Shown here one piece after another: positions 1 to 64,000 of a DNA stretch of 64,000 bases (its first letter is position 1; each line of letters starts with the position of its first letter). The stretch spans positions 10,428 through 74,427 of the forward strand of contig CALRGJ010000006.1 in NCBI GenBank assembly GCA_943357285.1. Reading direction: 5' to 3'. The notes below the pieces were generated by a model. That model had not been told where the DNA came from and made no database searches. It saw nothing but the letters and a program-made list of their open reading frames with translations. The position numbers were made by a program, and so were the translations under genes. Source of the DNA: Candidatus Peribacteria bacterium (lineage in GTDB: Bacteria; Patescibacteriota; Gracilibacteria; UBA1369; LOWO2-01-FULL-3).

Positions 1-155
1 TTTGGAGTATAACCACCGCTTTCGCAGGCAGACATCACAAAAGCCAATGCTGCTAGCAATTTAGTAGTTCTACCCACTCCGCGCAAAGACTGAAGAGATG
101 AGTCTCTTCCACTTTCTCCTTCTGGAATGTACTGTTTATCAGCCTCTGAAGCCAT
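1..155 (-). CDS. putative lipoprotein, 5' part only (gene runs off the window start)
   Basis: Reverse-strand ATG at 155-153 opens MASEADKQYIPEGESGRDSSLQSLRGVGRTTKLLAALAFVMSACESGGYTP. It has a lipobox-like VMSAC and stays open to the window edge. It is too short to appear in the supplied ORF track. Confidence 0.35.
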   Translation of the reverse strand, partial: MASEADKQYIPEGESGRDSSLQSLRGVGRTTKLLAALAFVMSACESGGYTP

Positions 156-226
156 AAAACTATTTTAAATCTATTTCAAAATAGACCAATATTGACAGAT
201 TGACAAATCGAGGAAGAGTAGTTGGC

Positions 227-255
227 TTGACACACCATAGGAATAGTTGCATAAT
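227..255 (+). promoter_or_regulatory. sigma-70-like promoter candidate for 321..1241
   Basis: TTGACA (227-232), 17-nt spacer, CATAAT (250-255), about 65 nt upstream of the ATG. Confidence 0.35.
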
Positions 256-320
256 TGTCGTCTTTCATCGTTGACTTTTCGTCAAAAGTTTAGTAAATTC
301 TCTCTACTCAAAAAACTAAT

Positions 321-1241
321 ATGTCAGATACAAATTTAGAAGATATTGTAGAGCCACAAGATGCTACACCCACAGCTGATGGTATTTCCACACCTGATGG
401 TTTTCATGCAGATGCTCTCTATATTGGGCTAAATGATCAACAATGTGAATTATTCGATCCTGAAGCTTTAGGATTAAGTGCTGAAGTTGCGAAGGAAGTT
501 GCAGCAGTGCTTAAAGGTGACTGTAAACCAATTTATCTGCGTCCAGATGTGCAAGATGCCACATGTGATATGCCGGAAACTGTTCCGGTTCAATCAAATT
601 TAAGATTTAATGGAACTATGTATGTGCTCGCAAATGAAGGAGGCTACGATCTTCAGAAAGGAGAAATGCTCTATAAAGCCTTTCAAGATGTATGTGATAA
701 ATATCCTGAGACTACTCTGAAAGCTATAGGAATAGAATTCAAGCCAACAGCCAAAGATTCTCCAACAATTATGCAGGCTAGAATTGAGCCATCCGATCTT
801 GGTGAATTGCTTTTACGTGTACATATCTGGCAAGGAAATGGACAGGTCTTTTCAATTGATGGACAGACTTTTCTTGATCTTGCATATGGTGACCAAATTC
901 TTCTAAGGAGTGAAGGAGGCGGACAAATGACTGTTTTGGAGGCTTTCTCCGTGCAGCCACCAAGTCAAACTTTTGAAACTGATACGATGAATTCTCCATT
1001 TAACGATGGATCTTCCCCTGATACCGGTGTCGATCACAAATTCACATCATATACTCAAGATCCAGGATGTTCTGCTCCTGGTGGAAAGCATATGCCTATT
1101 GATTCTCTCGGTTCAGTCTTTGCACTTGTAGCAGCTCTCTGGACAATGAGACAACTGAGGTTAAGGAGTGGAACAAGAGGGGACAGTGAGGTTATGACAG
1201 CAATTACAAGGATGTTATCATCTGGAGGAAAGAAGGAATAA
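321..1241 (+). CDS. hypothetical acidic protein with a single C-terminal hydrophobic segment
   Basis: 306-aa ORF with no N-terminal signal peptide. SLGSVFALVAALW is followed by RQLRLRSGTRG near the C-terminus. I recognise no family. Confidence 0.6.
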   Translation: MSDTNLEDIVEPQDATPTADGISTPDGFHADALYIGLNDQQCELFDPEALGLSAEVAKEVAAVLKGDCKPIYLRPDVQDATCDMPETVPVQSNLRFNGTMYVLANEGGYDLQKGEMLYKAFQDVCDKYPETTLKAIGIEFKPTAKDSPTIMQARIEPSDLGELLLRVHIWQGNGQVFSIDGQTFLDLAYGDQILLRSEGGGQMTVLEAFSVQPPSQTFETDTMNSPFNDGSSPDTGVDHKFTSYTQDPGCSAPGGKHMPIDSLGSVFALVAALWTMRQLRLRSGTRGDSEVMTAITRMLSSGGKKE

Positions 1242-1313
1242 ACTCTTAAATCATCTCATTAACCTTCAAATTTAGCGCCAAATCTGGTATAATATAAAGA
1301 TTATTTTATCTTT

Positions 1314-3410
1314 ATGTTAAGCCATTTTTTGAAAAATAAGGTGTGGGCGGGAATTGGCATTGGTGCCATCGTAACTATCATCAGCTCAGTGGGTCTTTTT
1401 ATTGGTCTATTTTCTTCCGTGAATAGTGATCTCACGGACACGCTCTACACTCGTAATGAACCTTCAAAGAATATTGTGATTATTGCAGTAGATGATAAGA
1501 GTACTCAGGCAAATGCTCTGGGGCGCTTTAGTCAGTGGAAGAGATCAAATTTCACAAATCTTTTGAAAGTTCTGGAAAAAGAAAATGCTAAAGTTCTTAC
1601 TCTCGACTTTGTTTTTCATACTTTTAGTGATGGAGTTGATAGACAGAAGTTGTTGGAATTACAGTCTCAGGTAAAAAATGCTGATGAAAGCGAGAAGCTT
1701 AATGACTATCAGAGTTTTCTAAAAAATTATTCCAGCAATTTGAATCATCCAATTGATAATGAATTTGCTGATGAATTAGCAAAATTTCCTAATTTGGTTT
1801 TGGATGCCACTCTCAATCCGGATGGTGTGAGTCTCATTAAACCTCTTACGAAATTTATGACCACGGCGACACTCGGGTTTGCTACTGCGTATTTAGATGA
1901 GCGTGGAATAATGAAGGCTACTAGCCCAATTATTCATATTGCTGATGAAAATAAAGATTATGACGATATTGCTTTAGCGACGGCAAAAAAGTATTTAGGA
2001 AAAGAAAAGATTGAATTGCCACTTCAGAATGGCAAGATGCAAATTAACTTTTTTGGAGAACCGTATTCTTTTGAAATGATTTCTTTCATAGATGTTTTGA
2101 ATAAGAAATTTGCGAAGGATTTTTTCAAAGATAAAATTGTTTTAGTGGGTGGTACTTCATCTAAGGAGTTGCATGATGAATATCTCACGCCTCGTTCAAA
2201 CGTGACTCCTATGCCAGGAATTGAGATTATTGCGAATGAGATTCAGACGATTATTGATAGTAAATTTTTGACTATACAAAGTTCCGGTGCGGCGCTGTTT
2301 ACAATTGCTGTGATATCAATTGGTCTCGCGATTGCTCTCAACTATCTTAGTATTTGGCTCTCAGTCCTTGTAGCATTTGCTAGCATCCTGCTATATATTT
2401 TTACATCACACTTGCTCTATAGAAATGGAGTTATAGTTAATATGGTTTATCCATTTTCAGCAATTATTCTTACTTATCTCTCTAGCTGGATTTACAAATT
2501 TTTTATCGCCGATAGAAAAAAAAGAGAATTAAAATCTGCTTTCGGACATTATGTTAGTGGCGAATTAGTTGAGCAAATAAGCCAAAATCCAGATCTTGTG
2601 AAATTAGGAGGAGAGAAAAAAATGATTACTGTGTTTTTCTCGGACATCAAAGATTCCACTGCAATTTCTGAAAAAACTCCTATCGAAATGTGGGTTAGTC
2701 AGGTGAATGAATATTTTACCGAGATGGAAAATGTAGTAAAAAAATCCGGTGGTACTTTGGACAAATATGAGGGCGATGCAGTGATGGGTTTCTGGAATGC
2801 ACCGGTGCCTCAGAACGATCACGTATTTCGTGCTTACGCTTGTGCAATTGGTATGAGAAAAGCTCTCGTAGGATTGCATGCAAAATGGGCGACTGAAGGC
2901 AAACCTCTTATTGAATTTAGAATTGGAATTAATACCGGAGAAGCTCTCGTGGGTAACTTCGGTTCTAAGGATCGTTTCGATTTTACAGTGATGGGTGACA
3001 CGGTAAATACGGCTTCCAGACTGGAAAGCTCTGCGAATAAGACTTATGGCACTATGAACATAGTGGCTGGATTTGAGGCTACTAATTCTACATTTCCTCA
3101 GCTCCAAAACTTCACTATACGCGAAGTTGATACTGTTTATTTACCAGGTAAAAAAGAGCCTGTAAAACTCTACGAACTCATCGGTCTTGCCAGCGAATCT
3201 ACACCAGAAATTCAAAATACTATAAAAAATTACACTCAAGGTCTTGCCGCATATCGCTGCAAAGATTTTGCTACTGCAATTAAAAATTTCCAATTAATCT
3301 CCTCCGACAAACCCGCCCAAATCCTCCTCGCCCGCTGCCAAAAACTCCAAGCAGGGGAAAAGATTGCCGAGCTCGATGAGCAGATGATTTTCAGGATTCA
3401 GAATAAATAA
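1314..3410 (+). CDS. CHASE2 sensor domain-containing class III adenylate/guanylate cyclase
   Basis: N-terminal TM, then a CHASE2-like segment (IVIIAVDDKS...WKRSNFTNLLKVLEKENAKVLTLDFVF), then a TM cluster. The cyclase core follows (ITVFFSDIKDST...YEGDAVMGFWNAP...RIGINTGEALVGNFGS...FTVMGDTVNTASRLES), then a TPR-like tail. Confidence 0.9.
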   Translation: MLSHFLKNKVWAGIGIGAIVTIISSVGLFIGLFSSVNSDLTDTLYTRNEPSKNIVIIAVDDKSTQANALGRFSQWKRSNFTNLLKVLEKENAKVLTLDFVFHTFSDGVDRQKLLELQSQVKNADESEKLNDYQSFLKNYSSNLNHPIDNEFADELAKFPNLVLDATLNPDGVSLIKPLTKFMTTATLGFATAYLDERGIMKATSPIIHIADENKDYDDIALATAKKYLGKEKIELPLQNGKMQINFFGEPYSFEMISFIDVLNKKFAKDFFKDKIVLVGGTSSKELHDEYLTPRSNVTPMPGIEIIANEIQTIIDSKFLTIQSSGAALFTIAVISIGLAIALNYLSIWLSVLVAFASILLYIFTSHLLYRNGVIVNMVYPFSAIILTYLSSWIYKFFIADRKKRELKSAFGHYVSGELVEQISQNPDLVKLGGEKKMITVFFSDIKDSTAISEKTPIEMWVSQVNEYFTEMENVVKKSGGTLDKYEGDAVMGFWNAPVPQNDHVFRAYACAIGMRKALVGLHAKWATEGKPLIEFRIGINTGEALVGNFGSKDRFDFTVMGDTVNTASRLESSANKTYGTMNIVAGFEATNSTFPQLQNFTIREVDTVYLPGKKEPVKLYELIGLASESTPEIQNTIKNYTQGLAAYRCKDFATAIKNFQLISSDKPAQILLARCQKLQAGEKIAELDEQMIFRIQNK

Positions 3411-4760
3411 TTATTCTTTCCAATTCTTCATCACTCTTTCAAACACACTCTTTTCATACGCCTCCAAATCTTCAATTTTCACGCGCGCAACTCCCGTGCG
3501 AATCGCAGCTTCCGCGACCATTCTTGCTACTCTAGGCACTACACGGAGATCGAAAATTTTTGGTAAAACATAGCGATCGCTCAATCCATATTTCTCGCCG
3601 AATAATTCTTTTTCCTCTGGATAAGCACTCTCCAATAATCCCTTAATGAAGCCATCCACAGGATCGTTCACCAATGAAGCGATTGCTTGTACGGCGGCCA
3701 TTTTCATTTCCAAATTTACAGTGCTCGCACGAGTGTCCAATACTCCTCTGAAAATTCCAGGATAGCCCAAAACATTATTCACTTGGTTAGCAAAATCACT
3801 GCGGCCAGTTGCAACAATTCTTGCACCAGCTTTCAACGCTTCGTCCGGCATAATTTCCGGTACAGGATTTGCCATCGCGAAAATAATTGCATCCTTATTC
3901 ATCTTTTTCACACTCTCAGCTTTCAGCGCTCCAGCAGCAGAAACCCCAATAAATACATCCGCACCAGCTATCACGTCATCAAGCGTTTGCGCCGCACCAG
4001 TTTGCGCAAATTCCTTCTTCTGTGTATTCAAATCAGTCCTGCTATCAATAATTAATCCCTTCGTATCGCACACGAAAATATTTTCTTTTTTCGCACCAAA
4101 AGTTACCAATAATTTCGCACAGGCTATTCCCGCCGCACCAGCTCCGTTCATCACAAATTTCGCACTTTCAAATTTCTTGCCCACCACTTTCAAAGCATTA
4201 ATCAGTCCCGCACTCATCACAATTGCCGTCCCGAATTGATCGTCATGGAAAACCGCAATATCCATCATCTCATCTAGTCTCTCCTGAAGCTCAAAACACT
4301 CCGGCGCTTTAATATCTTCCAAATTAATTCCACAAAGATTTGGTTCCAAAACTCTTACCGCAGTAATAAAAGCTTCCATGCGTTCCTTCGGATCAGTGAT
4401 GTGCTTGAAGCTCATACAAATCGGATAAGCATCAATGTCCGCAAACTTTTTGAAAAGCACAGACTTTCCTTCCATTACAGGAATGCCAGCTTCTGGGCCA
4501 ATATTGCCAAGGCCTAGGATGGCCGTACCATCGCTGATCACCGCAACAGTGTTTCCACGATTAGTATACTTCCAAACATCGTCAGGATGGGCAGCAATCT
4601 CCTTACACACGGCACCAACGCCAGGAGTGTAGGCGAGTGAAAGGTCACGTTTATTATTTAAAGGTTTTGAAGGAGTAATTTGGATTTTTCCAGCAGGTGA
4701 CTGTGCATGATACGGAAGAGTAGCGGTGAAAAAATCGTCTTTAGGTGTCTGATCAGCCAT
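3411..4760 (-). CDS. NAD(P)-dependent malic enzyme (short form, no PTA-like domain)
   Basis: [43 protein letters not shown] and [17 protein letters not shown] are typical malic-enzyme motifs. Confidence 0.9.
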
Positions 4761-4761
4761 A

Positions 4762-4791
4762 GAAAAATTGTTGCGTAATTAATTAACGCAA
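4762..4791 (-). terminator. hairpin plus T-run after the KilA-N gene, just upstream of the malic-enzyme start
   Basis: On the minus strand: TTGCGT-taattaatt-ACGCAA followed by caattttt. The stem arms are 4771-4776 and 4786-4791. Confidence 0.4.
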
Positions 4792-4820
4792 TTCTCCCAA
4801 AAAAACATAAGGAAAGCAAA

Positions 4821-5642
4821 CTACTTCAGCTTATTTAACGAAGGATGTCCAAGAATTGATTTCATCTGATCAATGGCGATCTGGTTGAGTTCTAGTAATC
4901 TGTGCTCGGGTGTGAGACCTCGCTTTATTAATACCGCATTCAGACTTTCAAGATTACACAACACAACCAATTGCTCAATAGTGGCATAGTCTCGCACATT
5001 TCCTTCTTTATCTGGATTATGTTCGCGCCATTCTTTTGCAGTCAGATTGAAAAGTGCCTTGTTCAACAAGTCTCCTTCGGTCGCATAGATAAATTTATCT
5101 GGTATGTTGCTGATTTTTAAAGGAATTAAATTTTGTTTTATTGCATCTGTATGAATTTTATAATTGACCTTAGCCAATTCTCTTTTTACATCCCATGATA
5201 AGGAAGACTGATTGTTTTCAGTTTCTTTGAGTCTCTGAAATTCTTTAATTAAATAAAGTTTAAATTCTGGACTGATCCAAGATGCAAATTCAAAAGCGAT
5301 ATCCTTGTGGGCGAAGGTGCCACCATTTTTACCAGATCTAGATATAAGACCAATCGCTCCAGTTTTGTTTATCCATCTTTGAGGTGATAATACAAAAGAA
5401 TTACTTCCAGCTTCAATCCTAAAGGGGTCGAATTCGACCCCTTTAAAATCAGGATTATTTAAGTTTTCCCAAATACCCAAGAACTCTATAGTAGCTTTAG
5501 AACGCATCCAGTTTTTAACAATATCCTTTGGTTCGAATTGATTTTTGAAACGTGCAATATCAGTAAGAGATATATAATCATCTTTGTTCTTCTGAAATAA
5601 TGAAATCTCCATACCTTTCACTTCAATTTTTTTATTTTCCAT
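4821..5642 (-). CDS. KilA-N domain-containing protein
   Basis: The N-terminus YISLTDIARFKN...VKNWMRSKATIEFLGIWENLNNPDF matches the KilA-N DNA-binding domain pattern. Confidence 0.8.
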   Translation of the reverse strand: MENKKIEVKGMEISLFQKNKDDYISLTDIARFKNQFEPKDIVKNWMRSKATIEFLGIWENLNNPDFKGVEFDPFRIEAGSNSFVLSPQRWINKTGAIGLISRSGKNGGTFAHKDIAFEFASWISPEFKLYLIKEFQRLKETENNQSSLSWDVKRELAKVNYKIHTDAIKQNLIPLKISNIPDKFIYATEGDLLNKALFNLTAKEWREHNPDKEGNVRDYATIEQLVVLCNLESLNAVLIKRGLTPEHRLLELNQIAIDQMKSILGHPSLNKLK

Positions 5643-5804
5643 ACTGAAAATGAGTTAAATATTAATTCAACTCAAAAGTGTACCCGGCAAAGTTAAAATT
5701 TTCTTAAATTAATTCTAAAATCTCATCAATCGCTCCCCTAAGCCATCTGTGCTTGCTTTTTCTTGATTTTCTGATAAAATTGTTTTCTATTATTAAAAAG
5801 ACTC

Positions 5805-6029
5805 ATGAGTAACAACGAAAATGGAGACCATTTACCTGATGGAGATGATGAATTTTCTAATCATCCTCTGACAAATACTCGTCCACAATTTGATCATCAT
5901 TCACCGGGAATTCCAGGTTTTAGAAGAACAGAGGGTCGTTCACAGGGTGGCGCGGCTACTGTAGTTTTCGAAAGTATAGGTAGAGAAGTTAGATCTGTAT
6001 ATGGTGATTTGGATGCATATAACGATTAG
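5805..6029 (+). CDS. hypothetical small protein (doubtful)
   Basis: 74-aa ORF in a 390-bp gap. No SD and no recognisable motif. Confidence 0.2.
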   Translation: MSNNENGDHLPDGDDEFSNHPLTNTRPQFDHHSPGIPGFRRTEGRSQGGAATVVFESIGREVRSVYGDLDAYND

Positions 6030-6032
6030 CCT

Positions 6033-7505
6033 CTAGATCCTCACAAACTGATCTCTCTCCGGACCTACTCCCACACCGGCGATTTTGCAGCCACAGAATT
6101 TTTCGATTTCTTTTATTAGGCTTTGAAGTTCTTTTGGCAATTTAGCGAATTTTCTCACGCTACTAACGTCTTCTTTAAAACACTTTTTGTAAGAAATATT
6201 TGCCTTCACGTTGTAGTAAGATTGCGCTGTGCCAGGTACATAATCAATTTCTTTTCCATCTAATTTGTATCCATCCACAATAGGCAAAACGCCTCTCTTT
6301 GTGCGCGCGAAAACATTCAACATATCACATTTATTAATCATCAATTCATTCACGCCATTCATCAAAATTGCATATTTTAATTGCACTAAATCAAACATTC
6401 CCACACGACGTGGACGAGCTGAAACCGTGCCGTATTCGTAAGACATCACACGCAAAGCCACACCGATATCAAAATAATCTCCAGAGCTTAAAAGTTTTTC
6501 AATATCATATTTTGCCTCAACAGCTTGAGGATATTTAGACATGCCATTGTCGTTCACCGCCATGCAATATTTTTCTGAACGATCTCCACCAAATTCGGAA
6601 GCAAAAGGCCCATTTCCTACGCGAGACATAATGGCCTTAGCTACACCAATAGTTTTGCGGTGATAAGAAGGGGAAAGATCTCCACCAACGTAAGCTGCAG
6701 CCGTAACAGTATTACTGGAAGTCACATAAGGTACAGAACCTTTAGTAATATCAAGCATGATAGATTGAGCTCCTTCAAAAAGAACCTTCGCCCCTTTTTG
6801 AACTTTTTTCTCGAGGAAAAGTGTGTCCGGCTCAATATAATCTTTTACACGATTGAAGAAACTTTCCATTTTTGCAACAAGTTCTTGTACTTCATTTGGA
6901 GTTGATTGCACACCATATTTGCCACATACAGCTAAATAATTTTCTTTGATTTTTTTGAAATATAATTGTGGATCGTCGAGAAGATCACCGAGTTTGATAT
7001 TGAGAAGTCTGTCGCCATCCATACGCAAAGCTTTATCCGCATAACAAGGACCGATTCCGTTTTTTGTCGTACCAATTGTTTTTCCAGTTTCAGCATCTAT
7101 GAGTAGGTGATGAGGCTGAATCACGCTGGCCTGACAAGAAATTCTGAGACGTTTGCTGAGATCGATTTTTGCTCCTTTAATATTCTTTAATTTTTCAATT
7201 TCTAGAGCTAATTTCTCCACATTCACTACGCAACCTGAACCAACGTATAAAGTTTTCCCAGGATAAAAAATTCCAGAAGGAACTTGATTCAAGGCTACTT
7301 TTCCTCCGTCTTTAGTTTCTATTGTGTGGCCGGCATTGGCACCTCCATTAAAACGCGCAATCACATCATAATCTTTGGCAATCATATCAACAATTCTCGC
7401 CTTTCCTTCGTCTCCATATTGAAGACCAATCAAGACATCGGCGTAACCGGCGCGACCGCGTGTAGACTTGGTCACCTTGGACTTTTTTGCGTTTTTTGCA
7501 GCCAT
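6033..7505 (-). CDS. purA: adenylosuccinate synthetase
   Basis: GLQYGDEGKARIVD...FNGGANAGHT P-loop region and the family-typical C-terminal half. I prefer the ATG at 7505; the ORF track starts at a TTG at 7532. About 22 aa of Lys-rich extension precede the conserved core. Confidence 0.92.
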   Translation of the reverse strand: MAAKNAKKSKVTKSTRGRAGYADVLIGLQYGDEGKARIVDMIAKDYDVIARFNGGANAGHTIETKDGGKVALNQVPSGIFYPGKTLYVGSGCVVNVEKLALEIEKLKNIKGAKIDLSKRLRISCQASVIQPHHLLIDAETGKTIGTTKNGIGPCYADKALRMDGDRLLNIKLGDLLDDPQLYFKKIKENYLAVCGKYGVQSTPNEVQELVAKMESFFNRVKDYIEPDTLFLEKKVQKGAKVLFEGAQSIMLDITKGSVPYVTSSNTVTAAAYVGGDLSPSYHRKTIGVAKAIMSRVGNGPFASEFGGDRSEKYCMAVNDNGMSKYPQAVEAKYDIEKLLSSGDYFDIGVALRVMSYEYGTVSARPRRVGMFDLVQLKYAILMNGVNELMINKCDMLNVFARTKRGVLPIVDGYKLDGKEIDYVPGTAQSYYNVKANISYKKCFKEDVSSVRKFAKLPKELQSLIKEIEKFCGCKIAGVGVGPERDQFVRI

Positions 7506-7625
7506 TTTTGAGGATTTTATGAACAGATTCAAATTAGCTCATTTGAAATGGAACGTCAAACCGGACAAAGCTAAGGCAGATTCAAGGAGTGGTGTCGCGT
7601 GAAGTACGCACCCAAAGTGTTACAT

Positions 7626-7659
7626 GGAAAAGGCCCACCCGACTTTCGTCGGGCAGGCC
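7626..7659 (-). terminator. rho-independent terminator of the M23 gene
   Basis: Minus strand: GGCCTGCCCGAC-GAAA-GTCGGGTGGGCC followed by TTTTCC, 18 nt after the stop at 7677. Confidence 0.65.
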
Positions 7660-7676
7660 CCTCGCATTTTCTCTGT

Positions 7677-9935
7677 CTATTTACATGTAGGGGATTTTAC
7701 TGGTGCTTTGATGCGTACAAGCACGCTGGCATTTGGAGTAGCGATGTCAACGTAGTACGTTTTAAGCGTTGGAGGGGTTGTTGGATTGAAGGTAAGTGGA
7801 CCATCGTATGGATTCCAGACTTCGATCGGTGGCTGATTTTTTTCATCAACCAGGATCTTGATTCCTTCAGGACCTCCTTTAATCAATCCCACCATGGGGA
7901 GTTCATCACAACCTCCCTGTATGGAAGGAATCATGAAATAGCCCATAGGCATTAGTTCAACTGTAATGAAACTGTAGGTGTCGGTGCCAGGGATGAGGTG
8001 GGAAATTGACCACTGCCCACCTGGGGAACCGATCCACACAGAGAAGCCTTTCTCAGGGTCGCAGGTCCAGTTTTGAGTATCTACTAGACACTGCCCACCA
8101 ATGCACTTTCCCACCGGGCAGTTGTAGCAGGGATCCGCTTTGCACTTGTTGGCTGAGTTGCAGATCTGACCTTCCGGACATGAGGGACACAGTTGGCTGA
8201 GGCCATCGCATCCGGGATTTGTCATTGCACACTTGCCACATTCGCATCCGAGTTCTTCGCAGGACTGAACTTTGCATTTGTAGTGACATTTACCATCGAC
8301 AGCTGAGCAGAATTTGTCGTTGGGACATGTCCCGCAACTTCCGCCACACGAGTCCGAGCCGCACTCATTTTGGTAGCAGGCGGGCTTGCAGGTTTGTGTA
8401 TCCTTGCCGTCCGTGCTTGCATAAAAACTTCCAGCATCCTGCTCTCCTGTGCCGCCGCCGTACTGACCGCTGCCGGGATTTTCATCCTGAGAAACGGTGC
8501 TCTGACCTTGGCCGCACATGTAGCCCGACTGATTGCACTCGCACCCGCCCTGACACTTGTTTTTGTAACAGTAGCAGGGCGAAAGTGAAGTGATCATTCG
8601 CGCATACTCGCCGCGTGTCACGAATTCGTAGGGGTCGTATTGCAGAAGATCCTTGTCGATTCCGTTGTAGTAGGCGATGGTTTGCAGATACTTGTAGGAC
8701 CAGTCGCTGCTCTTGAGTTTCAGGAATTTGGCATACATGCCGGTCTTGAGTTCCGCCTTGTTGGCTTTGACCGCAGACTCGACTGCCATTTTCGCTGCTT
8801 CCGAGAAGTAAATCTCCTGTTCAGGGTTGAAGTGATCGTTGTCCTTGCTGATGACGCCGTACTTCACGCCGCAGACCACGAAGGGATAGAACCATTGAGA
8901 AGGATTTACATCCGTGAATGGTTCCAGAGTTCCTTCGCAGTCTTTGTCGAGACCGAAAAGAGCCAGTGCAATTTTCAGCGCTTCCGCTCGGGTGAGGTTA
9001 TCATCCTTGTGGAATTTACCGTCGCTTTTGCCGCTCACGGCACACTCGTGCCAGAGGTAGTTCACTGCCCAGGCAGTAGTGCTATCCGAAGAACTGAGAT
9101 CCTTGAAAGGAGTCTCGCTCTTGTTCTCGCAGTCCTCATTCATCGGGCATTGCATCTCGCAGACTTGAGGCGGATCAGGCTCCTGCTCTGGAGGGGTGGG
9201 TTCTTCTTGAGAATTATCCACTTCCGAGCAGTCAGCCTTTTCCACGTTTGTCAGCTTGAGCGCAGTGTAGATGCCATCCGTATAGATGTCGTTGCCGACG
9301 ATGCACTTAGGCACGCCGTTGCCGTCAGTGAATCCCATCTCGATGGGCAGGTGAGTCTCGCAGTCCTCGAACTGGAAGTGGAGGTGAGCACCTGAAACAT
9401 TTCCAGTCTTGCCGATTTCTCCGATCTTAAGACCCTGACACACCTCCATATCCTGAGCCACGCTTACGGACCCATCAAGCATGTGTGCGTAACGAGTGCA
9501 GATGTTGTTGCCATGATTGAGCAGCACGAAGTTGCCCCAGCCCTTGGATTTGCCAATCTCCTTCACGGAGCCGTCAGCAGAAGCCAACACTGAATCACCC
9601 ATGTCAGAATCTTCAGGCAAGCTGAAGTCCCAACTGAAAACCGCGTGCTCCAGAACAGTATGAGACGAATCGCAGAACGAGAGCGGATCTGTACCATACT
9701 TTTGATCGCACGCCTCGCAATGCATGCCCCAGGACTGAGTGATTTCCCAGTTGTAGCCCTGCGGCACCGGCACCTTGAAGTTGCTGCCGATGAGGTGGAG
9801 GCGATTGATCGAGTAGCCGACTTCAGTAGAAGTAGTATCGAATTGAATGGAGTTAATCTCCTTTTCCTTGTTGTTGGAATTGCACGCCGTGATCACCATG
9901 ATCATGACGAGCAGCTTGTAGATGTTGTGCAGCAT
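7677..9935 (-). CDS. lipoprotein with M23 peptidase domain, three SLH-like repeats and a cysteine-rich region
   Basis: Lipobox VITAC. M23 motifs (GSVKEIG...GNFVLLNHG...TRYAHM...GNVSGAHLHFQFE). SLH-like repeats (FKDLSSSD..TAWAVNYL...LTRAEALKIA; FTDVNPSQWFYPFV). A Cys-dense block (CGSDSCGGSCGTCPNDKFC...). Strong SD aaGGAGAAAgctcATG. The gene is much richer in G+C than its neighbours. Confidence 0.85.
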   Translation of the reverse strand: MLHNIYKLLVMIMVITACNSNNKEKEINSIQFDTTSTEVGYSINRLHLIGSNFKVPVPQGYNWEITQSWGMHCEACDQKYGTDPLSFCDSSHTVLEHAVFSWDFSLPEDSDMGDSVLASADGSVKEIGKSKGWGNFVLLNHGNNICTRYAHMLDGSVSVAQDMEVCQGLKIGEIGKTGNVSGAHLHFQFEDCETHLPIEMGFTDGNGVPKCIVGNDIYTDGIYTALKLTNVEKADCSEVDNSQEEPTPPEQEPDPPQVCEMQCPMNEDCENKSETPFKDLSSSDSTTAWAVNYLWHECAVSGKSDGKFHKDDNLTRAEALKIALALFGLDKDCEGTLEPFTDVNPSQWFYPFVVCGVKYGVISKDNDHFNPEQEIYFSEAAKMAVESAVKANKAELKTGMYAKFLKLKSSDWSYKYLQTIAYYNGIDKDLLQYDPYEFVTRGEYARMITSLSPCYCYKNKCQGGCECNQSGYMCGQGQSTVSQDENPGSGQYGGGTGEQDAGSFYASTDGKDTQTCKPACYQNECGSDSCGGSCGTCPNDKFCSAVDGKCHYKCKVQSCEELGCECGKCAMTNPGCDGLSQLCPSCPEGQICNSANKCKADPCYNCPVGKCIGGQCLVDTQNWTCDPEKGFSVWIGSPGGQWSISHLIPGTDTYSFITVELMPMGYFMIPSIQGGCDELPMVGLIKGGPEGIKILVDEKNQPPIEVWNPYDGPLTFNPTTPPTLKTYYVDIATPNASVLVRIKAPVKSPTCK

Positions 9936-10250
9936 GAGCTTTCTCCTTGTTGTAAACAGACTGAGATGTCAAAGAACATGCCGTGTATTTCACGGCTAAA
10001 GTTCACCTAGACTATTGATTCTTGGAACGAAGGTATCTCTCGATCCTCTTATTCACGTATGAACCACAATGCAACCTTCATGCTAATACAATAAAAAAAA
10101 TCTCAAAATAAAATATAAATAAAAAAGCCTAAAGAGCAGCAGCAAAACAAAAACTAAACTTAAAAAGTGTTGAACAGGTCCGTTCGACACAAAATATTTG
10201 CAAAAAAAAATAGCCCGTAGCTTAATGTAAACATTTATAACAATTCAAAT

Positions 10251-10949
10251 ATGAATAAGATTATTTTACTTTTATGTATATTCCTGACCCTTACAGCGTG
10301 TGAGCAAAAAACAATTATTTCAACACGAAATTCAGCAGCAGAAACAGACTACAAGAAAATTAGTGAGTCAATAACTGAAGCTGCCTTCAAAGCGACACCA
10401 TTGATGTCTCAAATTAAGAATCCAAAATTACTTTCAGATTCATACTGTGCAAAAACTACCGACAAAAATGAAGTTCAAAAAATTATAATAAATGAGAATA
10501 TCGCGACTAAATTTGAAAGCAGCCTTGATGCCCTCTATTCTGGAAAAGAAAATAAATTTCAAGTTGGAAGCGCTTATAAAGTTTGCAAGAAAAATAAAGA
10601 AATTTACGTTATTTTTCGATCAACTACGGATCCATCGTTTTTAATTGCTATATGGAAAGATGAAAATTCATTCGATTTCTTCCATGATGAGAATAAAGAA
10701 ATAAAATACTTTGGTAACGATGGTGGAGTGACATATTTATTGGCTGATGCTCAGAGCCCAAACAGTCTTGTTTATATGGCTGCACAAGATTCGCCGTCTT
10801 TTTCTTGGATGATAGACTCTTTGGATCCAAATACTTTAGAAGCTAGACAAATTGAAAATTGTAAAATAGCTTTTGAGTACAAATCAAAGCCATTCTCGGT
10901 AAATACCACTAAATCAACTCTCACCTGCGACAAGCAGTATAAGCCTTGA
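10251..10949 (+). CDS. hypothetical lipoprotein
   Basis: Signal peptide with lipobox LTLTAC. No recognisable domain. Confidence 0.6.
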   Translation: MNKIILLLCIFLTLTACEQKTIISTRNSAAETDYKKISESITEAAFKATPLMSQIKNPKLLSDSYCAKTTDKNEVQKIIINENIATKFESSLDALYSGKENKFQVGSAYKVCKKNKEIYVIFRSTTDPSFLIAIWKDENSFDFFHDENKEIKYFGNDGGVTYLLADAQSPNSLVYMAAQDSPSFSWMIDSLDPNTLEARQIENCKIAFEYKSKPFSVNTTKSTLTCDKQYKP

Positions 10950-10970
10950 GTTTACAAAATTTTGCCCACA

Positions 10971-11002
10971 AAAAAAGGCCCCACAATTCAGAGGGGCCTT
11001 TT
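10971..11002. terminator. bidirectional rho-independent terminator
   Basis: AAAAAA-GGCCCC-acaattcaga-GGGGCC-TTTT lies between convergent genes ending at 10949 and 11015. Confidence 0.65.
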
Positions 11003-11014
11003 AAATAATATCTA

Positions 11015-11602
11015 TTACAAGATCATATCAAATACCAAATTATCTACAGATTCAGCTATATCTTTTCCTCCATAAATTACCATGTCGTAATCTCCAAAAG
11101 CATTGCTTACATAATACATAATTTGTTTTACATCTCCTCCAACATCCGCACGTACGGATCTAGCTCCACTTATATCAGTTTTTCTAGCAGATACATCTTT
11201 CTCATCATATCCAGAAGCGGCGTTTACCTGCTTTTTTAGTAAATCAGCATCAGCAACTGTTCCATCAATACCACTCATATCAGCCAATTTATCAGACGGA
11301 TTTGTCGGCTTGAAATCTCTTGTTGCCAACCATATTTTTGGTGCTTTTGAATTATCAGCTGTTCCGAAAGATAATATTTTTCCGAAACCAACCTCTGCCT
11401 TCAAGTTTGTAACCACAGGTTCTCCCCATAATTTGTCATAACAAAACTGTAATGTGGAATCAGGCAATTTATATGCTACCTCTGAATTATCACATGCTAT
11501 TACTGCAGTTGCAGGATTAAATCTAACGGGAGTTGCAGTCTTTGTCCCTCCGCAAGCAGTCAGCATTACAGCTGCCATAGTTACTACAAGTATTTTTTTC
11601 AT
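11015..11602 (-). CDS. hypothetical lipoprotein, last gene of the sigma/A2M-like operon
   Basis: Lipobox MLTACGG. It lies 61 nt downstream of the giant gene on the same strand and is followed by the terminator at 10971-11002. Confidence 0.6.
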   Translation of the reverse strand: MKKILVVTMAAVMLTACGGTKTATPVRFNPATAVIACDNSEVAYKLPDSTLQFCYDKLWGEPVVTNLKAEVGFGKILSFGTADNSKAPKIWLATRDFKPTNPSDKLADMSGIDGTVADADLLKKQVNAASGYDEKDVSARKTDISGARSVRADVGGDVKQIMYYVSNAFGDYDMVIYGGKDIAESVDNLVFDMIL

Positions 11603-11663
11603 ATAATTTTGTTTATTAGTTAGCCTACAAATTCTACATAAGTCACCACTTCCTTACAAGCCC

Positions 11664-14600
11664 TTACTTCGCCGGATTAATTTTTATCATAGCCGGTTCA
11701 GATATATTTGCCACATTATGATCATAGAATGAAGTGATTTTTGCCGGATCAGCATAGAAAGTACCCGGATTTACCACCTTCGCGTAATACACTATCTTTG
11801 ATCTGGATGTTCCATGAATTACTTCTTTGAAATATGGGAACCAGCAGAAACTAATTTCCTGACCATTAATCATAAATGGATAGCTCAAATTTGTATCAAA
11901 AGTACTTCCATACATTGGCATATAGCTGATTGCAGGGGTTAGTCCGCTTGGTAGAATATCTGTAATTCTATAAAACGGTGAAGCTACGGAACCAGGACTT
12001 CCCAAATCAATCTCTACTCTTACTAAATCACCTTCATTAAATTCTGTGGTTTCTTTTCCATTCACTAAATATTTTCTCGTAATGTTGAGTCTGGAATCTT
12101 TCTTGAATTCCGCCGGTTCAACACCATCTCTGTAGTTCAATACGGCAGCAAGTGATCCCTCACTCACTGATACTGCCACCACGTCACCTGGAGAAGCCAA
12201 AATAGATTTAGACTCGCCGGTTTTTATGGAAACATTTTCGCTAGCTTGATTCAATTTATATTTAAATGAAACAGGTGAAGTCTTCGCATTTTTTATAGCA
12301 CCTGTAACATATCCAAGTTCATATAAATTGGTCAGATCTTCATTACCAAAACCACTCATGTTTACTCCTTTCCATAACGTCTCAGCAGTAAGTACATCAT
12401 TGATTGAGGAAGCTAGATCCGCACCCAAGGCAAGATTATGGATTCCCGTATTGCTAGTGTCTCCAACCAGCTTAGTTGATACTTCCTGAAGAATCTTTCT
12501 TGCATCCGGGTAGCTACCAATCTTCGCATAAGCTAGACCAAGGTATAGTTTTTGTTGAACAGATAATTCTTTAGCTTTAGCAATTTCTCTAATATCTAGT
12601 AGCACTGGTTCTTTCATGCTCGCCAAGCCTAAAAGTGAAAGAACTATGTCATCCAAATTAGATTTTGGATCTTTAAATACGTTATAGAAATATCTCTTCA
12701 GCTCATGTTTGCTATATCTATCTAAATTCACATCAAAAGCCACAACTAGTGCGGAAAGTTTCAAGTCATTGCTAGCATATGGTAGTAACGCCAATCCACC
12801 ATCTCTTTGGTAGCTCTCTAAAATATAATTACCTTCATCTTCATCGTGCTGTGCAAATTCTTTACCGAAATATTTTTTTAGAATATCTGCTGCCGCTTTG
12901 CTCGCCACTATTTGATCAAGACGTTTACCATCATTATAATAAAGAGAAAGTAAATTGTAATAATAATATGCTACGCCACTATCTAGGAATTGGATTTCAG
13001 TCTGCCCTTGTTTACCAAGGTTAAAGACAGTTTTATCATCAATATTTCTGATAGTCTTTACTACATCTTGAGTCAGACGTGATCCCTTCACCTCAAAAGG
13101 TTTTTTCATGGCGTCTTTCATTGATCTTGAATCAGCTTTTACTGTCACATCATGAGTTCCAAGAGGAAGAGCAGGTAGATTGAAATAGCTTCCAACAAAG
13201 GCCTTCCCATCAATAGCTTTTCCTTTTACTCCATCAACATCTGGATTGAATGTAACGGCATCACCATCTTTTAATTCTTTACCATAAGCTCTGAATTTAA
13301 TCATCGGATTATCTTTCTCTGAATATTCACGGTTCATCACCATGTCTACAAAGAAAGGTAGAGTCACTTTGATATTTTTTGTTTCAGTTCCGGCACTAAG
13401 ACTATCTATGTTAATTGCTGTAGCAAGAATTCTCCAAGAAGTGATATTGTCAGGAACTTTGAATTTTACTGATCCACGACCATCGGAACCTACGTCAGCG
13501 CTATAGAAAAGTGCAGTGTCCTTAAACTGCTGTCTTACATAATAGGCACCGTCACCTTTTTCATTATGAACAAAGAATCCATTGGCAAAATAGGTGTGAT
13601 AATCTTTAATTTCCATATTATAAACATCTACACTCTTCACTACTGGTCTCATTGAAGCAATCTTAATTAAGTGACCATCTTTATCAACCATACTGTCACC
13701 TAATTTTAAGTCTGCAACCTTTATCCATTGTCCATTAGCAAAGACTACATGTTCAGCTGTCACTTCAAGATTTTCATTGATAACAAAATATTCTGAAACA
13801 TTTTTGATAGTCTTTCCCACAACTTCTGCAGGAATTAATTTTGATGAAAATTCATTTTCTTTTGTGAGAATTTTGTCACCCTTTTTAATATCTTTAATTG
13901 CTTTCGTAGTGCCATCCGCCATAGAGATTTGAGTTTCACCGGTAAAACATCCGCCTTTCCCACCCTCACCAGATTTGGCATTTAGTGGATTATTATGCGT
14001 AAAGTAGCTCAATAAAATTCCTGAACCGGATGAGTAATATATTTGTTCCAAAGGATCGCTCATACCTGAATACACAGTTTTGTAGTAAGCCTCATCTACG
14101 ATGTTGAAATTTATTTTTGCAGGCATTGGGGCACCATCATTGTTGGTAACATAAACCGACAAACTAACTTCTTCACCAGGTTTATATTCTTCTTTGTTAC
14201 TATCAATTTTCAATTTCAAATTTTTCATCTCCCTCTTGTATTCGATATTTGTGCTGTTGGCCTGTTTATAAGTTTTTCCATCGAACCAAACTCCATCCAC
14301 AAATACATTCGGAACATTATCTTTTGAGAATTTGAAAGAATAATATGGAGAATCTTTAATCTCATATTTTTGTATACCATTACTTTCCTGCATGAATAAA
14401 AATCTACCTTTTGTTTCTTTTGGTAAATCAATAGTGTAGTTCTTTGAAATTACCGTATCCACAGTTTCTCCTATATCAAAACGGTAATTTGAGCCGTTCC
14501 AATATTCATTGGAATTTTTTGAAAGATTTTCTTTTAATACTTTCATGCTGTAATACTCATAATCATTTGAACCATCGCTCATATCTCCATAAACATAAGA

Positions 14601-17183
14601 TGTAGAGTAAGCTGGACCATTTTGATCATCAATAGTTTTTAGCGCAACAATATAATATTTATCTGAATCGATAGGGAACTGATAGCTTGCTTCTCCATTC
14701 TCATTTGTCACCCCGCTTATTGACGCAATTTTTTCTTTTTTCTGCGTGTAGTTATAGGTTTTTGCAGTCACTTTATTTATAAAATCATAATATTCACCGC
14801 TTTCTTCTTTGTCCCAACTTACTTGAATAATATTGCCGGTAAAATTTCTATTTTTAGCAACATCACCAAGATAGTCATCGTAACTTTTCTCGCTGGCATT
14901 GTTTATTCTTTTTAAATCCACCCACTTGGTTTTTACCGCTAAATTGGCAACTGTCGTGCCATCATCTTTTTTCACTGTCTCGGCTCTGCTCGCGATATTT
15001 AAGTGAGAATTAAATATTCTCACATCATTATTCGCTTGGATAGCACTTTCCTCGGATAATTTTGATTCAATATTATAATAGAAATAATTTATATCTGAGC
15101 AGTATTCTTCGTACTCATAAGTACAATCACTTTTTTTAGCTACCATGCTCGCCTTCGCTTCACCTTTAGTATTTGTAGTAAAAGTTTTTGATTTATTGGA
15201 AGAATCCAGCTGTCCATTATCCGTGATAGCTAAATTTGCAACCGGAGTCCCATCAAAAAATTCCGATTTAATATTGAAGTTTACCGTCTCTCCTACAAAC
15301 ACTGCATGTTTATCATTCTCCATCGTGAGATTATATGCAGGTTTAATATAATCTTCGACTTCAAAAGTAGTGGATGAAATCTGATCTTCACCTTGATAAA
15401 TTTGTATTGAGTAAGTAGATGGAGTGAAACTCTTTATCTCAAATTCACCCTCTATTGCCCCATCTTTATCAAATGTCAGTGGAATTTCTCTTACAAAAGT
15501 ATCCCAGTTATGCATTAGCTTCACCTTCAAATTATCAGGTTTGGCCACTCCGCTTTTTGGAGTAACGAATCCCCAGAAATGAACTTTATCCGTTGGTTTA
15601 TATTTTGAACGATCAGTAATAAGAGTCTTCCAGTAACTCATGCTCTTGTCTACCGAGAAGTAAACATAACCATCCAAAGGTGTAACTAAAGTCTTTCCAT
15701 CCGGAGCAGTTATTTTTGCGAAAGAAGCTACCATTTCACCATTTGTATCCGTAAAATCTTTCCAGGACTGAGGAGTTGTGAATTTTGCAATTCCATCACT
15801 TCCGGTTTTGATTACTTGATCAAGATCTTTGATTTGAATAGTAGCACCTTCCACCGGTTTTCCGGTTTGCAAATCATTCACCCAAATTACAGAATCAGTT
15901 ATAGAAGTCGTAATATAAGAAGATAAATCCGTTATTTGCACCAAAGTTTGAGCCTTATGGCCATTGTCATCTACCTGGAATAAGTAGTAGCCTTTATCTA
16001 AAGTTTTCTCTGGCAAGTATAGATATGAATTCCAGCGTGGGGTCTCTATAAGACCTTGCATGCTTCCCAAATCCTGCAATCCTGTAGTTGAGTGCAAATA
16101 CTTATTATTTGAATAATAAGCCCAGCGAGGAACATTTGCTGAATTCTTAAGCGCACTCAAATACTGGTTTTGATCGGTATACTTGTAGACTTGAATCGAA
16201 ACATCTTTCTTGCCCTGTTGCTCAAAACTATAAGAATAAACCTCCATTGCTATAGAACTTGTTGGAGAAATTTCATAGTAATCTTTGCTGAAATTGAAAT
16301 TTTGACCTGATGTAGATGGCCCTCCGTCTGTTTCAAATTTAAAAACAAAATCTTTTTCCAGTTTTTTGTCGGTATCTTTGATGCCAAATCCTTGCTTCAA
16401 TTTTACTGTATAAATAGTTTCAGAATTCAAAGGACTATTTGGTATGAAGCTCATAATTCTATCATGTTTTTCAAATCTTCCATCCACTTTAGGACTTATT
16501 TCAAAGAAATTTTGGACATTTTTGAAATCATAAGAAGCATGGCTGAAATTAATTTCAATTCCTGTATTTGTAGGCACGTAGCTGGATGCATTTGTTGGAA
16601 TACTTCCGTCGACTTTGAAATTATCTTGAATTTGATAAGCCCAACTTTGATCGCCATCATCAGTTTCAATATAGAAATTATATATTGTATTAGCCTCTAG
16701 TCCCTTTACCGCCTCCACTCTATATTTTCCTTTATCGGTTTTCTCAACATTGAGTTTAACTTCCGGCTGAACTTTTAGATTTTCCTTAATAATATCGACA
16801 CTGAGATCTTCGCTTGCAGTTAGAGTAAACCCACTATCGCTAGCCACTCCGCTCGCATCTTCAGTGATTGCCACCATCTCGAAATCCGCATATACAACCT
16901 GCATATTTGATCCAAACCAACCACGCAAACCACTGCTGAATACTAGAGCAACAATCAAAAGTCCTGAGATAACTGAAACTGATACTAATCTTTCCGGCAT
17001 CTTGAAAAGTGATTTGAATAAATCAACAAAAGTAGCTTTTTTATCTGTAACATCTTCCGCAATTTCGGCAGTGTGCTGTTTTTTCTTCATATCAACTTTC
17101 TTAGATATATATTTCCATAGATATTCTTTGCTCTTCTTGAGCTCTAGGTTATCCACCGACCTATTTGTGTATTTTTTATCCAT
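11664..17183 (-). CDS. membrane-anchored alpha-2-macroglobulin-like protein with embedded Hint domain (possible anti-sigma fusion)
   Basis: 1839 aa. The N-terminal ~65 aa are hydrophilic, then one TM (LVSVSVISGLLIVALVF), then long beta-rich MG-like repeats. An A2M_N_2-like segment (KPGEEVSLSVYV...NFNIVDEAYY) and the A2M signature (RQQFKDTALF...VPDNITSWRILA) follow. The TED-like region (YQRDGGLALLPY) has no CxEQ. The start lies 3 nt after the sigma-factor stop. Confidence 0.85.
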   Translation of the reverse strand: MDKKYTNRSVDNLELKKSKEYLWKYISKKVDMKKKQHTAEIAEDVTDKKATFVDLFKSLFKMPERLVSVSVISGLLIVALVFSSGLRGWFGSNMQVVYADFEMVAITEDASGVASDSGFTLTASEDLSVDIIKENLKVQPEVKLNVEKTDKGKYRVEAVKGLEANTIYNFYIETDDGDQSWAYQIQDNFKVDGSIPTNASSYVPTNTGIEINFSHASYDFKNVQNFFEISPKVDGRFEKHDRIMSFIPNSPLNSETIYTVKLKQGFGIKDTDKKLEKDFVFKFETDGGPSTSGQNFNFSKDYYEISPTSSIAMEVYSYSFEQQGKKDVSIQVYKYTDQNQYLSALKNSANVPRWAYYSNNKYLHSTTGLQDLGSMQGLIETPRWNSYLYLPEKTLDKGYYLFQVDDNGHKAQTLVQITDLSSYITTSITDSVIWVNDLQTGKPVEGATIQIKDLDQVIKTGSDGIAKFTTPQSWKDFTDTNGEMVASFAKITAPDGKTLVTPLDGYVYFSVDKSMSYWKTLITDRSKYKPTDKVHFWGFVTPKSGVAKPDNLKVKLMHNWDTFVREIPLTFDKDGAIEGEFEIKSFTPSTYSIQIYQGEDQISSTTFEVEDYIKPAYNLTMENDKHAVFVGETVNFNIKSEFFDGTPVANLAITDNGQLDSSNKSKTFTTNTKGEAKASMVAKKSDCTYEYEEYCSDINYFYYNIESKLSEESAIQANNDVRIFNSHLNIASRAETVKKDDGTTVANLAVKTKWVDLKRINNASEKSYDDYLGDVAKNRNFTGNIIQVSWDKEESGEYYDFINKVTAKTYNYTQKKEKIASISGVTNENGEASYQFPIDSDKYYIVALKTIDDQNGPAYSTSYVYGDMSDGSNDYEYYSMKVLKENLSKNSNEYWNGSNYRFDIGETVDTVISKNYTIDLPKETKGRFLFMQESNGIQKYEIKDSPYYSFKFSKDNVPNVFVDGVWFDGKTYKQANSTNIEYKREMKNLKLKIDSNKEEYKPGEEVSLSVYVTNNDGAPMPAKINFNIVDEAYYKTVYSGMSDPLEQIYYSSGSGILLSYFTHNNPLNAKSGEGGKGGCFTGETQISMADGTTKAIKDIKKGDKILTKENEFSSKLIPAEVVGKTIKNVSEYFVINENLEVTAEHVVFANGQWIKVADLKLGDSMVDKDGHLIKIASMRPVVKSVDVYNMEIKDYHTYFANGFFVHNEKGDGAYYVRQQFKDTALFYSADVGSDGRGSVKFKVPDNITSWRILATAINIDSLSAGTETKNIKVTLPFFVDMVMNREYSEKDNPMIKFRAYGKELKDGDAVTFNPDVDGVKGKAIDGKAFVGSYFNLPALPLGTHDVTVKADSRSMKDAMKKPFEVKGSRLTQDVVKTIRNIDDKTVFNLGKQGQTEIQFLDSGVAYYYYNLLSLYYNDGKRLDQIVASKAAADILKKYFGKEFAQHDEDEGNYILESYQRDGGLALLPYASNDLKLSALVVAFDVNLDRYSKHELKRYFYNVFKDPKSNLDDIVLSLLGLASMKEPVLLDIREIAKAKELSVQQKLYLGLAYAKIGSYPDARKILQEVSTKLVGDTSNTGIHNLALGADLASSINDVLTAETLWKGVNMSGFGNEDLTNLYELGYVTGAIKNAKTSPVSFKYKLNQASENVSIKTGESKSILASPGDVVAVSVSEGSLAAVLNYRDGVEPAEFKKDSRLNITRKYLVNGKETTEFNEGDLVRVEIDLGSPGSVASPFYRITDILPSGLTPAISYMPMYGSTFDTNLSYPFMINGQEISFCWFPYFKEVIHGTSRSKIVYYAKVVNPGTFYADPAKITSFYDHNVANISEPAMIKINPAK
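13563..13949 (-). other. Hint / mini-intein-like (BIL-like) domain inside the A2M-like CDS
   Basis: Residues 1079-1207 read CFTGETQISMADG...LEVTAEHVV...DYHTYFANGFFVHN. This gives Cys1, the TxxH block B and the terminal His-Asn. It is 129 aa with no endonuclease insert. The +1 residue is Glu (HN|EKGDG). Confidence 0.8.
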
Positions 17184-17186
17184 TGT

Positions 17187-17762
17187 TTAGGCTAGGTTAG
17201 GTGATAATAAGTCTCTCAAATTTGTCATTGCCCTATGCATCACGGCTTTGACAGCGCTTTCTGAACTTTCTGTGGTCTCAGCAATTTCTTTCTGTGACAT
17301 ACCTGTGAAGTAGTACAGACTTATTACATTTTGATGCTCTGGTTTGAGAGTGGCCAAGGCATCGCTCAATTTAGTTAGTTCTTCATCTCCGAATAATGTC
17401 TTATCTAATTCCTTTAACTCTTCCTTCACATCCACTGCTAATCCTTCATGTCCTTCCGGTACGTCTTCCAAAGCAGCAGAGCTTGGGTTTCGACGCTGAT
17501 TTTTTAGCGCGTTAATAGCGATTCTATAGAGCCATACTTTGATTGATATGCCAGTCCATTTGAATTTGTGTAAGCTTTCGAAAGCTTTGATGAAGGTGTC
17601 AGCCGTTAAGTCATATGCGACCTCTGAATTGAGAGTGCGTTTGACCAGATATTTGAGAATCATCTCGTAGTAGAATTCATAGATTTTCTCAAAAGCTTGA
17701 GGGTTGTCCTTGAATTCAACTAATATCTGTTGCTGGACCTCGGAAGGAAGATCCTGGGACAT
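17187..17762 (-). CDS. ECF-type RNA polymerase sigma-70 family factor
   Basis: Region 2 (DLTADTFIKAFESLHKF...KVWLYRIAINALKNQRR) and region 4 (ISLYYFTGMSQKEIAETTESSESAVKAVMHRAMTNLR). Confidence 0.9.
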   Translation of the reverse strand: MSQDLPSEVQQQILVEFKDNPQAFEKIYEFYYEMILKYLVKRTLNSEVAYDLTADTFIKAFESLHKFKWTGISIKVWLYRIAINALKNQRRNPSSAALEDVPEGHEGLAVDVKEELKELDKTLFGDEELTKLSDALATLKPEHQNVISLYYFTGMSQKEIAETTESSESAVKAVMHRAMTNLRDLLSPNLA

Positions 17763-17794
17763 AGATATAGTTATTATGTAATTGAATTGTTGAG

Positions 17795-17832
17795 GTAGGG
17801 ATAATTTCAGTGCCCACTAAAAGCATCCCTAC
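17795..17832. promoter_or_regulatory. 8-bp inverted repeat in the divergent promoter region of the sigma gene
   Basis: GTAGGGAT (17795-17802) and ATCCCTAC (17825-17832) are separated by 22 nt. Confidence 0.25.
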
Positions 17833-17936
17833 ACTAGCAATAACACAGGGTTTTGGAAAGGTTGCGGTTTTTACTATTTATTCTCAATAAAGAGTACAAT
17901 AGAGATTCTACAAAGAATATTTTTAACCCCAGGGAT

Positions 17937-18272
17937 ATGAAACAAGATATTGATGATTTTTCTAAATTTCCCTACCTGACAGTGATTTCATCGGTAGTTA
18001 TAATTTTAATTATAAGCCTTGCACTTATTTTCAGTAGATTTATAAATAGGCCTATAATAGAAAAGACTAATCCTACTAGAGTAATTAATGATCCCGTGGA
18101 TTATTCTACACCGGATATTTTACGTAACACACCCATGGACCCCGTAAATCCAGATCGTTCCAATGGTGGACCACTATCTACAATGCCAGGTACTTCAATT
18201 GCTCCGGGAGATATTCCGGCACCAGGTTCATCAACCACGCCTACGCCATCAACGAAAGAAGTAGTAAAATAA
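17937..18272 (+). CDS. single-pass membrane protein with Pro-rich ectodomain
   Basis: I prefer the ATG at 17937 (MKQDIDDFSKF...); the ORF track starts at 17853. TM segment VISSVVIILIISLALIF, then a Pro/Thr-rich tail. Confidence 0.5.
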   Translation: MKQDIDDFSKFPYLTVISSVVIILIISLALIFSRFINRPIIEKTNPTRVINDPVDYSTPDILRNTPMDPVNPDRSNGGPLSTMPGTSIAPGDIPAPGSSTTPTPSTKEVVK

Positions 18273-18341
18273 TTTATTGGACAGATTGTAAATTTTATTC
18301 TTCTAATTGTCTATGAAAATAGGCGTTTTTATGGTATAATT

Positions 18342-20429
18342 ATGGATAAAATAAATATGAAAAATAAAAACAAAAAACAGTATTTGGCCATCGTTTTGGC
18401 CATCGGTATAATATTCACCAGCACTCAAAATGCCGACATTGGTAAGTACATTAGACCTTCGGTTTTTGTGGATTTCAGCATTGAGCAAAGTCGCAAAATT
18501 TCTATGGTAAGCAATATAGAAGAAGACCTGCTTACAGCTAGAAATGTTCTTAGAGGTTGTGATGTTGTGGTTGTGGGAGGAGGTGCCTCCGGTACGGCAG
18601 CGGCTATACAATCTGGGAGAATGGGTGTGAAGACCTGTATTATTGAACAAACAGATTGGCTGGGGGATATGCTAACAGCTTCAGGAGTCTCAGCTATTGA
18701 TGGTGACCCCGCAAAAACCTCAGGTATTTTTCGCGAATTTTTAGATAGAGTAATTAGTTATTATAAAAAAGAAGGTAAATCCGCTCAAACTCATCTTTGT
18801 CATGTAAGTCCATTTTGTTATGAGCCTTCTGTAGGAGCCGCAATTTTGAATGAGATGGTTTCAGAAGTGCCTACTTTGAAAGTTTATTACAACTCTTATG
18901 TTACCAAAGTGTACCGTGAAGGTAATTTAATTAGAGGTGTAAAATTTAAGAATAATAAGGGTGGTGACTACGTTGTCCCTGCACATGTAGTAATTGATGC
19001 TACTCAGTTTGGTGATCTGATGTATATGGCAAATATTCCTTATGACATCGGTGTAGATGAGAATTCCACCGAGTTTCATGCGAATATTACTTCTCAATGT
19101 ATTCAGCCACTCACTTTCGTCGCAGTTTTGGAATTCAAAGGTAAAGATGTAACTATTCCCGAACCTGAAAATTATAATATCAATAATTATAAATGTACTA
19201 TTCCAAATAAGCTTTGTCCCGGATCAAGCAGTCAGTTTGATATGGAGCGTCTTTTGGAATATGGACATCTCCCAAATGATAAAATGATGATCAATGTTCC
19301 AAGCCATTCATATGGTAATGATTATGATGCCTCAAGAGAAGCTCTGGATAATTTTAGTCGCGCCGATATTTTCCAAAAGGCTAAAGATTTTTCTTTGGGA
19401 TATATCTATTTTATACAGAAGGAACTTGGTTTTAATTATTATGGATTGAGCAATGAATTTGGAACTGATGATAAACTCGCAAAACTTCCATATGTGAGAG
19501 AAAGCAGACGTCTTGTGGGACAATATCGTCTCCAAGAAGAAGATGTACTTCCTGATAGTGATGGGCGTTCTAAAATTTTCTCAGATAGCATAGCAATTGG
19601 TGATTATCCAATTGATTTACACTTCTGTGAAAGAGGAAAAGGAGATTTTTATTACCCAATTCCTCCGTATCAAATTCCATATGGAGTGACAGTGCCTAAG
19701 GAAATTGATGGATTTCTTGTTGCTGGTCAAAATATCTCAGTGAGTCACATCGTAAATGGTACTACAAGAATGCAGCCCGTAGTAATGCAGTTGGGACAAG
19801 CTGTCGGAATGGCCTCTGCTCTTTCCGTAATTAATGATGTTCAGCCTCGCAATGTTCCAATTTTAGAACTACAAGAAAAATTAATTAATGCGGGATCAAA
19901 GGTTCTATATTTTAGCGATGTGAATACTGACAGTTTTTCTTATCCATACGTTACCAAACTTGCTTTGAAAAACATTCTTCGCGGTTACAACGATTTTTCT
20001 TTCAAGCCAAATGTTGCAATCAATAATTATGATATGACCATGATGTTCGCTAAGGCTTCAGCTCTTACCGAATATCAACAATTTAACGAGAATACAACTT
20101 TTGAATATGAAGACGCCCTAGCCTTATTAAAAGAAAAAAACATTTTTGATAAATCGTTAGATTTATCAAAAGTAGAAAAACCTGTTACCAGAGAGGAATT
20201 GGCGCATGTAATTTCTAGATTTGTAGATCCAACCGGTAAACACACAGCTTCTAGCAAAAACTTTAGCGACGTTACTAAAAAGAGTCGATTTCAAGCTGAT
20301 ATATCAAAGCTCGCCAGCCTGGACATAGTAAGTTCTAAACATGATAAATTCAGACCAGGAGATGTGGCAACTCGTGCTGAAGCGGTGACCATGCTTGGCA
20401 AAGCCATGGAGTATTCATCATCACTTTAG
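18342..20429 (+). CDS. exported FAD-dependent oxidoreductase with C-terminal SLH repeats
   Basis: Signal peptide. Dinucleotide-binding motif VVVVGGGASGTAAAIQSGRMG. C-terminal SLH-like repeats (FSDVNTDSFSYPYVTKLALKNILRGY..F.P; FSDVTKKSRFQADISKLASLDIV...FRPGDVATRAEAVTMLGKAM). Confidence 0.8.
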   Translation: MDKINMKNKNKKQYLAIVLAIGIIFTSTQNADIGKYIRPSVFVDFSIEQSRKISMVSNIEEDLLTARNVLRGCDVVVVGGGASGTAAAIQSGRMGVKTCIIEQTDWLGDMLTASGVSAIDGDPAKTSGIFREFLDRVISYYKKEGKSAQTHLCHVSPFCYEPSVGAAILNEMVSEVPTLKVYYNSYVTKVYREGNLIRGVKFKNNKGGDYVVPAHVVIDATQFGDLMYMANIPYDIGVDENSTEFHANITSQCIQPLTFVAVLEFKGKDVTIPEPENYNINNYKCTIPNKLCPGSSSQFDMERLLEYGHLPNDKMMINVPSHSYGNDYDASREALDNFSRADIFQKAKDFSLGYIYFIQKELGFNYYGLSNEFGTDDKLAKLPYVRESRRLVGQYRLQEEDVLPDSDGRSKIFSDSIAIGDYPIDLHFCERGKGDFYYPIPPYQIPYGVTVPKEIDGFLVAGQNISVSHIVNGTTRMQPVVMQLGQAVGMASALSVINDVQPRNVPILELQEKLINAGSKVLYFSDVNTDSFSYPYVTKLALKNILRGYNDFSFKPNVAINNYDMTMMFAKASALTEYQQFNENTTFEYEDALALLKEKNIFDKSLDLSKVEKPVTREELAHVISRFVDPTGKHTASSKNFSDVTKKSRFQADISKLASLDIVSSKHDKFRPGDVATRAEAVTMLGKAMEYSSSL

Positions 20430-20434
20430 TTTAG

Positions 20435-22153
20435 CTAATTTTGAGGAATTCTTTGTACTGCAGTTATACTTCGCGGATTTGGAGTAATAATATTTCCATC
20501 AAGATCTTTAATACCTTTCAGAATGATTTTGTAATGTTCCTCATTTTGATATGTCATGCCACCCATGTTTATCCAAACTGTGGGACCTGCCTGTTGAATA
20601 TCCAAAATTTTTATCACATCAGTTTCTTCCTTAACATTTTTATTGCTGTCCTCAATTACAAAATTGCTATCATTCAGTGGAGCCACGTCTTTATTGAAAG
20701 TGATAGTCAATTTGCTCAGAGAATCAATGTTTTGATAAATGGCATATGGAGGTCTATTTCCTTTTTTGAAACTCAAATTAAAGCTCAAGTCATTGTCAGG
20801 ATTTCCATTGTATAAAGCGAAATTCTCCTTAGTTTGGAAATTGTCTGAGGATAATGAATAATCATTTGGAAGGGTTACTATCACCGAATATGTATCATTT
20901 TCAGCTCCAGCTTGTTTTGGAATATATAAAGAATATTTATCATCTTTAATTAATTCCGAAGGCAAATCATAGGTTAGAGAAAAAGATTTTTCCTCACCCG
21001 GTTTCATTTTTACAAAGCCTTCATATACATGCAAATAACCTTCATCATGCTCACTAAAATCTTCAAGAGCAGATTTGTCGGAAGCATCGAGGTCGGCTTC
21101 TTGAGGCACATACAAACGTAAAAACCCATTGTAGTCACCACTTATTGGAATATTTTGTGTGCCAAAATACTTTAAAGTTATTTTTGTTGTCGCTGTTAGT
21201 TTATAGTCAGCAGATGGAGATTTTTTTTCAATTTTAAGGTTGTAGTCGATATTTTTTGAAATATATCTGTCCGCTTTTAAACCACCAAGATTGGCTGTAT
21301 TTAAAGCCAATAAATCACTTTCTGGTTTTTCTTCCCAGGCTCCTGACCAACCTCTTTTCAGGGCCATTTTTTGCAATGATTCATCTTTGAAATAAATCTG
21401 AATATCTTTTTTATCCAAGCTTTTGTGAACTACTTTTATTGTATCACTTAGCAGTAGGGGATGAAGTACAATTTTTTTGATTAGCTCCTTACTGAAATCT
21501 TTTAATATATCTTTGCGATTTTCCAAATCCTTCAGGCTATGTCTATCAATGTCATTCACTGAATATTCCAGCGTGGAAAAAAGAGAATTTTTATCAAATT
21601 CAGTTCCGCCCACTTCCACTGTACCAATCTCACCTAGTAAATTTTCAATAAAAGAATAATTAATGGCAACAACTCCATCAACTTCTAAATCCTTTTGAGT
21701 CAATTTAAGCATTTTTTCTAAATTCTTTGCCGAATACCTAAAGTCCGGAGAAAAATTAGCATCTCTAAATGAGTAGCTTAATTTTCTGCCGTCTTTATCC
21801 AGCATTGTATTCAAAGGATATGGAGGCTCTATATAGGTATGCTGGTCTGTTGTGCCATATACATTGCTTATTTGTAGGTTGCTGAAGACACCGTGCTTGA
21901 ATTCCATCAACCCATACGCAGTAATAAATCCTCCGGCAGGCCTCAATTCATTATTATTTTGAAAAACAACCAAGTAGGTTTTTTCTCCACCTGGGAATCC
22001 GGAAATTTTTGCATACTCACTAATAATTTTATAATCACCAATTTCATAGCCAATCCATAAAAGTACGGCTACTCCAATACCCACAAAGGCAAGCACCATA
22101 AATAAGCATACTTTCAGCAGTGCTTTAAGGATTTTACGTACCCGGATGGTCAT
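20435..22153 (-). CDS. DUF4012 domain-containing membrane protein with C-terminal Ig-like domain
   Basis: N-terminal TM. The NNELRPAGGFITAYG motif is characteristic of DUF4012. The C-terminal ~90 aa are beta-rich and resemble an SbsA-type Ig-like domain. Confidence 0.75.
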   Translation of the reverse strand: MTIRVRKILKALLKVCLFMVLAFVGIGVAVLLWIGYEIGDYKIISEYAKISGFPGGEKTYLVVFQNNNELRPAGGFITAYGLMEFKHGVFSNLQISNVYGTTDQHTYIEPPYPLNTMLDKDGRKLSYSFRDANFSPDFRYSAKNLEKMLKLTQKDLEVDGVVAINYSFIENLLGEIGTVEVGGTEFDKNSLFSTLEYSVNDIDRHSLKDLENRKDILKDFSKELIKKIVLHPLLLSDTIKVVHKSLDKKDIQIYFKDESLQKMALKRGWSGAWEEKPESDLLALNTANLGGLKADRYISKNIDYNLKIEKKSPSADYKLTATTKITLKYFGTQNIPISGDYNGFLRLYVPQEADLDASDKSALEDFSEHDEGYLHVYEGFVKMKPGEEKSFSLTYDLPSELIKDDKYSLYIPKQAGAENDTYSVIVTLPNDYSLSSDNFQTKENFALYNGNPDNDLSFNLSFKKGNRPPYAIYQNIDSLSKLTITFNKDVAPLNDSNFVIEDSNKNVKEETDVIKILDIQQAGPTVWINMGGMTYQNEEHYKIILKGIKDLDGNIITPNPRSITAVQRIPQN

Positions 22154-22167
22154 TATAATTTTTGAAA

Positions 22168-24567
22168 TTATTTAACTACGAATCCCACGATTCTTCCCGG
22201 TACATATATTTCTTTTATCACTTGTCCCTGAGTGAGATATTTTAAAACATTCTCATTGGCACGAGCTAATTTGATTGCTTCTTCTTGAGTGGAATCCTTG
22301 TTTATCTCTATTTCACCTCGGACTTTACCGTTGACTTGTACACCAATTTTTACAGTATCATCTACCGTGAATTTAGCATCATATTTTGGCCACTTTGAAT
22401 CAAAAACACTGAATTTCCCACCAAGTTTAGCCCAGCATTCTTCAGCCAGATGAGGTGCCAAAGGCGCAATCACCTGAGCTGCAATTTTTTTGCTGGCTTT
22501 ATCCAATCCATTTTTTAAACCAAAATTTGTAAATTCCATTAAAGATGCAACCGCAGTATTGAAATGAAATTTTTCTATATCTTCTGTGATCTTTTTAATC
22601 AATTTATGTACTGAAATTTTCATGGCTTTGGCATCCAAAACTTTTGTTTCTTTAGCTTCTAGCATAGTCCAGAATCTTTCCACGAATCTCGCTAGACCTG
22701 TAATACCTTTATCGCTCCAATCGCCACCATCGGTGAATGGTCCCATAAACATTAAGTACATTCTAAACACATCGCTGCCGTATTTTTCCACAAATTCATC
22801 AGGACTTACGGCATTGCCTTTAGATTTACTCATCTTTGCGCCGTTCTTTGTAATCAAACCTTGATGCACCAATTTTTTAAATGGTTCAGCTTTTGTATCA
22901 TTCATTAAAACTTTATGAATAAAACGAGCATATAAAAGATGCATACAAGCATGCTCAGGGCCACCTATATACATATCTACCGGCATCCATTTTTTAATCA
23001 TTTTCATGTCAAAAGCCTGCTTCTTATCCTTTGCGCTCAAGTATCTTAGATAATACCAGCTTGAACAGATGAACGTATCCATAGTGTCTACTTCACGATT
23101 TGCTTTGCCCTTACATTTAGGACACTTAGTATTCACGAATCTAGGAACTGAAGCCAAAGGAGCTTTTCCTTTCGGCTTATAATCCACGTTCCCAATCGGC
23201 AATACTACCGGTAAATCTTTATCTGGGACAGGAACTTCTCCGCATTTTGGACAATTGATAATTGGAATTGGTGCACCCCAATATCTTTGTCTGCTTAATA
23301 ACCAATCTCTTAATTTATAATTTATTGCTCTTTGTCCAAAGCCTTTTCCTTCCAAGAAATCTATGATTTTAGGTAAAGCTTCGCGGTTATTCATTCCATT
23401 AAAACCTGCAGAATCAAACAAAATTCCATCAGCAGTATATGCACCCTGGAAATCTTTTGGATCTATTTTTTCTCCATTTTCTGAGATAACAAATTTCAAA
23501 GGAATGCTGTATTTTCTGGCAAATTCAAAATCTCTTTGGTCATGAGCATCGGCCATCACTATTCCTGTTCCATACATCAAAGCAAAGTTTGCTACATATA
23601 CCGGAATCTTTGCGCCATTTACTGGATTGATTACATATTTCCCGGTGAAGCAACCAATTTTATCTTTACCTGTATCTGAAGTTCTTTCAATAATACTTTG
23701 ACGATTAATCACTTTGCGAATTTCCTTTACCTCTTGCTCGTATTTAGTGCCCTTTACTAGTCCATCCAAGAGAGGATGTTCAGGCGCCATGACCACAAAA
23801 GTTACACTATAAATAGTATCGGGACGAGTAGTATATGCAGTCAAAACATCATCACCATCTTCAAGTCTAAAATGAATATTGCAACCACTACTTTTTCCAA
23901 TCCAGTTCTTTTGCATTATTTTGGTTTTTTCAGGCCAATCCAATTCAGCATTATCTAATAATGCTTCAGAGTAATCGCTGATTTTGAAAAACCACTGATA
24001 AAGATTTTTTTGAATAATAATTGTGCTACATCGATCGCATTTTCCATCTTGTACCTGCTCATTTGCAAGTACTGTCTGACAGCTGGAACACCAATTCACA
24101 GGAGCGTCTTTCTTGTAAGCTAAGCCCTTTTTGTACAACTGTAAAAACACCCACTGACTCCATTTGTAGTAGTCAGGTCTAGATGTGGCAACTGTCTTAT
24201 CCCAATCATACATCGTGCCCATTGCACCAAGCTGTTTGATCATGGATACAATATTTTTTTCAGTACTTTTTTGTGGTGGTACTCCAGTCTTAATCGCATA
24301 ATTTTCAGCAGGTAATCCAAAACTATCAAAACCCATAGGTTCAAATACATTAAATCCTGTCATTCTTTTATAACGTCCCCAGCTGTCTGCAGGTGCAAAA
24401 TTATACCAATGTCCCACATGTAGTTTATCTCCAGATGGATAGGGGAACATTACCAGATTGTAGTATTTAGGTTTTTTGCTAGCTAGATTTACCTTGTACA
24501 ATTTTGAGGAATTCCACTTTTTTTGCCATTTTTGCTCAGTGGCTCTGGCTTTATAGGAAGAAGACAT
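22168..24567 (-). CDS. leuS: leucine--tRNA ligase
   Basis: EQKWQKKW start, the HIGH variant (PYPSGDKLHVGH), the KMSKS motif (GAKMSKSKGN) and zinc-type CxxC pairs. Confidence 0.97.
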   Translation of the reverse strand: MSSSYKARATEQKWQKKWNSSKLYKVNLASKKPKYYNLVMFPYPSGDKLHVGHWYNFAPADSWGRYKRMTGFNVFEPMGFDSFGLPAENYAIKTGVPPQKSTEKNIVSMIKQLGAMGTMYDWDKTVATSRPDYYKWSQWVFLQLYKKGLAYKKDAPVNWCSSCQTVLANEQVQDGKCDRCSTIIIQKNLYQWFFKISDYSEALLDNAELDWPEKTKIMQKNWIGKSSGCNIHFRLEDGDDVLTAYTTRPDTIYSVTFVVMAPEHPLLDGLVKGTKYEQEVKEIRKVINRQSIIERTSDTGKDKIGCFTGKYVINPVNGAKIPVYVANFALMYGTGIVMADAHDQRDFEFARKYSIPLKFVISENGEKIDPKDFQGAYTADGILFDSAGFNGMNNREALPKIIDFLEGKGFGQRAINYKLRDWLLSRQRYWGAPIPIINCPKCGEVPVPDKDLPVVLPIGNVDYKPKGKAPLASVPRFVNTKCPKCKGKANREVDTMDTFICSSWYYLRYLSAKDKKQAFDMKMIKKWMPVDMYIGGPEHACMHLLYARFIHKVLMNDTKAEPFKKLVHQGLITKNGAKMSKSKGNAVSPDEFVEKYGSDVFRMYLMFMGPFTDGGDWSDKGITGLARFVERFWTMLEAKETKVLDAKAMKISVHKLIKKITEDIEKFHFNTAVASLMEFTNFGLKNGLDKASKKIAAQVIAPLAPHLAEECWAKLGGKFSVFDSKWPKYDAKFTVDDTVKIGVQVNGKVRGEIEINKDSTQEEAIKLARANENVLKYLTQGQVIKEIYVPGRIVGFVVK

Positions 24568-24592
24568 AAAAAAACCGTTAATATTTAACGGG
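24568..24592 (-). terminator. hairpin plus T7 abutting the leuS ATG (terminator of the upstream gene or an attenuator)
   Basis: Minus strand: CCGTTAA-ata-TTAACGG, then TTTTTTT, then ATG at 24567. Confidence 0.45.
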
Positions 24593-24653
24593 GTGAATTC
24601 TACTCGCAGACGCTATCGTAAGCAAGAATTTACATGTCTTTAATAGCCTCTAA

Positions 24654-25319
24654 TTAGTAATTAAAACTCAACTTAACTAATAATTTATTTCCTTGTTCAT
24701 TTACGTCTTCAATTTTTGGATAAATACTATCCATCCACTCACTTTTAATTCCTTCTTCATGTTCTGATTTAACTTCTTTTGTATCTGATTTTTCATCAGT
24801 GCCATCAACCTTATCGGTAATGTCTTTCACCGTAAAATTGATTCCAGTGATTTTACCTTCACTATTTTTCACACTTTTAGCACTTAGGATAATGAGTTTT
24901 TCTTTTTCCTGGTCCGCACTCACCCTTATTGGCCCAATTGAATCAATTGAATGAGAACTTTCTGCGAGTTTTCCAAGCACTTCCGACATTTCTGAGAAAT
25001 CCTCTTTATCAACATACTTATATATAGGCTGCTTAATTAAGTCTGGACACTTTTGATTAAGCAAAGAACAAAAATCCTTTCCAACTACTGTAATATTTCC
25101 ACTTACATCAGTAGAAAAACCGCTTTTATTTACTTCATTAACTACTGCTTCAGTGGCACCATGTTCTCCTGCGCTACTACCTCCATGTGATCCTGCACCC
25201 ATAACATTTGCAGCACCTTTAATATCTCCTCCTAAAAAGAAAATCATTGTGGAGAAAGATACAGCGAACAGTGCCATGGCGGAAATAGCTATCTTTTTGT
25301 TTTGAGAGTATTTGACCAT
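24654..25319 (-). CDS. membrane-anchored hypothetical protein (PAS-like fold possible)
   Basis: N-terminal TM (IAISAMALFAVSFSTMIFFLGG), a Gly/Ser linker, then an alpha/beta region and an acidic tail. No firm family. Confidence 0.55.
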   Translation of the reverse strand: MVKYSQNKKIAISAMALFAVSFSTMIFFLGGDIKGAANVMGAGSHGGSSAGEHGATEAVVNEVNKSGFSTDVSGNITVVGKDFCSLLNQKCPDLIKQPIYKYVDKEDFSEMSEVLGKLAESSHSIDSIGPIRVSADQEKEKLIILSAKSVKNSEGKITGINFTVKDITDKVDGTDEKSDTKEVKSEHEEGIKSEWMDSIYPKIEDVNEQGNKLLVKLSFNY

Positions 25320-25406
25320 TTATTTTTTGTTTTTGAGTACTTGCTATTTATTTAAATATATTATATAATATAACTAACGATATGTCAAACAAATAACAAA
25401 ACAAAA

Positions 25407-25853
25407 ATGAGTGATACAAATTCATCAATGTTACTGCCAATACTAAAGCAGATACCTCTTTTTGCTACTTTGGATGAGAACTCTCATAAAGAGATTATTG
25501 CTCACATAGTGCTAATGTACTATCCGGCAAATTATCAGCTTTTTAAGGAAGGGGATGAGGGAGATGCTTTATATATAGTTAAAAAGGGACAAGTGAGCAT
25601 TTATCACGAGCCAAAAGAGGCTGGGGATTTGCCCAAGAAAGTTGCTGAAATTAATGATGGTGGTTTTTTCGGTGAAATGGCTCTTGTATCTGATCAGCCA
25701 CGTAATGCCGCTGCTAAAGCCATAACTGAAGCCGAAGTATTTATCTTGAGTAAAGCAGACTTTAGAAAGTTATTGGAAACGAATACTTCTCTTGCTGAAC
25801 AGATTAGCGCCACTATGGTGGATCGTATTAAACAAAATGACCTCACAAAATAA
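25407..25853 (+). CDS. stand-alone cyclic nucleotide-binding domain protein
   Basis: cNMP-binding cassette GDEGDALYIVKKGQV...FFGEMALVSDQPRNAAAKA. No HTH or other output domain. Confidence 0.85.
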   Translation: MSDTNSSMLLPILKQIPLFATLDENSHKEIIAHIVLMYYPANYQLFKEGDEGDALYIVKKGQVSIYHEPKEAGDLPKKVAEINDGGFFGEMALVSDQPRNAAAKAITEAEVFILSKADFRKLLETNTSLAEQISATMVDRIKQNDLTK

Positions 25854-26440
25854 TGATTTTAGGATATTTAATTTTGGCCCATCTTTTAGCTGACTTTGTT
25901 TTCCAGCCTACCAAACTGGTTCTTTGGAAAATAAGAAGTAAATATGGTGTCTTGGTACACGTATTAGTACACTTCGTTGTAAATTTAATAGTTCTATCAC
26001 CATTTATTGTAAATGGGCATTATTGGCCTATAGGAGCTGCATTTGTAATCTGTTTTCTACACTTTTGGATTGATCAGGCCAAAATTAGTTACGATCTTGA
26101 ACACGATAAAAAGATAATGGCGTTTTTAATGGATCAGCTTATCCATCTCCTTGTAATGATGGTGGTGTATTTCTTTGTTCAAAATTTGACTCTGAGCCTG
26201 CCTCTTAGCAGCTTTTATCAATTTTATTCAGACATTAGAATTGTGATTTTCTTCTCTTTCCTCATCTTGTGTAGTAGTGCAGTTGAAATTTATCGTTTTC
26301 AAAAAGTACGCGAGAAAAAGCACAACGCTACTTTAAAAATGCATCCTCGTAATATTGCTCTAAGAATTTTTGTTTTCTCCTTAGTCTACATCCTTTTTAT
26401 GGTTCTAAGTTACTTTGCTCGATTTCCTCATGTTCAGTAG
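25853..26440 (+). CDS. DUF3307-like integral membrane protein
   Basis: The N-terminal AHLLADFVFQP motif plus multiple TM helices. Its ATG shares one nucleotide (25853) with the upstream TAA, so the two genes are translationally coupled. Confidence 0.65.
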   Translation: MILGYLILAHLLADFVFQPTKLVLWKIRSKYGVLVHVLVHFVVNLIVLSPFIVNGHYWPIGAAFVICFLHFWIDQAKISYDLEHDKKIMAFLMDQLIHLLVMMVVYFFVQNLTLSLPLSSFYQFYSDIRIVIFFSFLILCSSAVEIYRFQKVREKKHNATLKMHPRNIALRIFVFSLVYILFMVLSYFARFPHVQ

Positions 26441-27377
26441 CAACTTCAGCTTCTTCTCTGGCGGTTAGCTCTTTTTCTTGTGTAACAGCAAGGAATGTAT
26501 AGGTCCATACTGTATATGAGAATATTTCGACTATACCTGTCAGGTATGCTGCGCCTATTAGTGCTATCAAACCAACAGTTCCACCAACAATTACACCTGT
26601 TACCGGGAGAGTTACTGTAGCCAAATATCCAGTAATTAGCACGATTAGAGCTGGAATTAAAAAAACCATTACAACTTGGATAATGATTCTTAATCCGATT
26701 ATTAACATTAAAACGCTAATCAAAAAGGTGTACTTCCAGTGCATTATTACCATTTTTGCACTCTTTTTCATTGCCGAGAAAATGGGTTCGTCATCTATCA
26801 CTATATAAAAGTCGGTATAAGTAAAAAGTAGGGTTAAAATAAAACCAATAATAATAAGTAAAATAAATATTGGTAGAAATATTTTGAAAAGTACCGGACC
26901 CAAATTCCTTAGAACGAAGGACATTTCCAGTAATATGGAGAAAAAGCCGAAAGTTTTTATAAGCAGGTGGTACTCAAGAAGTGGCAAAAACGACATCATT
27001 CCATTACGTAACCCGGTCCCAATACCTGCTTTTTGACCATTTTTATTTCTAGCTATAATTTGTATTGCCGCCGCTTTAGATAAAGTAGGGTACAAAAAGT
27101 ACAAAATTGCAAAAATAACCCCAAAAACTACTAGCGGCACTGTCAAAGAGAGGTTTTCTTTGATAAAAGCTATGATAAATCCAACTACTTGGCTTAAAAA
27201 GCTATGATCTTCACTAGTGAATAGGTAAGAAGACTTGAAAGCAAAGAATTGATAGGCTATGTATCCGACGCCTACAGTAGTAGTAAGTAGACAAGAGAAG
27301 AATCCAAACCATATAATCAATCTTTTATTGGATTGCGTATACTTCCAGGAGTCCGCTATTATTTGTCGGTAATTCAT
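26397..27377 (-). CDS. polytopic membrane protein, unknown function
   Basis: I prefer the ATG at 27377 (MNYRQIIADSWKYTQSNKR...); the track uses a TTG at 27413. It has 6 or more TM helices and an acidic C-terminal tail. The 3' end overlaps the convergent DUF3307 gene by 44 nt. Confidence 0.6.
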   Translation of the reverse strand: MNYRQIIADSWKYTQSNKRLIIWFGFFSCLLTTTVGVGYIAYQFFAFKSSYLFTSEDHSFLSQVVGFIIAFIKENLSLTVPLVVFGVIFAILYFLYPTLSKAAAIQIIARNKNGQKAGIGTGLRNGMMSFLPLLEYHLLIKTFGFFSILLEMSFVLRNLGPVLFKIFLPIFILLIIIGFILTLLFTYTDFYIVIDDEPIFSAMKKSAKMVIMHWKYTFLISVLMLIIGLRIIIQVVMVFLIPALIVLITGYLATVTLPVTGVIVGGTVGLIALIGAAYLTGIVEIFSYTVWTYTFLAVTQEKELTAREEAEVATEHEEIEQSNLEP

Positions 27378-27513
27378 ACCTAAGGATTCTATCCTTGACC
27401 CACTCAAAGTCAACAGAGCATTCTAAAATATCCTCAAAACTCAAGTTTCCCCTTGCCAAAAATCGGAATTATTAGTACAATTTTCATTGCGAAATTTTTT
27501 TTCCCCCAAAATA

Positions 27514-27777
27514 ATGAAACGAGACAAAAAGAAGAAGTTAATGACAAAACATGGTATCCACGAAAAGGATACTGGTTCCTCACAAGTACAGGTAGCAATT
27601 TTGACCGAAAGGATCAATGAGTTATCTGGACACTTAGAGTTACATCCTAAGGATGATCACTCTCGCCGTGGCCTACTCGGTATGGTAGGTAAACGTCGCA
27701 AACATTTGAACTATCTTCGTTTGCACGACAAGGTGGAGTATGAGAAACTTCTTAAGGATCTTAAACTTCGCAAATAA
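27514..27777 (+). CDS. rpsO: 30S ribosomal protein S15
   Basis: DTGSSQVQVAILTERINELSGHLELHPKDDHSRRGLLGMVGKRRKHLNYL. The ATG at 27514 gives the family-typical ~87 aa; the ORF track begins at a TTG at 27487. Confidence 0.95.
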   Translation: MKRDKKKKLMTKHGIHEKDTGSSQVQVAILTERINELSGHLELHPKDDHSRRGLLGMVGKRRKHLNYLRLHDKVEYEKLLKDLKLRK

Positions 27778-27845
27778 GACGTTCCTTAAAAAAATTGTTT
27801 TTTTAAACCCCTTGGAAACTGCATCTTAAGTCGCAGGATTTAGAG

Positions 27846-27873
27846 AATTATTGGCTCCGGCTAATAATTTTTT
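27846..27873 (+). terminator. rho-independent terminator/attenuator between rpsO and pnp
   Basis: AATTATTGGC-tccg-GCTAATAATT (one G-T pair) followed by a T-run. A second hairpin GGGATA-tactc-TATCCC lies in the pnp leader. Confidence 0.55.
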
Positions 27874-27939
27874 AAATCTTGTCACTTGAGAGCTTGAAGA
27901 TTCCGTGGGGGATATACTCTATCCCATAAGTTCTAAAAA

Positions 27940-30177
27940 ATGGAACCAAAAGAAGTAAAAATGGATCTCGCCGGTCGCGAGTTCCGTATCAGGAATTATC
28001 CTGTTTCCAGCTATGCGAATGGTTTTGCCCTAGTATCTCTAGGCGACACTGTCGTAATGGGTAATGCATCTATGAGCTCAAAAGGCAAAGCAGGTGCTGA
28101 CTTTTTCCCAATGTCTGTAGACTATGAAGAGAATATGTATGCTGCTGGTAAGATCAAAGGCAGCCGTTTTATCAAACGTGAAGGTAGACCATCCGAGAAC
28201 GCTGTTATGATTTCTCGTCTTATCGATCGTCCAATCAGACCACTTTTCCCAAAGGGTACTACAAACGAAGTTCAAATCATCTGTAGTGCACTTTCTGCTG
28301 ATCTAGAAGTAGATCCAGCTACTACTGCTATCAATGCTGCATCTGCTGCTTTAATGGTAAGTGGACTTCCTTTCTCAGGACCTGTCGGCGCTGTGCGCAT
28401 GGGTTATGTAAATGGAGAGCTAGTAGTAAATCCTACTTACGCACAGTGCGAAGAGGGAACTATGAACTTAGTAGTTGTAGGAACTCTCGATGCTATCACT
28501 ATGGTGGAAGCAGCGATGAAAGAAGTAACTGAAGAAGTTGTTCTTCAGGCTTTGGAAATGGCTCATAAATACATTAAACAAATTTGTGAACTTCAACTCG
28601 AATACGCTAAGAAATTCGAAGTGAAAAAAATTGAAGCTACAGTTGCTGCCTTCAATGAAGAAGCCGTAGAAGCTGTGAAAAGTTTTGTTACTGAAGACAT
28701 GTTGAATGTTAGCGGTATTACAAAAATGATTGTTAAAGAACAAATTCACGCTATTGAAGATAAGATTTTCGAAAAATTTGCTGCAGAAATAGCAGAAGGA
28801 AAATTCAGCCAAGGAGAAATTGCAGGCATTCTAAATAAGATGCTTGAAAAGAACATGAGAAAGAACATTCTTGAAAAAGAAACTCGTCTCGATGGTCGTA
28901 AGTTGACTGAAATTCGTCCTATTAGTATCGAACTAGACGTACTTCCACGTGTACATGGATCTGCAATTTTCCAAAGAGGTGAGACTATGGCTTTGACTAT
29001 CACTACTCTCGGTGGTCCTGGCGATGCTCAAATTGTTGATACTATGGAAAGAGACGTTACAAAGAGATATTTCCACCATTATCACTTCCCACCATTTGCT
29101 ACAGGCGATATCAAACCACAACGTGGTCCAGGTCGTCGTGAAATCGGACATGGAGATCTTGGAGAAAGAGCTCTTATCCCAATGCTTCCAAGTGCTGCAG
29201 AATTCCCATACACAATGTGGTTAGTTTCCGAAGTAACTAGATGTAATGGATCTAGCTCAATGGCATCCGTTTGCGGATCAAGCCTTTCACTTATGTGTGC
29301 CGGTGTTCCATTGAAGAAACCAGTTGCCGGTATTGCTATGGGTCTTGTATCTAATCCTGAAAATGGAGATTACAAGATTTTGAGCGATATCCAGGGTATG
29401 GAAGATTTTGCTGGAGACATGGATTTCAAAGTAGCTGGTACTAAAGATGGTATAACTGCTCTTCAAATGGATATTAAGATCAAGGGTCTTTCACTAGACC
29501 TTATGCGTAAGGCTTTGGCACAGGCTCACGAAGGTCGTACTTTCATTCTAGACAGTATGAACGCTGTGTTACCTGAAGCTCGTAAGAAGCTTTCTAAGTA
29601 CGCTCCATTGATTATGAATATCAATATCGATCCAGAAATGATTCGTGTTGTTATTGGTAAAGGCGGAGAAACTATTCAGAAGATCACTAAAGAATGTGGT
29701 GTTGAAATGGATATTGCTGACGAGGGTATTGTTACAATTACTGCTCCAGACCAAGTATCTGGAGAAAAAGCTGTAGAATGGGTAAAGAAACTTACATACG
29801 TGCCAAAAGTTGGTGATGTATTCGAAGGTACAGTAGTAAAAGTTATGGAATTCGGAGCTTTTGTAGAAATGACACCAGGTAAAGATGGTTTAGTTCACAT
29901 TTCTGAATTAGATACTAAACGTGTAAACAAAGTAGAAGACGTAGTGAAAATGGGAGATAAACTCAAAGTTAAATTGATGAAGATCGACGACCAAGGTCGT
30001 TACAATTTGTCACACAAAGCTGTAATGGAAGCTCCAGCAGCTGGTGGAATGAATGGCCAGGCTTCTGCAGCTTTTGCTAAACAGGACCAAGGAGCGCCAG
30101 ACCAAGGCAAAGGAGGTCAGGGACCAATCGTTGAGGGTACAAGACATGTTAGGAAAGTAAACGGAGATGAAAGATAG
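27940..30177 (+). CDS. pnp: polyribonucleotide nucleotidyltransferase (PNPase)
   Basis: Two RNase PH-like halves, a KH domain (GKGGETIQKITKECG) and an S1 domain (VGDVFEGTVVKVMEFGAFVE), plus a Gly/Gln-rich C-terminal tail. Confidence 0.97.
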   Translation: MEPKEVKMDLAGREFRIRNYPVSSYANGFALVSLGDTVVMGNASMSSKGKAGADFFPMSVDYEENMYAAGKIKGSRFIKREGRPSENAVMISRLIDRPIRPLFPKGTTNEVQIICSALSADLEVDPATTAINAASAALMVSGLPFSGPVGAVRMGYVNGELVVNPTYAQCEEGTMNLVVVGTLDAITMVEAAMKEVTEEVVLQALEMAHKYIKQICELQLEYAKKFEVKKIEATVAAFNEEAVEAVKSFVTEDMLNVSGITKMIVKEQIHAIEDKIFEKFAAEIAEGKFSQGEIAGILNKMLEKNMRKNILEKETRLDGRKLTEIRPISIELDVLPRVHGSAIFQRGETMALTITTLGGPGDAQIVDTMERDVTKRYFHHYHFPPFATGDIKPQRGPGRREIGHGDLGERALIPMLPSAAEFPYTMWLVSEVTRCNGSSSMASVCGSSLSLMCAGVPLKKPVAGIAMGLVSNPENGDYKILSDIQGMEDFAGDMDFKVAGTKDGITALQMDIKIKGLSLDLMRKALAQAHEGRTFILDSMNAVLPEARKKLSKYAPLIMNINIDPEMIRVVIGKGGETIQKITKECGVEMDIADEGIVTITAPDQVSGEKAVEWVKKLTYVPKVGDVFEGTVVKVMEFGAFVEMTPGKDGLVHISELDTKRVNKVEDVVKMGDKLKVKLMKIDDQGRYNLSHKAVMEAPAAGGMNGQASAAFAKQDQGAPDQGKGGQGPIVEGTRHVRKVNGDER

Positions 30178-30207
30178 AAGTCTCTGTAATTGATGTTGAC
30201 CTAATGG

Positions 30208-30239
30208 GCGAGGATAATTATATTGTCCTCGCTCGTTTT
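30208..30239 (+). terminator. terminator after pnp
   Basis: GCGAGGA-taattatattg-TCCTCGC followed by tcgtttt. Confidence 0.5.
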
Positions 30240-30269
30240 AAATCAGCGGGCTCTCAAAATTGACAATAA

Positions 30270-30344
30270 GCGAGTATCGTATAATGGCTATTACGTTGCC
30301 TTGCCAAGGCAAAGACACGAGTTCGATTCTCGTTACTCGCTCCA
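30270..30344 (+). tRNA. tRNA-Gly (anticodon GCC), CCA encoded
   Basis: The cloverleaf folds by hand. Acceptor GCGAGTA/TACTCGC; anticodon stem TTGCC/GGCAA with loop TTGCCAA; T-arm ACGAG-TTCGATT-CTCGT; 3' TCCA. Confidence 0.9.
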
Positions 30345-30346
30345 GA

Positions 30347-30850
30347 CTAGTTATTTAACTTAAATCCAATTTTAGTTTTGTGATCATCTGGATCAGGATT
30401 TGCCAATTCTTCAATTATTTTCCAAACTTTTTTAAATTCCCTATCAGTTTTACTACTTTGTTTCAAAACAAAGCTGCGAATTTCAGAAGTTAATACATTG
30501 CGGAGTCTGACAAAAGCTCTAACCACCTCTATGCTCATCTGAATTGCACGTTTACTTTTGAGTACACTCGCCAGCATTATTGCACCATGCTCAGTAAACA
30601 CAAATGGCATGTATCTGCGGCCTCCGTAACTTGAGGTCACAATTTGTGACCTCAAGTTTGAGTATTCACTCACTGTTAATTGAAACATAAAATCATCAGG
30701 AAATCTTTCCCTATTCCTCTTAATAGCTTGGTTCATTACTTTTGTCTCAACACCATAAATTTTTGCCAAATCTTCATCTAGCAAAACTCTCAGCCCGCGT
30801 ACAATAGAGATCGTAGGAATGGTTTTCATCGGAGAAAAATCGGAAATCAT
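30347..30850 (-). CDS. ORF6N domain-containing protein
   Basis: VRGLRVLLDEDLAKIYGVETKVMNQAIKRNRERFPDDFMFQLT matches the ORF6N/KilA-N-related DNA-binding domain. Its stop codon lies 2 nt from the tRNA 3' end. Confidence 0.8.
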   Translation of the reverse strand: MISDFSPMKTIPTISIVRGLRVLLDEDLAKIYGVETKVMNQAIKRNRERFPDDFMFQLTVSEYSNLRSQIVTSSYGGRRYMPFVFTEHGAIMLASVLKSKRAIQMSIEVVRAFVRLRNVLTSEIRSFVLKQSSKTDREFKKVWKIIEELANPDPDDHKTKIGFKLNN

Positions 30851-31104
30851 CGCAGCTGTGATTAGAATATCAATACAGAAGACCTTCGCATTAGCTTCGT
30901 TATCGATATTATTAGCGCTAATTCCAATCTATTTCTTCTCAAAGAATCTGGCAAAAGAGGAGTTGGTATAAATATTGAGCCACCTGCTAAATAGTCCGCC
31001 AGATACATTTTTTGAATTACCCATCGACAAGAACCGTAATACCTGCTAACCTATCTAAGCAAGTGACATTTCGTCATCTGCATCTATCTAATAACGTCAA
31101 AAAT

Positions 31105-31311
31105 ATGACAGGAAAGATCAAGAAGATCACAGATAAAGGCTTCGGCTTTATCACAGGAGAGGGCTTACAGAAGGATTTATTCTTCCACAGCAACTCACTA
31201 GTTGGAGTAACTTTCAACGAACTTAGAGAAGGAGACGAAGTTTCTTTCGAGACAGAAGAATCCCCAAAAGGATTGAACGCTGTTAATGTTCAATTAGTTG
31301 GACAGGCTTAA
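31105..31311 (+). CDS. cold-shock domain protein
   Basis: The ATG at 31105 gives 68 aa: MTGKIKKITDKGFGFITGEG..DLFFHSNSL. The RNP1-like KGFGFI and an RNP2-like motif are present. The longer ORF in the track (from 31012) is probably 5' UTR. Confidence 0.9.
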   Translation: MTGKIKKITDKGFGFITGEGLQKDLFFHSNSLVGVTFNELREGDEVSFETEESPKGLNAVNVQLVGQA

Positions 31312-31325
31312 TAAGCTATATTAAA

Positions 31326-31356
31326 AGCCACTACCGAAAGGTAGTGGCCTTTTTTT
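31326..31356 (+). terminator. rho-independent terminator of the csp gene
   Basis: GCCACTACC-gaaa-GGTAGTGGC followed by cTTTTTTTT. Confidence 0.8.
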
Positions 31357-31399
31357 TGTAAAAAGTTTACACTCAGCCTACTCCTCATTACAAAAAAAC

Positions 31400-32392
31400 A
31401 TGAAAATCCCTGAACATCCCTTTAGTTGGAAAGCGCTAATTCGTATTTTAACTATGGGAGTTTTAGTAATGCTAGCCTCAAAGGCTAGTGGTGCTTTTGT
31501 TATTATTCTAATTGCTATAGTGATGGCAGTATCACTTCATCCTATGGCAAAGTTATTAACCAAAAAAACTGGAATGCCATTTCTGGCTTCAATATTTATT
31601 GTGCTCACTATTATTTTGGTTCCATTTGTTTTCTTAGGTTTTAGTTTTATTCCTTCTATCATTGAGCAGTTTCCAGATTTGGTAAAAGTGATTAGTTCTA
31701 TCATTTCAAATTTAACCTTCCTTCCTCCTTCATTAGCCAATTTCAACCTTAGTCAGTTTTTAGAGGCCAACTACGGCTCACTTTTGGCATCCACTCAAAC
31801 TATCGCCATGTTCTTTTTTAATCTTCTTACAGTGGTGATTATGACAATTTATTTTATTTATGAATATGATCAGCTAATAGAGTTATTGCTGAATCGTTTT
31901 CCTACTCACAAAAAAACTAAATTAAAGGCACTACTACAGGAAATAGCAGAGGTAATGGGTAAGTATATTAGAGGACATCTTCTTATTTCTTTTATCTGTG
32001 GTCTGGTGAATTACATTGGTTTTACACTTATTGGAATTCCATTTGCATTACCATTGGCTATTCTCTGTGGAATTTTAGATTTGCTCCCTATTGTCGGACA
32101 AAGTATTGGAGCCATACCAGTATTAATTATTGGTTTTAGTATTTCTCCTATGAAAGGAGTTTTAGTCCTTATCCTAAATATCGCTTATCAACAACTTGAG
32201 AATGCTTTTATTGCGCCACTCATATACAAAAAAGTTCTAAAACTTTACCCATCTATAATTATGGTTTCGGTAATTATTGGTGGAAGTTTATTCGGAATAT
32301 TGGGAGCATTCTTAGCTCTTCCTGTTGCCGCAGTAATTCCGGTCGTGATCAAATATAACAATGATTATGAAAAGGATATGGCCAGAAAATAG
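31400..32392 (+). CDS. AI-2E family transporter (PerM/UPF0118-like permease)
   Basis: About 8 TM helices. The central loop (KYIRGHLLISFICGLVNYIGFTLIGIPFALPLAILCGILDLLPIVGQSIG) is typical of the family. Confidence 0.8.
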   Translation: MKIPEHPFSWKALIRILTMGVLVMLASKASGAFVIILIAIVMAVSLHPMAKLLTKKTGMPFLASIFIVLTIILVPFVFLGFSFIPSIIEQFPDLVKVISSIISNLTFLPPSLANFNLSQFLEANYGSLLASTQTIAMFFFNLLTVVIMTIYFIYEYDQLIELLLNRFPTHKKTKLKALLQEIAEVMGKYIRGHLLISFICGLVNYIGFTLIGIPFALPLAILCGILDLLPIVGQSIGAIPVLIIGFSISPMKGVLVLILNIAYQQLENAFIAPLIYKKVLKLYPSIIMVSVIIGGSLFGILGAFLALPVAAVIPVVIKYNNDYEKDMARK

Positions 32393-32394
32393 TA

Positions 32395-33687
32395 TTATTT
32401 TTTTCTGATCAAAATATAATAAACTCCTGATCCCATCAATAAAATTAAAATAAAAATCTTTAAAACCAAGATGTTGTTTTTTTCCTCAGTGATGATTCTA
32501 TCATCCTCAACAATCTTACTCTCATCATTTCCCATAACTTTAAATACGGCATCGGCATAAACTTCTTCTCCCATTACTTCGCTAGTAACTCGAATTCTAT
32601 ATATTCCAGCTTTAGTACCTGGTTGTAGATCAATTGGAAGTCTCACTATTGTTCCTTCTTTTGGATCGGCATTGGCAAACCCTTCACCATATAAGGCACC
32701 ATCAATGTTGAAAATTTTATATTCAATTTTGATTGGATATTTCACATTTTCATCATATCGGTAGAAATTTATATCCAGATTGAATGGCTTTTGATTTGGA
32801 ACAGGTTGGTAGCCTGGAGTGAGAGACAAAGATAGTGGATTTTCTTTTGTAATCTTTTTATCCTGATGCCTTACGATGAAAGGAATTTTTTTGGTAGAAA
32901 TTAATTCATCTGTTCCTTGTGTTTTTATAATTACATTGAACACATGCTCTCCAACCTCAATAGGTTTTGGAGGAGACCAAAACCAATCTCCATTTTGATC
33001 TGCAAAAATTACATCTTTTTGAACACGACTAAACATGGTTATTTCCAGTTTTGCAAATGGAACCGTTTTTCCGGTAAAAATAATTGGTTTATTTGCATAT
33101 AGATTGATTTCCTCATTTTCCGATACCTTGTCAATATTGAGGGATACTATATTCTTCAAAACTGTATCCGAATATCCATCATCTGTTACTTCAGTTCTTA
33201 CAATTTTAGGTAAAAAAGGATCAAGATAGTGTTCCACTATATCGGGCTCAACATATGGTTCGAGAGTTTTATCATCAAATAAATACTTCTTGTCATTATC
33301 AATGACAATTTTTGTAGTTTCTTTAACTGGAGCTACTACGACAATTTTAACCAAATCTTCCTTTATCACTGGTACAACAGGCAAAATCTCGGTATTGGTC
33401 AATTCAGTATCCGGTGTCTCAATATTATCTGTGGCTTTATCAGGTGTAGGAGTCTTCTTAACAGTTGGTTTACTATAAGTTGCTGGAAAGGATCCTCCAC
33501 CGCCATTTGAGTTTGTCACCTCGGGCTCATCCTCGATTGCTACAATAGTAGGGGGGACCGTGGCTGAAAGATTAACAACTTCTGCTAAAAAGCTGTCACC
33601 CCTTATAGCACCATCATTCACTACTAAATATATTGACCCGTAAAGAGTCATAGCCGCGATTAGCAATATTGGAAGTTTTTTTTGCAT
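32395..33687 (-). CDS. secreted beta-rich protein with Pro/Thr linker and C-terminal TM anchor
   Basis: N-terminal signal/anchor, a GGGGS and PT-rich linker, Ig-like beta segments, and a C-terminal LVLKIFILILLMGSGVYYILIRKK. It is divergent from the surface cluster across a 136-bp shared region. Confidence 0.6.
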   Translation of the reverse strand: MQKKLPILLIAAMTLYGSIYLVVNDGAIRGDSFLAEVVNLSATVPPTIVAIEDEPEVTNSNGGGGSFPATYSKPTVKKTPTPDKATDNIETPDTELTNTEILPVVPVIKEDLVKIVVVAPVKETTKIVIDNDKKYLFDDKTLEPYVEPDIVEHYLDPFLPKIVRTEVTDDGYSDTVLKNIVSLNIDKVSENEEINLYANKPIIFTGKTVPFAKLEITMFSRVQKDVIFADQNGDWFWSPPKPIEVGEHVFNVIIKTQGTDELISTKKIPFIVRHQDKKITKENPLSLSLTPGYQPVPNQKPFNLDINFYRYDENVKYPIKIEYKIFNIDGALYGEGFANADPKEGTIVRLPIDLQPGTKAGIYRIRVTSEVMGEEVYADAVFKVMGNDESKIVEDDRIITEEKNNILVLKIFILILLMGSGVYYILIRKK

Positions 33688-33823
33688 GTCTCAACTATCT
33701 CAAATAATTAGATGGCACACAAGTTTATGCGAATAAACACCGTTTTGGCACTCATATTTGCAATTTTAGTGAATTTATGATAAAATTACATGATAAAACA
33801 AAAAAAATAACATAAATACCACA

Positions 33824-34873
33824 ATGAATACCTTGAGAAAATTAGTTTCAAAAATCACCATTCTTGGACTGGTAATGACCTTGATGACTCCTAATATTTC
33901 TCGGGCTGCAAGTTTAACCAGCGCTCAAGACCAGCTTTCAACTAACAAAGCCTCGATAGCGGCAAATCATACTATTTATTTTGTTACACCTACAGGAATT
34001 ATGGGTGGGCAAACTATGGAAATAACCATGACTAACTTTGCCGTTCCGGCAGCAATGAGTTTTGCAGATATGGATTTAGCGGAGGGATCTACCGGTACTT
34101 GCTCCACAGCCTCATATTCCGAGCAAACTCTTGCCGCTTCAGCCAGTGGTACTACATGGGGAGCAGTATCTAGTGATGTAACAGATACATTTATGTTTAC
34201 TGCTGGATCCTCAGGGATTACAGCCGGTAGATGTGTAAGAATTAAAATTGGTACTAATGCAACAGGTGGTACTTACCAGATCGTTAATGGTGCAGTGGGA
34301 AGCCAAAATATTCTCATAGGCGGAGGTTCCAGCACTATGGCTGATTCTACTTATATTGCAGTAGCAATGGTTACTGATCCGCAAGTAGATCTATCTGCTT
34401 ATGTTGGTTCAAGTTTGACCATGACTCTAAGCTCGACTAGCGTCAGTATTGGAGCCTTATCATCTAGCTCAACAAACGAGACAGGAAGCACCATTGTAAC
34501 AATCAATTCAAATTCGAATAGTGGGTACTTCCTTAAGTATAATGCTTCAAATCTGACAAACCAATCTGCCTATAGTCTTGCAGCACTGTCATCCAAAACA
34601 GCTGCAGCTCCTGGTACTGAGCAATGGGGTCTTAATGCTGCTTCAGTCAATAACGCGGCTTCAGGATCAGATTCACTAGGTAGCGCGGATTCCAATTATG
34701 GTACAGCCAGCTCCTATATGGTAGTTCCAAGCGTAGATACCTTACTTGCCTCTGCAAGTGGCACGGCCCAGAGTCATGCATATACGGTGACATATGGTGT
34801 GGATATTAGCGCTCTTACTCCTTCTGGTAGTTATACCGGTACAGTAGATTATCTTGTTTATGGAGCGTTCTAA
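33824..34873 (+). CDS. secreted Ser/Thr/Ala-rich surface subunit with WxL-like C-terminal module
   Basis: Signal peptide (..NISRAAS). The C-terminal ~155 aa (SSLTMTLSSTSVSIGAL...NSGYFLKY...GTEQWGLNA...YTGTVDYLVYGAF-stop) are shared with the 958-aa protein. Confidence 0.7.
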   Translation: MNTLRKLVSKITILGLVMTLMTPNISRAASLTSAQDQLSTNKASIAANHTIYFVTPTGIMGGQTMEITMTNFAVPAAMSFADMDLAEGSTGTCSTASYSEQTLAASASGTTWGAVSSDVTDTFMFTAGSSGITAGRCVRIKIGTNATGGTYQIVNGAVGSQNILIGGGSSTMADSTYIAVAMVTDPQVDLSAYVGSSLTMTLSSTSVSIGALSSSSTNETGSTIVTINSNSNSGYFLKYNASNLTNQSAYSLAALSSKTAAAPGTEQWGLNAASVNNAASGSDSLGSADSNYGTASSYMVVPSVDTLLASASGTAQSHAYTVTYGVDISALTPSGSYTGTVDYLVYGAF

Positions 34874-35022
34874 AAAGTGTTAATTAAGACAATAATTGTC
34901 CAATTAAGAATCGCGGTTTTCCTCATCAGTAAGCCAAAATTTTAAGTTTTTGTTGTATTGATTTTTGATATCAAAAAGGATAGTCTGAGGTAGACGAAAT
35001 ATTTAGACGTAAACCCTCATTC

Positions 35023-36039
35023 ATGTCTTCCTTTTTTAAAAAGCTTTTGCTAACGTTGAGTGCTTTTTCTATTTCTGTATGTTTTTTGAATACCGCTTTT
35101 GCCGATGGAGTAAATATTGGAGTGAGTCCACTTATTATTGAGCTCAAAGCAAATCCAGGAGAAACAGTCTCAGAAAAAGTAAAAATCAATGTAGGGAAAG
35201 ATAGTAAGGGAACGTCATTAGCAACAAGGGTAAGAGATTTTTATTATGATGAAAATGATGAACTCCAATTTTTGACTCCTGAAGAAGAGGAAGATCCGGA
35301 TTTGAAGCAATTTGCTCTTAAGAGTTGGTTGAGTGTAGATCAGGAGATTACTTTTGATAGTAAAGGTGAAAGAGATGTTTCAGTCACAATCAAAGTTCCG
35401 AAAGATGCTTCACCGGGAGGAAGATATGGAATGGTCCTCTTTTCAAAAAGCTCAGGACCTTCACAAGGTGGGGGGTCTAACGTTGGGGTGGGAGGACAGG
35501 TGGGTGTGATGATTTTGGTAACGGTGAATGGTGAATATTCTAGTGGGGGAAGTATTTCTGAAGAATTAAAATCAGGTAGTCTTTCTAAGGATGGCAAAAC
35601 TTTTGATTCTCACAAAATATTTAGCGGTGGATCTCTATTCAAAAACGGTCCAATTGATTTCAAATTTCGCTTTTTAAATAATTCGGCTACTCATGTTGTG
35701 CCTAAGGGATCTATTACTGTTAAAAATATTTTTGGAGGATTGGTAGGAAAATTTGATATACAAGGGAAGAGGGTATTTCCTGGAGTTTCCAGATCACTTT
35801 ACGGTACTTTAGATAAAAACTTTCTCTTTGGAATATATAAGGCCGATTTGGAATTAACTGACGGAGATGGAAATGTTCATAATTCAGGAACATTTTTTAT
35901 TGGGTTTCCACTGAAACTAGTTGTGCTAATTTTATTATTCTTTGGCGCAATTTTCATGTTCTTTAAATATTACAATAAGTGGCTGATTAATAAGGCTTTA
36001 AAACAATATGGGAAAAGTTCTAAAAATAAAAAGATATAG
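35023..36039 (+). CDS. cell-surface protein, DUF916/DUF3324 (CscA)-like architecture with C-terminal TM anchor
   Basis: Signal peptide (AFA|DG). Beta-sandwich-like segments carry PGET...KVKIN and VPKDASPGGRYGMVLFS motifs. The C-terminal TM (LKLVVLILLFFGAIFMFF) is followed by a Lys-rich tail. Confidence 0.6.
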   Translation: MSSFFKKLLLTLSAFSISVCFLNTAFADGVNIGVSPLIIELKANPGETVSEKVKINVGKDSKGTSLATRVRDFYYDENDELQFLTPEEEEDPDLKQFALKSWLSVDQEITFDSKGERDVSVTIKVPKDASPGGRYGMVLFSKSSGPSQGGGSNVGVGGQVGVMILVTVNGEYSSGGSISEELKSGSLSKDGKTFDSHKIFSGGSLFKNGPIDFKFRFLNNSATHVVPKGSITVKNIFGGLVGKFDIQGKRVFPGVSRSLYGTLDKNFLFGIYKADLELTDGDGNVHNSGTFFIGFPLKLVVLILLFFGAIFMFFKYYNKWLINKALKQYGKSSKNKKI

Positions 36040-37060
36040 ATTAACACAACTTATCTTCGTCTTATTTTTGATAAGTTTTTCTCCTAGTCTCATCGCCTCT
36101 GCTGAGGAAACTGCTCAACCAGTCGAATCAACGCCGGTAGAAACGGCGCCAATAATAGTCCCAGTGGTGGAAGAATCTCCCGTGGTTGAAGAAACTCCAG
36201 TGCTTGTTGAGCCCGTTCCAGTTACAGAACCTATCGTAGAAGTCACGCCTGTTAGCGAGCCTGCTCCGATTGTCGATGCTACAGTGGTGACACCTCCCGC
36301 AGATACACCTCCATCCGAAGATATCACTATAGAAGAAGACAAAGATCTTTTGGATAAAACTTTTTCTGATCCAGTCGTGGAGACAGAAGTAGAGCAACCT
36401 GAGTCTTTCGGACAGCAAGATCCAGATAAGATATTCAGTGAGGAGAAAATAGATGTTGGTGAAGTTGTTGATTTGAGTAAAAAAAAGGATGAACTCAATA
36501 AATTTGATGATGTCTTCTCCACTGTTAATATTGAACAGGAAATTAAAATAGAAAAGAAAAAAGTAGAGGCTTTGCATTCTTGTGCTTTTGACGATTTTTC
36601 AATTGAGATTGGAAGCAATGAAAAAAAATCCACACCAATTCTATTGAAAAAAAGCGGACCTAATAAAAAATTTGGTTTAAAGGTTGGAAGCGTTCCAGAG
36701 GGAATAGAAATAACATTTAGTACAAATAATAGGGATTTTACATCTGGTGAAAGTGGATCGCCGAGTTTAGCTCAAAAATTTTCTGTGCTAGAAACTAAAG
36801 CTGTTAACAAAGAATTGATTTTTACTGAATCTGTTTTAGAGGAAAAAGATCAACAATTTAAAGCTAAAAAGGAAATTAAAATAGATGAGAGGGAAGTTGT
36901 TCCGGAGGAAATTATGATAACAAGCTCGTCCAATTTACAAAAAGGTTCATTCAATATTCCGATTATTTATGCTGAGAGTAATTATGAAATAGGAGAGGAA
37001 AATTTCGATTCAAATTCAACAATAGAAACCAATTGCCAATTTAATCTTATCGTAAAATAA
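36008..37060 (+). CDS. secreted protein with PVE-rich spacer region
   Basis: Signal peptide (LIASA|EE), then ~90 aa of P/V/E/T repeats (PVESTPVETAPIIVPVVEESPVVEETPVLVEPVPVTEP...). It overlaps the upstream gene by 32 nt and the downstream ATG by 1 nt (TAATG). Confidence 0.6.
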   Translation: MGKVLKIKRYRLTQLIFVLFLISFSPSLIASAEETAQPVESTPVETAPIIVPVVEESPVVEETPVLVEPVPVTEPIVEVTPVSEPAPIVDATVVTPPADTPPSEDITIEEDKDLLDKTFSDPVVETEVEQPESFGQQDPDKIFSEEKIDVGEVVDLSKKKDELNKFDDVFSTVNIEQEIKIEKKKVEALHSCAFDDFSIEIGSNEKKSTPILLKKSGPNKKFGLKVGSVPEGIEITFSTNNRDFTSGESGSPSLAQKFSVLETKAVNKELIFTESVLEEKDQQFKAKKEIKIDEREVVPEEIMITSSSNLQKGSFNIPIIYAESNYEIGEENFDSNSTIETNCQFNLIVK

Positions 37061-39936
37061 TGAAAAGAAATTTTACAATTGGAGCATTAATTTTGGGAGC
37101 ATTTAGCTTTTTACTCTTAGCGACTGCCTACGCTAGCAGCGGAGGGCCAGATACTTTTGGGTATACGTACAATACCAGTGCGGGAGTCTCAGCTATTAGT
37201 CACACTGGCGCAGCAACAACCATTGGAGCTAGAGGGGATGATACTTTGTATGGATCTTTCAATATAGGTTTTACTTTTAATTTTTACGGTACTGACTACA
37301 CTACATTCTATGTTTGTAATAATGGTTTCGTTACATTTGTAGGTGGAAATTGTGGTTATAATGAAACTGATATGCCTATAGGAGCAGCACCGAATAATTT
37401 TATTGCTGCTTTCTGGGATGATCTTTATACAAGTGGTACTATTAAATATGAGCTTTTTGGTAGCGCTCCAAATCGTTATATGGTTGTAAGTTTCGAAGGT
37501 ATTAATCATATAAGCTATCAAGCTTCTAGTGCTAATTTTCAGGTGATTCTCTATGAGGGATCTAATAACATTAGACTGCAATATACTGATTCGACGATGG
37601 GAAATGCTTCCGTGGATTATGGTCTTTCCGCAACAGTTGGTATTGAGAATTCGACTGGAAGCTATGCCTTGAAATTTTCATATCGTACATCCAGTCTATC
37701 TGATGGTTTAGCCATTGATTTTGCTGCACCGACACCTACTCTAACTATTGTACAATCTGCCTATAGATTATTTGGTAATTCCAATAGTACAGATGTAAGC
37801 ACTGCCTTGGCTTCTGCTGATACCAGCGCTACGCTGGGAGCAACAAATGCTAAATTTAGATTACGCATGTTGCTACATATTGCCGGGACTTCACTTACTC
37901 AAAATGCGGGATCATTGAAACTGCAATATGTTGGAAAGGGTAGCGGTACTTGTGCAGCACCATCATCCGGCACTCCCTCTGCTTGGACTGACGTAACTAC
38001 TTCAACCGATATTGCTTTTTACAATAATTCCACACCAACTGATGGAGATGCGCTCACCTCAAATGGATCAGATCCAACTCATAGTACTGATACAATTGTG
38101 AATCAAACTTATGAGGAGTCCAATAATTTTTCCAATTCCCAATCTTTAATTGGTGTCGGCCAGGATGGTAAGTGGGATTTTTCACTCTATGATTTTGCCG
38201 GATCTTCAAATATAACTTACTGTTTCCGCATCGTAAACTCAGGAGGAACACTCTTGGATGCCTACAATGTATATCCAGAGCTAACAACTAAGACTGCTGC
38301 AGCAACGTCCGGAGGTCCGGACACTTATGGTTATAGATGGAATAATAGTAATGGAACCGGTGAAGCGTATAGTTGGTATGACATTTCAGCAACTGGTACG
38401 GAAATCACCGGCAGAAGTGATGATAGTATGAGCGGCGTACTGAATGTTGGTTTTACTTTTAATTTTTACGGTAATGATAAAACTATTTTCTATCTCTGTA
38501 ATAATGGATTTATTTCTTTTTCAGGGGCTAACTGTGCGTACATAAATGCAACTATTCCTACCGCCGGCACACCTAATGATTTTATTGCTCCATTTTGGGA
38601 TGATCAATTTACGGCAGGTCATGTCTATTATCAAACTATTGGTTCTGCTCCATCTCGTCAATTAGTGGTTTCTTTTGACGGAATTGATCCCTACAGCAAC
38701 AGAGGCACTGCGGCACTTTCTTATCAAATTATTCTCAATGAAAGTACCAATGTTATAAAGCTACAATACAAAGATGTTGATTCTGGCATAGCAGGATATG
38801 GCGGAGGAGTAGCTGCGACTATTGGTATTGAAAATTCTACAGGAACCGATGGTCTTTTATACTCATTTGATCAAGCCAGCCTAACTGAGAATTATGCTAT
38901 TACGTTTAGTAGTTCCTTACCATATGCTCAATCAGCTTATAGATTTTTCTCCAACAACAATAGTTCCAGTGTTTGGAGCGCTTTTGCAGCCCAAGATACA
39001 CCATATACACTAACGTCCGACGGCGAAGAGTTCAGAATAAGAATGTTGATACACAACGCCGGCTCTTCTTTATCCATAAGTGGAGGAAGTTTTAAGTTGC
39101 AATTTGCGGATAAGGGAGTGGGGACGTGTTCATCTCCTACTGGATCCTGGACGGATATAACAACTTCTACTTCGTTGGCTTATAAAGATAATCCTACACC
39201 AGTTGATGGCGATGCCTTAAACAGCTACTTCAATGATCCTACTCATGGAGGAGATACCATAAATAATCAAACATACGAGGAGGCTAATAATTTCACTAAT
39301 TCCCAGTCTGCAATTGCCAGCGGAGAAGATGGAAAATGGGATTTTTCACTCTATGATAAAAGCGTCAGTGGAGTAAGTACCTTTTGTATAAGAGCCGTGA
39401 CCAGTACGGATGGAACATTCTCAACCTATACTTCTTATCCTCAGATAACCACAGCGCCGGGGGCAAGCTCTTTAACTTTTAGTCTTACAAACTCAACCAT
39501 TGATCTTGGCATGCTGACTTCGACAGCTACTACATCAGCCACTGCAACAACAATATCTGTCACTACAAATGCCACAAACGGATTTCAAGTTTATCTAAGT
39601 GGAGAAGGAAATGGAGCAACTGCGGGATTATATAATTCCGGTAGCGCTTCACTCATTTCCGCTTCTGCTTCCTCCAATGTAGTTTCGAGTGGTACAGCCG
39701 GTTTTGGGATATATGTTGAAAACGCATCTGTTGGAATTACAATTGATGAAGGTTTCGATAATGACGGAGTAACAGATTCAGCCTTCTCCAGATCATCACA
39801 GAAAATTTTTTCCACAACTTCATCAACAGGTGAAGCTCAAACAGCCGACCTTAAATATAAGACAGTGATTGATGCCAGTGTACCGGCGGGAATGTATTCT
39901 GAAATAGTTAGCGTGATTGTGTTTGGATCATTTTGA
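37060..39936 (+). CDS. large secreted adhesin-like protein: two ~390-aa tandem units plus WxL-like C-terminal module
   Basis: Signal peptide. Two copies of SGGPDT[FY]GY...GFTFNFYG...NNGF[VI][TS]F...FWDD (NIDO-like), each followed by QSAYR.F.N.NS...FR[LI]RML[LI]H.AG...GKWDFSLYD...C[FI]R.V. The C-terminus ends ...AGMYSEIVSVIVFGSF-stop. Confidence 0.75.
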   Translation: MKRNFTIGALILGAFSFLLLATAYASSGGPDTFGYTYNTSAGVSAISHTGAATTIGARGDDTLYGSFNIGFTFNFYGTDYTTFYVCNNGFVTFVGGNCGYNETDMPIGAAPNNFIAAFWDDLYTSGTIKYELFGSAPNRYMVVSFEGINHISYQASSANFQVILYEGSNNIRLQYTDSTMGNASVDYGLSATVGIENSTGSYALKFSYRTSSLSDGLAIDFAAPTPTLTIVQSAYRLFGNSNSTDVSTALASADTSATLGATNAKFRLRMLLHIAGTSLTQNAGSLKLQYVGKGSGTCAAPSSGTPSAWTDVTTSTDIAFYNNSTPTDGDALTSNGSDPTHSTDTIVNQTYEESNNFSNSQSLIGVGQDGKWDFSLYDFAGSSNITYCFRIVNSGGTLLDAYNVYPELTTKTAAATSGGPDTYGYRWNNSNGTGEAYSWYDISATGTEITGRSDDSMSGVLNVGFTFNFYGNDKTIFYLCNNGFISFSGANCAYINATIPTAGTPNDFIAPFWDDQFTAGHVYYQTIGSAPSRQLVVSFDGIDPYSNRGTAALSYQIILNESTNVIKLQYKDVDSGIAGYGGGVAATIGIENSTGTDGLLYSFDQASLTENYAITFSSSLPYAQSAYRFFSNNNSSSVWSAFAAQDTPYTLTSDGEEFRIRMLIHNAGSSLSISGGSFKLQFADKGVGTCSSPTGSWTDITTSTSLAYKDNPTPVDGDALNSYFNDPTHGGDTINNQTYEEANNFTNSQSAIASGEDGKWDFSLYDKSVSGVSTFCIRAVTSTDGTFSTYTSYPQITTAPGASSLTFSLTNSTIDLGMLTSTATTSATATTISVTTNATNGFQVYLSGEGNGATAGLYNSGSASLISASASSNVVSSGTAGFGIYVENASVGITIDEGFDNDGVTDSAFSRSSQKIFSTTSSTGEAQTADLKYKTVIDASVPAGMYSEIVSVIVFGSF
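37138..39456 (+). repeat. internal tandem duplication (about 2 x 1.16 kb) within the 958-aa CDS
   Basis: Unit 1 is 37138-38304 (aa 27-415). Unit 2 is 38305-39456 (from aa 416). They are colinear at protein level with many identical blocks. Confidence 0.8.
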
Positions 39937-40353
39937 GGCTACAGCATTTTCTATCGGTGCTAAAACTTTCTGAATTTCTTCCAGAGTTTTAGAATTGTTT
40001 TTTTCACTTTCTGCTTTTTCTAAACTAGCTTTGACCTCACCAATTTTCTGAGTAGCTTCTTGAAGTTGTTTATTTGCATCTATATTTTTTGATGCTAACA
40101 AATCTTGGAACGCTTTGTCCGCAGAGTTATCATTTACTTTCTTTTGTAATTCGGCAACTTTTTGTTCTGCTTTTTGCAAATTATCTTTCAGTTCGGTCTG
40201 TTTATCAGTCAGCGTTTCATTTTTTGTCTCTACTTTTTTGTCAGCATATTCAGCTCCACTCTTTGGTTCCGGCTTTTCACCTGAAAAGTAAACCAAACGG
40301 CATGGCTGGAAAGAATAATTTGATTCGAATGATGTGAATTTTTGAGTTTTCAT
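39928..40353 (-). CDS. hypothetical coiled-coil protein
   Basis: 141 aa, Lys/Glu/Gln-rich heptad-like sequence. The 3' end overlaps the convergent adhesin gene by 9 nt. Confidence 0.5.
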   Translation of the reverse strand: MKTQKFTSFESNYSFQPCRLVYFSGEKPEPKSGAEYADKKVETKNETLTDKQTELKDNLQKAEQKVAELQKKVNDNSADKAFQDLLASKNIDANKQLQEATQKIGEVKASLEKAESEKNNSKTLEEIQKVLAPIENAVASK

Positions 40354-40356
40354 TAA

Positions 40357-40743
40357 TTAAATTTTATCTAATTGTTCTAAAAGTTGACCTAGTACTTTCT
40401 CATCATTAGTTTGGCTTTTCACCTCTGCGTAATTACTTACCGCTAGGGAATACTGACGTTCTATATTATTTAATCTAGCCATTAAATCATTTATTGCCGC
40501 TATCTGAGAATCAACCTCAACCATTTTTGATTTTTCTGCTGCTGCCAAATCGGATTGTTCTTTTTCAAAAATTGCTATCAAAGCTTGTTGTTTTTCTCCC
40601 TGGGCTGCTGCCAATTTTTCAATTAATTGAGTCTGAACAGATTCATTTAGTGAAATAATAGCTGGTGATCCCATTGCTAAGGAGCGTAAGCGGTCATCCT
40701 GAATTTTGAAGAAATCAACCATAATTTGTTTTTCTATTCCCAT
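40357..40743 (-). CDS. hypothetical coiled-coil protein
   Basis: I prefer the ATG at 40743 (MGIEKQIMVDFF...); the track uses a TTG at 40779. It lies 3 nt upstream of the next coiled-coil ORF. Confidence 0.5.
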   Translation of the reverse strand: MGIEKQIMVDFFKIQDDRLRSLAMGSPAIISLNESVQTQLIEKLAAAQGEKQQALIAIFEKEQSDLAAAEKSKMVEVDSQIAAINDLMARLNNIERQYSLAVSNYAEVKSQTNDEKVLGQLLEQLDKI

Positions 40744-40817
40744 AATTATACCATAAAACGGGCATTTATTAAACCACAAAAGAGTTAAAAACTACCGCTA
40801 ATCTGTATAATTGCCAC

Positions 40818-41222
40818 ATGCAATATTGGATACTAAAAACAGAGCCGGCCACCTATTCATGGAGTACTTTCATCAAGGAGAAAAAGACCTTTTGGAATGG
40901 AGTTCGCAACTATCAAGCTAGAAATAACCTCGCTAAGATGAAAGTGGGGGATTTGGGCTTCTTTTACCACTCCGGTGAGGAAAGAAGAATTATGGGAGTG
41001 GCCAAAGTGACGAGAGAAGCTCATCAGGATAATCTCACAGAAGACCCTCGGTGGGTTATGGTAGATATGGAACCGGTCAAGGCACTTAAGGCTCCAGTGA
41101 GCCTCAGTCTCATCAAGGAAGTCCCAGAGCTTCAGCATATCAAATTAGTACGCCAAAGCCGCTTATCGGTAAGTGAATTAACCAAAGAAGAGTTCGAACT
41201 TATCCAATCACTCGGAAATTGA
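40818..41222 (+). CDS. EVE (PUA-like) domain protein
   Basis: MQYWILKTEP..YSW.......WNGVRNYQARNNLAKMKVGDLGFFYHSG matches the EVE/thymocyte-nuclear-protein-like pattern. Confidence 0.85.
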   Translation: MQYWILKTEPATYSWSTFIKEKKTFWNGVRNYQARNNLAKMKVGDLGFFYHSGEERRIMGVAKVTREAHQDNLTEDPRWVMVDMEPVKALKAPVSLSLIKEVPELQHIKLVRQSRLSVSELTKEEFELIQSLGN

Positions 41223-42446
41223 ATCTCCAATCAACCTTCCAGTACACCAAGCTGCCTGAAGATTAAAGCCACCAGTAAATCCATCCACATCTAAAATCTC
41301 TCCGGCAAAATATAGGCCAGGACAAATTTTTGATTCTAAGGTCTTGGGATTTATTTCTTTAGAATTAATTCCTCCAGCAGTGACAAATTCTTCGCCGGCT
41401 GATCGACCTACCACAGTAATGATAGCATTCTTCAGCCATTCCACGGCTTTATTGATTTCGTATTTTCCGATTTCCGCATTTATTTTTTTTGTCTCTATCC
41501 CTATGTCATAACAAATTACTTGAGCTAAAGATTTAGGAATAAAAAAGTCTAATGTATTAACAAAAGATTTTTTAGGATTTTCTCTCAACGCTTTTCTGAT
41601 TTTTTCTGCCATTTCCTCGTAATTAAACTCCGGCAGAAAATCTATAAACATCTTCACTTCCTTTTTTAGATCAGACAGCTCAAATGCCGCCATCGATGAA
41701 AGAGCGAAAACAGCAGGTCCTGTAATTCCATTATGTGTAAACAAAAACGCTCCTTCAAATTTAGAAGTTTTATCTCCAACAATTTTTAGCCCTGACTTTT
41801 TAAATGAGACACCTGCCAAATCTTTAATCCATTTCTCTTTCAAGATAAATGCATTCAGGCTTGGAGCTAGTGGGGTAATACTATGCCCAAGTTCCTCAGC
41901 AAATGAATATCCATCACCTGTAGAACCAGTAGTTTTATATGCCTGACCACCTGTAGTAATAATCAATTTATCCACCTTCAGATAATTACCATCGGCAAAA
42001 TCTAAGACAAATTTAGACCCTTCTTTCTTTACCACATTAACTTTTGTTTTCAGCATCACTTCCACATCTTCCTTTGCGAAAATATTCTCGAAAACACCCA
42101 CCACATCCCCACCATCATTTGATCTGGGAAACACTCGTAGATCAGCTTCAGTTTTTAGTGGTACACCATGAGCTTCAAACCACTCATAAACTTTATCTGG
42201 TGGAAAATTATACATCGCAAATTTAATCAGATTTTTTCCGCGAGGATATTTTGTTAAAACATCTTCGATATCTTTTATGCCGGTCGTAACATTGCATCTG
42301 CCACCTCCTGAGATGATAACCTTATTTCCTAAAATGGAATTTTTTTCTATCAAAAAAACTTGAACACCATCGGTATCATTTTCAGCCAAAGTCGCTGCGC
42401 ACATCATGCCCGCTGCACCTCCTCCAATAATTGCAATTTTCATCAT
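41208..42446 (-). CDS. HI0933/BaiN-family NAD(P)/FAD-dependent oxidoreductase
   Basis: IAIIGGGAAGMMCA, ISGGGRCNVT and the C-terminal GEILDVDGFTGGFNLQAAW are family hallmarks. Confidence 0.9.
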   Translation of the reverse strand: MMKIAIIGGGAAGMMCAATLAENDTDGVQVFLIEKNSILGNKVIISGGGRCNVTTGIKDIEDVLTKYPRGKNLIKFAMYNFPPDKVYEWFEAHGVPLKTEADLRVFPRSNDGGDVVGVFENIFAKEDVEVMLKTKVNVVKKEGSKFVLDFADGNYLKVDKLIITTGGQAYKTTGSTGDGYSFAEELGHSITPLAPSLNAFILKEKWIKDLAGVSFKKSGLKIVGDKTSKFEGAFLFTHNGITGPAVFALSSMAAFELSDLKKEVKMFIDFLPEFNYEEMAEKIRKALRENPKKSFVNTLDFFIPKSLAQVICYDIGIETKKINAEIGKYEINKAVEWLKNAIITVVGRSAGEEFVTAGGINSKEINPKTLESKICPGLYFAGEILDVDGFTGGFNLQAAWCTGRLIGDSISE

Positions 42447-42937
42447 CTGTAATTCGTGAACTGAAGCGGAATCTTCATCTCTGGTCTTACCTTCAGAAAC
42501 GACATAATAGCTTGTAGATCGTCAATTGATTTGGAGCTTATCCTGACTGTTTCACCTTGAATTGATGATTTTGCTTTAGGGAAATTTTCTTTAAGTAATT
42601 TTGTTATAATTTTAGAAGTTTCCTGATCCAAAACTTTCAGTAATTTCATTACTTGTCTCACTCTCATTCCTCCAGCTTCTTCAATTTTTTGTCTGTCTAA
42701 AATCCTTGGAGAAAGGTTTCTTCCAGCCATTTTTCTAGATAAAATATCATGCACGGCTTCAATCTGAAATTCATTTTCCGCATTAACTTTAAACTCAGTA
42801 TCAGTTAGCTCGATTTCCAGGTTGGAATTTTTCAAGTCATATCTGTTCAACGCTTCTCTTTTACACTGATCAACAGCATTCTTCATCTCCTGCATATCAA
42901 AGTCTACAACAACATCCATTGAATGATCATCTGCCAT
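42443..42937 (-). CDS. yajQ: YajQ-family nucleotide-binding protein (UPF0234/DUF520)
   Basis: DVVVDFDMQEMKNAVDQCKRE...QGETVRISSKSIDDLQAIMSFLK....IPLQFTNYR aligns with YajQ. The ATG at 42937 gives the family-typical ~164 aa; the ORF track extends to 43027. The stop overlaps the next gene's start (ATGA). Confidence 0.8.
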   Translation of the reverse strand: MADDHSMDVVVDFDMQEMKNAVDQCKREALNRYDLKNSNLEIELTDTEFKVNAENEFQIEAVHDILSRKMAGRNLSPRILDRQKIEEAGGMRVRQVMKLLKVLDQETSKIITKLLKENFPKAKSSIQGETVRISSKSIDDLQAIMSFLKVRPEMKIPLQFTNYR

Positions 42938-43053
42938 ATTTTTAAAGTTAGTGACTGCGACTATTATATTCTTAATCGAAATTTCTTCAATATCGGGCTG
43001 CGAAGTAGCGTTATTTGCCATAATCAAGTAAAATACGCGTCGTATTCAAATAT

Positions 43054-44112
43054 ATGAAAATAGCTGTACTTACATCTGGAGGAGTAGATAGTTCAGTAGC
43101 CTTGAAGCTTTTACAAGAACAAGGACATGACGTTACAGCTTTCTATCTAAAAATTTGGCTCGAAGATGAGCTTTCCTTTCTTGGTGAAAGTTGTCCTTGG
43201 GATGAGGATCTACGTTATGTGCGCGAGATTTGCGATAAGAATAAAATACCTTTGGAAGTCGTTTCAATGCAGAAGGAATATTTTGACACTGTTGTCTCCT
43301 ATACAATCAAAGAAGTGAAATCTGGGCGCACTCCAAATCCTGATGTGATGTGTAACAATAATGTGAAGTTTGGCCTTTTTGTGAAAAAAATTGATAAGAG
43401 TTTTGAAAAAATTGCGACGGGTCATTACGCAGAAGTTTTTAAGAAAGCCGGGATTTATTATTTGAAGAAAACTCCTGATCCAATAAAAGATCAGACTTAT
43501 TTCCTCTCTAACTTAAAGCAGAAACAGTTAGCTCGTCTCGTCTTTCCACTCAAAAATCTCAAAAAAGAACAAGTGCGCAAATTGGCCCAAAAGTACGATT
43601 TGCCAAATAAAGATAGAAAAGATAGTCAGGGAATTTGCTTCCTAGGGAAATTTAAATATAACGATTTTATTAAGCATTATCTTGGAGTGAAAGTCGGAGA
43701 TATTATTGAATTTGAAACTGGTAAAAAATTGGCTGAACATGAAGGGTTTTGGTATTACACAATTGGACAAAGGAAGGGAATTAAACTTTCTGGTGGTCCA
43801 TGGTTCGTTGTGAAAAAGGATATTAAGAAAAATATTGTTTACGTTTCGAGTCATTATCACGAAGCTGATAAAAAAAGAGATATTTTAAAAGTAGGTCACT
43901 TCAATTGGTTCTCAGGAAAAATTCCAATTGCAAAAAATCTAAGAGTCAAACTTCGCCACGGTGAAAATTCTTACAAATGTTCTCTCAAGAAACTTTCAAA
44001 AACTACGGCACAAATCAAAATCTCCGGCAACGACCAGGGAATAGCTCCAGGTCAATTTGCCGCATTCTACAGCGGTAAAATATGCCTTGGATCTGCAGTT
44101 ATTACCGGATAA
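43054..44112 (+). CDS. mnmA: tRNA 2-thiouridine(34) synthase
   Basis: SGGVDSSV PP-loop, NPDVMCN, KDQTYFL and DSQGICF motifs. Confidence 0.95.
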   Translation: MKIAVLTSGGVDSSVALKLLQEQGHDVTAFYLKIWLEDELSFLGESCPWDEDLRYVREICDKNKIPLEVVSMQKEYFDTVVSYTIKEVKSGRTPNPDVMCNNNVKFGLFVKKIDKSFEKIATGHYAEVFKKAGIYYLKKTPDPIKDQTYFLSNLKQKQLARLVFPLKNLKKEQVRKLAQKYDLPNKDRKDSQGICFLGKFKYNDFIKHYLGVKVGDIIEFETGKKLAEHEGFWYYTIGQRKGIKLSGGPWFVVKKDIKKNIVYVSSHYHEADKKRDILKVGHFNWFSGKIPIAKNLRVKLRHGENSYKCSLKKLSKTTAQIKISGNDQGIAPGQFAAFYSGKICLGSAVITG

Positions 44113-44167
44113 TGAATTTTTATCCAAATCATTATATTATTGATTTAATTATTCTTAACCAAATCCT

Positions 44168-44587
44168 ATGTCTCCAGTAAATTATTATGCAATCTTAGTG
44201 TGTGGTGTGGCTTCCTTAATGCTCGGTATGTTTTGGTACGGACCACTTTTTGGCAAGGCTTGGGTGAAGCAGGTAGGAATCACTGAAAAAGAATTAGCTG
44301 AAGGAAGAAAGAAAGGTATGAATGGAATGTGGCCTAACATGCTTATGGCTACCATATCTTCCATGGTTATGGCTTTCGTTTTAACGAATTATCTTAGCTA
44401 TAGCGGAGCAGTAGATATGACAAAAGCTTTGATCGTTGGAGCATTTGTTTGGCTTGGATTCTATGCTACTTCATCAATCAGTCCAGTACTTTGGGAAAAG
44501 AAAACTTGGACATGGTATTTCATCACTATAGGATATCAATTAGCTCAGATTTTAATGTTCACTGCTATTATTGTTAGCTGGAAATAA
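44168..44587 (+). CDS. DUF1761 family membrane protein
   Basis: The N-terminal LGMFWYGPLFGKAW motif plus 4 TM helices. Confidence 0.7.
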   Translation: MSPVNYYAILVCGVASLMLGMFWYGPLFGKAWVKQVGITEKELAEGRKKGMNGMWPNMLMATISSMVMAFVLTNYLSYSGAVDMTKALIVGAFVWLGFYATSSISPVLWEKKTWTWYFITIGYQLAQILMFTAIIVSWK

Positions 44588-44594
44588 CCAAAAC

Positions 44595-44637
44595 AAAAGG
44601 AGCGCCTAATTAATATTTAATTAAACGCTCCTTTTTT
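44595..44637. terminator. bidirectional terminator between convergent genes
   Basis: AAAAGGAGCG ... CGCTCCTTTT with an AT-rich palindromic loop. T-runs are present on both strands. Confidence 0.5.
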
Positions 44638-44649
44638 ATTTAAGATTTT

Positions 44650-46188
44650 TTAATTCGTCATGTATTCCTTGATCAACTTCGCTGCTTTTTGCAAATATGT
44701 GAAAGTTAGATTTGGTAGGGAAGCGCGAGCATAGTAGCGATAATCTTGTTCTTTGCGATCGGCCTCTGAGAAGAATAAATTTGAAGGAATAAGTACTACT
44801 CCTTTCTTAGCTAAGCCGTAAAATAATTCTTCCGGTTCTACTCCTGCTTTTGTATTCCCAGGAATTTTCATTAAATCAAAACAGCTGTAGTATAAATTTT
44901 TATTATACTGCATTCCCAAAATCTCGTAGAAACTTTCCATATTTACGCGAATTCTCTTTAGGTATTCATCCCTATCTTCATCACCGAAAACCATATGAGC
45001 AGCTCCAAGATATTGTGATGGACCAGTCACGAAAGCCACGTGTTGGAATTCACCACGAATTCCACCTGGAGCTTTAGCGAAAATCAAAAGCTGCATAATA
45101 TCTTTAGCCGTATCTAAATGGCCTTTCATAATATTTTCAGTGATATATTTTTGACCTTCCTTGGTGATTACAAATTCACCAAATCTTAGACCGGTACTTC
45201 TCTCAATTTTACTTCTACCTCCAATAAGAATTGTTCTCTCCGGAGAGAAGTGCATAATTGTTTTTTTGCGGGCAAAGAAGAAATCGCTATAAACTTCATC
45301 GGAAACAATTAGCGCATTTCTTTCTTTTGCAAATTTTCCAATTTTTTCTAGGAATTCTTCGCTATTGCAGAAACCAGTTGGATTATTTGGGTCGATAAGA
45401 CAAATCATTTTCACATTGTCCGGAGCAGCTGCTAAATGTTCATCTAAATTTCCAACTACGTCTCCAGTCTCAGGATTTACCGGGATTGAGAAAATATTTA
45501 ATCCTCGATTTTCCATAATTGTATTGTATGGAGCATACACAGGAGAAGAAATTAAAACCGTATCTCCTGCCTTAAGAAAGCCACATTGTACATCATTCAA
45601 AAGTTTAAAAATTGTACCGATTCCATGAGAGACACCCTGCATGAAAATCAAATCTTTATAATCAATGCCGAGATTAAATCTCTCATTGTAATGATTAGCC
45701 ACAACCAATCTTACAAGAGTCTCACCCTGAGGATCCAAATAAGATCCACCAGATAAAGCTGAATATTTCAACATCTCGAAAATTACCTGTTTCTTGTCCC
45801 AAGCTAAGCCCTGTTCTTTTGCATATTTTTCAATTCTTGTGAGGAAGAAATAAAAATCTTTCAAAACTCTCTCAGCCTTTTTTTCATTGTAAGTCTGTTT
45901 AGCATGCACCTGAATTTTCTCCCACAAAATTTCATAAGTATCCCTATTATCAGAAACAAAATGATGATTAGGATTATTGAGCAGCATATCTACTTCCAAT
46001 AAGAACGCATAAAATTCTCTTCCATGAACTGAAGGTGAAAATCCATATCCAGGGTCACCACGTGATAAATCTACGACATTGGATACACCCACACTTTCAT
46101 CGGCCACCTCTCTTAATAAACGGAAAATTCTAAATGGGTTATCTTTCGCAAGATCGTAGCCCCACTTATTATCAGTCAATTTCATCAT
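44650..46188 (-). CDS. PLP-dependent aminotransferase, class I/II (aspartate 4-decarboxylase-like long form)
   Basis: LSRGDPGYGF, IDPNNPTG and GGRSKIERSTGLRFG (candidate PLP-Lys region). 512 aa, longer than typical AspAT. Confidence 0.75.
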   Translation of the reverse strand: MMKLTDNKWGYDLAKDNPFRIFRLLREVADESVGVSNVVDLSRGDPGYGFSPSVHGREFYAFLLEVDMLLNNPNHHFVSDNRDTYEILWEKIQVHAKQTYNEKKAERVLKDFYFFLTRIEKYAKEQGLAWDKKQVIFEMLKYSALSGGSYLDPQGETLVRLVVANHYNERFNLGIDYKDLIFMQGVSHGIGTIFKLLNDVQCGFLKAGDTVLISSPVYAPYNTIMENRGLNIFSIPVNPETGDVVGNLDEHLAAAPDNVKMICLIDPNNPTGFCNSEEFLEKIGKFAKERNALIVSDEVYSDFFFARKKTIMHFSPERTILIGGRSKIERSTGLRFGEFVITKEGQKYITENIMKGHLDTAKDIMQLLIFAKAPGGIRGEFQHVAFVTGPSQYLGAAHMVFGDEDRDEYLKRIRVNMESFYEILGMQYNKNLYYSCFDLMKIPGNTKAGVEPEELFYGLAKKGVVLIPSNLFFSEADRKEQDYRYYARASLPNLTFTYLQKAAKLIKEYMTN

Positions 46189-46309
46189 ACTTTTTGTGGT
46201 TAAGTCTTTGGCACTCTAAAATTTTCAAATGGAAAAGGCAAGCCCACCAGAGTAAATGGCTTGCAAACAATAAAAAAATATAGGTATAATCGCCCCCTTA
46301 ATTAATTTT

Positions 46310-47830
46310 ATGGCACCAAACTCACCAGCAGCAGATAGATTATATCATCCCGGAACTCCGGAAAATTGGGATTTATCTCAATTAGGTCCTCGTGAAGTAA
46401 GTGATAGGCTTAGGGACGCTATCAGAGAATTGTTAGATGGATCTATTGAGAATATTGATTTTCCTGTTGACGCTATAAGATTTTTGACTAGAGAGCAGGT
46501 GCAAGCATTAGAAAGCAGAGGATTGGTGATCAGTGGTGTAAGTGAAGAACATCCTGATGGTGGTGTTTATTTGAATGATTCCTTGAAAAGCGATTTTGAC
46601 AGAGACTTTCCTGTGCCTCCACAGAATAAAGGCCTCACATCAGTTACCGCTACTGGTTTTTTAAAGGGAGCTACAGGACTTATTACCAGACCTCCCATAG
46701 ATGAATTACCAAAAGATCTTAGTGGGCTTAAGAGATTTCCAATGAATTCTGTTGTGGCAGCTGTATTCAAAAATGGACAATGGACGGAAAGTCATGTTTT
46801 ACCGGACGGAAAATGGGTGGTTGATGGATATAATAATGCAGCATTCCAGTATGCGGAAGGAGTGTTCGAAGGAATGGTAGCCACAGACACAACTCCCGAA
46901 AAAAAGAATGAGCCAGAAAAAGTAGAGGCAGAGGAATTGGAAGTTGAAATGAAGAATGGCAAAATCACTTTATTTAGACCCGAGGAGAATGCTAAAAGAT
47001 TTCAGCGATCTTGTCATAGCGTGGGTTTACCACAAATTAACGTAGAACAGTTTGTTGCTGCAGTAACAGCGGCAGTCAAAAATAATAAAAATTTCATACC
47101 AAAAAACGGTAAGCTTTATTGCAGACCTTTTATGGTTGGACTGGAAGGAGGAACAGGAATAAATCCTGCAACTTCTTGTCTTTTCGCCGTAGAAGTTTCT
47201 CCATATGGAACATATTTACCTGCAAAAGCCGAGGGTGTTGATTTACAGACAGAGATGCCTGGCAGCAGATTGAAAGCAATTCCATATCAACGTCCACCTT
47301 CCGGTAAGCACAAAAATGCCGGCAATTATGGTGCGATGATTAGATATAAACAGGATGCAAAGAAAGAGGGATTTGACGATATTTTACTTATCGATGATAA
47401 AGGCAGAATTCAAGAATGTGCCTCGAATAATGTTTTCTTAGTTGAACACGATACTGAAACTCATTTTAATATTTATACTTCAAGTTTAGAATCAAATATT
47501 TTACCTGGAATTACTCGTGCATCTATTCTTGAGTTATTTAGAGATCCAAAAATTGTTACGGAAAGATTTGGTAAGGATTTCAATGTTACAGTTTATGATG
47601 ATAAAATTTTACCTGAGTCAAAACTTCTTGAGGTAGACGGTGCTTTCGGAAGCGGCACAGCTGCTGGAATTGGAAACTTCCATGAAATACAAATGACTGG
47701 AGGAAGAACTGCTAAGTATCACAAAGGAACAGATACCCAAAAATTCATCAAGAAACTTTACGATCTTCTCCAAGATCTTCGTCGCGGAAAAGTTGACGGA
47801 TATGAACATTGGGTGAAAGAAGTAGCGTAA
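46310..47830 (+). CDS. ilvE: branched-chain-amino-acid aminotransferase (class IV) with ~140-aa N-terminal extension
   Basis: FQYAEGVFEGM...ITLFRPEENAKRFQRSCHSVGLP...GNYGAMIRYKQDAKKEGFDDILL...NNVFLV...LPGITR. The first ~140 aa have no recognisable family. Confidence 0.8.
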   Translation: MAPNSPAADRLYHPGTPENWDLSQLGPREVSDRLRDAIRELLDGSIENIDFPVDAIRFLTREQVQALESRGLVISGVSEEHPDGGVYLNDSLKSDFDRDFPVPPQNKGLTSVTATGFLKGATGLITRPPIDELPKDLSGLKRFPMNSVVAAVFKNGQWTESHVLPDGKWVVDGYNNAAFQYAEGVFEGMVATDTTPEKKNEPEKVEAEELEVEMKNGKITLFRPEENAKRFQRSCHSVGLPQINVEQFVAAVTAAVKNNKNFIPKNGKLYCRPFMVGLEGGTGINPATSCLFAVEVSPYGTYLPAKAEGVDLQTEMPGSRLKAIPYQRPPSGKHKNAGNYGAMIRYKQDAKKEGFDDILLIDDKGRIQECASNNVFLVEHDTETHFNIYTSSLESNILPGITRASILELFRDPKIVTERFGKDFNVTVYDDKILPESKLLEVDGAFGSGTAAGIGNFHEIQMTGGRTAKYHKGTDTQKFIKKLYDLLQDLRRGKVDGYEHWVKEVA

Positions 47831-47857
47831 AGTTTTTCCTAGAGATATAATCAGCCC

Positions 47858-48298
47858 ATGAAAATCACTAGCAGCGCTTTTGAAAATAATGGGAATATCC
47901 CTTCTAAATACACCTGCGATGGAGAAGGAATAAATCCGCCACTTAATTTTAGCGATATACCTGCCTCAACCCAGAGCTTGGCATTGATAGTCGATGATCC
48001 AGACGCACCTAGTGGCACCTTTGTTCATTGGACGGTTTGGAATATTGACCCTAAGTCTACAGGTATTGAAGAGAATTCTATTCCATCCGGTGCAGTTCAA
48101 GGCATGACCAGCTACGGCAAAGAAGGTTATGGTGTCCCATGTCCTCCAAGTGGTGTTCACCGCTATTTTTTCAAACTCTATGCTCTCGACGCCAAGCTTT
48201 ATTTGCCATCAGTAAGAGCAGACAGTTTAGAAAAAGCTATGATTGGGCACACCTTAGCCCAAGCTGAAATAATTGGGCTCTACTCCAGCACAAAATAA
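47858..48298 (+). CDS. YbhB/YbcL family PEBP (Raf-kinase-inhibitor-like) protein
   Basis: DDPDAPSGTFVHW...GYGVPCPPSGVHRYFFKLYALD. Confidence 0.9.
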   Translation: MKITSSAFENNGNIPSKYTCDGEGINPPLNFSDIPASTQSLALIVDDPDAPSGTFVHWTVWNIDPKSTGIEENSIPSGAVQGMTSYGKEGYGVPCPPSGVHRYFFKLYALDAKLYLPSVRADSLEKAMIGHTLAQAEIIGLYSSTK

Positions 48299-48299
48299 A

Positions 48300-49115
48300 T
48301 TAGGACTGACACGTCTCACAGTAAACCGTACCCCTTCCGGCAACTACGGTCCTTTTCAAAACCTTCTCACACTCTAAACATTTTTCTCCGCCTCTTCCAT
48401 ATACATAAAGAAGTTCCTGATTTTTTCCTCTATGGCCATAAGCATCCTGAAAATCAGAAATACTTGTACCACGATTTTTCACACCTTGTTTCAAAGCTTT
48501 TATAACTCCTTCAAAAAGTTTCCCCAATTCTTTTTCTCCCAAATTTTCCATTTTTGTTCCAGGTCTAATTCCAGCATAAAAGCATCCTTCATCCGCATAA
48601 ATATTTCCAATCCCGGCAACTTTACTCTGATCTAGAAGCCATTTTTTCACAGCACCTTTGCGGCCTTTCATCATTTTAATAAAACCACTCACACTTAAAT
48701 CTCCATTTAGCGGCTCCACTCCCAATCGGGAAATACCAGTCACTTCCTCGTAATCCGCCGTCTTCGCAATCCACACCTTTCCAAATTTTCTCACATCACA
48801 AAATCTCAAAGAAACTCCATTGAAATCAATTCTAGTCCTCTCAAATCTCAAAGCCTCATCACTCAGATCACAAGAAATTATTCTTCCACTCATCCTTAGG
48901 TGAATTGTCATCACATACTCATTCTCAAATAAAATATTAATGAACTTTCCACGCCTAAAAACCTCTATCACTTTCGCATCTCTAATTGCCGCAACATTAT
49001 CCATTGCCCCAAGAATAGAATTCTCATGAGTACCAATAAGATCCACAAAAAAACGACCTGTCAAAACAGGTTTCAAATCTGAAACTATGGTTTCCACCTC
49101 TGGCAATTCTGGCAT
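48300..49115 (-). CDS. mutM: formamidopyrimidine-DNA glycosylase
   Basis: MPELPEVET N-terminus, H2TH region, C-terminal zinc finger CLECEK...YCETCQ. Confidence 0.93.
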   Translation of the reverse strand: MPELPEVETIVSDLKPVLTGRFFVDLIGTHENSILGAMDNVAAIRDAKVIEVFRRGKFINILFENEYVMTIHLRMSGRIISCDLSDEALRFERTRIDFNGVSLRFCDVRKFGKVWIAKTADYEEVTGISRLGVEPLNGDLSVSGFIKMMKGRKGAVKKWLLDQSKVAGIGNIYADEGCFYAGIRPGTKMENLGEKELGKLFEGVIKALKQGVKNRGTSISDFQDAYGHRGKNQELLYVYGRGGEKCLECEKVLKRTVVAGRGTVYCETCQS

Positions 49116-49124
49116 AAAAACAAA

Positions 49125-49406
49125 TTACATTCCTTCAAAGCTGATGTCGCCATTTACTTTGCATTGGCAGCATAGACGATGTTCGGCGTCTTTCATGCAC
49201 ATCATTTCCAAAGTTTGTTCTTCATTTTGGCTCATTGGATTAAGGTTTTCCTTGCCTTCATGAACCTGAATAATGCAAGTTCCGCATACTCCATCTTCAC
49301 AACCGAAAGCAATAGGCCAACCTTTTTCACGCACAGCATCTTTTAAAAAGCTTCCTTGTGCAGTTTCTATCTGTTCTCCTGAATTTTTAAATGTAACTTT
49401 TGGCAT
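49125..49406 (-). CDS. 2Fe-2S ferredoxin
   Basis: 93 aa with CEDGVCGTCIIQV plus distal Cys residues (CCQC). Confidence 0.85.
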   Translation of the reverse strand: MPKVTFKNSGEQIETAQGSFLKDAVREKGWPIAFGCEDGVCGTCIIQVHEGKENLNPMSQNEEQTLEMMCMKDAEHRLCCQCKVNGDISFEGM

Positions 49407-49485
49407 GGGCCCATTATCCTACAACTGATTTAAATTGCAAATTCTTTTCAAATACAGCAAAATAGAAGAACTTAATAAAACTCTT

Positions 49486-49731
49486 ATGGTTACAGTTTAT
49501 TCGAAAAATCATTGTCCATTTTGCGTAAAAGCCAAGGCTATTTTAAGCGCTGCAAAAATCGATTTTACAGAAGTGGATATCACTAATAATCCTGAGAAAA
49601 TAATAGAACTTAGTGAAAAATCAGGATTCAGAACTGTTCCTCAAATTTACGTAGGGGATAAGTGTCTCGGAGGTTGCAGTGATATTGAAAAATTGCAGGC
49701 TGAAGGCAAATTGGTAGATGCATGTAAGTAA
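49486..49731 (+). CDS. grx: glutaredoxin
   Basis: The ATG at 49486 gives MVTVYSKNHCPFCVKAK...RTVPQIYVGDKCLGGCSD. CPFC active site and TVP/GG glutathione-binding motifs are present. Confidence 0.9.
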   Translation: MVTVYSKNHCPFCVKAKAILSAAKIDFTEVDITNNPEKIIELSEKSGFRTVPQIYVGDKCLGGCSDIEKLQAEGKLVDACK

Positions 49732-52273
49732 AATAAACTCTCTTCCTATGAAATGGGATTTCCCTCAAATCCTCAAATTATTTTCAGAAGGCGACAACTA
49801 TCGCTTGTTCAATGACTCCATGCATGGACTCGAAAGAGAATGCGTGCGCATGGACTGCAAAGGAATGATTTCTCAAAATCCTCATCCTGAAACCTTAGGA
49901 TCTGCACTTAAAAACCCTTTAATTACCACTGACTTTAGCGAGGCACAATTGGAACTAATCAGTCCTCCACGTTCCACAGAAGGTGCCACGGCAGAATATC
50001 TTAAAAATGTTCACATTTTTCTGGCAAAAAGATTGGATAAAGAATTTTTCTGGCCTTTTAGTATGCCATGCGTGTTGCCAAATGATGCAGACAAAATACC
50101 TTTAGCAAATTATGGAAATTCTTTTGAAGGTAAACGAAAAACTAAATATCGTCTTGGATTAAGCTACCGCTATGGTCGTAAAATGCAGACGGTTTCAGGT
50201 ACTCATTATAATTTTTCTTTTTCAGAAAATTTTTGGAAATTTCTTCATGATAAAATTGCTCCAAAATCCAATCTCCAAGATTTCATTTCAGAAAAATATC
50301 TCCATATTGTTCGTAACTTTCTTCGTTACAGCTGGGTGAATACTTATCTTTTCGGTGCAGCACCTGTACTTGATGAAAGTTATCTCGCTCGCAAACCAAT
50401 TCTAGGATTTAGAAAACCTAAATATTTAAAAAAATTGGATCGTCATACTTACTATGGAGAATATGCCTGCTCATTCAGAATGAGCGAGCTCGGTTACTAC
50501 AGCAAAGTACAAGCTCAGCACGCCGTTTCCTTTAACAGTCTTGAAGAATATATTTCCGATCTCACGAAGGCAATTTCCACACCAGAACCAAAATATAAAA
50601 GTTTTCCTGGTTTAAATACAAATATTTTACAATCTGAAGCTGAGCATTATTCACGTATTCGCCCTAAGCAAGTTTTGAAAACACAGCCTGGAGCATTAGC
50701 AAAAAAGGAGACCCCACTTGAGGCCCTAAAGGCTCGCGGAATTCTCTACGTAGAAGCTCGTGCTATCGATATAAATCCTTATTCACCAATTGGATTGGAT
50801 ATTGATCAATTAGAATTTCTTCACGTTTTCCTAGTATATTGTCTCTTCAAATCCAGCCCAAAAATTGAGTGTTGTGAGCACGGAGCAATCACTGGCAATC
50901 AAAATAAAGTTTCCATTTATGGGCGCAAACCCGGACTCACTTTGGTAAAGGATTGCAAAGATATAGACATGAAAGTTTGGGGTAAAGAAATTATTGAAGA
51001 AATGATGCCAATTGCTGAATTACTTAATGGAAACTCAAAAGATGGAAACCATAAAAATAGTTTGCTCGCTCAATTGGAAAAATTAGATAAACCATATCTT
51101 ACACCTTCTGCCAGGATTGTTAGTAAATTGGGCAAGCATAAGCAGAGTTTTGCGGAATATGGCCTAGAGCTAGCTAAAAGTCATTGTCAGTATTTTAGAA
51201 AACAGAAGTTAACTAAGGAGCTAGAAAAGGAATATGAAGCAATCGCTGAGATTTCTCTCGATGCCCAGAAAAAACAAGAAATGATTGACGATACTTTTAC
51301 CGAGGGCTTTGAAGATATGGAATTTTCCACCCAGATTTTGGCGAAGGAAGCTATGAAGAGAAATGTAAAAGTAGAAATTCTCGACAGAAAAGAAAACTTC
51401 CTAAAGTTAAGTGAAGGTAAACATATTGAATACGTGAAACAAGCTACAAAAACATCTAAAGATTCTTACATGACTTTCCTTATCATGGAGAACAAAAATG
51501 TGACTAATCAAATTCTCAGAGCTGGTGGCCTTCGTATCCCAGAAGGAGACGCTTTTATTAATCCGGAAGCCGCAATTCTGGCTTACCCAAAATTTGAAAA
51601 AATAAAATCAGTTATAAAACCAACTACTACAAATCATGGAATTGCTGTCTCATTTGCGGAGCCGGGAGATAAAAAATCTTATGTAAAAGCTGTGAATGAA
51701 GCCTTTAAGTTTGGAGAGACAATTTTAGTTGAGGAATTTATTGAAGGCGAGGAATATCGTCTTCTCGTTGTTGATGATAAAGTTTGCTCAATTGTAAAAC
51801 GTATTCCAGCAAATATAGTAGGTGATGGAGAGCATACAATTATGGAGCTAATTGATATCAAGAACGATGACCCTAAATATTATAAATATTTCAATACTTA
51901 CACTATCAAATCCGGTCCTGTCGAGGCTTCACATCTCAAATCTCAGGGACTTACTTTTAAAAGTATTCCTAAAAAAGAAGAAAGGGTTTTCCTACGTACA
52001 AATTCCAATGTTGGAACTGGCGGTGATCCTATAGAGTGTTTGGATTTGGTACATGACAGCTACAAGAGGTTGGCAGAAAAAGCGGCTCTTATAGCTAAAG
52101 CAAAGATCTGCGGAGTAGACATGATGATAAAAAATCCAAGGAGTCCGGCAACAAAAGATAACTACGGTATCATTGAAATAAATTACAATCCTGCACTTCA
52201 AATGCATCACTATCCGGTTGATAGCAGTGGAGTCAATGTTGCCAAATTGGTGCTGGATCTGCTAGGCTTCTAA
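49718..52273 (+). CDS. gshF: bifunctional glutamate--cysteine ligase / glutathione synthetase
   Basis: The N-terminal ~500 aa are gamma-GCS-like (GLERECVR..., TDFSEAQLELISPP, HYNFS). The C-terminal ~300 aa are ATP-grasp (EEFIEGEEYRLLVVDDKV..., EINYNPALQMH). The alternative start at 49748 avoids the 14-nt overlap with grx. Confidence 0.88.
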   Translation: MHVSKINSLPMKWDFPQILKLFSEGDNYRLFNDSMHGLERECVRMDCKGMISQNPHPETLGSALKNPLITTDFSEAQLELISPPRSTEGATAEYLKNVHIFLAKRLDKEFFWPFSMPCVLPNDADKIPLANYGNSFEGKRKTKYRLGLSYRYGRKMQTVSGTHYNFSFSENFWKFLHDKIAPKSNLQDFISEKYLHIVRNFLRYSWVNTYLFGAAPVLDESYLARKPILGFRKPKYLKKLDRHTYYGEYACSFRMSELGYYSKVQAQHAVSFNSLEEYISDLTKAISTPEPKYKSFPGLNTNILQSEAEHYSRIRPKQVLKTQPGALAKKETPLEALKARGILYVEARAIDINPYSPIGLDIDQLEFLHVFLVYCLFKSSPKIECCEHGAITGNQNKVSIYGRKPGLTLVKDCKDIDMKVWGKEIIEEMMPIAELLNGNSKDGNHKNSLLAQLEKLDKPYLTPSARIVSKLGKHKQSFAEYGLELAKSHCQYFRKQKLTKELEKEYEAIAEISLDAQKKQEMIDDTFTEGFEDMEFSTQILAKEAMKRNVKVEILDRKENFLKLSEGKHIEYVKQATKTSKDSYMTFLIMENKNVTNQILRAGGLRIPEGDAFINPEAAILAYPKFEKIKSVIKPTTTNHGIAVSFAEPGDKKSYVKAVNEAFKFGETILVEEFIEGEEYRLLVVDDKVCSIVKRIPANIVGDGEHTIMELIDIKNDDPKYYKYFNTYTIKSGPVEASHLKSQGLTFKSIPKKEERVFLRTNSNVGTGGDPIECLDLVHDSYKRLAEKAALIAKAKICGVDMMIKNPRSPATKDNYGIIEINYNPALQMHHYPVDSSGVNVAKLVLDLLGF

Positions 52274-52301
52274 AGATTAGCATTATAATATTAATAAATT
52301 T

Positions 52302-52712
52302 ATGGAAAAATTGTACAAGTTTAAATCAAATGGAAAGAGCCTATTTGTAATAGCCGGAGTTATTTGTGTAATCAGTTTCGTAGGTATTCCGTTTGGGTTA
52401 ATGTTTTTTTACATGGCCTCAACATCTAAAATCATTATGAAAGACGATCGTATTATTTATAAAATGCTCACCACGAAGAATATTCCATATAATCAGATTA
52501 CTAAGATTCGTTTGGCAAAACCTGTTAGTTCAACTTATTACATCGGCCACGGAGCTCCTGTATTTGTAAATTTTGCTACTGTTATTCCTTTGGTTATTGA
52601 ATGGAAAGGAAAGAAAACTAAAATTTCTGCAAACTTTTTTGAAAATGCTGAAGAAATTACTCGTACTTTAGAAGAGAAAACAGGGCTAACCTTAGAAGTG
52701 GAAAAAGCCTAA
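52302..52712 (+). CDS. hypothetical membrane protein (PH-like fold possible)
   Basis: One or two N-terminal TM helices, then a small beta-rich domain. No firm family. Confidence 0.5.
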   Translation: MEKLYKFKSNGKSLFVIAGVICVISFVGIPFGLMFFYMASTSKIIMKDDRIIYKMLTTKNIPYNQITKIRLAKPVSSTYYIGHGAPVFVNFATVIPLVIEWKGKKTKISANFFENAEEITRTLEEKTGLTLEVEKA

Positions 52713-52716
52713 AATT

Positions 52717-53949
52717 ATGAGATTGAATACTTCTACGGTATTAGTTGGTGGAATGAAAATCGGAGGTAAAAATCCGATTGTAGTTCAATCAATGACAAAT
52801 ACGGACACTGCAGATGCTAAATCTACGGCAAAGCAAATTATTGAATTAGCTGATGCTGGTTCCGAGATTGTTCGCATGACCGTGAATACAAATCTTGCTG
52901 CACCTAAAGTTCCAGAAATAAGAAAAATTCTCGATGCAAAAGGATACGAAAAAATTCCACTCATAGGTGATTTTCATTTCAATGGTCACACACTTCTTGA
53001 AGACTTTCCTGAGATGGCTAAGACTCTTGATAAATACAGAATTAATCCTGGAAACGTGGGGTACGGAGACAAACATGATTACAATTTTTCTACGATAATA
53101 AGAATTGCGATTGAAAATGATAAGCCGGTGAGAATTGGCGTGAATTGGGGATCGCTTGATCAAGATCTTCTCACGGAAATGATGAATAAGAACTCTAAGC
53201 TCATTAAACCTAAATCCGATAAAGAGGTGATTATAAACGCAATGGTGGAGTCAGCACTTCGCTCAGCAACTCTCGCCGAAAAGATTGGACTTTCTCAAAA
53301 TAAAATTATTCTAAGCGTGAAAATGTCCATCGTTCAGGACATGATAAAGGCCTATGAACTACTCGCTGAAAAAATGTTAAAAAACAAACATTTGTACGCT
53401 TTGCATCTCGGTCTTACCGAGGCAGGTGTGGGTATGCAGGGGATAGTTTCTAGCTCCGCTGCGCTCGGAATTTTACTTCAGCAAGGCATAGGTGACACCA
53501 TCAGGATTTCTCTTACGCCAACTCCTACTCAACCACGCACCAGAGAAGTAGAAGCTTGCAAAACTCTTCTTCAATCTATGGGCTTACGCCACTTCAAGCC
53601 GCAAGTTACTAGCTGTCCTGGATGTGGGCGCACTGATAGTCACTTCTTTCAGGAATTAGCCGAAGAAGTAAATTCTCACATCACAAAAATTCTTCCAATT
53701 TGGCAAAAGAAGTATTCAAAAAATGCCGATAAAATTGCTGAGCTAAAAATTGCCGTTATGGGCTGTGTGGTAAATGGTCCCGGCGAATCGAAGCACGCTG
53801 ACATTGCCATCAGTCTTCCAGGTCGCATGGAAAAGCCAGTTGCGCCAGTTTATATCAAAGGAAAATTCGTCAAAAGTCTCCAGGGCAAAAAAATCCCCCA
53901 ACAATTTATTCAACTGTTGGAGGATTTCGTAGAAGAAAATTTCAATTAG
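52717..53949 (+). CDS. ispG: 4-hydroxy-3-methylbut-2-en-1-yl diphosphate synthase
   Basis: VQSMTNT, RINPGN, LGLTEAG, SCPGCGRT and GCVVNGPGE motifs. Confidence 0.95.
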   Translation: MRLNTSTVLVGGMKIGGKNPIVVQSMTNTDTADAKSTAKQIIELADAGSEIVRMTVNTNLAAPKVPEIRKILDAKGYEKIPLIGDFHFNGHTLLEDFPEMAKTLDKYRINPGNVGYGDKHDYNFSTIIRIAIENDKPVRIGVNWGSLDQDLLTEMMNKNSKLIKPKSDKEVIINAMVESALRSATLAEKIGLSQNKIILSVKMSIVQDMIKAYELLAEKMLKNKHLYALHLGLTEAGVGMQGIVSSSAALGILLQQGIGDTIRISLTPTPTQPRTREVEACKTLLQSMGLRHFKPQVTSCPGCGRTDSHFFQELAEEVNSHITKILPIWQKKYSKNADKIAELKIAVMGCVVNGPGESKHADIAISLPGRMEKPVAPVYIKGKFVKSLQGKKIPQQFIQLLEDFVEENFN

Positions 53950-54146
53950 GCACTCTTTTCGATTTTGCCTGTGTTTGCTGGAAGATTTACTCCTAGTGCT
54001 TTAGTAGATATTTTTTTTCTCAAGCTATCAACATTAATTCCAGTTGCTGCCAGCATTTCTAGCTGAGCTGCTAATCTTAGTTGCATAGCGTCAGGTGTTT
54101 CTCCTCTAGTATCTCTCGGAGACAAGCTTTCATTCTCGTGCATCAT
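53946..54146 (-). CDS. hypothetical small protein (doubtful)
   Basis: 66-aa ORF with no motif. It overlaps the ispG stop by 4 nt. Confidence 0.2.
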   Translation of the reverse strand: MMHENESLSPRDTRGETPDAMQLRLAAQLEMLAATGINVDSLRKKISTKALGVNLPANTGKIEKSA

Positions 54147-54416
54147 ATTATTTTAGTTTAATTATAAATTTATTTAGCTTTTACTCTCTTCCAGGGTCAC
54201 ATTCAATTCTTTTTCTTTCCCCTTACTCATCACTTTCAACTTTATATGGTCCCTGCCCTCTTCGAAGACACATAATGACCCAAAGACACGTCTTTGTCAA
54301 GCTTCTTGCCGTCTACCTCAAATATAATATTGCTTTTGATTTGGTTAAATTTTAATTTTAATTTATATTCTAGTCGCCCGAGCGCCCCGCGCTCTAATAT
54401 AACTACACAAAATCCT

Positions 54417-55001
54417 ATGATTCTTTCTGACAAAACTCTTAAGGGCATGATTGCTACTGGTGAATTAGTTGTTACTCCTATTGATGAGAAGTCTATTCAG
54501 CCAGCTTCTATTGATTGCCGTCTTGGTGACCATTTTTTGTTGGTCGAAGACAACCAAATGGATATTATCACTCTCGACGCCGAGATCAAGTATCGCGAGA
54601 TAACTAGTGATTCTATCACAATTCCACCACACTCATTTCTACTAGCAACAACACAAGAGTACGTAGAAGTACCTAATAATCTTACAGCTTTTGTTGAGGG
54701 AAGAAGTTCAATCGGAAGAATTGGCTTATTTATACAAAATGCCGGCTGGGTAGACCCAGGATTTAAGGGCAGAATTACCCTGGAATTATATAACGCCGGA
54801 TCACTTCCAATTAAATTACAGGCAGGAAAACGTATCTGCCAATTAGTATTCTGCAGCATGGATCAAGCAGCTGAAAATCCTTACATGGGTAAATACCAAG
54901 GACAGAAAGTAACTGTAGGTAGCCGTGTATTCCAGGATAAAGATAGAAATCATGTAGGCTTAGAAGAAAGAGAAGCCGCTGATGCTAAGATAAATAAATA
55001 G
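54417..55001 (+). CDS. dcd: dCTP deaminase
   Basis: The ATG at 54417 gives [12 protein letters not shown]...[11 protein letters not shown]...[14 protein letters not shown]. The track ORF (from 54294) includes upstream non-coding sequence. Confidence 0.92.
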
Positions 55002-55006
55002 CACCC

Positions 55007-55825
55007 ATGAAACAATATTTAGACCTAGTCCGTGAAGTCCTCGAAAACGGCGAATCTAAAGCTGATCGTACTGGAACAGGTACTATTTCTGTTTTTGGTG
55101 CTCAGAAAAAATATGATCTTCGCGAAGGTTTCCCTATGGTGACTACAAAGAAGGTTAGCTACGGTGCCATTGTGAGGGAATTGCTTTGGTTCTTACGCGG
55201 TGCAACCAACATAAACGATGATCTTACTCAACACACACCAATATGGGATCCTTGGGCTAAGGAAGACGGTGAGCTCGGTCCTATTTATGGATATCAATGG
55301 AGGAAGTGGGAAAAGTTTGTGGAAGATCCTGAACATCCAGGTTTGTTCAAGAAAACTCACGTCGATCAGATCCAAAATGTCATTGATACTATTAAGAAAA
55401 ATCCAGATTCTCGCAGAATTATTGTGAGTGGATGGAATGTCGCTGATATTGAAAAAATGGCTTTGCCTCCATGCCATACTCTTTTTCAATTTTATGTGAC
55501 AAATGGTCGCCTCGATTTACAATTATATCAACGCAGCGCAGATATCGCTCTCGGCGTTCCTTACAATATTGCCAGCTATGCCACCCTTCTCATGATGATG
55601 GCTCAGGAATGTAATCTCATCCCTGGAATTTTCGTACACACAATTGGTGATGCTCACATTTACAGTAATCACATTGAAGGATTAAAAGAACAAATCACTC
55701 GTCCTACTCATAAACTTCCAACTCTTACAATTGCGAAGAAACCTTTCTGGGATCTAAAATTCGAAGACTTTACTCTCGAAGGATATGAACACGAAAAGTT
55801 TATTAAGTTTCCAATAGCTGTATGA
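55007..55825 (+). CDS. thyA: thymidylate synthase (ThyA type)
   Basis: MKQYLDL..., DRTGTGT, LPPCH.LFQFYV and [17 protein letters not shown]. Confidence 0.97.
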
Positions 55826-56340
55826 AACATCCTATCTACATGATAGTCGCTGCCGATGAGCATCACGGTATTGGCAAAAATGGTCATTTACCTTGGAAGC
55901 TTCGTAAAGAATACAAATATTTTCGCGATACTACTCGTAAGACCGACAATCCTACTAAACAGAATATGGTTATCATGGGTCACAAGACTTGGGATTCTCT
56001 CGAACCTGAATTTCGCCCACTTCCAAATCGCCGTAATGTAGTTCTCACTCGTCACGCAGGTCTCACTGCCGAAGGCGCAGAAGTCTGCACTTCCATCGAT
56101 GAAGCCATCGCTCTTGCTGACGATAATATTGAAAAAATATTTGTTCTTGGGGGCGGCCAAATATTCAAAGAATTTATAAACGATCCTCGTCTCACCGGAG
56201 TATTTCTCACAAAAGTTCACAAGACTTTCGATTGCGACACTTTCTTTCCGGAAATTCCTTCTACATTCAAAGAGCCTCAAAAACTCGGTTCCGATGAAGA
56301 GAACGAAATAAGTTATGACTTCTTGCTCTACACAAAATAA
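55822..56340 (+). CDS. folA: dihydrofolate reductase
   Basis: [19 protein letters not shown] and VLGGGQIF. It overlaps the thyA stop by 4 nt. Confidence 0.93.
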
Positions 56341-56823
56341 TTATTCTTGTGCTGCTTCATCCAATGCCTTCACGTCTCTTGCAACCTCGTCTGGATGATC
56401 GCTAGGAGATACTTTGATGTAATGCTTTACAACTTTTCCTTCTCTATCTATTAGGAATGAATCACGACGAATTCCCATGTAGGTTTTTCCATACATAGAT
56501 TTTTCTGTCCAGACTCCATATTTATTAATCACTTTTTTATCTTCATCAGAAAGCAGTGGGAAGTTCAATTTCTGTGCCATTACAAATTTTCTGTGAGACT
56601 CTGTGCTGTCCGCACTTACGCCCAAAACTTGTACGCCAAGTTTTCTCAAGTAATTCAGCTTATCTCTAAAACATTGAGCCTCTATCGTGCATCCGGGAGT
56701 TGCATCTTTTGGATAAAAATACAGCAATATCCACTGGCCTTTATAATCAGCCAAAGAACGCACTTCATCATCCTGATCTTTTAGTTTAAAATCAGGAGCT
56801 TTCTTGTTTACTAAGTCTGCCAT
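56341..56823 (-). CDS. bcp: thioredoxin-dependent peroxiredoxin (Bcp type)
   Basis: YFYPKDATPGCTIEAQCFRD active-site region. Confidence 0.93.
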   Translation of the reverse strand: MADLVNKKAPDFKLKDQDDEVRSLADYKGQWILLYFYPKDATPGCTIEAQCFRDKLNYLRKLGVQVLGVSADSTESHRKFVMAQKLNFPLLSDEDKKVINKYGVWTEKSMYGKTYMGIRRDSFLIDREGKVVKHYIKVSPSDHPDEVARDVKALDEAAQE

Positions 56824-56825
56824 AA

Positions 56826-57599
56826 TTATTTTGTTGTCTTTAATATCGGTTCAATTACAGCTTGGAATTTTTCGAATGGTTGAGCGCCGCTAATAATTTG
56901 TCCGTTAATTATGAATCCTGGAGTTCCATTGATTCCTGCACTTTGACCCGCTTTTTGATCCGCTTCAATTTCATCTTTAAATTTATCACTATCAAAACAA
57001 GTTTTTAATTCAGTCTTATTGATGCCTAGGCTCACCGCAAATTTGCTCATTGCGTCATAATCAAATTTTCCATTCTGCACTGTCTCAAATAATTTATCGT
57101 GCACTTTATAGTAATCTGCATCTGGATTTTTTGAAACACTTCTAGCGCATTCAGCAAATAGAGCTGAAGGGTAAGCGTAAGGATGGAAGCTAAGAGGGAA
57201 GTCACGGAATACTAACTTCGCTTTTCCTGTGTCTATGTATTGGCTCTTAATTTTTAGATAAGCTTCATTTTCAAAAATTCCGCAATAAGGACATTGATAG
57301 TCAGAAAATTCTACGATTGTTACAGGGGCATCTTTATCACCAAGTACGGCGTCATCATCCGTAAAATCTCCTTCAACGAATTTAGGTTTAGCTGCTTCAG
57401 CTTGAGCATCTGCAGATTTTTTCTGTTCATTCTCAATATAAGCCTCTATACCTTTAAAAACTTTTGTCTGCAAAACATCATCTGTTAAATTGCCATTAGA
57501 AATTTTAACTCCAAAAAATACTAGAGAACCGGAAATTGCTACTGATGCAAAAAGTATCGCTGCAATTACATTTTTAGAATTCTTATCATTAAGGTTCAT
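56826..57599 (-). CDS. membrane-anchored DsbA-family thiol:disulfide oxidoreductase
   Basis: N-terminal TM. FSDYQCPYC active site. GINGTPGFIING near the C-terminus. Confidence 0.85.
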   Translation of the reverse strand: MNLNDKNSKNVIAAILFASVAISGSLVFFGVKISNGNLTDDVLQTKVFKGIEAYIENEQKKSADAQAEAAKPKFVEGDFTDDDAVLGDKDAPVTIVEFSDYQCPYCGIFENEAYLKIKSQYIDTGKAKLVFRDFPLSFHPYAYPSALFAECARSVSKNPDADYYKVHDKLFETVQNGKFDYDAMSKFAVSLGINKTELKTCFDSDKFKDEIEADQKAGQSAGINGTPGFIINGQIISGAQPFEKFQAVIEPILKTTK

Positions 57600-57696
57600 A
57601 TAAAAATAGTTAGGAATTTGCTGACGAATTATAGACCAAGCGGATATATATTCAAAGTTTTTTGTGAATTTCTCTTTTTTAATTTATGATACACAC

Positions 57697-58461
57697 ATGA
57701 AATTAATTTCTTGGAATGTAAACGGTCTTCGCGCTGCCGAAAAGAAAGGCTTTATAAAATGGCTTCACAAAGAGAAACCGGACATTATTGGGCTGCAGGA
57801 AATTAAGGGACACGAGCATCAATTCAGTAAAGAATTATTAGCTCCGGATCATTATCATGCTTATTTTAATCCGGCTCAAAGGAAGGGATATTCTGGTACA
57901 GCTATTTATACTAAAGTTCAACCTCATGAGATTTTGAATGGCTTCGGCGTTGAAAAATTCGATTCCGAAGGGCGTACGCAAATTGCTGATTACGGAGATT
58001 TTGTTTTTATAAATATATATTTTCCTAATGGGCAGAGGGATCAGGAAAGATTGGATTACAAAATGGCTTTCTACGATGAGGCTTTGAAATATTTTGATAA
58101 ATGTGTGAAGGAAGGGAAGAAACTTTTTATTACCGGAGATTACAATACAGCGCACAAAGAAATAGATCTTGCTCGTCCTAAAGAAAATGAGGGGACTTCC
58201 GGCTTCTTACCAATTGAACGCCGATGGCTAGATAAATTAGTGGACCATGGATTCATTGATTGTTTCCGCGAATTTAATAAAACTCCGGAGTGTTACACTT
58301 GGTGGAGTATGCGTGGTGGTGCGAGATATAGAAATGTTGGCTGGAGAATTGATTATTTTTTCTGCTCAAAAAACGCTCGCAGCATGGTGAAAGATTGTTA
58401 CCATTTGCCTGAGATAATGGGATCGGATCATTGTCCGGTGGTGCTTTTTATTACACCTTGA
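57697..58461 (+). CDS. xth: exodeoxyribonuclease III
   Basis: The ATG at 57697 gives MKLISWNVNGLRA...GLQEIK...GDYNTAH...WWSMRGGARYRNVGWRIDY...GSDHCPV. Confidence 0.93.
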   Translation: MKLISWNVNGLRAAEKKGFIKWLHKEKPDIIGLQEIKGHEHQFSKELLAPDHYHAYFNPAQRKGYSGTAIYTKVQPHEILNGFGVEKFDSEGRTQIADYGDFVFINIYFPNGQRDQERLDYKMAFYDEALKYFDKCVKEGKKLFITGDYNTAHKEIDLARPKENEGTSGFLPIERRWLDKLVDHGFIDCFREFNKTPECYTWWSMRGGARYRNVGWRIDYFFCSKNARSMVKDCYHLPEIMGSDHCPVVLFITP

Positions 58462-58472
58462 AAGAACTGGCA

Positions 58473-58488
58473 GGGTAGTAATTATAGA
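58473..58488 (+). repeat. motif copy L: GGGTAGTAA-tt-ATAGA
   Basis: Read directly. It is the left boundary of the GC island. Confidence 0.8.
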
Positions 58489-58554
58489 GGTTCGAGGTCC
58501 GGGACGGCGCTTTGACTGTGGCTTTCGCCACGTCGCAGCAATCCTTCTCGAAAA

Positions 58555-58573
58555 TCTATTCACATTACTACCC
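58555..58573 (-). repeat. motif copy M: GGGTAGTAA-tgtga-ATAGA (on minus strand)
   Basis: The plus strand reads TCTAT-tcaca-TTACTACCC. It pairs with copy L to close a ~100-nt hairpin. Confidence 0.8.
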
Positions 58574-58658
58574 AACCAGCTCAGTCATCGTCTCCGCGGA
58601 GCTCGCCCAGCTTTGGGGGTCATCGCCATGCGGATTGGATTGTAGTAGCCCTCGGGAC

Positions 58659-58686
58659 GGTCACGTAGCGAGCTCTGCTACTGACC
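58659..58686 (-). terminator. GC-rich stem-loop 10 nt after the second mini-ORF (no T-run)
   Basis: Minus strand: GGTCAGTAGC-agagctc-GCTAC(g)TGACC. Confidence 0.3.
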
Positions 58687-58696
58687 GTACCTTTGG

Positions 58697-58864
58697 CTAC
58701 GCGCGGCTGCCGGCACGGCGAGCACCGAGTCGCTGCACCTCCTTGCGGTGGTGAGCGATCTCGTTCACGGGGACATCGTGGTTCGGTCGGCACGACGTGC
58801 AGCGAACCGTCTTCTGCTTGGAGCCCTGGGAGGGCTTCATTTGCCGATCATCTCGTTTAGACAT
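58697..58864 (-). CDS. 55-aa Arg/Lys-rich protein with CX2CX3HX8H motif (not in supplied ORF track)
   Basis: gaGGAGAAAtcaccgATG. Hand translation: MSKRDDRQMKPSQGSKQKTVRCTSCRPNHDVPVNEIAHHRKEVQRLGARRAGSRA-stop. GC3-rich codons. It is a paralogue of the upstream ORF in the V.CT.C.RP.H....A.H segment. Confidence 0.45.
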   Translation of the reverse strand: MSKRDDRQMKPSQGSKQKTVRCTSCRPNHDVPVNEIAHHRKEVQRLGARRAGSRA

Positions 58865-58911
58865 CGGTGATTTCTCCTCTTGGGGCGCCGTAGCGCCGGT
58901 TGTTCGTGTTG

Positions 58912-59172
58912 TCAGACGCCGAGAACCTTGCGGATCTCGGTCGGCATGTGCTCTGCAGGAACGTGCGCATAGGCAGCGCGCATGTTGCGCAGACGGATGA
59001 CGGCCTCGCGGTCGCTCACCGGGGCGGGGGGCTGCTGCTGACGCGTGGCCTTGCGGTCACCCTTGCTCGCGAGCGAGTTGAGGTGCGCGGCGAGGTCCTT
59101 GCTTTGCAGCTTGTGGGGGCGATCGCACTCGGTGCAGGTGACGTAGTCCCGGCGATTGGGCTGAATACGCAT
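58912..59172 (-). CDS. 86-aa basic protein with CX2CX3HX9H motif
   Basis: caGGAGAAAccaagcATG. Protein begins MRIQPNRRDYVTCTECDRPHKLQSKDLAAHLNSL... GC3-rich codon usage is consistent over the whole ORF. Confidence 0.55.
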   Translation of the reverse strand: MRIQPNRRDYVTCTECDRPHKLQSKDLAAHLNSLASKGDRKATRQQQPPAPVSDREAVIRLRNMRAAYAHVPAEHMPTEIRKVLGV

Positions 59173-59197
59173 GCTTGGTTTCTCCTGACGGTGAACT

Positions 59198-59217
59198 CTC
59201 GAGATTTCTTTCTCGAG
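59198..59217. promoter_or_regulatory. perfect palindrome CTCGAGA-N6-TCTCGAG in the leader of the 86-aa ORF
   Basis: Read directly. It lies between the putative minus-strand promoter (59299-59273) and the SD (59185-59179). Confidence 0.35.
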
Positions 59218-59274
59218 TGTGTGGTTGGTTCCTCGGGATACTACATTTCTCCCGAAGACTCTGTAACGTGAAAT

Positions 59275-59289
59275 TCTATGTTACTACCC
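59275..59289 (-). repeat. motif copy R: GGGTAGTAA-c-ATAGA (on minus strand)
   Basis: The plus strand reads TCTAT-g-TTACTACCC. It is the right boundary and lies between a TTGACA and a TAGAAT on the minus strand. Confidence 0.8.
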
Positions 59290-59588
59290 TTGTTGTCAAA
59301 TTGTGAACGGTCGAACTTCGACCGCTCTCAAATTGCTTTGGAGGGGAGTTACAAGACCTTCACGGACAAGGATACTATTAGAAACTTCTCGATCACGCAA
59401 GGGTAAATTCGTTAATCAGTATAATGTTTTTTGACAGGAGTCAAGTTTTGCTTTAAATCGTACGAATTAATTTAGGAAAATTTTAAGAAAATTTAAGAAA
59501 CGCCTGTTACCATTTTAGGCAAGCAAAGATTTCACAAAGATCTTTGCAATTAAAAAAAATACTACTATTATTCGTAACCCAAGATCAC

Positions 59589-60212
59589 ATGAAAAAGGAA
59601 ATTATGACTCTCTCAAAATTAGCAGCAAATGTAGGTCAGTTCTCTGTGCTAGTAAAAAAACTATCTGTTAATGTAGATAAATTATCAACCAGGATAGTAG
59701 AAATGGATGAGAAGTTTGAAAAGAGATTCGATGGCGTAGATAAAAAAATCGATGGAGTAGATAAAAAAATAGATGCAGTGGATAAAAAAGTCGATGCAGT
59801 GGAGAAAAAAATCGGTGCAGTGGATAAAAAAGTCGATGCAGTAGAGAAAAAAGTCGATGCAGTGGAGAAGAGATTAACTGTCGTGGAAGATCAATTTGAT
59901 AGTCTAGCCTCTTCGACAGCCAGTGGTTTTTTGCACTTGCAAAATCATTTTGACAAACGCTTTTTAGAGATGGATGAAAGACTCTCCAGTCTGGAAGAGA
60001 GGGTCTCGGCCATTGATCAGCACATCAGTAAAATGCATCTGGACGTTGTTGATATAAAAGTTGATGTGAAAGAATTGAGAGACAGAATATCTTCTCTAGA
60101 ATGTAGAGTTGCAGGCTTGGAATATAGAAGTGGACGAGTGGAAGACGCTGTCGTTTCGCTGGAAGAACGCATCTCACACATAGAGAATCAGCTCGGACTC
60201 TCCAAAGTTTAG
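59589..60212 (+). CDS. coiled-coil protein with heptad tandem repeats
   Basis: The ATG at 59589 gives MKKEIMTLSKL...; the track starts at a TTG at 59544. Central (G/A)VDKK(I/V)D x7, then further heptad-like sequence. Confidence 0.6.
   Translation: MKKEIMTLSKLAANVGQFSVLVKKLSVNVDKLSTRIVEMDEKFEKRFDGVDKKIDGVDKKIDAVDKKVDAVEKKIGAVDKKVDAVEKKVDAVEKRLTVVEDQFDSLASSTASGFLHLQNHFDKRFLEMDERLSSLEERVSAIDQHISKMHLDVVDIKVDVKELRDRISSLECRVAGLEYRSGRVEDAVVSLEERISHIENQLGLSKV
59730..59876 (+). repeat. 7 tandem copies of a 21-bp coding repeat
   Basis: The unit gatgSMgtRgaKaaaaaaRtc is repeated head-to-tail from 59730. The units encode DGVDKKI/DAVDKKV/DAVEKKI and similar. Confidence 0.9.
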
Positions 60213-60221
60213 ACAAAAGTT

Positions 60222-61316
60222 TTAGTTCAAAAACCCAAACTTCTTATCTATCCATTTATTTTTTGAATACACTTTTTTGCCGTCGAAATATATTTCTGCT
60301 TCCGCCCAATCAAAACGATAAATTAAATCCCAGTGCACGCTGGAATCATTGCCATTTGGACATTCTTCATAGCATCTTCCCAAAGCCATATGCAGACTCT
60401 TTCCCATTTTTTCATCGAATAAAATCTGGCGAGTGCCTTGTTTAATCATGTCATTCAAACCAAAAGCAAACTCACCGTAATAGCGAGATCCAGCATCCGT
60501 ATCTAGAATTTCTGTCACGCCTTTTTGATTGTTTGATTCTTCCTTGATTACTTTTCCATCCTTCAGCCACAACTTCACCCAATCAAAATCTTGTGACTGA
60601 TAATGAGTTGGTACATTGTAACGAATCACTCCATTCACAGAAGTTCTAATAGGTGCTGTAAAAATTTCTCCATCTGGCAAATTGCGCTTTCCGCAGCAAG
60701 TTTTCCATTTCTGACCGGCAATAGATAAGGTCAGGTCAGTCTCCTTTCCGGTAATTTTCACATCTTTCACTTTCAACATCAATTCCTTGAATTTTATTTC
60801 CATTTTCTCCACTTGTTTCCAATCTAGTAGGCAAGTATCGAACACAAATTCCTCCCATTCTTCCAAGCTTTTCTTTGCCAACATTGCTGACGCCACATTT
60901 GGATAATAGAAAAGACACCAACGTTTTGTATGCAAAATATCACCAATAACTTTACGAGATTTTTGTACTGCATAAACTTTTTTAATATCCACGTCACTCA
61001 TCTCATAAGGATTGGCATCAGCCACAATCTGTACCATTGCATCATAACTATCTGCCACTTTTTTATCCAAGTCGCTGAGATATTCCATTTGCTCTTTATT
61101 AGCATGATCAAAAAAAACTTTGCTCAATTCATCATGACCAAATTTTACATCTACTTGAATAGCACCAGCTTTAATACATTCGCGATAAAGCTCTTTAATC
61201 AAAGGAAAACCATCGAAACCATAAGCACGAATTAAAATCTTTTCACCTTTCTTTACTGCAATAGAATAGTTAGCAATTATATCCGCCAACTTCTTTAATT
61301 TTTGTTTATCAACCAT
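60222..61316 (-). CDS. M29 family aminopeptidase (AmpS/PepS-like)
   Basis: LADIIANYSIAVKKGEKILIR...CIKAGA, GEFAFGLN and HMALG motifs. Confidence 0.88.
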   Translation of the reverse strand: MVDKQKLKKLADIIANYSIAVKKGEKILIRAYGFDGFPLIKELYRECIKAGAIQVDVKFGHDELSKVFFDHANKEQMEYLSDLDKKVADSYDAMVQIVADANPYEMSDVDIKKVYAVQKSRKVIGDILHTKRWCLFYYPNVASAMLAKKSLEEWEEFVFDTCLLDWKQVEKMEIKFKELMLKVKDVKITGKETDLTLSIAGQKWKTCCGKRNLPDGEIFTAPIRTSVNGVIRYNVPTHYQSQDFDWVKLWLKDGKVIKEESNNQKGVTEILDTDAGSRYYGEFAFGLNDMIKQGTRQILFDEKMGKSLHMALGRCYEECPNGNDSSVHWDLIYRFDWAEAEIYFDGKKVYSKNKWIDKKFGFLN

Positions 61317-61375
61317 GGAATGAGTATAAGAAAATACTGCGAAAAATATATCACATCAGACCACCCAAAATAAAA

Positions 61376-62644
61376 TTATTTTCTTACCTGCCCATTTCCT
61401 CTAGCAATCCATTTGTAGCTTGTGAGTTCTTTTATTCCCATTGGGCCACGAGCATGGAGTTTTTGTGTGCTTATGCCAACTTCCGCTCCTAAACCAAATT
61501 CACCGCCATCAGTGAATCTTGTGGAAGCATTCACGTACACACAGGCCGCATCCACGGCTTTGAGGAATTTTTCTGCGCTCTCTCTGTTTTCAGTAATTAT
61601 TGATTCGCTGTGTTTAGAACCAAAATTGGCAATGTGCTCCAAAGCCTCATCTAAACTATTCACAGTTTTCACCGCCATTTTCAAAGAAAGATATTCCATA
61701 CCAAAATTTTCTTCACTAGCTTTGTGTAAAAGATCTTTTGGATAATCTCCCTCAAGAATTTTATAAGCTTCTCCATCAGCAAAAATTTCCACTTTTTTTT
61801 CTTCCATTGTCCTTACAATTCTCTGTAAATCCTTCAGTCTGGAATTATGAATAATCAAAGTATCTAATGCATTGCATACGCTTGGACGGCTTACTTTAGC
61901 GTTGAAGACAATCTCTCTTCCTTTTTCTAAATCTCCTTCTTCGTCGAAATAAGTATGTACCACTCCAGCTCCGGTCTCTATTACCGGAATCATAGAATTT
62001 TCACGCACAAATTTAATTAAACCTTGCCCACCTCGTGGAATTAACACATCTACGTATTTGTCCTGCTTCATAAACTCCGCCAAAAGTTCGCGGTCGTTTT
62101 TTAAAAGTAAAACTAAATCACTCATGAATGAATTCTCTTCTCCAGCCACTTTAATTGCCTCGGAAATTATCTCCGCCAAAACTCCATTTGAATTTCCAGA
62201 CTGAGATCCACCCTTCATCACACAAGCATTTCTAGATTTAAAACAAAGAGCAAAAATATCAATTACTACATTTGGCCTCGCTTCAAAAACACAACCAACT
62301 ACGCCAAACGGCACACTAACTTTTCTCAAATCTAAGCCGTTTTCTAGCACTTTATGCTCTAGCTCAATTCCGACAGGGGAGTCATATTTAGCAATTTCTC
62401 TCACGCTCTCTGCCATCGCCAAAATTCTTTTTTCATTCAATAAAACTCTGTCATACATCGCATCATTCTTATCCATCTTTGCTAAATCTTTTTCGTTCTC
62501 AATCAAAATTTTCGCCACATTTTTTTCTAGTAATCCTGCCAATTTCGTCATAACCTGGGTTATAACTTTTTCTTCAGTCATCACAAATTTGCGGCTCGCT
62601 GCCTGCACTTTTGCTAAAGCTTGTTGTAAATTAAATTCACTCAT
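61376..62644 (-). CDS. proA: glutamate-5-semialdehyde dehydrogenase
   Basis: VGCVFEARPNV, IPRGG..LI, CNALDTLI and VNASTRFTDGGEFG. Confidence 0.95.
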   Translation of the reverse strand: MSEFNLQQALAKVQAASRKFVMTEEKVITQVMTKLAGLLEKNVAKILIENEKDLAKMDKNDAMYDRVLLNEKRILAMAESVREIAKYDSPVGIELEHKVLENGLDLRKVSVPFGVVGCVFEARPNVVIDIFALCFKSRNACVMKGGSQSGNSNGVLAEIISEAIKVAGEENSFMSDLVLLLKNDRELLAEFMKQDKYVDVLIPRGGQGLIKFVRENSMIPVIETGAGVVHTYFDEEGDLEKGREIVFNAKVSRPSVCNALDTLIIHNSRLKDLQRIVRTMEEKKVEIFADGEAYKILEGDYPKDLLHKASEENFGMEYLSLKMAVKTVNSLDEALEHIANFGSKHSESIITENRESAEKFLKAVDAACVYVNASTRFTDGGEFGLGAEVGISTQKLHARGPMGIKELTSYKWIARGNGQVRK

Positions 62645-62645
62645 T

Positions 62646-63389
62646 TTATTTGTTTAACTCTTCATTTCTTTTTAAAGCCGCTTCTCCACCTTTCTCAAAA
62701 ACTTTCCCCAAACCTTCTGCTTCCATCACTTTCACTCCAGCTTCTGTGAGGCCACCTTTAGAGCTCACTTTTTTTCTCATATCAGTTAAATTCCAATTAT
62801 TATTTTTCACCACTTCTCCAGTTCCAATCAAAGTCTGTCTCGCGACCTTTTCCGCTTCTTCTTCAGATAAACCATGCTTCACTAGAAATCCTGCCATTTG
62901 TTCACCAAAATAGGCGATAAATCCTGGACCGCAGCCACTTACGACTCCTATTGAACTAATTTTTGATTCATCATCCACTTCCATCTCCTTCCCGAAATTA
63001 GTCAAAATTTCTTTCACAAGAACTTTTTCGTCCTCAGAAATTTCTTCAGCAGCTTTCCAAATAGTCAAAGACTCTCCAACTTTCAAAGCTAGATTTGGTA
63101 GTGTCCTAAGCACTTTATCTGTTTTCAGTGCAGCTTTTATTTTTTCAATTCCAATTCCAGCCATAATAGAAATAACCAATTTTCCACTCATATCAATTGT
63201 GATACTTTCTGCCAATTCGCCAAACACCTGTGGCTTCACCGCAATTATCACCACGTCCACTTGTTCCATTTTTTTGTTCACATCTTCTCCTTTTTCGCAT
63301 CCAATCAGCTCAAAACCGCCACGCTCATTCAATATATCCATCATCGCTTTTCCCATATTTCCCATTCCGACTATGCAGATTTTTTTCAT
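62646..63389 (-). CDS. proC: pyrroline-5-carboxylate reductase
   Basis: IVGMGNMGKAM, IIAVKPQ and the C-terminal SKGGLTEAG motif. It lies 1 nt from proA. Confidence 0.9.
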   Translation of the reverse strand: MKKICIVGMGNMGKAMMDILNERGGFELIGCEKGEDVNKKMEQVDVVIIAVKPQVFGELAESITIDMSGKLVISIMAGIGIEKIKAALKTDKVLRTLPNLALKVGESLTIWKAAEEISEDEKVLVKEILTNFGKEMEVDDESKISSIGVVSGCGPGFIAYFGEQMAGFLVKHGLSEEEAEKVARQTLIGTGEVVKNNNWNLTDMRKKVSSKGGLTEAGVKVMEAEGLGKVFEKGGEAALKRNEELNK

Positions 63390-63392
63390 AGT

Positions 63393-64000
63393 CTAGGCTT
63401 TTAAAGGAAGGAATTTTGTACCAACAGTTTCTCCATTACAAATTCTCGTAATAACATTCTCCTCTTTGCTATTTGTAATAAATACAGTTGTACCATTCTT
63501 CGCAGCCATTTGAGCTACAGTAAATTTATTCTGCATTCCACCTTTTCCGAAAGAAGATTTTTCACTAGAAACAATACTGCGTGGCATCATTTCATCAGCC
63601 GCGACTTCTGAAATTACTTTTTTCTCCGAATCATACACTCCATCTACATTACTCAATATTATCAAAGTATCAGCAAATATCATTTTAGAAACCATCAGCG
63701 CCAATTCATCATTATCCGTAAACATCAGCTCTTCGATACACACGAAATCATTTTCATTCATTACCGGAATAATTTCTTCATGAAATAGGGAATCTATACA
63801 ATTCTTCGTATTAAGAATATGACTACGATTTGTGAAGTCTTCTTTTGTCGCAAGCATCTGCGCTACCACGCGTCCGTGTTCTCCAAAAAGATTTGCATAA
63901 AGTTCCATCAATCTCACTTGTCCCACTACTGCATAAACCTGGCGAGTAGTGACTTCATCGTAATCTAGTTTTTTCTTGATAATGCTACGCCCACAACCCA
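63393..64000 (-). CDS. proB: glutamate 5-kinase, 3' portion (N-terminus lies beyond the window end)
   Basis: The frame stays open to 64000 (...GCGRSIIKKKLDYDEVTTRQVYAVVGQVRLMELY...IPVMNENDFV...FTDNDELA...NVDGVYD). The internal GTG at 63926 used by the ORF track is not the real start. Confidence 0.9.
   Translation of the reverse strand, partial: GCGRSIIKKKLDYDEVTTRQVYAVVGQVRLMELYANLFGEHGRVVAQMLATKEDFTNRSHILNTKNCIDSLFHEEIIPVMNENDFVCIEELMFTDNDELALMVSKMIFADTLIILSNVDGVYDSEKKVISEVAADEMMPRSIVSSEKSSFGKGGMQNKFTVAQMAAKNGTTVFITNSKEENVITRICNGETVGTKFLPLKA

What the first reader, a model, noticed from the sequence alone, without database searches (positions are those of the whole stretch)
7626..9952. GC-rich, SD-bearing M23 peptidase / SLH / Cys-rich lipoprotein looks horizontally acquired
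Composition jumps inside this one gene. By hand count 36 of 60 bases are G/C in 8401-8460, against about one-third in flanking genes. Codons are GC3-biased (ctg, atc, aag, tac). The gene has a strong SD and its own GC-rich terminator. The protein combines a lipobox, an M23 (lysostaphin-like) peptidoglycan endopeptidase, three SLH-like wall-anchor repeats, and a ~150-aa block dense in Cys (CGSDSCGGSCGTCPNDKFC..CKVQSCEELGCECGKC..). An unassigned C-terminal beta domain follows. A wall-anchored lytic enzyme acquired by transfer could serve predation or epibiosis, or act as a competitive weapon. The SLH repeats match the anchoring system used by the native FAD protein at 18342.
Basis: partly seen in the sequence, partly recalled or inferred. 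Interest (0 to 1): 0.6.

Follow-up and report, generated by a model that had tools for sequence, protein, structure and literature searches.

The report
Native GC-rich modular wall-anchored M23 peptidase
The GC-rich gene is real, but it is not a recent foreign import: it is an old gene of this group of tiny uncultured bacteria (Peregrinibacteria) for a wall-anchored cell-wall-cutting enzyme whose head and tail are swapped between relatives, and its odd base composition is kept up by an unknown force.

Summary
Observation confirmed. Window 7677-9935 (-) encodes a 752-aa lipoprotein: M23 peptidase, three SLH repeats, Cys-rich block, orphan beta domain. It has 52% GC (GC3 0.62) in a 38% GC genome (GC3 0.32), a strong SD in an SD-depleted genome, and a 16-bp terminator hairpin.

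The HGT reading is not supported. The gene sits in the same purA/A2M-giant locus in all five congeners and in other genera. It is restricted to one GTDB family. It is GC-elevated in 16 of 18 orthologues. Its amino-acid make-up is AT-lineage-like (Lys far above Arg, Ala-poor), so the GC excess lies in silent sites. W>S substitutions run about twice as fast as in neighbouring purA. The SLH core keeps the genome's clock.

Horizontal exchange does occur, but at module level among relatives: the catalytic head and the C-terminal tail are swapped independently around the conserved SLH core.

What maintains the GC-richness is unresolved. Translational selection, a DGR and simple amelioration are disfavoured, and gBGC is weakened by AT-rich recombining neighbours.

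The scan has noted the same phenomenon before, in this genome and in other CPR genomes.

The parts
7624..7667 (-). Intrinsic-terminator-like hairpin (16-bp GC-rich stem, GAAA loop) followed by UUUUCC. It is preceded by the box ACAGACAGAGAAAATGCGA, which is conserved in the genus.
   Evidence: Fold -31.7 kcal/mol, z = -5.2; conserved downstream of the orthologues.
7677..9935 (-). CDS of the 752-aa lipoprotein (stop codon 7677-7679). GC 0.517, GC3 0.616.
   Evidence: 100% match to cluster P0001.
9882..9935 (-). Signal peptide with lipobox ITAC (Cys18), followed by a roughly 30-aa disordered tether.
   Evidence: C18 invariant in 30 homologues; Lgt (two copies) and LspA present in the genome; pLDDT below 50 for residues 18-50.
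9291..9785 (-). Head module: M23 Zn-endopeptidase domain with an N-terminal Cys/His-rich extension (HCxxC...C..SH). D103, H151, H184 and H186 are invariant; the canonical His of HxxxD is absent.
   Evidence: Pfam 1.7e-19; Foldseek ShyA 1.4e-9; profile alignments start at D103; two allele classes differ by three loop indels; head dS G000-G004 1.44 and G000-P0002 0.09.
9126..9290 (-). Acidic, Pro-rich linker, disordered.
   Evidence: pLDDT about 37 for residues 241-260.
8571..9125 (-). Conserved core: three SLH repeats forming one pseudo-trimeric wall-binding module (motifs LTRAEALK, FSEAAKMA, VTRGEYARM).
   Evidence: Foldseek hits to Sap SLH 3pyw (TMt 0.73) and SpaA-SLH (0.74-0.78); 88-94% aa identity among the four closest sequences; dS 0.39-0.51, equal to purA.
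8076..8570 (-). Gly-rich disordered spacer, then a Cys-rich knotted block (about 30 Cys), predicted as small beta hairpins.
   Evidence: pLDDT 87-94 for residues 520-600; no Pfam hit; no PDB fold match.
7680..8075 (-). Tail module: orphan C-terminal beta-sandwich-like domain, exchanged as a cassette.
   Evidence: Only 24 hits among 1.84 billion representatives, best 48% identity; 20-28% identity to the closest kin but 47% to G001; no PDB match with E below 0.07.
9940..9948 (-). Shine-Dalgarno sequence AAGGAGAAA, 4 nt before the ATG.
   Evidence: Conserved in orthologues of the genus and in G020, G167, G181, G300 and G016; SD is rare genome-wide.
9936..10075 (-). Conserved leader or regulatory region: hairpin GCCGTG-AAATA-CACGGC (9980-9996), box ATGTTCTTTGACATCTC (9963-9979), and three GTGAA repeats.
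   Evidence: Near-invariant across the genus; the box is also present in genera G017, G020, G167 and G181; unique in this genome; no Rfam hit; no excess stability or covariation.

Best explanation
This is a native, vertically inherited gene restricted to one family-level clade of Peregrinibacteria-type CPR bacteria. It is not a recent foreign insert.

Protein (mostly shown). It is exported and lipid-anchored through Cys18. A flexible tether carries a Zn-dependent M23 peptidoglycan endopeptidase. A triple-SLH module fixes the protein to the cell's own pyruvylated wall polymer. A disulfide-knotted Cys-rich stalk and an orphan beta domain project beyond it.

Evolution (shown). The SLH core follows the genome's clock. 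The catalytic head and the C-terminal tail exist as anciently diverged alleles, and homologous recombination shuffles them between related lineages around the conserved core and the conserved 5' leader.

Function (inferred). It is an accessory surface enzyme, one of four M23 proteins in the genome. Its variable groove loops and variable tail set which peptidoglycan or surface it engages. My estimate is about 45% that it acts on another cell's wall at a contact interface (host, prey or competitor), about 40% that it remodels or separates the cell's own wall, and about 15% something else.

Composition (shown to be maintained; cause inferred). The GC excess sits in silent sites and, together with the SD, is kept up across genera by a gene-specific force. 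My best guess, at about 35%, is selection at the mRNA level: a GC-rich, structured, SD-led, long-lived or specially translated message, a class shared with other Cys-rich secreted lipoprotein genes. Recombination-linked GC-biased gene conversion is next, at about 20%.
For: Lineage: 65 full-architecture homologues, and every one that carries a source name is from Peregrinibacteria, Gracilibacteria or Patescibacteria. The orthologue was found in 5/5 congeners and 15/24 genomes of the family, and in 7/12 family genomes against 0 of about 288 elsewhere in the class.

Synteny: the order purA, M23-SLH, lipoproteins, A2M giant holds in G004, G001, G005, G003, G024 and in two independent metagenome contigs. 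The identity rank order for purA equals that for M23-SLH. SLH-core dS is 0.39-0.51 against 0.39-0.45 for purA.

Persistent anomaly: orthologues are 7-21 points more GC-rich than their flanks in 16 of 18 cases, with GC3 of 0.46-0.79.

Silent-site nature: K/(K+R) is 0.87-0.92, Arg 0.7-1.0%, Ala 4-6%, and GC1 equals the genome's. The strain-specific 700-aa island, by contrast, is Arg/Ala-rich, with K/(K+R) 0.38.

Substitution regime: W>S 0.215 and S>W 0.192 per site give an equilibrium GC3 of about 0.53. purA gives 0.114 and 0.238, an equilibrium of 0.32 that equals its present value.

Not expression bias: tuf, groEL, dnaK, rpoBC, eno and atpD have GC3 of 0.27-0.34. The codon-shift correlation is 0.47 with these genes and 0.92 with the other GC-rich genes.

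Mosaic: (head dS 0.09 for G000-P0002 against 0.39 for their cores; tail 20-28% identity to close kin).

Protein. CsaB, Lgt and LspA are present. H(x)nD spacing is known to vary (PMC9662197).

Accessory role: three other canonical M23 genes exist, one of them also M23 plus three SLH, with 0% Cys and GC3 0.29.

mRNA: more local structure than synonymous shuffles in the target and three orthologues (z -2.7 to -4.1), not seen in five AT-rich genes.
Against: The cause of the GC maintenance is not identified. The mRNA-structure excess is also seen in the probably foreign MFS gene, so it may be generic to GC-rich sequence. SLH-core dS is not lower than purA dS, so any silent-site selection is weak. 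Two orthologues (G016, G009) have nearly lost the GC excess, and G016 still keeps its SD. The equilibrium GC3 from substitutions (0.44-0.59) is below the present value at the sites scored (0.68-0.80), so some decay is going on. The first Zn ligand is not assigned, because no coordinates could be inspected. Expression, localisation and substrate are untested. The catalytic domain lies between the membrane anchor and the wall anchor, which favours action on the cell's own wall.
Confidence: 0.75

Rival explanations
1. Ancient horizontal acquisition from a GC-rich donor (for example a Myxococcota-like source of Cys-rich repeats) at the base of the family. The GC-rich codons and the SD would then be leftovers that have not yet ameliorated.
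For: Every strongly GC-rich gene in this genome, conserved or sporadic, carries an SD, whereas the bulk genes do not. The family appears suddenly in one GTDB family. There is net S>W flux and two nearly ameliorated orthologues. Peribacteria Cys-rich proteins weakly resemble Myxococcus Cys-rich repeats (PMC4736985).
Against: Silent sites are saturated between genera (dS above 1.3 already within the genus), yet GC3 stays at 0.58-0.79. With the neighbour's substitution rates, about 80% of the excess would be lost per 0.75 substitutions per site. The W>S rate is twice that of purA. The amino-acid composition is AT-lineage-like, the reverse of what incomplete amelioration predicts. No donor homologue was found.
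Confidence: 0.12
2. GC-biased gene conversion. The gene is a recombination hot spot, and repair of heteroduplex DNA in favour of G/C raises GC at silent sites.
For: There is direct evidence of repeated recombination in this gene. The W>S fixation rate is raised while dS is not reduced. gBGC has been proposed for bacteria (PMC4450053, listed; I did not read the paper).
Against: The neighbouring genes also show allele replacement, yet they are AT-rich. These are the A2M giant (dS 1.2 against 0.42, GC3 0.29) and the divergent lipoprotein, which has non-homologous allele types at 28-38% GC. The GC-rich segment follows the gene's borders. The effect (+30 GC3 points) is far larger than reported bacterial gBGC, by my recollection. 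It does not explain the SD.
Confidence: 0.2
3. Ordinary translational selection: a very highly expressed surface protein uses optimal codons.
For: C-ending two-fold codons (TTC, TAC, ATC, AAC) are preferred both here and in the highly expressed genes. SLH and S-layer proteins are often abundant (general knowledge).
Against: The highly expressed genes prefer T-ending four-fold codons (GCT, GGT, CGT, ACT) and do not prefer G-ending codons. The target prefers GGC, CGC, CTG, AAG and GAG. The shift correlation is 0.47 against 0.92 with the GC-rich genes, and the highly expressed genes' GC3 is at or below the genome mean.
Confidence: 0.06
4. Assembly or binning artefact: a chimeric join of a GC-rich fragment into an AT-rich contig.
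For: None beyond the composition jump itself. Coverage could not be checked.
Against: The same gene in the same neighbourhood, with the same composition contrast, occurs in at least seven independent assemblies. The leader and terminator junction sequences are conserved.
Confidence: 0.01

Closest known systems
M23B peptidoglycan endopeptidases (ShyA, LytM, lysostaphin, zoocin A, DipM-type LytM domains)
   Same: Same fold and sequence family (Pfam 1.7e-19; Foldseek 1e-9 to 1e-5). The Zn-ligand Asp, the catalytic His and the HxH pair are all present. Like lysostaphin and zoocin A, the catalytic domain is joined to separate targeting modules.
   Different: The canonical His of Hx3D is replaced throughout the family. 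A Cys/His-rich N-terminal extension (HCxxC...C..SH) precedes the core, and eight invariant Cys lie in the domain. The architecture of lipid anchor, SLH, Cys-rich stalk and orphan tail is not found among the solved members. No immunity gene was identified.
M23A enzymes (LasA, beta-lytic protease) and phage gp13
   Same: They show that the first motif is H(x)n D with long spacers (12 in LasA, 7 in gp13; PMC9662197). H92(x)10D103 would fit this range. They are secreted lytic enzymes stabilised by disulfides (the disulfides are from my memory).
   Different: No LasA structure appeared among the top Foldseek hits, and the sequence groups with M23B. The H92-D103 spacing changes to 18 in the other head allele, so the ligand assignment is uncertain.
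SLH-anchored S-layer-associated murein hydrolases of Bacillus anthracis (BSL proteins such as BslO); from memory, not tested here
   Same: A triple-SLH module binds pyruvylated secondary wall polymer (CsaB-dependent) and carries a wall hydrolase. This genome has CsaB and about 28 SLH proteins.
   Different: Those proteins have the SLH module at the N-terminus behind a signal peptide, with no lipid anchor, Cys-rich stalk or cassette-like head and tail. They are cell-separation autolysins and are not reported to be compositionally anomalous.
Large cysteine-rich extracellular proteins of Ca. Peribacter riflensis (Anantharaman et al. 2016, PMC4736985)
   Same: Same phylum-level group. They are exported and Cys-rich, proposed to act in attachment, and strain variation is concentrated in these proteins.
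   Different: Those genomes are 58.5% GC, so no composition contrast exists there. Those proteins are much larger (about 1,655 aa), and the paper reports neither an M23 nor an SLH domain in them.
Modular phage endolysins and bacteriocin-type lysins (for example mycobacteriophage endolysins, PMC3314691)
   Same: Catalytic and binding modules are shuffled independently by recombination, giving mosaic genes.
   Different: Here the mosaic gene is chromosomal, syntenic, and anchored to the producer's own envelope. There is no phage context, and the KilA-N gene 2 kb away is itself conserved.

Membership tests
Peptidase family M23 (PF01551) | Profile match above the curated cut-off, and the M23 beta-sheet fold | tested here: met
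   70.2 bits against a cut-off of 28.7; Foldseek probability 1.00 to ShyA, DipM, LytM and lysostaphin.
Peptidase family M23 (PF01551) | Second motif HxH, plus a catalytic His about 30 residues before it | tested here: met
   H184-L-H186 and H151 are invariant in 30 homologues and align to the HLH and the catalytic His of ShyA.
Peptidase family M23 (PF01551) | First motif H(x)nD supplying two Zn ligands | tested here: inconclusive
   D103 is invariant and aligns to the ligand Asp. Position -4 is Val or Lys, not His. Invariant H92 (spacer of 10 or 18) or H72 may substitute. Model coordinates could not be inspected.
Peptidase family M23 (PF01551) | Zn-dependent cleavage of peptidoglycan cross-links | not testable with these tools
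   Needs purified protein and sacculi.
SLH wall-anchoring module (PF00395) | Three tandem SLH repeats folding into one pseudo-trimer | tested here: met
   Pfam 35.5 bits against a cut-off of 20.8; TMt 0.73-0.78 to Sap and SpaA SLH domains; pLDDT 85-97.
SLH wall-anchoring module (PF00395) | The genome can make the ligand (pyruvylated wall polymer, CsaB) | tested here: met
   PF04230 match at G000:C7:46644-47519, E = 1.5e-48.
Bacterial lipoprotein | Signal peptide ending in a lipobox with invariant Cys; Lgt and LspA present | tested here: met
   The lipobox reads ITAC, and C18 is invariant. Lgt is present in two copies and LspA in one.
Recently acquired genomic island (HGT) | Atypical composition and codon usage | tested here: met
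   GC3 z = +4.6.
Recently acquired genomic island (HGT) | Absent from, or at a different locus in, close relatives; nearest homologues in another taxon | tested here: not met
   Present at the same locus in 5/5 congeners and in other genera; all homologues are in the same lineage.
Recently acquired genomic island (HGT) | Donor-like amino-acid composition; mobility genes or insertion scars at the borders | tested here: not met
   K/(K+R) 0.89, Ala 4.8%; no meaningful flanking repeats; the borders are a conserved leader and a terminator.
Diversity-generating retroelement target | A template-repeat copy of the variable region near a reverse transcriptase | tested here: not met
   No second copy of any part of the gene exists in the genome. 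A DGR-type RT exists, but on another contig.
Bacteriocin-type lysin (lysostaphin or zoocin A class) | A linked immunity gene that modifies the producer's cross-bridge | not tested
   The neighbours are two small lipoproteins without Pfam matches. No FemABX-like gene was sought.

The most novel reading that the evidence does not exclude
A small set of Cys-rich secreted lipoprotein genes in AT-rich, SD-less CPR genomes forms a separate expression 'dialect'. The set includes this M23-SLH gene, the Dicty_CTDC-repeat lipoprotein on contig C8, and the zinc-finger pair at window 58.5 kb. These genes have GC-rich silent sites, a strong SD, and their own conserved leader and terminator. On this reading, selection holds the dialect in place over family-level time because these messages are handled differently from bulk mRNAs (stability, translation mode, or coupling to export and disulfide folding). 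Within that class, this gene would be a cassette-swapping, contact-dependent peptidoglycan-cutting enzyme that CPR cells use on partner cells.
Probability: 0.25. Interest if true: 0.8.

Novelty: new variant of a known kind. Interest (0 to 1): 0.55.

Why it matters
Composition-based HGT calls would flag this gene, and others like it, as foreign in CPR genomes. Here that call is wrong, and the reason is itself of interest. The silent sites and translation signals of one gene are held far from the genome's equilibrium for a very long time. That is a clean natural case for separating selection on mRNA from biased gene conversion in bacteria.

Biologically, a non-essential, wall-anchored M23 endopeptidase has a catalytic head and a distal tail that are exchanged as cassettes between related lineages. 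This makes it a concrete candidate for the molecules through which ultra-small, probably symbiotic bacteria engage other cells' walls, a process for which almost no effectors are known.

Tried and rejected
2. Bounding inverted repeats or a mobile-element frame: only low-complexity A/T matches.
3. Rfam families in and around the gene: none at E <= 1.
4. Structured leader RNA: conserved in sequence, but fold z = -0.5 and almost no covariation. The sigma-70 scan found no promoter in the leader despite an invariant TTGACA.
5. DGR: no template repeat.
6. Fold of the Cys-rich block plus tail: confident model, but no PDB match (best E = 0.07) and no Pfam hit even at E = 10.
7. Donor search: the C-terminal domain alone gave only 24 hits among 1.84 billion representatives, and the ones I could identify are the same family members already found. 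No phylogeny of the M23 domain against non-CPR enzymes was attempted, because similarity there is only about 25-35% over 80 residues.
8. Synonymous-shuffle mRNA test: positive but not specific, since the MFS import behaves alike.
9. Co-variation of the neighbouring lipoprotein with the head allele, as a test for an immunity-like pair: only partial, and explained by linkage.
10. One Pfam search was wasted on a truncated 60-aa string.
11. Literature searches for SD-less translation in Patescibacteria and for CPR M23 effectors found nothing relevant.
Full report
THE OBJECT. The finding corresponds to one ORF, window 7677-9935 on the minus strand, 752 aa. It equals G000:C6:18104-20362 in a 1.21-Mb, 25-contig, 38.2% GC genome that is 99% complete. 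GC is 0.50-0.54 across the gene and 0.30-0.40 on either side. Gene GC is 0.517 and GC3 is 0.616, against a genome mean GC3 of 0.320 with sd 0.064, so z = +4.6. Codon usage differs sharply: TTC 0.96 vs 0.35, ATC 0.69 vs 0.20, CTC+CTG 0.71 vs 0.17, and no TTA or AGA.

The SD AAGGAGAAA lies 4 nt before the ATG. This matters because the genome is SD-depleted. Only 38 of 1016 ORFs have even a 4-mer core upstream, against 11% of random 17-mers. tuf, groEL, dnaK, eno, atpD and rpoC have none, although the 16S rRNA ends in CCUCC. The 3' hairpin folds at -31.7 kcal/mol (z = -5.2) and is followed by UUUUCC.

THE PROTEIN. Pfam finds M23 (residues 111-190, 1.7e-19) and SLH (35.5 bits). An AlphaFold2 model built on 30 homologues (mean pLDDT 76.7) is confident for the M23 core, a three-SLH module, the Cys-rich block and the C-terminal beta domain. 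The tether (residues 18-50), the linker (241-260) and the Gly-rich spacer (477-515) are disordered. Foldseek matches ShyA, DipM, LytM and lysostaphin for the head, and the Sap and SpaA SLH trimers (TMt 0.73-0.78) for the core.

Across 30 homologues, C18 (lipobox ITAC), D103, H151, H184 and H186 are invariant. Profile alignments to solved M23 enzymes begin exactly at D103, the ligand Asp. The canonical His four residues upstream is missing in the whole family. The invariant H92, or H72 within an HCxxC...C..SH extension, may replace it. The M23 review states that the motif is H(x)nD, with n = 12 in LasA and n = 7 in gp13 (PMC9662197). An active enzyme is therefore likely but not shown.

The Cys-rich block plus tail (second model, pLDDT 79.8) has no Pfam hit even at E = 10 and no PDB fold match, the best being E = 0.07. 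The tail domain alone finds only 24 proteins among 1.84 billion representatives.

The genome has Lgt (two copies), LspA and a CsaB-type pyruvyl transferase. It has 55 SLH repeats in about 28 ORFs, including the FAD protein at 18342-20429. It also has three other M23 genes with canonical HxxxD. One of these is also M23 plus three SLH, but with 0% Cys and GC3 0.29. The architecture itself therefore does not require GC-richness, and the target is an accessory fourth M23.

NOT A RECENT IMPORT. A search of 5.8 billion clusters returns 65 proteins with this architecture, and every hit that carries a source name is from Peregrinibacteria, Gracilibacteria or Patescibacteria. Hits outside the family are SLH-only, at E above 1e-12. 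The orthologue is present in 5/5 congeners and 15/24 genomes of the GTDB family. In a class-wide sample it was found in 7/12 family genomes and in none of about 288 others.

The locus is conserved. purA lies on one side, and two small lipoproteins plus an 1839-aa A2M-like giant lie on the other, in G004, G001, G005 and G003. purA is also adjacent in genus G024, and the giant is adjacent in G017 and G015. Two independent metagenome contigs add the ECF sigma gene and the FAD-SLH gene in the same order. The identity rank order to G000 is the same for purA (94.8, 87.9, 84.4, 83.9, 66.7%) and for the target. These independent assemblies also rule out a chimeric join.

THE ANOMALY IS INHERITED AND MAINTAINED. 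Of 18 orthologues examined, 16 are 7-21 points more GC-rich than their own flanks, with GC3 of 0.46-0.79 against flank GC of 0.34-0.45. G016 and G009 are nearly ameliorated. Within the genus, dS already exceeds 1.3. With purA-like rates a passive import would lose about 80% of its excess over that distance (my calculation from a two-state model).

In a polarised third-position test (G004 and P0004, with G000 as outgroup), purA gives S>W 0.238 and W>S 0.114 per site. That predicts an equilibrium GC3 of 0.32, which is exactly its present value. The target gives 0.192 and 0.215, an equilibrium near 0.53. The observed ratio of 58:31 differs from the 72:16 expected under purA rates by about 4 sd (my calculation). 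Parsimony bias works against this difference.

Highly expressed genes do not explain the shift. Their GC3 is 0.27-0.34, and they prefer T-ending four-fold codons. The target's codon shift correlates 0.47 with theirs but 0.92 with the other GC-rich genes.

Amino-acid composition settles the question of origin. The family has K/(K+R) of 0.87-0.92, Arg 0.7-1.0%, Ala 4-6%, and GC1 equal to the genome's. The strain-specific 700-aa island, by contrast, is Arg- and Ala-rich, with K/(K+R) of 0.38. The GC excess is thus a silent-site property of a protein with native composition.

A WIDER PATTERN. The genome holds other single-gene GC islands. A 752-aa, 11% Cys, Dicty_CTDC-repeat lipoprotein (PF00526, 8e-49) behaves like the target. 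It is conserved in 4/5 congeners, has 60-64% GC everywhere, K/(K+R) of 0.92, and is SD-led. An MFS gene (found only in G004, at 97% identity) and the 700-aa gene (found in no congener) look like ordinary recent imports. SD presence is associated with GC-rich ORFs: 6/14 against 63/1002. Earlier notes of this scan describe the same phenomenon in this window (a zinc-finger pair at 58.5 kb) and in other CPR genomes. I treated these as leads only.

MODULAR EXCHANGE. Sliding-window and per-module comparisons show three behaviours.
- The SLH core is 88-94% identical among G000, P0002, G004 and P0004, with dS 0.39-0.51, the same as purA.
- The head is 98% identical between G000 and P0002 (dS 0.09, against 0.39 for their cores). 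It is only 62-66% identical to all others (dS 1.2-1.4), while G004, P0004 and G005 share 84-90%. The two head classes differ by three loop indels around the M23 core.
- The tail of G000 is 20-28% identical to its closest kin but 47% to G001, and P0002 and P0004 share a 91% identical tail.
P0002 is therefore a recombinant, with a G000-type head on a P0004-type body. dN/dS within modules is 0.05-0.24, so each allele is under purifying selection. The high overall dN (0.23, against 0.013 for purA) reflects old alleles, not relaxed constraint. No template repeat exists, so a DGR is not involved.

CAUSE OF THE GC-RICHNESS. Recombination alone is insufficient. The A2M giant shows allele replacement in G004 (dS 1.2 against 0.42), and the adjacent divergent lipoprotein has non-homologous allele types. 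Both stay AT-rich. This weakens gBGC.

The target and three orthologues have more local mRNA structure than synonymous-codon shuffles (z -2.7 to -4.1), unlike purA, tuf, groEL, dnaK and the giant (z -1.0 to +2.6). But the imported MFS gene does too (z -3.4), so the test is not specific.

The unit has a leader that is far better conserved than its coding sequence. It has invariant stretches across the genus, and the box ATGTTCTTTGACATCT recurs in four other genera. It has no Rfam match, no excess stability and no covariation. G016, whose GC3 has fallen to 0.36, still has its SD.

I rank the causes as follows: mRNA-level selection first (about 35%), gBGC second (about 20%), ancient import with slow decay third (about 12%). 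The cause remains open.

FUNCTION. Shown: an exported lipoprotein with an M23 fold, an SLH wall anchor, and variable head and tail. Inferred: it is accessory, given its patchy presence in the family and the three other M23 genes in this genome. Old allele classes in the groove loops and in the distal domain point to a variable external partner. Against that, the catalytic domain lies between the membrane anchor and the wall anchor, which would suit action on the cell's own wall. My odds are about 45% for action on another cell's wall, 40% for self-wall remodelling, and 15% for something else.

COMPARISON AND NOVELTY. The protein is a new architectural variant of M23 peptidases. Cys-rich, strain-variable surface proteins of this phylum were reported in 2016, in 58.5% GC genomes where no composition contrast could be seen (PMC4736985). 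The papers I found describe neither the maintained silent-site GC and SD 'dialect' nor the head/tail cassette exchange.

Noticed in passing
G000:C8:8401-10659 (outside the window; locus L033:3402-5660): A 752-aa lipoprotein with 11% Cys and nine Dicty_CTDC repeats (PF00526, 8e-49). It has GC 0.61 and GC3 0.76, is SD-led, and has K/(K+R) 0.92. It is conserved in 4/5 congeners and is 60-64% GC in each, inside 36-46% GC flanks. This is the same maintained anomaly as in the target.
   Followed up: partly
G000:C7:49887-51989, C16:20391-21686, C4:55959-56903, C1:147221-147673: Further single-gene GC islands (55-65% GC). The 700-aa Arg/Ala-rich gene has no congener homologue. The MFS transporter is shared only with G004, at 97% identity. 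The 314-aa lipoprotein has only a 28% match in G004. These look like genuine sporadic imports and serve as a contrast to the target.
   Followed up: partly
whole genome; examples upstream of tuf, groEL, dnaK, eno, atpD and rpoC: The genome is depleted in Shine-Dalgarno motifs (3.7% of ORFs, below the random expectation of 11%) despite a canonical CCUCC 16S tail. Highly expressed genes instead share a TTAAC/TTAAT-like motif about 10-15 nt before the ATG.
   Followed up: partly
window 11664-17183 (-): An 1839-aa alpha-2-macroglobulin-like giant (MG2, A2M_BRD and A2M domains in its orthologue) carries a Hint/intein insertion. Its G004 allele is much more diverged (dS 1.2) than expected from the genome (0.42), suggesting allele replacement.
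   Followed up: partly
window 10251-10949 (+): A small lipoprotein, transcribed divergently from the target, exists as non-homologous allele types in sister genomes (type X in G000 and P0002, type Y in G004 and P0004). It is AT-rich and has no Pfam match.
   Followed up: partly
G000:C10:44382-44981 (contig end): An ORF with reverse-transcriptase motifs typical of diversity-generating retroelements (IGNLTSQ, YGDDF), cut by the contig end. Its target gene was not identified.
   Followed up: no
G000:C4:82635-84302: A second M23 plus three-SLH protein (555 aa) with canonical HLAVD and HLH motifs, 0% Cys and native composition (GC3 0.29). It is probably the housekeeping counterpart of the target.
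   Followed up: partly
window 4821-5642 (-): A KilA-N domain protein that is 97.8% identical to its G004 counterpart and lies in the same place. It is a conserved resident, not a marker of a mobile element next to the GC-rich gene.
   Followed up: partly
window 9936-10075 (-): The non-coding leader of the target is more conserved than the coding sequence. It contains three GTGAA repeats, a small hairpin and the near-palindromic box ATGTTCTTTGACAT, found across at least five genera. It is probably a regulator-binding site. An ECF sigma gene lies nearby at 17187-17762.
   Followed up: partly

Follow-up and report, generated by a model that had tools for sequence, protein, structure and literature searches.

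Organisation of the locus

The window analysed here is a stretch of 64,000 nucleotides, and the three genes of interest lie on its reverse strand. A 191-aa ECF sigma factor is encoded at 17187-17762; its stop codon, TAA at 17189-17187, is separated by a 3-nt ACA spacer (17184-17186) from the ATG (17183) of a giant gene that encodes 1,839 aa (11664-17183). Next, 61 nt past the giant gene, comes a gene for a 195-aa lipoprotein (11015-11602) with the lipobox MKKILVVTMAAVMLTAC followed by GG. This layout is the one described in an earlier, sequence-only reading of the same DNA, whose observation is confirmed here and whose interpretation is partly supported. The reading had also proposed a bidirectional terminator. 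We found a hairpin at 10973-11002 (no strand assigned) with a perfect 10-bp stem (AAAAGGCCCC/GGGGCCTTTT), an A run on one flank and a T run on the opposite one, and it is shared with a convergent gene for a putative lipoprotein (10251-10949, forward strand); these features agree with the proposal. A consensus terminator scan did not detect this hairpin, because its loop is 10 nt long.

Close spacing of the sigma and giant genes is a feature of the relatives too. The gap is 2-4 nt in close relatives; in distant ones the two genes overlap or are up to 27 nt apart. Thus, the expected tightness holds up and the exact spacing of 3 nt does not. By eye, we saw no Shine-Dalgarno sequence 5' of any of the three genes, and hence the lack of one before the giant gene cannot be taken as evidence of translational coupling. 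The 61-nt gap between the giant and lipoprotein genes contains neither a terminator-like hairpin nor a copy of the promoter motif described below, and the lipoprotein gene is probably co-transcribed with the sigma and giant genes. The sequence-only reading placed this gene correctly, but it is not a general companion of the pair: only nine homologous clusters were found in all, each at least 54% identical, and among the related loci only L001 and L003 have a homologue. Judged by these sequences, the lipoprotein is lineage-specific.

We scanned four flanking genes against Pfam. They encode an M23 peptidase with SLH, an FAD oxidoreductase with SLH, a DUF4012 protein, and the putative lipoprotein of 10251-10949, which has no Pfam match; none of the four matches the Transglycosylase or Transpeptidase (PBP) families. 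We found no gene for a site-2 protease in the 64-kb window, and PADLOC returned no match. The genes upstream of the sigma gene vary from relative to relative.

The sigma factor matches the Pfam families Sigma70_r2, r4 and r4_2, with regions 2 and 4 only, and scores 89.4 bits against TIGR02937 (cut-off 42.9), which identifies it at the sequence level as a true ECF (group 4) sigma-70 factor. At E ≤ 1e-10 there are 140 homologues, and the 120 of these that are listed show 57-98% identity. Upstream of the gene lies a predicted ECF-type promoter on the same strand (17838-17866; CGCAACCTTT-N11-TGTTATTG), in which a -35-like GCAAC (17865-17861) and a -10-like GTTA (17844-17841) are separated by 16 nt. 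We identified the motif G(C/T/A)AAC-N16-GTTA(T/C)TG 5' of the sigma gene in the window as well as in eight fetched loci (L002, L004, L005, L006, L043, L082, L083 and L084), with a 16-nt spacer every time; since L082 and L083 are identical in this region, the fetched loci amount to seven distinct upstream sequences. The long form of the motif has a single match in the 64 kb, where 0.12 would be expected. In L004 and L037, the motif is also present 5' of lipoprotein genes further downstream. An 'AAC'-type -35 element with a -10 element at fixed spacing is typical of ECF promoters, and we predict that the sigma factor is autoregulated from the conserved G(C/T)AAC-N16-GTTA sequence.

Fold of the giant protein and its Hint domain

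The giant protein consists of about 61 hydrophilic residues, a single TM helix (approximately aa 62-85, from a hydropathy scan; 16929-17000, reverse strand) and a large ectodomain, in which Pfam places Ig-like domains after the helix. Matches to Big_5, MG2, A2M_BRD, PT-HINT and A2M exceed the Pfam cut-offs, and weak matches to bMG3 and bMG10 fall below them. A2M_BRD (MG5-6 and the bait-region domain; PF07703, E = 8.6e-10) covers aa 903-1034 (14082-14477, reverse strand) and the A2M (MG7) domain (PF00207) covers aa 1223-1296 (13296-13517, reverse strand). A profile search of the PDB matched ECAM/YfhM with E = 4e-34, and an AF2 model of aa 861-1839 (pLDDT 85.3) led Foldseek to ECAM (7e-35). Just before MG7, the protein has VRQQFKDT, the counterpart of VRKYFPETW in human A2M (the alignment covers residues 729-799), which begins at residue 731, three residues past the bait region. 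By sequence and by model, then, the giant protein is a member of the A2M superfamily, with the serial MG domains, bait-region domain, MG7, helical TED and C-terminal MG domain expected of it.

The TED-like domain (aa 1404-1631; 12291-12974, reverse strand; helical in AF2, model residues 544-771) lacks the thioester. GKRLDQ (nt 12912-12929) occupies the position of GCGEQ; none of the 104 family members has Cys at this position, and the single C.EQ string in the family belongs to P0092. Arg1421 within GKRLDQ is at least 90% conserved across the family. We conclude from the sequences that the CxEQ thioester is absent from the TED, and hence that the giant protein is no classical protease trap of the covalent kind; the sequence-only reading gave the A2M-like identity, which is upheld by Pfam, PDB and AF2/Foldseek matches, and overlooked the loss of the thioester. 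The bait-equivalent loop is short and Gly-rich, and would therefore make poor protease bait.

Bacterial A2Ms, such as ECAM/YfhM and SaA2M of Salmonella, are the best matches to the giant protein in both sequence and structure, and share with it the multi-domain fold and an outward-facing position anchored in the cytoplasmic membrane. The MagD type of Pseudomonas is a bacterial A2M with the same multi-domain fold and no thioester. Unlike bacterial A2Ms, the giant protein is held by a TM helix with a 61-aa tail and not by the lipid of an ECAM/YfhM-type lipobox, lacks CxEQ, and has a Hint domain in its bait loop; its gene is coupled to an ECF sigma gene, and the PBP1C partner gene typical of the ECAM/YfhM type has no counterpart in the four flanking genes scanned, none of which gave a PBP match.

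The Hint domain is of the BIL type and 129 aa long (aa 1079-1207, CFTGETQ to FFVHN; 13563-13949, reverse strand), and is inserted in a Gly-rich loop, the counterpart of the A2M bait region. It was overlooked in the sequence-only reading, and provides a candidate basis for the guess made there of 'autoprocessing'. It scores 52.9 bits against PT-HINT (PF07591; cut-off 27.7), and its best PDB profile matches are BIL2 (6tmm/6y75, 8e-18) and CthBIL (2lwy, 3.6e-16). C1079, T1142, H1145, H1206 and N1207, which make up Cys1, TxxH and the His-Asn end, are invariant in 62 of 62 Hint-bearing proteins. In AF2, disordered linkers flank the domain (aa 1058-1078 and 1209-1213); in Hint-less relatives the same loop is uninterrupted. 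The +1 and +2 residues here are Glu1208 and Lys1209. Across the family, the +1 residue is Asp (37), Glu (13), Gln (6), Asn (2), Ser (2) or Lys (1), never Cys or Thr. The sequence thus contains the class 1 intein residues Cys/Ser1, TxxH and His-Asn, and Glu takes the place of a +1 Cys, Ser or Thr nucleophile. With Cys1, His-Asn, no +1 nucleophile and an extracytoplasmic position after the TM helix, the domain fits the BIL/PT-HINT class by sequence. CthBIL (2LWY) and Tetrahymena BIL2 (6Y75) likewise have Cys1, TxxH, a terminal His-Asn and no +1 nucleophile. BIL domains reportedly occur in secreted or surface proteins, as described by Amitai et al. The giant-protein Hint differs from BIL and pre-toxin HINT domains in its A2M-fold host, its bait-loop site and the lack of flanking toxin or ubiquitin-like cargo. 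We rejected an assignment as the pre-toxin HINT of a polymorphic toxin: MG7, TED and MG domains follow the Hint domain, and no toxin domain adjoins it.

A Hint domain in a flexible loop that is closed in Hint-less relatives might be a neutral or selfish intein-like insert, one that splices out, restores the chain and has no role in function or signalling. A quick tree gives it a patchy distribution (a single clade of 46 and scattered small groups), as such an insert would lead one to expect, and ligation by BIL domains is possible in the absence of a +1 nucleophile, according to Aranko 2013 as cited in PMC7664689; the giant chain may therefore be rejoined. However, BIL domains yield mainly cleaved products (PMC7664689), 50 of 62 proteins have Asp or Glu at +1 and none has Cys or Thr there, and the 129-aa domain contains no homing endonuclease. 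Lys is found at the +2 position in 60 of 62 Hint-bearing proteins but in 0 of 42 Hint-less ones. Moreover, no segment of the giant protein is better conserved than the Hint domain (0.66), in a clade in which identity between hosts is just 35-80%, a pattern that speaks for selection on the host over drift. Hence, we consider a neutral or selfish insert unlikely, while allowing it an appreciable share of the probability.

Another role for the domain is a doubtful one: the Hint may supply the reactive thioester that the macroglobulin-like family has lost, as a backbone thioester formed within the bait loop by an N-S acyl shift at Gly1078-Cys1079. By analogy with BIL2, the closest solved relative, attack by the +2 Lys1209 may then produce a 'spliced' chain with an isopeptide branch; alternatively, the reacting amine may belong to a target, either an attacking protease or the cell wall, leading to covalent capture or anchoring, and consumption of the protein may be reported to the ECF sigma factor. 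Were this so, A2M-fold proteins would have a second, independent route to a warhead, and a Hint-based sensor would be wired to transcription.

The cytoplasmic tail and its link to the sigma factor

The sequence-only reading noted that the giant protein has the gene position and topology of an anti-sigma factor, and both are borne out: about 61 hydrophilic residues and one TM helix precede the large ectodomain, an N-in single-pass topology like that of membrane anti-sigma factors. The Lys-rich tail (aa 1-61; 17001-17183, reverse strand) is the proposed sigma-binding segment, with helices at 16-41 and 49-60 in AF2. Its best-conserved part is a core at aa 9-30 (SVDNLELKKSKEYLWKYISKKV; 17094-17159, reverse strand), for which conservation is 0.65, as compared with 0.54 for the ectodomain and 0.19 for the linker at aa 31-50. 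A true start at Met32, which would leave no cytoplasmic domain, was rejected, since this best-conserved stretch lies upstream of Met32.

Adjacency of the two genes is conserved in related genomes when checked in both directions. Across 64 related loci, an ECF sigma gene lies directly upstream in 24 of the 31 with a tail of at least 50 aa, compared with 1 of the 33 with a short tail (Fisher p = 2.5e-10). In the opposite direction, we looked up two sigma homologues regardless of their neighbours; 2-4 nt after each is a gene for a protein of 1,809 or 1,874 aa, both with A2M_BRD and PT-HINT, and for one of them A2M is among the matches listed. At least 28 further candidate pairs of sigma and giant genes come from contigs of matching length. 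In one relative, L062, the tail is a canonical zf-HC2 anti-sigma domain (35 bits; cut-off 22.2) and the upstream sigma gene overlaps the giant gene by 4 nt. A gene directly downstream of the sigma gene, in the same orientation, tightly spaced and in a conserved arrangement is what is expected of a membrane anti-sigma factor, and we found no other conserved neighbour in the related loci that could serve as one.

The divergent Pro-rich membrane ORF (17853/17937-18272, forward strand), put forward by the sequence-only reading as an alternative anti-sigma factor, does have one TM helix and adjoins the sigma gene. Nevertheless, it has no family match, none of 81 related loci contains a homologue, even where the giant protein is 68-83% identical, and neighbours on that side differ between relatives. 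We therefore regard this ORF as a highly improbable anti-sigma factor.

A further alternative is that the sigma factor merely regulates the macroglobulin-like gene as a target within its own operon, the tail being an anchor or topology signal and the sigma factor being controlled elsewhere or not at all. Consistent with this, the window tail has no Pfam match, not even at E ≤ 1, matches no known anti-sigma family, and has neither PF13490 nor a visible His/Cys motif such as the HxxxCxxC of class I anti-sigma factors. It does not align significantly with the tails found in distant relatives that are sigma-linked (hhalign probability 2.4%), and a search of 1.84 billion representatives with the tail profile yielded matches confined to the giant protein's own family, with no sign of a portable sigma-binding module. 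Set against these results are the strength with which tail length predicts a sigma neighbour, the true zf-HC2 tail of L062, the lack of another conserved neighbour to act as anti-sigma factor, and a constraint on the tail core that exceeds that on the ectodomain. In addition, relatives without a sigma neighbour have a short signal anchor or a lipobox instead, indicating that anchoring does not require a conserved tail of 60 aa. We consider a target-only relationship improbable, and conclude from these comparisons that the giant protein probably acts as the anti-sigma factor of its ECF sigma.

A possible route from ectodomain to sigma factor

The gene order, domains, conserved catalytic residues, tail-sigma link and promoter motif together suggest, with moderate confidence, a self-regulating envelope module of this CPR bacterium of the Peregrinibacteria/Gracilibacteria class. 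The ECF sigma factor would be made together with a single-pass membrane anti-sigma factor, whose helical 61-residue cytoplasmic tail would hold it while the thioester-less A2M-fold part of about 1,750 residues faces outside. The Hint domain would cut the bait-equivalent loop autocatalytically, through an N-S acyl shift at Gly1078-Cys1079 and cyclisation of Asn1207, such that the mature ectodomain would consist of two associated pieces. If the ectodomain were damaged or lost, most plausibly through the action of foreign proteases, the membrane stub would be degraded, presumably by intramembrane proteolysis. The freed sigma factor would then transcribe its own operon from G(C/T)AAC-N16-GTTA, replacing the protein consumed. 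Weighing against this mechanism, the window has no site-2 protease gene, the bait-equivalent loop looks ill suited as protease bait, and the Hint domain is about 1,000 residues from the membrane, and its cut would leave a large stub, unlike site-1 cleavage.

By analogy with conditional inteins and with RsgI shedding, the Hint domain could instead be the trigger, if conditional self-cleavage (in response to thiols, redox, metal ions or pH) shed the MG7-CUB-TED-MG8 half and so started release of the sigma factor. The catalytic set is intact, the related BIL2 is under Zn control (PMC8616854), and autoproteolytic ectodomain modules operate in RsgI anti-sigma factors (PMC10556640). However, Hint and sigma linkage are independent, with all four combinations present among the related loci: nine loci are sigma-linked without a Hint domain and 17 are Hint-bearing without a sigma gene. 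Thus, the Hint domain cannot be essential for signalling. Furthermore, a stub left by a cut some 1,000 residues out is no obvious site-2 substrate. We consider a Hint trigger quite unlikely.

In the module that we favour, gene order, tight coupling, N-in single-pass topology and an autoregulatory 'AAC'-type promoter are as in the RsiW-SigW and RseA-RpoE pairs; the differences are a tail without HxxxCxxC or a family match, and the A2M-fold ectodomain. We found no report of such an ectodomain on an anti-sigma factor in the literature searched, nor any paper linking A2M to an ECF or anti-sigma factor, in keeping with the statement of the sequence-only reading that A2Ms are not described as sigma-coupled. 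RsgI, the partner of SigI, has an anti-sigma ectodomain with a self-cleaving module, as proposed here for the giant protein, and its cleaved pieces remain associated until a signal separates them (PMC10556640, PMC10328401). The SEAL module of RsgI is unrelated to Hint, and its cleavage is strain-driven and involves no thioester. SEAL is juxtamembrane, and shedding therefore leaves a short stub, in contrast to a cut far out in the giant protein; neither SEAL nor an RsgI_N tail is matched by Pfam in the giant protein. If the Hint domain cleaves, it would add to SEAL another kind of self-cleaving module in anti-sigma ectodomains.

In complement C3, C4 and C5, cleavage occurs within the same MG6 loop and leaves two chains that remain associated; the enzyme responsible is a furin-type protease, and an anaphylatoxin domain is found at that loop. 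In the giant protein, the Hint domain, if it cleaves, would be a built-in substitute for the protease that matures C3/C4. If the tail binds the sigma factor, the A2M-fold protein would be more than a trap, namely a transmembrane sensor, and its own consumption could drive its resupply. The combination of an ECF sigma/anti-sigma pair, a macroglobulin/complement fold and a Hint domain is described in no paper of the literature searched. Vampirococcus, also a CPR bacterium, has large membrane surface proteins with A2M domains, for which defence against host proteases was proposed (PMC8080830) and, unlike for the giant protein, neither sigma coupling nor a Hint domain was reported. The giant-protein family is widespread in CPR bacteria, which spend their lives attached to other cells and face exposure to foreign proteases.

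Linkage of the genes for the sigma factor and the giant protein

The ECF sigma factor gene (17187–17762, minus strand) ends with a TAA stop codon at 17189–17187, and only the trinucleotide aca separates this codon from the ATG (17183) of the gene for the 1839-residue membrane protein (11664–17183, minus strand; hereafter the giant protein). A gene for a 195-residue lipoprotein with a lipobox (11015–11602, minus strand) follows 61 nt past the giant gene. Sequence inspection and ORF calls bear out the sequence-only reading of this layout, including its bidirectional terminator, a perfect 10-bp hairpin with A and T runs on its flanks (10973–11002) that is common to the operon and to a convergent lipoprotein gene (10251–10949, plus strand). 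A consensus terminator scan did not pick up this hairpin because its loop is 10 nt long. Between the giant gene and the downstream lipoprotein gene we found neither a terminator nor a copy of the sigma promoter; hence, the lipoprotein gene is probably in the same transcript as the giant gene. The lipoprotein had no family match and just 9 close homologues, and is, on this sequence evidence, specific to the lineage.

The sigma factor is of the ECF type, with Pfam regions 2 and 4 and a TIGR02937 match of 89.4 bits (cut-off, 42.9). The source is a CPR bacterium; close homologues are Candidatus Peregrinibacteria by name, and one cluster member is Candidatus Gracilibacteria. The giant protein has a Lys-rich cytoplasmic tail of ~61 residues, a single transmembrane (TM) helix at residues ~62–85 and a long ectodomain, in agreement with the hydrophilic N-terminus, one TM helix and very large outer part described initially.

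A search of genome contigs with the single giant protein retrieved one close relative only. A metagenome search with an alignment yielded 80 related loci (given L numbers), each scored for tail length, the presence of a Hint domain and an upstream ECF sigma gene. Counts of tails and sigma genes were limited to loci with a complete start and sufficient upstream DNA. An ECF sigma gene lies directly upstream on the same strand in 24 of 31 loci with a tail of at least 50 residues, compared with 1 of the 33 short-tailed loci (Fisher p = 2.5e-10). The tail of the lone short-tail locus with a sigma gene, L042, is 38 residues long and still resembles that of an anti-sigma factor. Of the seven long-tail loci without an upstream sigma gene, five have a different N-terminal module, and the short-tail relatives rely on either a lipobox or a simple signal anchor. 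Two sigma homologues picked regardless of their neighbours each have a gene for a protein of 1809 or 1874 residues 2–4 nt downstream, both proteins with A2M_BRD and PT-HINT and one also with A2M among the matches listed. In at least 28 further sigma/giant pairs, the two proteins come from contigs of equal length. Thus, the proposed adjacency holds from both directions, and the proposed 3-nt spacing is relaxed to 2–4 nt in close relatives, with a 4-nt overlap of the two genes in L062. The zf-HC2 domain is a hallmark of anti-sigma factors, and the tail of the L062 protein matches Pfam zf-HC2 (35 bits; cut-off, 22.2).

The core of the tail in the window's clade (residues 9–30, R.VD.....KSK.YLWKYI..K) has a conservation of 0.65, compared with 0.19 for the linker at residues 31–50, which rules out a start at Met32 that would leave no cytoplasmic domain. 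Nor did the other candidate anti-sigma factor, a divergent Pro-rich ORF, survive comparison, since none of the related loci has a homologue of it. AF2 predicts tail helices at residues 16–41 and 49–60, and the tail matched no known family. A search of 1.84 billion representatives with the tail profile matched only the giant-protein family and its fragments; hence, there is no evidence for the tail as a portable module. When the Peregrinibacteria-type tail was aligned by hhalign with tails of distant sigma-linked relatives, KeYLWkYIqK fell on k..Lr..ll.kr, with a non-significant probability of only 2.4%. The pair is predicted to work like an ECF sigma/anti-sigma module, with a tail outside every known anti-sigma domain family.

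Tails of the distant sigma-linked relatives have a common motif, P...(D)FK..L...(I/L)...R, ~20–40 residues ahead of the TM helix and often preceded by CN(D/N)PE...LL. This motif matched no Pfam family and may represent an undescribed type of anti-sigma tail. Five Hint-bearing loci without a sigma neighbour (L014, L031, L032, L065 and L075) have another cytoplasmic module of ~45 residues, L..YI......G.S..EI...L...GW....I..AL, instead of a tail of the anti-sigma-like kind, and this module had no significant Pfam match. Hence, the N-terminus of the giant-protein family is modular.

The predicted sigma promoter and its copies

Upstream of the sigma gene in the window and in eight fetched loci we found the motif G(C/T/A)AAC-N16-GTTA(T/C)TG, with a spacer of 16 nt every time; L082 and L083 are identical in this region, such that seven of the eight fetched sequences are distinct. 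The shared motif has the usual layout of an ECF promoter. The predicted sigma promoter in the window, CGCAACCTTT-N11-TGTTATTG (17838–17866, minus strand), is the only match to the long motif in 64 kb, with 0.12 expected. No other copy marks a regulon member in the window: the only other match, to the shorter GYAAC-N16-GTTA (33459–33483, minus strand), lies inside an ORF (32395–33687, minus strand) and was rejected as being at chance level. Second promoter copies were found in L004 (6955–6979) and L037 (2367–2391), in both cases past a hairpin 3' of the giant gene and ahead of lipoprotein genes. Similarity of these lipoproteins to that of the window was not evident; a lipoprotein encoded downstream may recur in the regulon despite its unconserved sequence.

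The −10 element of the predicted sigma promoter is overlapped by an imperfect 10-bp hairpin, CCCTGTGTTATTGCTAGTGTAGGG (17827–17850, minus strand). L002, L006 and L082–L083 also have the sequence GTTATTG.TAGTG, L043 and L084 have it with one or two substitutions, and L004 and L005 do not have it. This stretch may belong to the promoter or form a regulatory structure.

An A2M fold with a Hint domain in the bait-equivalent loop

Pfam matches to the giant protein above cut-offs were Big_5, MG2, A2M_BRD, A2M and PT-HINT, with weak matches to bMG3 and bMG10 below cut-offs. A profile built from 104 homologues of the giant protein and searched against the PDB matched E. coli ECAM/YfhM (E = 4e-34) and Salmonella A2M (E = 7e-29), followed by TEP1, CD109, human A2M and C3/C4/C5. 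An AF2 model of residues 861–1839 (mean pLDDT 85.3) returned ECAM in Foldseek at 7e-35 and then the whole A2M/complement family. Given these profile and model matches, the predicted A2M fold is beyond doubt. The A2M likeness noted from sequence alone stands for the fold. The thioester motif GCGEQ is not present and GKRLDQ occupies its position, with Arg1421 of GKRLDQ kept at ≥90% across the family. The giant protein shares the superfamily fold of ECAM-type bacterial A2Ms, without their thioester, lipoprotein and PBP1C features. The AF2 model superposes better on protease-activated forms (TMq 0.44 for ECAM 4rtd and 4ziq, ~0.42 for induced human A2M) than on the native forms 5a42 and 4u48 (TMq 0.30); this may be a modelling quirk, or the family may rest in an 'induced-like' shape.

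The initial reading had overlooked a 129-residue Hint domain (residues 1079–1207, nt 13563–13949; PT-HINT, 52.9 bits; cut-off, 27.7), whose nearest solved relatives in the PDB profile search are Tetrahymena BIL2 (6TMM/6Y75, 8e-18) and a Clostridium thermocellum BIL domain (2LWY, 3.6e-16). It is located in a Gly-rich loop, with disordered linkers on either side in the AF2 model (residues 1058–1078 and 1209–1213). The pattern in 62 of 104 homologues is GGKGG|CF...VHN|(D/E)KGG..R.DF.D, and the 42 without Hint have an uninterrupted GGAEKGG-GGDGG.R.DF.D. Past the loop, YYVRQQFKDTALF...VPDNITSWRI can be aligned with residues 729–799 of human A2M, ETVRKYFPETWIW...VPDTITEWKA, directly beyond the human bait region at 690–728 (UniProt P01023). 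Thus, by alignment, Hint fills the loop corresponding to the bait region.

Cys1079, Thr1142, His1145, His1206 and Asn1207 are invariant in all 62 Hint-bearing homologues, and Gly is found at −1 and at −2 in 61. The residue at +1 is Asp or Glu in 50 of the 62, and Cys or Thr in none; lacking this nucleophile, the domain is excluded from class 1 inteins and belongs among BIL/PT-HINT domains. Nor does it belong to a toxin system. In the Peregrinibacteria-type clade no other segment of the giant protein is as conserved (0.66, versus 0.54 for the ectodomain). BIL domains have no +1 nucleophile and give mostly cleaved products (PMC7664689), and BIL2 links its upstream domain to a lysine via an isopeptide bond (PMC8616854). 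A Lys at +2 (Lys1209, 13560–13562) is present in 60 of 62 Hint-bearing homologues and at that column in 0 of 42 without Hint. By analogy with BIL2, Lys1209 could act as the nucleophile in forming an isopeptide; alternatively, it could be required for Asn cyclisation. We consider it unlikely that the Hint thioester substitutes for the lost thioester of the TED domain, with either the conserved Lys1209 or a target amine to resolve it.

All four combinations of Hint and sigma linkage are present among the related loci, indicating that the two are independent modules. Monophyly of the Hint-bearing members was unsupported in a quick NJ tree; hence, we do not claim a single gain.

A proposed envelope-sensing circuit

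The data fit best with an autoregulated sigma/anti-sigma pair in which the A2M-fold ectodomain would be the sensor and the tail is proposed to bind sigma. None of the papers searched links A2M to ECF or anti-sigma factors, or to Hint or intein domains. The Hint domain most likely cuts the bait-equivalent loop by itself, which would leave the mature ectodomain in two pieces; in complement C3/C4 it is furin that cuts this loop. RsgI anti-sigma factors are likewise cut, by a SEAL domain rather than the Hint predicted here, and their pieces stay together until a signal separates them (PMC10556640). The Hint cut would be ~1000 residues from the membrane, and so cannot itself be the site-1 cleavage. 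Sigma has one evident target in the window, its own operon, such that an ectodomain that is lost would be replaced. The giant protein being an A2M-like protein on the surface of a CPR cell, its ectodomain would most plausibly be lost to foreign proteases (compare PMC8080830); we infer both the triggering signal and the step releasing sigma. The bait-equivalent loop is short and Gly-rich, and would therefore be a poor bait. There was no multi-TM ORF with HExxH as a site-2 protease candidate within the 64-kb window, a result that says nothing about the genome as a whole. PADLOC gave no defence-system match.

Two neighbouring genes encode envelope proteins with S-layer homology (SLH) domains: a lipoprotein that combines Peptidase_M23 and SLH domains with a C-terminal part rich in Cys (7677–9935, minus strand), and an FAD-dependent oxidoreductase with SLH (18342–20429, plus strand). 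M23+SLH homologues are also found near the module in L001, L002, L006, L043 and L082. No tandem repeats were found at 8001–10000, inside the M23/SLH gene, where the G+C content is 52% compared with ~36% elsewhere in the window and long spurious ORFs are present on the opposite strand.

Follow-up and report, generated by a model that had tools for sequence, protein, structure and literature searches.

The window, meaning the whole stretch of 64,000 nucleotides that was analysed, carries on its reverse strand an uninterrupted open reading frame (11664–17183) encoding an A2M-like, membrane-anchored protein of 1839 aa, recognised from Pfam matches and from an AF2 model searched with Foldseek. All features given here with coordinates lie on the same strand. 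A hydropathy scan predicts a single transmembrane helix at about aa 63–85 (16929–16997), preceded by a cytoplasmic N-terminal segment (aa 1–62, 16998–17183). A gene for an ECF-type sigma-70 factor of 191 aa (17187–17762; Pfam Sigma70_r2, Sigma70_r4 and Sigma70_ECF) ends 4 nt before the ORF. A downstream ORF of 195 aa gave no match in Pfam, and only the nearest relative shares it.

The Pfam families found in the A2M-like protein are Big_5, MG2, A2M_BRD (aa 903–1034), A2M (aa 1223–1296) and, weakly, bMG10. Profile alignment assigns the first half of an MG8-equivalent sandwich to the bait-region domain A2M_BRD (14082–14477), and the second half, together with the start of MG9 and the VPDNITSWR motif, to the A2M domain (13296–13517). 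They are followed by a helical TED-like domain (aa ~1404–1631, 12291–12974), delineated by AF2 secondary structure and a profile match to the C-terminal region of ECAM, and by a C-terminal MG10-like domain (aa 1700–1821, 11721–12086), which is the region of the weak bMG10 match and matches ECAM 1271–1607 in profile. The AF2 model of aa 640–1839 retrieved ECAM and Salmonella A2M (5A42, 4U48) in Foldseek with E of about 1e-40, and profile matches were obtained to ECAM, C5, CD109 and TEP1. The MG ring, bait-region domain, TED-like helical domain and C-terminal MG domain constitute the architecture of the A2M / thioester-containing superfamily; the internal CxEQ thioester of this superfamily is absent. 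The protein contains four cysteines (687, 695, 1079 and 1780), none in a CxEQ context, as the earlier note had read from the ORF, and the Pfam scan found none of the TED, thiol-ester and TED_complement families in it. A BLASTP alignment of the region following the insert with one thioester-type relative covers the MG8 and MG10 parts only.

The ORF contains a 129-aa insert (aa 1079–1207, 13563–13949), the translation of which starts with CFTGETQ, includes TAEH and ends with FFVHN; the next residue is Glu. The flanks are ...SGEGGKGG on the N side and EKGDGAYYVRQQFKDTALF...VPDNITSWRILA on the C side. The insert alone was matched by the Pfam families PT-HINT (E = 5.8e-16), Vint (3.8e-10) and Hom_end_hint (8e-8), far above chance, as well as by Hint, and it scored above the cutoff of the NCBIfam model intein_Cterm. 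Cys1079 (13947–13949) is residue 1 of the Hint domain and the predicted nucleophile for the N-S acyl shift, T1142-A-E-H1145 (13749–13760) forms block B, and His1206-Asn1207 (13563–13568) belong to block G and would serve Asn cyclisation and cleavage at the C-terminal end. The earlier description of a Hint insert with Cys1, T-A-E-H, His-Asn and a +1 Glu agrees with the translation and with Pfam and NCBIfam, and its flanks and numbering (Gly1078-Cys1079, Asn1207) are correct. The AF2 model of the domain (pLDDT 90) has the Hint fold, with Foldseek matches that include BILs, inteins and Hedgehog. The best PDB matches are the BIL domains 6Y75/6TMM (BUBL BIL2, TMq 0.81) and 2LWY (C. thermocellum BIL, 0.78), with inteins ranking lower; 2LWY is also the top PDB match by sequence (E = 1.4e-8).

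Blocks A, B, F and G, together with the Pfam, AF2 and Foldseek results, place the insert in the Hint superfamily. Within it, the N-terminal Cys, the block-B TxxH, the C-terminal His-Asn, the non-nucleophilic +1 residue (Glu1208) and the greater proximity to BILs than to any intein, in both sequence and structure, are the features of a type-A BIL. As judged from sequence and the predicted structure, the insert is a minimal and complete Hint/BIL fold of type A with every class-1 catalytic residue. Canonical class-1 inteins occupy a conserved site of an essential protein, usually one of nucleic-acid metabolism, often carry a homing endonuclease, and use a +1 Cys, Ser or Thr for trans-esterification. 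The insert differs from them in its +1 Glu (Asp, Glu or Gln in the majority of the family), in its length of 129 aa without an endonuclease, in its host, a surface A2M-like protein, and in its site, a disordered loop. Conservation of the catalytic residues suggests that the domain may perform autocatalytic N- or C-terminal cleavage or non-canonical splicing.

The profile alignment to E. coli ECAM places the insertion site in the MG8-equivalent domain, adjoining the disordered bait segment Arg923–Leu942. The N-side linker (aa 1059–1078, HNNPLNAKSGEGGKGG; 13950–14009) ends with Gly1077-Gly1078 and aligns to ECAM ~943–960. The C-side linker, Glu1208-Lys1209-Gly-Asp-Gly-Ala (13545–13562), has a non-nucleophile at +1 and, judging by homologue counts, a conserved Lys at +2. 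Both linkers are disordered and of low confidence in the AF2 model (pLDDT <50). Hint-less homologues possess at the insertion point a clean GAExGG-GGGD loop, which aligns to the same part of ECAM (about 943–960). Thus, by alignment and model, the Hint domain lies in the bait-equivalent loop of the A2M-like ectodomain, in agreement with the position proposed earlier.

With clustering at 50% identity, 366 representatives scored E ≤ 1e-30, and 193 distinct Hint-bearing proteins were verified; Cys1, His-Asn and flank residues were counted over these 193 and the block-B and F-block residues over 64 homologues. Cys1 and the C-terminal His-Asn are invariant (193/193), as are the Thr and His of block B (64/64), and the F-block His is found in 62 of 64. 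The +1 residue is Asp in 93 proteins, Glu in 37, Gln in 27, Ala in 18, Ser in 7, Asn in 5, Lys in 3, Thr in 2 and Ile in 1; Ser or Thr is therefore present in nine and Cys in none. Upstream of the domain, Gly occupies position −1 in 183/193 and −2 in 171/193, with both present in 170; downstream, Lys lies within +1 to +4 in 192/193, nearly always at +2 or +3. The Hint domain was more similar than the host protein in 2989 of 3000 sampled pairs (means 45% vs. 31% identity), which points to purifying selection on the domain and to its stronger conservation compared with its host. Most Hint-bearing proteins with a named source come from candidate-phyla-radiation bacteria. Large surface proteins of these bacteria are thought to mediate host-cell interaction.

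On a crude NJ tree of the host proteins the domain has a patchy distribution, and at long range Hint and host identities are decoupled, with 43–48% identical Hints residing in hosts only 17–19% identical. The NJ trees give 13 gain/loss events and scattered thioester-type Hints, which, with saturated distances and no bootstrap, are only indications. The GC-content of the Hint region (0.320, compared to 0.360 for the host gene) falls inside the range of host-gene windows and hence gives no sign of recent foreign origin. The DNA sequences flanking the domain have only an AAAGG pentamer in common, with no clear direct repeat that would explain precise loss. A word-indexed homology search with the Hint domain only returned eight candidates and one fragment, and is uninformative on relatives outside the A2M family.

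Seven Hint-bearing homologues retain the canonical GYPYGC[VTA]EQ thioester motif, and four of the five Hint and CxEQ homologues scanned (P0220, P0237, P0227 and P0244) have a Pfam TED_complement match. Their Hint domain is found at the identical site with the same flanks, and Hint-less relatives of the window protein likewise have no CxEQ. The loss of the thioester is thus not coupled to the presence of a Hint. The earlier note had suggested that a backbone thioester at Gly1078-Cys1079 might replace the missing CxEQ thioester. Since the same Hint occupies the same site in GC[VTA]EQ-containing A2Ms, it is no substitute for a lost thioester, and this part of the suggestion is rejected; acyl transfer from the backbone thioester to a lysine, the reaction of BUBL BIL2, may nonetheless take place.

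The ECF sigma factor encoded upstream is the probable cognate sigma factor of the A2M-like protein. The two genes are adjacent and co-directional, as in ECF sigma / anti-sigma pairs, and the topology of the window protein, a cytoplasmic N-terminus followed by one transmembrane helix, fits such a pair. The sigma–A2M arrangement was found in 23 of the 69 homologous loci having enough upstream DNA, with a sigma gene directly upstream in 15/26 Hint-bearing vs. 8/43 Hint-less loci, counts that ignore phylogeny. Homologues with an adjacent sigma gene have 47–119 residues before the transmembrane helix (median 75) vs. a median of 7 in those without (p = 1e-10), and the long N-terminal extension is restricted to homologues adjoining a sigma gene. 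In the window protein, this segment features the motif NRxVD..KSxxYLWxYI and is a putative anti-sigma domain by synteny and topology; within aa 1–62 the Pfam scan found neither a known anti-sigma domain nor any other match. Synteny and topology together suggest that the A2M-like protein is an anti-sigma sensor and, more generally, that A2M-like ectodomains may act as sensors of anti-sigma factors. No description of such a role was found in the literature searched, which included the combination of macroglobulin and anti-sigma factor. The sigma context, as well as ligation by BILs that lack a +1 nucleophile, was absent from the earlier note.

The fold, the intact catalytic residues, the family conservation and the sigma linkage, along with the bait-loop location, are most readily combined in a reading to which we give an even chance: a catalytically intact type-A BIL, permanently resident in the bait loop of an A2M-like protein, would excise itself independently of proteases. 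After extracellular folding, Cys1079 would attack the Gly1078 carbonyl in an N-S acyl shift and Asn1207 would cyclise, so that the domain would sever the chain at either or both of its junctions and leave the bait loop with no external protease involved. The two chains should stay together because the MG8-equivalent beta-sandwich takes strands from both sides of the loop. Chain 1 would consist of the cytoplasmic tail, transmembrane helix and MG domains, and chain 2 would run from the second half of MG8 through MG10, a product akin to furin-processed C3/C4/C5. A2M-family proteins switch to the activated conformation when the bait loop is cut, and the Hint domain would consequently be a built-in trigger or a step of maturation, constitutive or conditional. 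In the window protein, the ectodomain so processed would probably be the sensor of an ECF sigma / anti-sigma pair. The known chemistry of type-A BILs, in which N-terminal thioester formation and Asn-cyclisation cleavage take place and cleavage products dominate, is consistent with this reading (PMC4031507; PMC7664689).

Several observations speak against self-excision. Simple hydrolysis would require neither the Lys found almost invariably at +2/+3 nor the Gly-Gly at −2/−1, and their presence hints at an amine as the acyl acceptor, as in re-ligation or conjugation. Constitutive and irreversible bait scission would also be expected to discharge the thioester prematurely in A2Ms that possess both CxEQ and Hint. 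With respect to sigma signalling, cleavage at a distance of ~1000 residues from the membrane would not be enough on its own to yield a substrate for a site-2 protease, and because of this distance a role of the Hint as the site-1 cut of regulated intramembrane proteolysis is not favoured.

The patchy presence of the Hint and the decoupling of Hint and host identities also fit an intein-like passenger that excises, re-ligates its flanks and restores a continuous bait loop as in Hint-less homologues, being nearly silent for the host. The acceptor of the Gly1078 thioester would be either the Glu1208 alpha-amine after Asn cyclisation, which is the published type-A BIL route, or the Lys1209 epsilon-amine, giving an isopeptide, and the domain would persist or spread as a mini-intein specialised for a Gly-rich site. 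For splicing and for ligation of their flanks, type-A BILs can dispense with a +1 nucleophile (PMC4031507), and the +1 Glu alone therefore does not mean cleavage only. The joined flanks (GAExGG + [DE]KGG..R) match the Hint-less loop in length and composition, Gly-Gly precedes the domain and a nearby Lys follows it, the top structural match makes a Lys isopeptide from an RGG/C junction, and the Hint is found alongside functional-looking thioester motifs. However, a single change to +1 Ser, Thr or Cys makes BILs efficient inteins (PMC7664689), yet so few family members have Ser or Thr there; cleavage products dominate in the reported type-A BIL assays, the domain has no homing endonuclease, and its enrichment in sigma-linked genes, phylogeny being ignored, suggests a function at the level of the host. 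We regard the passenger as a real but clearly less probable alternative. In covalent capture, also raised in the earlier note, the same thioester would instead be resolved by a lysine of another protein, for instance a protease, a cell-wall component or a surface protein of a host cell, to which the N-terminal chain with its membrane anchor would become coupled, by analogy to the CxEQ thioester or BUBL conjugation. BUBL BIL2 attaches its N-extein to lysines on other proteins in an ATP-independent reaction (PMC8616854), the N-junction KGG/CF resembles RGG/C, and the window protein has no CxEQ of its own. Such capture is nevertheless improbable: the compensatory pattern is missing, as Hint occurs in CxEQ A2Ms and is absent from CxEQ-free relatives, no target-recognition element is evident, and N-terminal acyl transfer alone needs no invariant His-Asn. 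Taken more broadly, an ATP-independent acyl-transfer device in the bait loop of an ECF anti-sigma sensor, passing the Gly-Gly thioester of the N-chain to Lys1209 (isopeptide-branched bait) or to an attacker's lysine (capture), seems unlikely, though somewhat less so than capture; if real, it would give prokaryotes a counterpart of BUBL-type conjugation by splicing, one connected to transcriptional signalling.

Two further explanations are rejected. A true intein that lost its +1 nucleophile and persists as a bulky, unprocessed loop domain would account for Glu at +1 and for the occasional Ser/Thr in homologues. However, all catalytic residues are invariant over 193 proteins diverging to about 30% Hint identity, the domain is better conserved than its host, and in every clade most members have a non-nucleophilic +1. 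A BIL without a +1 nucleophile is what the earlier note had recognised, and the +1 Ser/Thr/Cys homologues that it had named as a sign of decay are confined to the nine mentioned above; the missing nucleophile is a family trait (184/193), and the window Hint is therefore not a decayed copy, a relic being very improbable. Release of a C-terminal toxin by a polymorphic-toxin module is barely credible. PT-HINT is the best Pfam family, and NCBI names some homologues "polymorphic toxin-type HINT domain-containing protein", but the Hint is followed by 632 residues of conserved A2M domains (from the second half of MG8 to MG10), which are common to Hint-less homologues and ECAM. Neither a variable C-terminal toxin nor an immunity gene is present, and the GG / [DE]KGG flanks are missing from three genuine PT-HINT toxins.

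The conservation of a Hint domain in the A2M bait loop of about 190 distinct related proteins is apparently undescribed. As the earlier note had supposed, no macroglobulin paper with a HINT domain or intein in this sense was found in the literature searched, and macroglobulin paired with HINT domain, intein and candidate-phyla-radiation terms gave nothing relevant. To our knowledge, bait-loop proteolysis is the trigger event in every A2M/C3-family protein. A bait loop with its own cleavage catalyst would demonstrate protease-independent maturation or firing of an A2M, or else a new non-canonical ligation chemistry. BIL domains, the biology of which is poorly understood, would gain a defined and conserved structural context, and one Hint module would be seen to serve thioester-bearing and thioester-less A2Ms alike.

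Among known systems, the window protein shares multiple MG domains, a bait-region domain, a TED-like helical domain, a C-terminal MG domain and membrane anchoring with the thioester-type ECAM/YfhM and Salmonella A2M and with the thioester-less type II Pseudomonas MagD; in ECAM the bait loop is likewise inside MG8. Unlike these proteins, it is anchored by an N-terminal transmembrane helix with a cytoplasmic tail rather than as a lipoprotein, it lacks CxEQ, its bait loop is short, Gly-rich (GAExGG) and Hint-bearing, and identity is about 12%. Complement C3/C4/C5 are cut constitutively at the bait-equivalent position, and their two chains share one MG domain. The predicted product of the window protein is alike in both respects, and its profile match spans the C5 beta/alpha junction region; however, furin-type proteases cut a basic linker in complement, whereas the cut proposed here would be autocatalytic, with a whole domain excised.

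Type-A BILs such as that of C. thermocellum are also Hint domains of ~130 aa without an endonuclease, with Cys1, the block-B TxxH, His-Asn and no +1 nucleophile, located in secreted or surface proteins. Those described reside in hypervariable regions of non-conserved proteins (PMC7765530), whereas the window BIL occupies one fixed site in a conserved multi-domain family, with conserved flanks (GG before and [DEQ]KGG after). Tetrahymena BUBL BIL2 resembles it in structure, in the [K/R]-G-G before Cys1 and in the C-terminal His-Asn, but is eukaryotic, lies between ubiquitin-like domains and forms Lys isopeptide conjugates (PMC8616854); the exteins of the window BIL are instead the halves of one A2M MG domain, and any conjugation by it is hypothetical. 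The closest parallel to the proposed sensor is the SEAL-domain anti-sigma factor RsgI, a single-pass protein encoded beside a sigma gene, with a self-cleaving ectodomain whose fragments are held together by a shared beta-sheet (10.1101/2023.06.27.546760; PMC10328401). In RsgI the cut is made beside the membrane by strain-driven N-O chemistry, whereas that predicted for the window protein would lie far out in the ectodomain and would use Hint chemistry.

The Hint insert (13563-13949, minus strand) translates to 129 aa, CFTGETQISMADG...LEVTAEHVVF...YHTYFANGFFVHN, and forms residues 1079-1207 of an intact A2M-like ORF of 1839 aa (11664-17183, minus strand). It is flanked by ...SGEGGKGG on the N side and by EKGDGAYYVRQQFKDTALF...VPDNITSWRILA on the C side. 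In a Pfam search with the insert alone, PT-HINT was the best family (E = 5.8e-16), with weaker matches to Vint, Hom_end_hint, Intein_splicing and Hint, and the cutoff of NCBIfam intein_Cterm was exceeded. The other Pfam matches of the protein are Big_5 (aa 189-285), MG2 (aa 521-609), A2M_BRD (aa 903-1034), A2M (aa 1223-1296) and, weakly, bMG10 (aa 1700-1821); no TED or thiol-ester family was matched, and none of the four Cys (687, 695, 1079 and 1780) lies in a CxEQ context. An earlier note, made from the sequence alone, had described a Hint domain followed by Glu in a thioester-less A2M and had suggested such a profile search; translation, Pfam, NCBIfam and the Cys check bore out all its factual statements. 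At 0.320, the GC-content of the Hint falls within the host-gene spread (0.357 ± 0.025). Genetic code 11 leaves the 1839-codon ORF open, and no TGA lies in frame. One member of its 90%-identity cluster bears the NCBI name 'Candidatus Gracilibacteria bacterium', which would imply code 25; since the ORF is open in code 11 and the remaining relatives with a name belong to Peregrinibacteria or the Patescibacteria group, this label looks doubtful.

Among solved structures, the best sequence match of the Hint is the Clostridium thermocellum BIL domain 2LWY, followed by a Tetrahymena Vint domain and Tetrahymena BUBL BIL2. Modelled in AlphaFold2 together with 10 residues of flank on either side, the Hint reached pLDDT 90 and pTM 0.84, and in Foldseek BIL2 (6Y75/6TMM, TMq 0.79-0.81) and 2LWY (0.78) outranked every true intein and Hedgehog. 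Cys1, the block-B TxxH and the C-terminal His-Asn are present; a +1 nucleophile and an endonuclease are absent. These features match the published definition of type-A BILs (PMC4031507), and the Hint fits that class.

A full-length search retrieved 113 relatives, 64 with the Hint (identity down to 28%) and about 45 without it. When aa 985-1300 served as query in an exhaustive search of 50%-identity representatives, 366 scored E ≤ 1e-30, and the best 150 of these 366 are nearly all full-length Hint-A2M proteins. Residues were counted in 193 distinct Hint-A2M proteins. Cys1 and His-Asn occur in 193/193, Gly occupies position −1 in 183/193 and position −2 in 171/193, and Lys is found within +1 to +4 in 192/193. 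Position +1 is D in 93 proteins, E in 37, Q in 27, A in 18, S in 7, N in 5, K in 3, T in 2 and I in 1, so that Ser or Thr occurs there in only nine. Among the 64 homologues of the full-length search, the Hint residues T64 and H67 of block B, together with N58, T119, A122 and V127, show no variation, and 62/64 have the F-block His. Hint conservation exceeded that of the host in 2989 of 3000 sampled pairs (mean identity 45% vs 31%). The active site of a type-A BIL is intact and under strong purifying selection. A decayed intein, whose homologues would retain +1 Ser, Thr or Cys, had been named in the earlier note among the findings that would refute its reading; it is rejected because a non-nucleophilic +1 residue prevails across the family, the catalytic residues are conserved family-wide, conservation is higher in the Hint than in its host and the GC-content of the Hint lies within the host spread.

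Database names for Hint-A2M proteins are only 'Ig-like domain-containing', 'hypothetical' and 'polymorphic toxin-type HINT domain-containing'. The polymorphic toxin reading was rejected; three genuine PT-HINT toxin junctions (HN/VNC, HN/DSL and HN/ACG, a slash marking the junction) are without GG or xKGG flanks. In proteins P0154, P0236 and P0243 (also P0174 and P0190), 2-5 tandem copies of a closely related Hint were seen, and in the first three K(G)GG-type linkers connect the copies in head-to-tail order (VHN/KGGG/CF); these tandem proteins and the A2M Hints have the Lys/Gly-Gly junction signature in common.

Aligned across the family, the Hint shows as a clean insertion: members lacking it read ...SH..P...GGAE[KRMQCG]GG-GGGD..R..F.DTA.F...LPDN.TSWR and Hint-bearing members ...GAExGG/Hint/[DEQ]KGG..R..F.DTA.F.... 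The family profile matches E. coli A2M (ECAM/YfhM) and Salmonella A2M at E about 1e-37, and its Gly-rich loop aligns with ECAM chain positions about 904-921. The ECAM numbering offset of +39 was set by the 20-residue stretch RYGADIYDIYGQVIEGQGRL, Arg923-Leu942, the bait segment disordered in elastase-cleaved ECAM (PMC4498604). From this offset and the profile alignment, the insertion point is therefore ECAM about 943-960, which takes in Arg956 of the cleaved bait region; the bait-region domain of ECAM sits inside MG8 (PMC4498604). By homology to ECAM, MG8 strands would be contributed from both sides of the Hint. The human A2M match begins, at the same profile position, at chain residue 702, inside the bait region annotated at 690-728. 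The AF2 model built for aa 640-1839 (11667-15266, minus strand; pLDDT 81, pTM 0.58) matched ECAM and Salmonella A2M in Foldseek (E about 1e-40) and contains a well-folded Hint between exactly two linkers with pLDDT below 50, aa 1059-1077 and 1208-1213. The A2M scaffold carries the Hint in its disordered bait loop, the position that the earlier note had supposed and had proposed to check by structure prediction.

In its predicted domain arrangement the same model resembles protease-activated ECAM (4ZIQ, TMq 0.50; 4RTD, 0.42) and CD109 in the activated form more than it resembles native ECAM or the Salmonella A2M (0.28-0.29), which may be an artefact at pTM 0.58. In the Hint-less proteins P0055-P0107, the loop equivalent to aa ~1070-1215 of the window protein has a GAE[KRMQCG]GG-GGGD motif that is conserved in Bacillota, Chloroflexota and CPR alike; such conservation is unusual in bait regions. 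Hint-less P0094 (labelled Chloroflexi), P0095, P0097 and P0098 have ...G(G)CG... instead, with Cys where Hint Cys1 would be.

Seven Hint-bearing homologues (P0220, P0227, P0234, P0235, P0237, P0240 and P0244) carry a canonical GYPYGC[VTA]EQ about 200-225 residues past the Hint; loci L083 and L084 are of this thioester type, and TED_complement was matched in four of five such proteins scanned with Pfam. Their order is A2M_BRD, PT-HINT, A2M, with the Hint at the same bait-loop site and flanks equal to the others (GAEKG/C...VHN/DKGGG..R..F.DTAYWNP...LPDNLTTW). The proposal that the Hint stands in for the missing thioester does not hold as a general explanation, because the same Hint is found in A2Ms with the canonical motif. 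Identity of the seven proteins to the window protein is only 17-19% in the host parts and 43-48% in the Hints. In a crude NJ tree these Hints are not set apart as a clade of their own. Mapped on a host tree, likewise crude, Hint presence is patchy and takes about 13 parsimony changes. Movement of the Hint between A2M lineages, repeated loss or divergence at a constraint plateau could each account for these patterns, the trees being weak.

Bait-loop scission is the switch of the A2M family, and C3, C4 and C5 are cut constitutively at the bait-equivalent position and stay two-chain proteins. In type-A BILs, an N-terminal thioester forms and the C-terminus is cleaved by Asn cyclisation; those without a +1 nucleophile give mainly cleavage products, and the freed amine can re-attack the thioester, ligating the flanks (PMC4031507; PMC7664689). 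Chances are about even that the Hint performs protease-independent bait-loop scission with self-excision: it would cut the loop without an external protease and remove itself, and maturation or triggering would thereby be built into the protein. Re-joining of the flanks after excision, with the Hint as an intein-like passenger, is the main rival and appears rather unlikely; a nearly invariant Lys at +2/+3, the presence of the Hint alongside intact thioester motifs and a Gly-Gly N-junction like the RGG/C of BUBL BIL2, a Lys-isopeptide former (PMC8616854), argue for it. Intermolecular capture is chemically plausible and quite improbable.

An ECF sigma-70 gene (17187-17762, minus strand) ends 4 nt ahead of the A2M ORF, whose N-terminus (16929-17183, minus strand) comprises a cytoplasmic extension and a TM helix. 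The family has at least 547 loci in GTDB genomes. Hint-bearing loci are labelled mostly Patescibacteria, including Peregrinibacteria/Peribacteria, Magasanikiibacteriota, Moraniibacteriota, Falkowbacteria, Kerfeldbacteria, Uhrbacteria, Parcubacteria and Saccharibacteria, and also candidate division WOR-1; several Hint-bearing MAGs have other automatic labels (e.g., Gammaproteobacteria, Flavobacteriales), and Hint-less members come also from Bacillota, Chloroflexota and Actinomycetota. Among 69 homologous loci, a co-directional sigma gene immediately precedes the A2M-like gene in 15/26 Hint-bearing vs 8/43 Hint-less loci (Fisher p = 0.0014, no phylogeny correction). With an adjacent sigma gene, 47-119 aa (median 75) precede the TM helix, vs a median of 7 aa without it (p = 1e-10), and the sigma-linked extensions have a common amphipathic pattern, ...F[KQ]..L[RK]..L.... 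Pfam matched no anti-sigma domain in the window protein. We infer from these sequence features that it is a putative membrane anti-sigma partner of the adjacent sigma factor with an A2M-like sensor ectodomain, and A2M-like proteins may serve as anti-sigma sensors. A bait-loop cut ~1000 residues from the membrane would not, alone, make a site-2 protease substrate, so any link between Hint and signalling is tentative.

The sigma/A2M pair is located in a cluster of several cell-surface (SLH) proteins. Beside it, 18342-20429 (plus strand) codes for an FAD-dependent oxidoreductase with SLH domains fused at the C-terminus. The 752-aa product of ORF 7677-9935 (minus strand) combines Peptidase_M23 and SLH domains, and its C-terminal half is very rich in Cys; GC is 52% over 8001-10000, against about 37% in the window. 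Directly downstream of the A2M gene, a 195-aa ORF (11015-11602, minus strand) has no Pfam match, and its conservation (55% identity) is limited to the closest relative, locus L003; at locus L001, the gene after the A2M homologue is a different one, unannotated and about 208 aa long.

In the literature searched, no description was found of conserved BIL placement in the A2M bait loop, of a BIL in both thioester-bearing and thioester-less A2M lineages, of conserved GG/.../xKGG Hint flanks, of sigma linkage of Hint-A2M genes or A2M-like anti-sigma sensors, or of any pairing of anti-sigma factors with macroglobulins. The components, namely the type-A BIL, bacterial A2M and the ECF sigma/anti-sigma pair, are already known. 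RsgI SEAL domains are a precedent for autoproteolytic anti-sigma ectodomains (PMC10328401), and the Gly-Gly N-junction of A2M Hints resembles the ubiquitin-like junction of BUBL BIL2, which has been shown to make a Lys isopeptide with its own N-extein (PMC8616854).
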